Source: Promethearchaeia archaeon (GTDB taxonomy: Archaea > Asgardarchaeota > Lokiarchaeia > Sigyniarchaeales > SOKP01). From it: a stretch of 9,204 nt of DNA. A program made the translations under genes and the position numbers. Under the pieces are notes generated by a model. The model ran no database searches and had not been told where the DNA came from. It saw nothing but the letters and a program-made list of their open reading frames with translations. The stretch lies in assembly GCA_046497275.1 (NCBI GenBank), contig JAWOFX010000005.1, positions 1 through 9,204 of the forward strand, given 5' to 3'. This document shows, piece after piece, positions 1 through 9,204 of the stretch. Position 1 is the stretch's first letter. Each line of letters begins with the position of its first letter.

Positions 1-61
1 CTGAAGGAACGCCATCAATCTCCTCTCTAGCTTCTTGCTTAATTGTATTTTCATTTTTCAC
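1..61 (-). CDS. Possible 5' end of a gene running off the left edge (product unknown)
   Basis: GTG at 61-59 opens a frame to the edge (MKNENTIKQEAREEIDGVPS...), with purine-rich AAGAGGGA about 6 nt upstream and a long AT-rich intergenic region beyond. A second frame from ATG 54-52 (MKIQLSKKLERRLMAFLQ) is also open, so the frame is ambiguous. Confidence 0.35.
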   Translation of the reverse strand, partial: MKNENTIKQEAREEIDGVPS

Positions 62-413
62 GATTTTTCCCTCTTCAAAAATTTGTTAAATATTTTTGAG
101 TAAAATTTGATTTAATTTAAAGTAAATTTTGGTAATCAAATATATTTACTCATCTATTCTTAAAAATATTTTGTTAAAGAAGTAAAAAGCATCTCTCTAC
201 AGTCAACTTAAAAAGATAAAATAGATTTAAACGTCCCTAATTTAAATAAATAAAATTTTGAATCCAAAATTAAAGTATAGAGAATTTTTTTTTATGCAAA
301 CTTATTTTAAATTATTAGAAATTGATAAAACTGAAAACAGATAGTATTAAATACTTTAAAGGTAAGTCTTTAATAAGATTTAATTTCTAATTAACCATTT
401 GGTCGGAAAATTT
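62..413. promoter_or_regulatory. AT-rich intergenic region, probably carrying divergent promoters
   Basis: No ORF of note and many TATA-like words (e.g. TTTAAATA at 241-248). No individual TATA box can be assigned with confidence at this AT content. Confidence 0.35.
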
Positions 414-1259
414 ATGAGGCGTAAAAAAACCCACTTATTAGGAATACTATTGATATTTGGTTTATGTATGTGTACCACAATAATGAATGTTCGAGCAACT
501 ACTTATGATTGTCCAGATATTTCTGTTGGATATACTAAGATCTATAAGGTTACAGTTGTAGATGAGAGTAAACTTGAAACTAGTTTGGAAAATTGGTCAG
601 ATTACATTCAAATAGCTTATGGTGAAAACGCTCATCAATTGAATGCAAGGCAAAAATCTGTAATTATGGGGACAGAATCGGGAGAATTAATAATATCAAT
701 GGAGCCAAATTGGCCAATTTGTAATATTTCTGTAGATGTCTGGAATTGGACAACAGGAGACCCGCCAGAAGTGTCGGGAAATCCAATTTCTGAACATTAT
801 ATTTTAAGAGATCCCATGAATTTGACTTCATATGCACAACAAGGTCTTAATGATGTGACATTTTATAGTTCAGGATACAACATAAATGGAAATAAAGGAT
901 ATTTCCTCAATCAGTTACCATCCAATCCAAAAGATTATCTCGAAGATGAAGAGTTAATATGGGAAGAGAAATGGACTACATCATCTAGAAAAATAATCCA
1001 TAATGCTGTGAGTGGTGATTATGCATTTGCTCAACTAAATTACTTAGATAATTGCACAGAAATATGGTCTTATAACGAAAATGGGATATTGATTAGTTAT
1101 GAAATAGAAGATAAAAATGGTCAAACCGCCTATAGATATGAAATTGAAATAGATACTGGAGATATCCCTGGTTATGAAATCCCAATATTACTCGGGATCA
1201 TGTCCATAACGCTAATAGCTGTAATGGTATTCTTAAAAAAAACTTTAAAAGATTTTTAA
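414..1259 (+). CDS. Secreted, C-terminally anchored protein of unknown function with a Loki-CTERM-like sorting signal
   Basis: N-terminus MRRKK, a hydrophobic stretch and a V-R-A cleavage-like site suggest a Sec signal peptide. The C-terminus is IPGY, about 20 hydrophobic residues, then KK..K (1164-1256), the layout of Loki-CTERM sorting tails. The ORF track starts at TTG 399; ATG 414 is chosen because it begins the basic n-region. The ectodomain is not recognised. Confidence 0.85.
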   Translation: MRRKKTHLLGILLIFGLCMCTTIMNVRATTYDCPDISVGYTKIYKVTVVDESKLETSLENWSDYIQIAYGENAHQLNARQKSVIMGTESGELIISMEPNWPICNISVDVWNWTTGDPPEVSGNPISEHYILRDPMNLTSYAQQGLNDVTFYSSGYNINGNKGYFLNQLPSNPKDYLEDEELIWEEKWTTSSRKIIHNAVSGDYAFAQLNYLDNCTEIWSYNENGILISYEIEDKNGQTAYRYEIEIDTGDIPGYEIPILLGIMSITLIAVMVFLKKTLKDF

Positions 1260-1275
1260 TCCAGCTAAATTCAAA

Positions 1276-1289
1276 TTCTTTTTATTTTT
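1276..1289 (+). terminator. Candidate archaeal oligo(T) terminator
   Basis: TTCTTTTTATTTTT 17 nt after the stop of the secreted-protein gene, in the gap between convergent genes. The local AT richness weakens the call. Confidence 0.35.
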
Positions 1290-1370
1290 AAATTAAAATT
1301 TTAATTAAATTCACTGACTTAAATTTTTTGAGTTTAAAATAAAATATTTTAAAGAATTAAACTGAAGTTA

Positions 1371-2708
1371 TTAAATAAAATCATCTAATGTTCTTTGATT
1401 TCTGATGAAATTAATCAATTTACTATTATGCTGCCACTGCTTTTCATTGACTAATAATCCTTTGCTTAATTTACTAATGGCATCCTCAAAATTGTCTAAG
1501 ATGAATGGTTTAGATTCCTTAAATGCATTTTTAACCGTCTCACGGATTACCCAAACACCTAAAGGCACTACATAACCTGAAGAAACTTCACGAAAGATGA
1601 TGATTCGTGCTTGTCGACGGATCTTATATAAATATTCACATACAGATTTTCGAGCAGCATAATAAGCTCCCGTTATGTTACTTGCGTAATTTTTTCTGCC
1701 TTTGTAAAATTCATAATCTGTCATTATTTGAGGTTTAATATCAAGACTTTTTCCATCCAAAGAGACATTCCATAAAGAATTCGGAGCCCATACTTCATTC
1801 ATTTCGAATGCGAATTTCCCAGGAAAGAGTAAAATCCGAAAATGATTGTCTAAATAAGTTGCCTCAAATATTTTATATTCATTAATCTCTGGAAATCTCT
1901 TTATCTCCTCAATCAATTTTTTTGATATGATATCATCAACCGCTGTAATCGTCCACCGAGTTGGAACTAATTTCCTCTTTTTTTGTTCTCCTAAAAGACC
2001 TGCTGAGAAAACTCTCTGAATAGTTGAGAGGGGAACATCAGTATCCATATAAAGGAATTCTCCCACCGCCTCTTGAGCCTTTAAATCCGTATCGGCTACA
2101 CAATACTCAACTTTCGGATGAACCTTTACATTTTCAGTTATTCTTATCTTATCTGTATATCCAGATGGTCCCATCGGAAGTGAATGATTATCTAACATCA
2201 TTCTTAAACCTAATTGATTAAACCTTGTTTCTGTATCGGTTGGTTGGGCTGCCATTGAAAGAATTTGGGATCGTTCTAACAATCGTTTTTCTTTTAATGG
2301 AGGTGTATTTTTAAGTCTCTTTTCGCCTATTTTAACATTAATATTGAAATTACTCCTTACTAATTTGCTACGGTATAAAATTATTTCCTCCAATTTTTTT
2401 CCGTACCAGAGTTCTGGAGCGTCTAAAATATGATTTTCTGCCTTATTTATGAAGTTTTCTTTAGTAAATTCTGAGAATGGAATAAGTGGTCCTACCGTTA
2501 CTTTAGGATAATTGTATCTTCCTACGAAAAATCCTGGGGGGCTTGCCCCAAAAAGTTCTACATTTTTTAGAGATTTGCCTACATGAAATGGAATGATTGA
2601 TTTCAAAACTGATTTTTTAAGAAGAATTGGACAAGTATTTTTCCCACATAGGAGTTTTCCGCCCTTACACCTTAAACAAATATTAGAATCTGTAGGTGGT
2701 CGAACCAC
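1371..2708 (-). CDS. nreA: Nre family archaeal DNA repair protein (PCNA-interacting)
   Basis: 445 aa with GTG start. N-terminal CxxC-x6-C-x4-C (CLRCKGGKLLCGKNTCP). Nre-like segments SPPGFFVGRYNYPKV, RKLVPTRWTITAVDD, YYAAR and YVVPLGVWVIRETVKNAF. The extreme C-terminus is QRTLDDFI, a PIP-box-like QxxLxxF(F/I). Confidence 0.93.
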   Translation of the reverse strand: MVRPPTDSNICLRCKGGKLLCGKNTCPILLKKSVLKSIIPFHVGKSLKNVELFGASPPGFFVGRYNYPKVTVGPLIPFSEFTKENFINKAENHILDAPELWYGKKLEEIILYRSKLVRSNFNINVKIGEKRLKNTPPLKEKRLLERSQILSMAAQPTDTETRFNQLGLRMMLDNHSLPMGPSGYTDKIRITENVKVHPKVEYCVADTDLKAQEAVGEFLYMDTDVPLSTIQRVFSAGLLGEQKKRKLVPTRWTITAVDDIISKKLIEEIKRFPEINEYKIFEATYLDNHFRILLFPGKFAFEMNEVWAPNSLWNVSLDGKSLDIKPQIMTDYEFYKGRKNYASNITGAYYAARKSVCEYLYKIRRQARIIIFREVSSGYVVPLGVWVIRETVKNAFKESKPFILDNFEDAISKLSKGLLVNEKQWQHNSKLINFIRNQRTLDDFI

Positions 2709-2870
2709 AATATTTCACAAAAATTATGGATGGATTGAATTTAATTTACTTTCTTATTATAAAAAAGCTATAAGTGTTTAAATTTTTAATAATTATATCT
2801 TAAAGGCTTATTAACCCATAATTATCTTAAAAAATTTCAGATATATCTTCTAAAACCTTAGCTTAGACAT

Positions 2871-3989
2871 TTAAGTCTGAGATAATAAATCAATTAATGC
2901 TCGTGGAATCTCTTTATAATCTTCAACAGCGTAAAATTTACCTCGTCCAGCTTTTGCAATCTCTTTACATGTTTCAATACCTCTATCAGCATCATTCTCA
3001 GGCGGCATTCCAATAACATGTAATTTGGGGTATTTTTTGGCGATATTGACGGGATTATCTCCTCTATTATAATTTCCATCGGATATTAGAATTCCGAATT
3101 GATTTCTATGATTTTTTTTAACTTTATTTAATTCTTTTAATCCCTTTTCAAGACCGATATGAATATTTGTAAATCCAACAGCTTCGGAATCAAGGATTTC
3201 ATCAATTAATTTAGTAATTGATTTCTCCTCTTTTATATCCTTAAGAACCATTGCGGTTGAATTGAATAAAATGATAGAGTAATCTTCTTTTTCCATATTA
3301 TAAGCCAAAACTGAAGTTGTAAGTGCGGCATTAAGGAGCAATCTTCCATACATGCTTCCACTTGTATCAAGAACTAAAGCAATCTTTCTTTTTTCTCTCT
3401 GGCGCTTTATCCCATAAATATCGTGATAATTTACGGTTTTCTCCATAATTTTTAATGGATTATGTTGTATTGTCTCATCTAAATCAAATTCAGGCATTCC
3501 AATATGATAATAAGGAATCGTTTTCTTTTTATAACCTCTTATTCCTCGACTAGTTATTTTTAAAGAAGTTTTTAAGATACTTTGTCTCGCCAAACGCCTA
3601 AAAATATTTTTATATTTATCAGAAATAGGTCTTCGAATAAAAAAATAGATCTCAGGCATGATCTCAGGAGATTCATCAGCCTTTTCCGAGAAAAATTCCA
3701 CTCCTTCCCGACAATCTAAAGCATCAGTGGCAGCATATACATTAGATTTCAATAAACCTCTGATAGCTTCAACATTTTTGTGCTCAATTGCCAAATAGGT
3801 GAGATCTCGAATCTCTTTATAATCTAGACTATGTGCTAAGTTTTCATAATAATCTGGTTTCTTTTTCTTTTTTCTGATAATCTCATATTTTAATACTTGT
3901 TTATCTGAAGGAATTTCAGTTCTTCTTACTTGAAGGCGTTTAGCTTTCTCCTCCTCCTCGGTTTCAGCCTCAGAGAAATCATCGATTAT
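2871..3989 (-). CDS. VWA (MIDAS) domain protein, CoxE-like partner of the upstream AAA+ ATPase; 5' end non-canonical
   Basis: Complete MIDAS: LVLDTSGSM (DxSxS at 3354-3368), GFTNI, ILISDG. The ORF track starts it at TTG 3794, but hand translation shows no stop in this frame up to TAA 4004-4002. The extra segment (IIDDFSEAETEEEEKAKRLQVRRTEIPSDKQVLKYEIIRKKKKKPDYYENLAHSLDYKEIRDLTY) looks protein-like. The start is placed tentatively at ATA 3989-3987, overlapping the AAA stop (372 aa). Product confidence is high; start confidence is moderate. Confidence 0.85.
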   Translation of the reverse strand: MIDDFSEAETEEEEKAKRLQVRRTEIPSDKQVLKYEIIRKKKKKPDYYENLAHSLDYKEIRDLTYLAIEHKNVEAIRGLLKSNVYAATDALDCREGVEFFSEKADESPEIMPEIYFFIRRPISDKYKNIFRRLARQSILKTSLKITSRGIRGYKKKTIPYYHIGMPEFDLDETIQHNPLKIMEKTVNYHDIYGIKRQREKRKIALVLDTSGSMYGRLLLNAALTTSVLAYNMEKEDYSIILFNSTAMVLKDIKEEKSITKLIDEILDSEAVGFTNIHIGLEKGLKELNKVKKNHRNQFGILISDGNYNRGDNPVNIAKKYPKLHVIGMPPENDADRGIETCKEIAKAGRGKFYAVEDYKEIPRALIDLLSQT

Positions 3990-4858
3990 TGAAAATCCGA
4001 GTTACTTAACACTTTCAATACGATACTTGAAATAACTTCTTGTTTAGTTTTTGATATACCATCTTCAAGCTCGATTTTATTATATAAAGCCATAATAGCG
4101 GCATCTACCCAAATTTTGGAGCTTTTAGAGTTTTCAGATTGATTGATAATTGCTGCTAAATCAATGCCTCCTCTGATAGAACTGCCTCTTCGAATAGATG
4201 TATTATTTCTTGTTTGATGGATTATTTTTTGAGAGAGATCGGCTAATTCCTCAGCATTACCACTGTTGAGTTCTGCTTCTTTGATAATTATTTTTCTTTC
4301 TTCCTCAGGGTTTTGATAGTCTAATTTTATCCAGATAAATCTATCTTTAATCGCTTCACCAAGGACTGTAACCCCTATATGTGCTGAAGGATTTAAAGTC
4401 GCAATAGTAAAGAAACCCTTTTGAGCATGAACAGTTTTTAGTTTTGGAATTTCTAAAATTTTTTCATCTAAGGCGGTTAATAAGGCATTTTGTGTTATTT
4501 CAGGCATTCTGTTGATTTCATTAATGAATAAACATCCTCCGTGAATCATCGCAGATGTCAATGGACCATATCGGTAAGCATCCTCAACATAGCCTTTTGA
4601 AATAACTAATGGTGGATCCCAATATCCTACTAAATTATGAGTTAATGTATCTTCGCTACAATCAATACGAAAAAAATCCGCATCAAAATAAGAGGAAACC
4701 CCTCTCGCAATCGTAGTCTTTCCAACTCCGACCTCTCCCTCTATTAGGATATTTTTACCAATAGAATGAGCTAGAATAATTTTCTTTAACTCTTCTTCTC
4801 GTCCAATAATTTTATACTTTTGTTGAATCTCTCTTATAGCGTTATCAGTATTATCCAT
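3986..4858 (-). CDS. MoxR/CoxD-like AAA+ ATPase
   Basis: IIGREEEL N-terminal segment, Walker A GEVGVGKT (4715-4738), atypical Walker B CLFINE (4517-4534), sensor I ATLNP, arginine finger AIKDRF and sensor II SIRG. It lies directly upstream of a VWA gene. ATG 4858 (MDNTDN..., GGTG 4 nt upstream) is preferred over the track's TTG 4891. Confidence 0.92.
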   Translation of the reverse strand: MDNTDNAIREIQQKYKIIGREEELKKIILAHSIGKNILIEGEVGVGKTTIARGVSSYFDADFFRIDCSEDTLTHNLVGYWDPPLVISKGYVEDAYRYGPLTSAMIHGGCLFINEINRMPEITQNALLTALDEKILEIPKLKTVHAQKGFFTIATLNPSAHIGVTVLGEAIKDRFIWIKLDYQNPEEERKIIIKEAELNSGNAEELADLSQKIIHQTRNNTSIRRGSSIRGGIDLAAIINQSENSKSSKIWVDAAIMALYNKIELEDGISKTKQEVISSIVLKVLSNSDFQ

Positions 4859-4943
4859 ATGCACCACAATTCTAAAAATGAAACATCTCAAAAAAAATTG
4901 ATTTAACTCCTAGAAAAAAGCTAGTTTTTGTGCAATCTATAAT

Positions 4944-4960
4944 TATTGATTATATCAATA
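4944..4960. promoter_or_regulatory. Operator-like palindrome TATTGAT-N3-ATCAATA beside a TATA-like element
   Basis: Perfect 7-bp inverted repeat, immediately followed by TTAATATA (4961-4968), in the divergent gap between the AAA gene and the MNT gene. Function is inferred. Confidence 0.4.
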
Positions 4961-4983
4961 TTAATATAATTCCAAAATAAATA

Positions 4984-5012
4984 TTAGGAAGAATTATCTA
5001 TTTTATTCCTAA
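4984..5012. repeat. Inverted repeat TTAGGAA-N15-TTCCTAA upstream of the MNT gene
   Basis: Arms at 4984-4990 and 5006-5012 are exact reverse complements and end 26 nt before the MNT start. Confidence 0.45.
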
Positions 5013-5038
5013 GTAATAAGAAGATTGAGAAAAAAACA

Positions 5039-5347
5039 TTGCTAGAGTTAGATAAAGACAAGCTATTAAGTCTTTTAAAGGAAAATAAGGAAAAGTTAAA
5101 AAATTTTCATGTGAGTAAACTTGGGATATTTGGTTCCTTTATCAGAGGAGAAAATACTAAAGATAGTGATATAGATTTTTTAGTAGAGTTTGAAAAAGGT
5201 GAGAAAAATTTTAATAATTTTATTAACTTAGCCTTCTTCTTAGAAAATTTATTAAATAGAAAGATAGACCTTCTAACTATTGAATCTTTAAGCCCTTATA
5301 TGAAATCAGAAATACTTAAGGAGGTATACTTTGAAAAAATCGAATAG
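5039..5347 (+). CDS. mntA: Minimal nucleotidyltransferase (MNT), antitoxin of an MNT-HEPN (MntA/HepT-type) system
   Basis: 102 aa with TTG start. Exact GS-x10-DxD motif ([15 protein letters not shown]) plus typical LEDLL/KIDL-type downstream segments. Overlaps the HEPN gene by 17 nt. Confidence 0.93.
5319..5325 (+). promoter_or_regulatory. Shine-Dalgarno AGGAGGT for the HEPN gene
   Basis: AGGAGGT lies 5 nt before TTG 5331, inside the MNT coding sequence. Confidence 0.7.
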
Positions 5348-5693
5348 AAATTTGGAAAAAATATTACATATTAGAGATGAAATTGAATATTTAGCTAAAA
5401 CCTCAGAAAATCTTTTATATAAAGATTTTATTTCAAATGAAACCTTAAAAAGAGCATTTGTAAGAAGTATTGAAATTATAGGAGAAGCAGTAAAATCAAT
5501 ACCAAATGAATTAAAAAAGAAATATAAGAATATTAAATGGAAAAAAATTGCCGGTATGAGGGATAAATTAATACACCAATATTTTGGCGTGGATTATGAT
5601 ATAGTTTGGGATGTTGTGGAGAATTATATTCCAAACTTAAAGAAAGATATTGATAAAATAGTTGTAAACGAGAATCAAAAGGTAAAAGAATAG
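5331..5693 (+). CDS. hepT: HEPN-domain (DUF86/HepT-like) ribonuclease toxin
   Basis: 120 aa. R-x4-H-x-Y motif (RDKLIHQY), plus [20 protein letters not shown] and [11 protein letters not shown] typical of DUF86. Directly downstream of and overlapping the MNT gene. Confidence 0.92.
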
Positions 5694-5755
5694 ATTTGAA
5701 AATATTTAAAAATTTATAAAATCGTTAATTCTTCATATTTTTTAATGAAATATTA

Positions 5756-5797
5756 TTCTCTAAGGTTAAAATAAATATATAATATTTCCTAAGAGAA
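5756..5797 (+). promoter_or_regulatory. Candidate leaderless promoter: TATA-like core bracketed by a 10-bp imperfect inverted repeat
   Basis: TTCTCTAAGG (5756-5765) and CCTAAGAGAA (5788-5797) match 9/10 as an inverted repeat. The spacer contains AATATATA (5774-5781), about 20-25 nt before ATG 5800. Confidence 0.4.
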
Positions 5798-5799
5798 AT

Positions 5800-6177
5800 A
5801 TGAAACCAAATGATGAAATCCAAATGAGTCCTTGTGGATTATTTTGTAATAAATGTTCGCTATTTTTAGTTCCTTATGACAAAAAGGCAGCTAATGAAGT
5901 TTTAATGTGGTTCAAGAATGAAAATTGGTACGAAAATGATCAAAAAGTCGAGGAACTCATCCAAAACGAAGATTATTGCGAAGGATGTAGAAGTTCAAGG
6001 GAAAGATTACATTGGTCTTCAAACTGCCAAATCTTAAATTGTTGTGTCGATAAAAAAGAATTAGAATTCTGCAATGAATGTAAAGAATTTCCTTGTGAAA
6101 TATATAAGGATTGGGTTAGAGAGAGCGAAATGCATCAAAAAACATTTGAAGCCTTACAGAAAATGAATCAAAAATAG
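5800..6177 (+). CDS. Cys-rich DUF3795-like protein (putative metal or Fe-S binding)
   Basis: 125 aa with 11 Cys in the pattern SPCGLFCNKC...CEGC...C.I..CC...FCNECKEFPC, which matches the DUF3795 pattern as I recall it. Confidence 0.8.
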   Translation: MKPNDEIQMSPCGLFCNKCSLFLVPYDKKAANEVLMWFKNENWYENDQKVEELIQNEDYCEGCRSSRERLHWSSNCQILNCCVDKKELEFCNECKEFPCEIYKDWVRESEMHQKTFEALQKMNQK

Positions 6178-6209
6178 GGTAAATTATAAATTATAATCTT
6201 ATAAATAAA

Positions 6210-7472
6210 TTAAATGGGTAATAGTTTAACCAATATTTTCTCTCCTGCTTTTAATCCTTCTTGATCTTTTGATATTTCTACTATACCATCACTATTGGTC
6301 AAAGAAGTGATTATTCCAGAACCTTTCAATCTCACTGATCGTGCTATTATCTTATCCTCTTTAGTCTCCAAATATACTCTTAAATAATGTAAATAACCCA
6401 TTCTACTGACTGGTATATCTCTATCTATTTCTGCTATTATTTCTTTTCTTGGATCAGTTTTTTTCGCACTCATCATTTTCCGTATTGCCGGTCCAGCGAA
6501 TTTTAAGAATCCTACATATGCTGCTACGGGTGTTCCTGGTAAACAAAAGATTAGAGTATCATTTTTATGAGCTATTAAAATTGGTTCACCTGGTCTCATG
6601 GCAACACCATGAGTTAAAACTTTCGCATTTTCATTCACAACTTCAGGGAGATAATCTTGTGTTCCAACTGATGTACCACCCGTAAAGAGAACCATATCAG
6701 ATGATTGAATTGCTTGGAGTAAATTTTTTGTAATTAGAGATTTATTATCTTTTAGAGTAGCTGCTGAAATTACTTCCCCACCATAAGTTCTCACCAAATT
6801 AGCAATCATAGGAGTGTTGGAGTTATAAATCTGACTTTTACCTAATGGTTCACCAATTTCAACTAATTCATCTCCAGTTGCAAAAACAGATACTTTTGGT
6901 CTTATAAATACTTGAATCTTTTGAATACCTTGAGAACTAAGCAATGCAATATGTTCTGCCTTGAGTTCTGTTCCTTTTTTGAGAATGATTTCTCCTTTAT
7001 GAATATCCTCGCCTTGTTTTGCGACATTTTTTCCTGGGGCGACTGGGTTATATATTTTGATCATATTATTTCCTTCCATTTCAGTGTCTTCGATTTTAAC
7101 TACTGCATCTGCCCCTTCAGGAATTACTGCTCCCGTAGAGATTCTTATAGCTTCCCCTCTATTTATGGATAAATCGGAAGCTTCTCCGATTTCTATTTTT
7201 CCTGCCTTTTTAACATATTTAGGACTATTAGGGGATGCTTCAAACGTATCTTCCGCAATTAAAGCATAACCATCCATAGCGGATTTATCAAATCCAGGAA
7301 CATCAATCCTGCTTTCTATGTCTTTAGCAATTATTCGATTTAACGAAATAGGAGTATCAATCTCTTCTGTACTAACAGTTTTAGTATTCAAAAAAAGTAA
7401 ATCTAACGCATCTTCAACTGAAGTTAGTTTTGCAAAGCCAATTTTTCTTAATCGCTCGACCATGTTGATCAT
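6210..7472 (-). CDS. moeA: Molybdopterin molybdenumtransferase MoeA (gephyrin E-domain family), copy 2
   Basis: 420 aa. VPGFDKSAMDGYA, ISTGAVIPEGADAVV, ATGDEL, IYNSN, FTGGTSVG, MRPGEP, CLPGTP and GSGIITSL. ATG 7472 overlaps the moaB stop as ATGA. ATG 7463, with GAGG upstream, is an alternative start. Confidence 0.95.
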   Translation of the reverse strand: MINMVERLRKIGFAKLTSVEDALDLLFLNTKTVSTEEIDTPISLNRIIAKDIESRIDVPGFDKSAMDGYALIAEDTFEASPNSPKYVKKAGKIEIGEASDLSINRGEAIRISTGAVIPEGADAVVKIEDTEMEGNNMIKIYNPVAPGKNVAKQGEDIHKGEIILKKGTELKAEHIALLSSQGIQKIQVFIRPKVSVFATGDELVEIGEPLGKSQIYNSNTPMIANLVRTYGGEVISAATLKDNKSLITKNLLQAIQSSDMVLFTGGTSVGTQDYLPEVVNENAKVLTHGVAMRPGEPILIAHKNDTLIFCLPGTPVAAYVGFLKFAGPAIRKMMSAKKTDPRKEIIAEIDRDIPVSRMGYLHYLRVYLETKEDKIIARSVRLKGSGIITSLTNSDGIVEISKDQEGLKAGEKILVKLLPI

Positions 7473-8011
7473 TCCTCTTTATTTATAAGATAACACATAT
7501 GGGCCAGTTCGGGTAATATTAGATCATGTAACGCTATTTTTACGGCGTTCGGTGATCCCGGTAAAAGAAATACTGCTTTTTCTCTAATTTTACCCCCTAT
7601 CGCTCTTGAAAGCATAGCTGCTGAACCGATTTCTTTAAAAGAAAGATATCGAAATAATTCTCCGAAACCAGGAATTATTTTTTCAAATTTTGGTTGAATG
7701 GTCTCATAAGTAATATCTCTTAGCGATAATCCCGTTCCTCCACTGAATATAATAGAATCTATGTTTTTTTTTTCTAAGAATTCATTCAAGGCAGAATTAA
7801 TATGTTCAACCGAATCTGGAATAATTTTAGTAAACTTTAAAGATATTTTTTCCTCTTTATAGAGTAATTCTTGAACAAGTGGAATAGTTTTATCGGATGT
7901 GTTTTTTTGATCCTTTATTTCATCATATCGAGAAGTGCTAACAATAATTAAGGCAATATTTAATTGCTTTTTCTCATCTGCTTGATGTTTATGTTTTTCA
8001 TGAACTTTCAT
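7469..8011 (-). CDS. moaB: MoaB/MogA-family molybdopterin adenylyltransferase (gephyrin G-domain family)
   Basis: 180 aa. IIVSTSR, IIPD, FSGGTGLSLRDIT, IPGFGELFR, AMLSRA and LLPGSPNAV. Both acidic catalytic-type positions (IPD, RD) are present. Confidence 0.94.
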   Translation of the reverse strand: MKVHEKHKHQADEKKQLNIALIIVSTSRYDEIKDQKNTSDKTIPLVQELLYKEEKISLKFTKIIPDSVEHINSALNEFLEKKNIDSIIFSGGTGLSLRDITYETIQPKFEKIIPGFGELFRYLSFKEIGSAAMLSRAIGGKIREKAVFLLPGSPNAVKIALHDLILPELAHMCYLINKEE

Positions 8012-8015
8012 AATT

Positions 8016-8022
8016 TCACCTC
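8016..8022 (-). promoter_or_regulatory. Shine-Dalgarno GAGGTGA for moaB
   Basis: The minus strand reads GAGGTGA 4 nt upstream of ATG 8011, in the 24-nt gap after the moeA stop. This is the archaeal-type SD. Confidence 0.75.
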
Positions 8023-8035
8023 TAAATTCATTTAA

Positions 8036-9204
8036 TCAATAAGTATAAAAGACTTTTTTGTCTCCTTTTTCTACTATTTCTTCTAGTTCTTCAATTTCAA
8101 TATATCCATCGGAATAAAATAAGGTGCTTATGGCTTCTGAGCCTGTTTTAATCGGAAATATTTTTTGAACGCCATCTACTTCTCTCAACTCCACGGCTTT
8201 AAAATGATGTCTTCCGATAGGGCTATAGATTCTTTCACCGATTTCTAGTTCCTCAGCATTTTTGCCTCTTAGGGGATATCCAGACAACCTCCTCAAAAAA
8301 TCATCAATAAAAACATAAAAGCAACTTAAAGCCGATGTTGGATATCCAGGGAGTATGAAGATTATCTTATTTTGAAGCTTGGCGAAAATCAATGGCTTAC
8401 CTGGCTTTATTTTTATCCCGTGTACTTGTACTTCAATATTCTCGAAGGTATCTAATACTCTTACTCCTAAATCACCCTCTCCCTTAGAAGTCCCTCCGGA
8501 TAAGATTACTAAATCACTCTCCTTAAGTCCTTTCTCAATTATTTGTTTTAATTGTTTAAAATCATCTTTTACGATCCCGAGATAATTTACTTCTGAGCCT
8601 GTATTAGAAATCGCTTGTTTCAAGACAATAGAATTAATATCATAAATTTGTCCGATCTCTAAGTCTGATGTTTCATTTGTCACGAGCTCGCTACCGGTAC
8701 TAATTAAGCTTATTTTAGGTTTTTGATATACTGGAACTGTTTGAATTCCACAAGCAGCAAGAATACCCATCGTAGGAAGATCTACTAAAGTATCCTCTTT
8801 AATTATTGTTTCTCCCTTCTTAACATCGTGTCCGATTTCAATGATATAGGTACTGGGAGTAACAGCTTGAGAAATCGAAATGATATTATCTTTCTTTTGA
8901 GAATATTCCACAATTACCACCGCATTAGCTCCTTCGGGAATGGGTGCGCCCGTTGCGACATACGCACATTCCCCCTTTTTTATTACTTTTTGTGGGATAT
9001 CTCCCGCTTCAATGACTTCAATTTGTTTGAGTGAAATTAAATTGTCTTCCTCAGCTCCAAATGTATCTTCTGCTTTTACGGCAAATCCATCCATTCGAGA
9101 TTTTCTAAAATGCGGTACATCAATAGGACTTTTCACATCCATTGAAATCTTTCTGTTAAAACTATTTTCTAAGTTTACTTCTTCTGAACCTAATTTTAAG
9201 GGAG
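8036..9204 (-). CDS. moeA: Molybdopterin molybdenumtransferase MoeA, copy 1 (5' end outside window)
   Basis: VPHFRKSRMDGFAV, VATGAPIPEGANAVV, STGSEL, IYDIN, LSGGTSKGEGD, IKPGKP and LPGYPTSA. The track starts at ATG 9142, but the frame is open to the window edge (...PLKLGSEEVNLENSFNRKISMDV), so the gene is truncated here. No C-terminal periplasmic-binding extension is present. Confidence 0.95.
   Translation of the reverse strand, partial: PLKLGSEEVNLENSFNRKISMDVKSPIDVPHFRKSRMDGFAVKAEDTFGAEEDNLISLKQIEVIEAGDIPQKVIKKGECAYVATGAPIPEGANAVVIVEYSQKKDNIISISQAVTPSTYIIEIGHDVKKGETIIKEDTLVDLPTMGILAACGIQTVPVYQKPKISLISTGSELVTNETSDLEIGQIYDINSIVLKQAISNTGSEVNYLGIVKDDFKQLKQIIEKGLKESDLVILSGGTSKGEGDLGVRVLDTFENIEVQVHGIKIKPGKPLIFAKLQNKIIFILPGYPTSALSCFYVFIDDFLRRLSGYPLRGKNAEELEIGERIYSPIGRHHFKAVELREVDGVQKIFPIKTGSEAISTLFYSDGYIEIEELEEIVEKGDKKVFYTY

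Follow-up and report, generated by a model that had tools for sequence, protein, structure and literature searches.

A start-less VWA reading frame behind a MoxR-class ATPase gene of Asgard archaea is probably reached by programmed -1 frameshifting

In the frameshifted chlD ('magnesium/cobalt chelatase') genes of Antonov et al. 2013 (PMC3711429), an AAA+ module and a VWA module are linked by a -1 frameshift, whose measured efficiency is 10-63% (PMC3711429; PMC9227772). In NorQ-NorD complexes the two modules have a stoichiometry of NorQ6:NorD1, one VWA protein being bound per hexamer (PMC9976466). Here we describe a related locus in a 9,204-nucleotide stretch of DNA (the window) from a Promethearchaeia archaeon (GCA_046497275.1, contig JAWOFX010000005.1), where an AAA+ ORF is followed by a VWA reading frame without a start codon at its beginning. 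Judging from comparative sequence data, we think it likely that both frames are one recoded gene, in which programmed -1 frameshifting at G_GAU_UUU (3998..3992) yields a 290-aa ATPase and a 662-aa fusion.

The zero-frame ORF (3986..4858, minus strand) starts at ATG 4858, behind a GGTG, ends with TAA 3988..3986 and encodes a MoxR-class AAA+ ATPase of 290 aa with the C-terminus SNSDFQ. It matches the Pfam families AAA_5 (8.6e-20) and AAA_3 (3.6e-18), and, scored on single domains, its top relatives in the PDB are 2r44, a MoxR structure (53.9 bits), and NorQ (49.9 bits). Midasin ranked top in the PDB search (E 7e-29), a value that sums six weak domain matches, the best of 33.5 bits; it was rejected as the closest relative because, per domain, 2r44 and NorQ are closer. 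The ATPase is not a ChlI/ChlD-type module: Mg_chelatase (PF01078) matched at 1.7e-4 over a 40-residue stretch only (residues 27-66), and TIGR02031 scored 19.5 bits against a cut-off of 499. The locus instead has the composition of a MoxR pair, with an AAA_5/AAA_3 ATPase followed by a VWA protein that carries a MIDAS motif. The VWA frame, as it would be entered after the shift (2871..3991, minus strand), reads from TCA 3991..3989 onward and encodes 373 aa plus a stop. Its product is laid out as an acidic linker, a helical domain and a VWA/MIDAS domain (Pfam VWA match of the frame, 2.1e-10). In the AlphaFold model (pLDDT 87), residues 1-28 are disordered, residues 31-148 form helices and residues 156-373 form the VWA domain, in which the DxSxS motif is intact and the MIDAS residues D210, S212 and S214 are invariant. 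No PDB sequence matched the VWA protein at E 0.01, and a fold search returned generic VWA matches together with the NorD VWA in NorQ-NorD complexes.

At the junction the minus strand reads TCG GAT TTT CAA TAA TCG ATG ATT TC. The VWA frame is -1 relative to the AAA frame and is open from 4001 down to its stop at 2873..2871 (minus strand). Its first ATG, GTG or TTG is TTG 3794 (3792..3794, minus strand), at codon 69, the spurious start of a 307-aa gene call, and ATA 3989..3987 overlaps the AAA stop TAA. Re-reading the window sequence confirmed this start-less -1 frame and the ATAA overlap, both reported in a preliminary description of the DNA, as well as G_GAT_TTT at 3998..3992 (minus strand). 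This proposed slippery heptamer is in phase with the AAA frame, GAT encoding Asp and TTT encoding Phe, and the zero-frame stop (3986..3988, minus strand), at which termination would release free ATPase, lies one codon past it. The 65 codons above TTG 3794 form a start-less N-terminal extension of the VWA protein (3795..3991, minus strand) that gene callers miss; the truncation anticipated earlier was borne out, with called lengths of 307 to 367 aa. The codon-position variability of the extension matched that of the VWA body, with entropies of 0.61/0.40/1.19 (codons 10-70) versus 0.59/0.29/1.29, and a protein alignment of relatives found it kept at the protein level across the phylum. By its pattern of evolution, the extension is translated in the VWA frame. 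Since it evolves as VWA-frame coding sequence, translation must enter that frame at the junction.

The same junction recurs throughout the relatives. The VWA frame is -1 in 79/79 close loci, drawn from 79 related species genomes, and in 126/134 loci overall, and -1 is also the almost constant frame in some 20 other Asgard families (35-53% identity). The gene is present in 273 of 400 genomes, with the -1 arrangement at nearly all examined loci. The downstream ORF overlaps the upstream one and lacks a conserved initiation codon of its own; in close relatives the distance from the ORF top to the first canonical start varies between 9 and 121 codons. The zero-frame stop comes 0 or 1 codon past the slippery codon in 119 of 122 loci; among the 80 close loci it directly follows the TTT codon in nine, and the sense codon CAA stands there in most. 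An AAA-linker-VWA layout with fused homologues is evident, since relatives often carry AAA and VWA in a single frame, as fusions of 560-713 aa. One natural fusion of 713 aa (P0123) aligns with the ATPase exactly up to the ..DF end and reads GAT TTT TTT CGT at the junction; the many others measure 560-711 aa. The earlier suggestion that a G had been lost through mutation or assembly error is refuted by the identical junction in 79 independent assemblies, by one DNA contig that crosses it without an indel, and by two RNA-library contigs (X9, X10) that cross 3975..4001 without an indel or joint; the RNA-library contigs represent either colinear transcript or DNA, and contigs can hide minor forms. 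The junction is far more than a chance arrangement, given that 79 of 79 related loci repeat it and that a 25-nt block within it is invariant amid freely varying flanking wobble positions. The recoded-gene reading probably covers well over a hundred related genomes.

The comparative evidence for a slippery site comes from the last codons of the ATPase ORF. In 80 close loci the heptamer takes the forms GGATTTT (65), AGATTTT (11), TGATTTT (2), GAATTTT (1) and AAATTTT (1). The wobble T of GAT and that of TTT are both invariant, while X1 is A or U in 13 of the 80. Most other families have strictly canonical heptamers at the same place, and the in-phase forms found there include A_AAU_UUU/C, U_UUU_UUC, U_UUU_UUA, G_GGU_UUU, C_CCU_UUU, A_AAC_CCU and G_GGC_CCU. 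The X_XXY_YYZ pattern is thus kept in phase at 35-53% identity while both the heptamer letters and the encoded residues change. The strict pattern occurs within the last three sense codons of 22.8% of 114 distinct loci, against 2.5% elsewhere in the AAA ORF and 0.4% when read out of phase; for the looser pattern in which X1 = X2 plus YYY, the figures are 81.6% versus 7.4%. X1 falls on a wobble position of the codon before and follows the P-site codon in its first base, being A ahead of AAU in 16 of 17 cases and G ahead of GAU or GGU in 72 of 88. Runs of six or seven T at the junction occur in L091, the f18 loci and P0123 (T7), and the run in the window has four. G_GAU_UUU is a slippery heptamer of some plant viruses, and the viral U_UUU_UUA is likewise classical. 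In the window, A-site re-pairing on G_GAU_UUU would be perfect; P-site re-pairing of GAU to GGA is imperfect, so the heptamer is not canonical. The D/N-F ending of the ATPase is in part a protein-level constraint.

Because the slippery pattern stays in phase across families while its letters and encoded residues change, a -1 slip producing a 662-aa fusion fits the comparative data best. This had been the second of three models in the preliminary description; of its overall interpretation this part finds support, whereas the model it favoured, reinitiation on AUA, is weakened. We propose that most ribosomes would terminate at TAA 3988..3986 and release the 290-aa MoxR-class ATPase, while some would slip back one base on G_GAU_UUU, tRNA-Phe moving from UUU to UUU and tRNA-Asp from GAU to GGA. 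Slipped ribosomes would read TCA ATA ATC GAT GAT onward in the VWA frame, and their product would be a fusion of ATPase, acidic linker, helical domain and VWA, with the junction NSDF/SIIDDF and the trans-frame peptide ...NSDFSIIDDFSEAETEEEEK. Entry by a slip just before the ATPase stop would explain why gene callers truncate the VWA protein everywhere. The invariant sequence past the heptamer and the stem-loop presumably tune the shift. With short and long product made in a fixed ratio, rings could form from free ATPase subunits and carry about one tethered VWA domain each, which would match the reported 6:1 NorQ-NorD stoichiometry. That ribosomes slip, how efficiently they do so, what the 3' element contributes and the stoichiometric rationale are all parts of the model that we infer. 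Several features count against frameshifting: G_GAU_UUU is noncanonical, X1 is A or U in 13 of 80 close loci, the hairpin is distant and of ordinary stability (z = +0.15), the zero-frame stop almost everywhere sits no more than one codon from the heptamer, the D/N-F ending of the ATPase is partly constrained as protein, and some relatives have usable junction starts.

In the window's family the heptamer belongs to a nearly invariant 25-nt block (3973..3997, minus strand) that comprises heptamer, CAA, stop and TCGATGATTTCTC. Its entropy is close to 0 at every codon position from -12 to +12 relative to T 3985, the first base past the stop; upstream wobble positions, by contrast, reach 1.2-1.9 bits. 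The first bases of AUA and AUC are among the few variable positions of the block, which has a single occurrence in the 3.85-Mb genome when up to 3 mismatches are allowed. With its invariant wobble positions and with X1 covarying with the P-site codon, the site is conserved beyond coding needs. An invariant ATG in the ATPase frame (3982..3980) was rejected as a start, being a by-product of GAT GAT that opens an ORF of only 5-33 codons. The window genome's 16S gene is cut by the contig end and lacks its 3' end, and a relative's 16S was used instead; complementarity of the block to its 3' tail GGAUCACCUCC is weak (GAUUU). Duplex searches over 400-500 nt on either side found no conserved position for a long-range RNA partner of the block, and no conserved flanking helices of a bulge-helix-bulge intron were seen by eye.

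The weak hairpin reported past the heptamer is present in the minimum free energy fold as a candidate stem-loop (3951..3978, minus strand), in which the pyrimidine arm UUUCUCU (3978..3972) pairs with a GA-rich 3' arm (3957..3951) around inner GG/CC pairs. Applied to 80 loci, the stem-loop model left 91.6% of cells paired, versus 30-59% when slid, and five pairs had changed on both sides; GAG codons in the 3' arm have fixed wobble bases. RNAalifold recovered no more than part of this stem and a 4-bp AU hairpin spanning the heptamer, with a total of -2.6 kcal/mol, and the window's stem-loop energy is no better than that of shuffled sequence. The clearest hairpin of this family begins 14 nt past the heptamer, or 6 nt when a 4-bp outer helix (2 bp in the window) is counted; the spacing expected of a stimulatory structure is 5-9 nt. 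In many other families local hairpins of unrelated sequence, clearer than the window's, begin 6-11 nt past the heptamer. Global stability is not a strong argument, since the 75-nt downstream segments have a mean folding z-score of -0.59 and 4 of 30 fall below -2. It is conceivable, though we consider it improbable, that recoding in the window's family depends on the frozen 25-nt element as a linear sequence, for example if its two GAUUU motifs pair with the 3' tail of 16S, if slippage depends on the stop codon or if ribosomes hop over 17 nt. Such an element would be an undescribed type of archaeal stimulator setting a ratio of about 5:1 between free and VWA-tethered ATPase. If so, the ring would bear a single MIDAS arm, as a split-gene counterpart to midasin's layout.

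Termination-coupled, non-canonical initiation is an alternative that we regard as unlikely, in which ribosomes would restart on AUA 3989..3987 or the next codon AUC to make a separate 372-aa VWA protein, with the block as restart signal. In one relative, L090, a genuine ATGA occupies the exact homologous position, so the ATAA overlap may be ancestral, a decayed ATGA, and ATGA overlaps give the -1 frame automatically. The zero-frame stop, almost always within one codon of the heptamer, is not required by pure frameshifting and suits termination-coupled models. Either AUA or AUC is present in 80/80 close loci; a GGA stands 6 nt upstream of AUA, the GAUUU motif has its weak complementarity to the 16S tail, and a hairpin follows 11-13 nt past AUA. 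Usable starts also exist at the junction of some relatives, as TTGA wherever UUU UGA occurs, as GTG in L089 and as a Shine-Dalgarno sequence with ATG in L085. Yet no single candidate start is conserved: in close loci the codon over the stop changes from AUA to GUA in 13 of 80 and the next from AUC to GUC or CUC in 6 of 80, and in other families any base may precede UA in the codon over the stop (NUA, seen as CUA, UUA, GUA and AUA), which leaves no conserved AUA start. The ATGA overlap is found in L090 only, the window having ATA. Reinitiation also gives no reason for an in-phase X_XXY_YYZ maintained through at least ten heptamers, nor for X1 tracking the P-site codon. In L117, where the zero-frame stop lies six codons past the heptamer, the VWA-frame residues upstream of that stop (FFRREEI) match those of L118.

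Further alternatives are less likely still. In the window's family, a matched pair of GAUUU(U/C) motifs 17 nt apart (17 = 3n-1), both inside the invariant block, would allow peptidyl-tRNA-Phe to leave GAU-UUU (3997..3992) and land 17 nt downstream on GAU-UUC (3980..3975), and in 9/80 loci the stop directly follows the take-off codon. Such a bypass is highly improbable: most loci have the sense codon CAA after the take-off codon, other families lack a matching landing codon but have canonical -1 heptamers, and bypassing is rare where a one-base slip covers the same data. The GAU-UUC landing site lies in the VWA frame, and a bypass product would read ..NSDF/SEAE.., without SIIDD. Frame restoration in the RNA, by transcriptional slippage on a T run, editing or removal of a small spliced segment, is about as improbable. 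The T6-T7 runs of some relatives would favour it; the window has only four T, the RNA-library contigs cross the junction unchanged, even if minor forms could hide, and neither a conserved long-range partner nor a bulge-helix-bulge-like fold was seen. We give hardly any credence to an internal canonical start at TTG 3794 that leaves the upstream open frame untranslated or a decaying remnant of a fused gene. Gene callers do choose such starts, but their positions are not conserved, and the extension has the codon-position pattern of the body and a protein sequence conserved throughout the phylum. The idea of an internal promoter or a leaderless start was dropped because no conserved start codon exists downstream.

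Searches of the literature in full text turned up no account of frameshifting in Asgard MoxR/VWA genes. Documented cases of programmed frameshifting in archaea are few. The junction described here would be conserved across much of the Asgard phylum and would provide naturally varied slippery heptamers and stimulators with which to study frameshifting on ribosomes that stand near the eukaryotic lineage. The chlD principle, in which one gene gives an ATPase ring subunit and a VWA-bearing variant in a fixed ratio, would extend to the MoxR chaperone class. The VWA protein would also be mis-annotated in hundreds of MAGs, with 10-70 residues lost and the fusion never shown, which affects orthology, structure prediction and proteomic databases.

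Among the systems to which the locus can be compared, frameshifted chlD supplies the precedent. In both, annotation splits a single locus into two neighbouring genes, an AAA+ module followed by a linker-VWA frame in -1; in both, as proposed here, termination would give a small ATPase subunit and a -1 shift an AAA-VWA subunit; and in-frame fused homologues exist, the chlD arrangement occurring in bacteria and archaea. Unlike chlD, which is of ChlI/ChlD type (Pfam Mg_chelatase) with poly-A slippery runs, the present gene is of MoxR class, has U-based heptamers at the very end of the ATPase ORF and resides in Asgard hosts with no chelatase H/N subunit nearby. With NorQ/NorD, CbbQ/CbbO and RavA/ViaA it shares domain families, gene order and an intact MIDAS DxSxS, and NorQ and the NorD VWA are among its best sequence and fold matches. 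Those pairs are two separately initiated genes, whereas the VWA frame here is start-less and apparently reached by recoding, and the neighbourhood shows no evident client enzyme. The junction recalls dnaX, IS elements and viral cassettes, in which an X_XXY_YYZ heptamer in phase is followed, after a short spacer, by a stem-loop and two products are made in a fixed ratio; here the heptamer is a proposed slippery site and the stem-loop a candidate. It differs from classical cassettes in the imperfect G_GAU_UUU, the invariant linear block of 25 nt, the weak and distant hairpin and a stop almost always 0-1 codon away. The ATAA overlap recalls ATGA/TAATG coupling in its four-base stop/start-like form and -1 relation, including the real ATGA of L090, but it contains no start codon, and the overlapping codon varies freely among relatives.

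In the window, the AAA+ ATPase ORF runs on the minus strand from an ATG at 4858, preceded by GGTG, to a stop at 3988..3986, and its 3' end reads AAC TCG GAT TTT CAA TAA. The VWA frame, -1 relative to this ORF on the same strand, is open from 4001 to a stop at 2873..2871, and its first ATG, GTG or TTG is the TTG at 3794, codon 69. An ATA (3989..3987) overlaps the ATPase stop, and a G_GAT_TTT heptamer lies in phase with the ATPase frame at 3998..3992. The preliminary description of this junction, including the frame, the missing start, the ATA overlap and the heptamer, was right in every detail on re-reading. Comparison of related loci makes it likely that programmed -1 frameshifting joins the ATPase to the VWA protein. 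Termination would produce a 290-aa ATPase, and a -1 shift would produce a 662-aa chain in which 289 ATPase residues are fused to 373 VWA residues, with the junction NSDF/SIIDDF.

Asgard MAGs contain 431 close homologues of the VWA protein, whose called lengths vary from 307 to 367 aa, as expected from the earlier suggestion that gene callers truncate this protein. Their N-terminal extension is conserved at the protein level, and hence the upstream segment is not the unconserved stretch that would have spoken for a start near 3794. We took 80 loci from distinct species genomes; among the 79 that could be anchored, all carry the VWA frame at -1, the overlap is mostly 16 nt, and between 9 and 121 codons separate the top of the ORF from its first canonical start. 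The junction of these close loci matches the window almost letter for letter. Three contigs span 3975..4001 without an indel or joint, one of them DNA from a public run and the others from metatranscriptome libraries, at a contig level that could hide a minor RNA form. With the same junction in 79/79 anchored loci and these contigs free of an indel, the proposed assembly error or indel can be set aside. Two same-family genomes each have one in-frame TGA within the VWA match (G160:C95:56489-57607 and G162:C68:939-2057).

Per-position (1/2/3) entropies in a codon alignment are 0.61/0.40/1.19 bits for VWA-frame codons 10-70 and 0.59/0.29/1.29 bits for the VWA body; this pattern indicates that the extension is translated. 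The first nine codons give 0.31/0.18/0.30 bits, which points to nucleotide-level selection on the junction. As far as position -13, counted from the T at 3985, the ATPase ORF has the usual three-base period and a wobble entropy of 1.2-1.9 bits. In the junction-anchored alignment, the 25 bases 3997..3973, which occur once in the genome, are essentially invariant in both frames, and the few sites of this block that do vary (CAA/CAG/CGA/TAA and TAA/TAG) are those where a change is synonymous or neutral for the ATPase. The window's family combines an imperfect heptamer, G_GAU_UUU, with a frozen linear block. The block is weakly complementary to the 16S tail, which we do not favour as its mode of action, and a 17-nt hop between two GAUUU motifs is possible but likewise not favoured. 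The 16S gene of the window's own genome ends at a contig end (G000:C106:3345-4170, locus L082; model positions 4-828 only), a complete relative, G002, yielded only a 124-nt 3' fragment matching the SSU model (G002:C1:871810-871932, L083), and another genome, G001, gave no match to that model. These partial or absent matches may stem from Asgard rRNA genes that carry insertions, or from a first-look filter of limited reach.

When a stem-loop model (UCGA/UUGA, UCUCU/AGAGA, a GA/GA internal loop and GGA/UCC) is applied to the 80 loci, 91.6% of cells are paired, vs 30-59% when the model is slid, and both sides changed in five pairs. The GAG codons in the 3' arm do not vary at their wobble base. 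The window's own outer helix has 2 bp only, and the stability of the window's fold does not exceed that of shuffled sequence. In many families a local hairpin, unrelated in sequence and often GGAGG...CCUCC, lies 6-11 nt past the heptamer. Outside the window's family, at L098, L109, L125-L128, L090, L134 and other loci, about 10 nt past the heptamer, a GGAGG-rich arm is paired to one resembling CCUCC; after it comes CCGATGA(C/A), a widely conserved motif encoding S/P-D-D/E. The TCGATGAT of the window's family appears homologous to this motif, but shifted up against the stop.

The junctions of the wider family decide between the models. An exhaustive search returned 722 relatives, many of them AAA-VWA proteins in a single chain (560-711 aa). 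For one single-chain relative, P0123 (713 aa), the match to the ATPase extends precisely as far as the ATPase's ..DF end, and the P0123 DNA there reads GAT TTT TTT CGT. A VWA homologue is present in 273/400 genomes of the phylum. Junctions were read at 7 loci reached via distant proteins, 20 loci from eight other families and a further 26 from fifteen families; overall the VWA frame is -1 in 126/134 loci, +1 in 7 and in frame in 1. At nearly all -1 loci an in-phase heptamer ends the ATPase, 0-1 codon before the stop, the exceptions being four close-family loci mis-framed by the detection pipeline. The heptamers are G_GAU_UUU, A_GAU_UUU, A_AAU_UUU/C, U_UUU_UUC, U_UUU_UUA, G_GGU_UUU, C_CCU_UUU, A_AAC_CCU, G_GGC_CCU and C_CAU_UUU. 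The slippery pattern is constant, but the encoded residues vary (D, N, H, P, G, R; F or P). Counted within the last three sense codons of 114 distinct loci, strict X_XXY_YYZ occurs in phase at 22.8% of junctions, vs 2.5% elsewhere in the ATPase ORF and 0.4% out of phase at the junction; for X1 = X2 plus YYY the rates are 81.6%, 7.4% and 6.6%, respectively. X1, the wobble base of the preceding codon, tracks the P-site codon: AAU is preceded by A in 16/17 loci, and GAU or GGU by G in 72/88.

The preliminary description had preferred reinitiation at the AUA over the stop. Termination-coupled initiation without a start codon draws on a true ATGA in L090, on TTGA overlaps where loci end UUU UGA, and on a stop constantly close to the junction. 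However, the would-be AUA becomes GUA in 13 close loci through ATPase-frame variants, AUC becomes GUC or CUC in 6, and over the stop the VWA frame has a NUA codon whose N can be A, C, G or U; therefore no near-cognate start is conserved, and we regard such initiation as unlikely. At L117 the stop lies six codons past the heptamer, and the VWA-frame residues across this stretch agree with those of L118. The -1 slip to a fusion of about 662 aa, the second model of the preliminary description, becomes the best reading since the in-phase slippery pattern is kept across families. At L121-L124 (family f18) and L091, the ATPase ends AAG TTT TTT CGG ... TGA, and the VWA frame is +1 with a 26-nt overlap and a TTG at the very top of its ORF; this may reflect normal initiation at the TTG, or else slippage, as a +1 or T-run variant. 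The VWA frame is likewise +1 in L132 (f24) and L133 (f21), where it runs for 70 or more codons without a start. Most genomes of family f1 match the VWA protein a second time, far more weakly (E about 1e-18 to 1e-20); in G073 and G012 this weak match sits in an open frame of 624-643 aa, and a distinct fused AAA-VWA paralogue may therefore coexist.

The upstream protein matches Pfam AAA_5 (8.6e-20) and AAA_3 (3.6e-18) and is, by sequence, a MoxR-class ATPase; its nearest single-domain solved relatives in a PDB search are the MoxR structure 2r44 and NorQ. Midasin ranked first only from summing six weak domain matches and was rejected. The downstream protein has a Pfam VWA domain (2.1e-10) with invariant MIDAS residues D210, S212 and S214. 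Its structural model (pLDDT 87) comprises a disordered acidic linker (1-28), a helical domain (31-148) and the VWA domain (156-373), and its fold matches include the NorD VWA bound to NorQ. Directly downstream lies an archaeal Nre gene (Nre_N + Nre_C; 1371-2708, minus strand). Other loci have different neighbours (DUF5981, CarS-like), which leaves no evident conserved client. The AAA/VWA locus is separated from the molybdopterin genes by a type VII toxin-antitoxin-like module (5039-5693, plus strand), in which the genes of an MNT nucleotidyltransferase (PF01909) and a HepT-like RNase (PF01934) share 17 nt. Among the molybdopterin genes, a MoaB-like MoCF_biosynth gene is flanked by two MoeA paralogues (6210-9142, minus strand). 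There, ORFs 7469-8011 and 6210-7472 (minus strand) share ATGA, a normal coupling overlap in contrast to the ATAA junction.

Full-text literature searches found no report of such frameshifting for Asgard archaea. Frameshifted chlD chelatase genes, with poly-A runs and measured efficiencies of 10-63% in bacteria and methanogens (PMC3711429; PMC9227772), provide a precedent for the frameshift proposed at this Asgard AAA/VWA junction. In contrast to chlD, the present family falls outside the chelatases in a membership test, and its ATPase is MoxR-class. One NorD is bound per NorQ hexamer (PMC9976466), which would make sense of a fusion product kept at a fixed minor share: by analogy, such a share might supply one VWA partner per hexamer.
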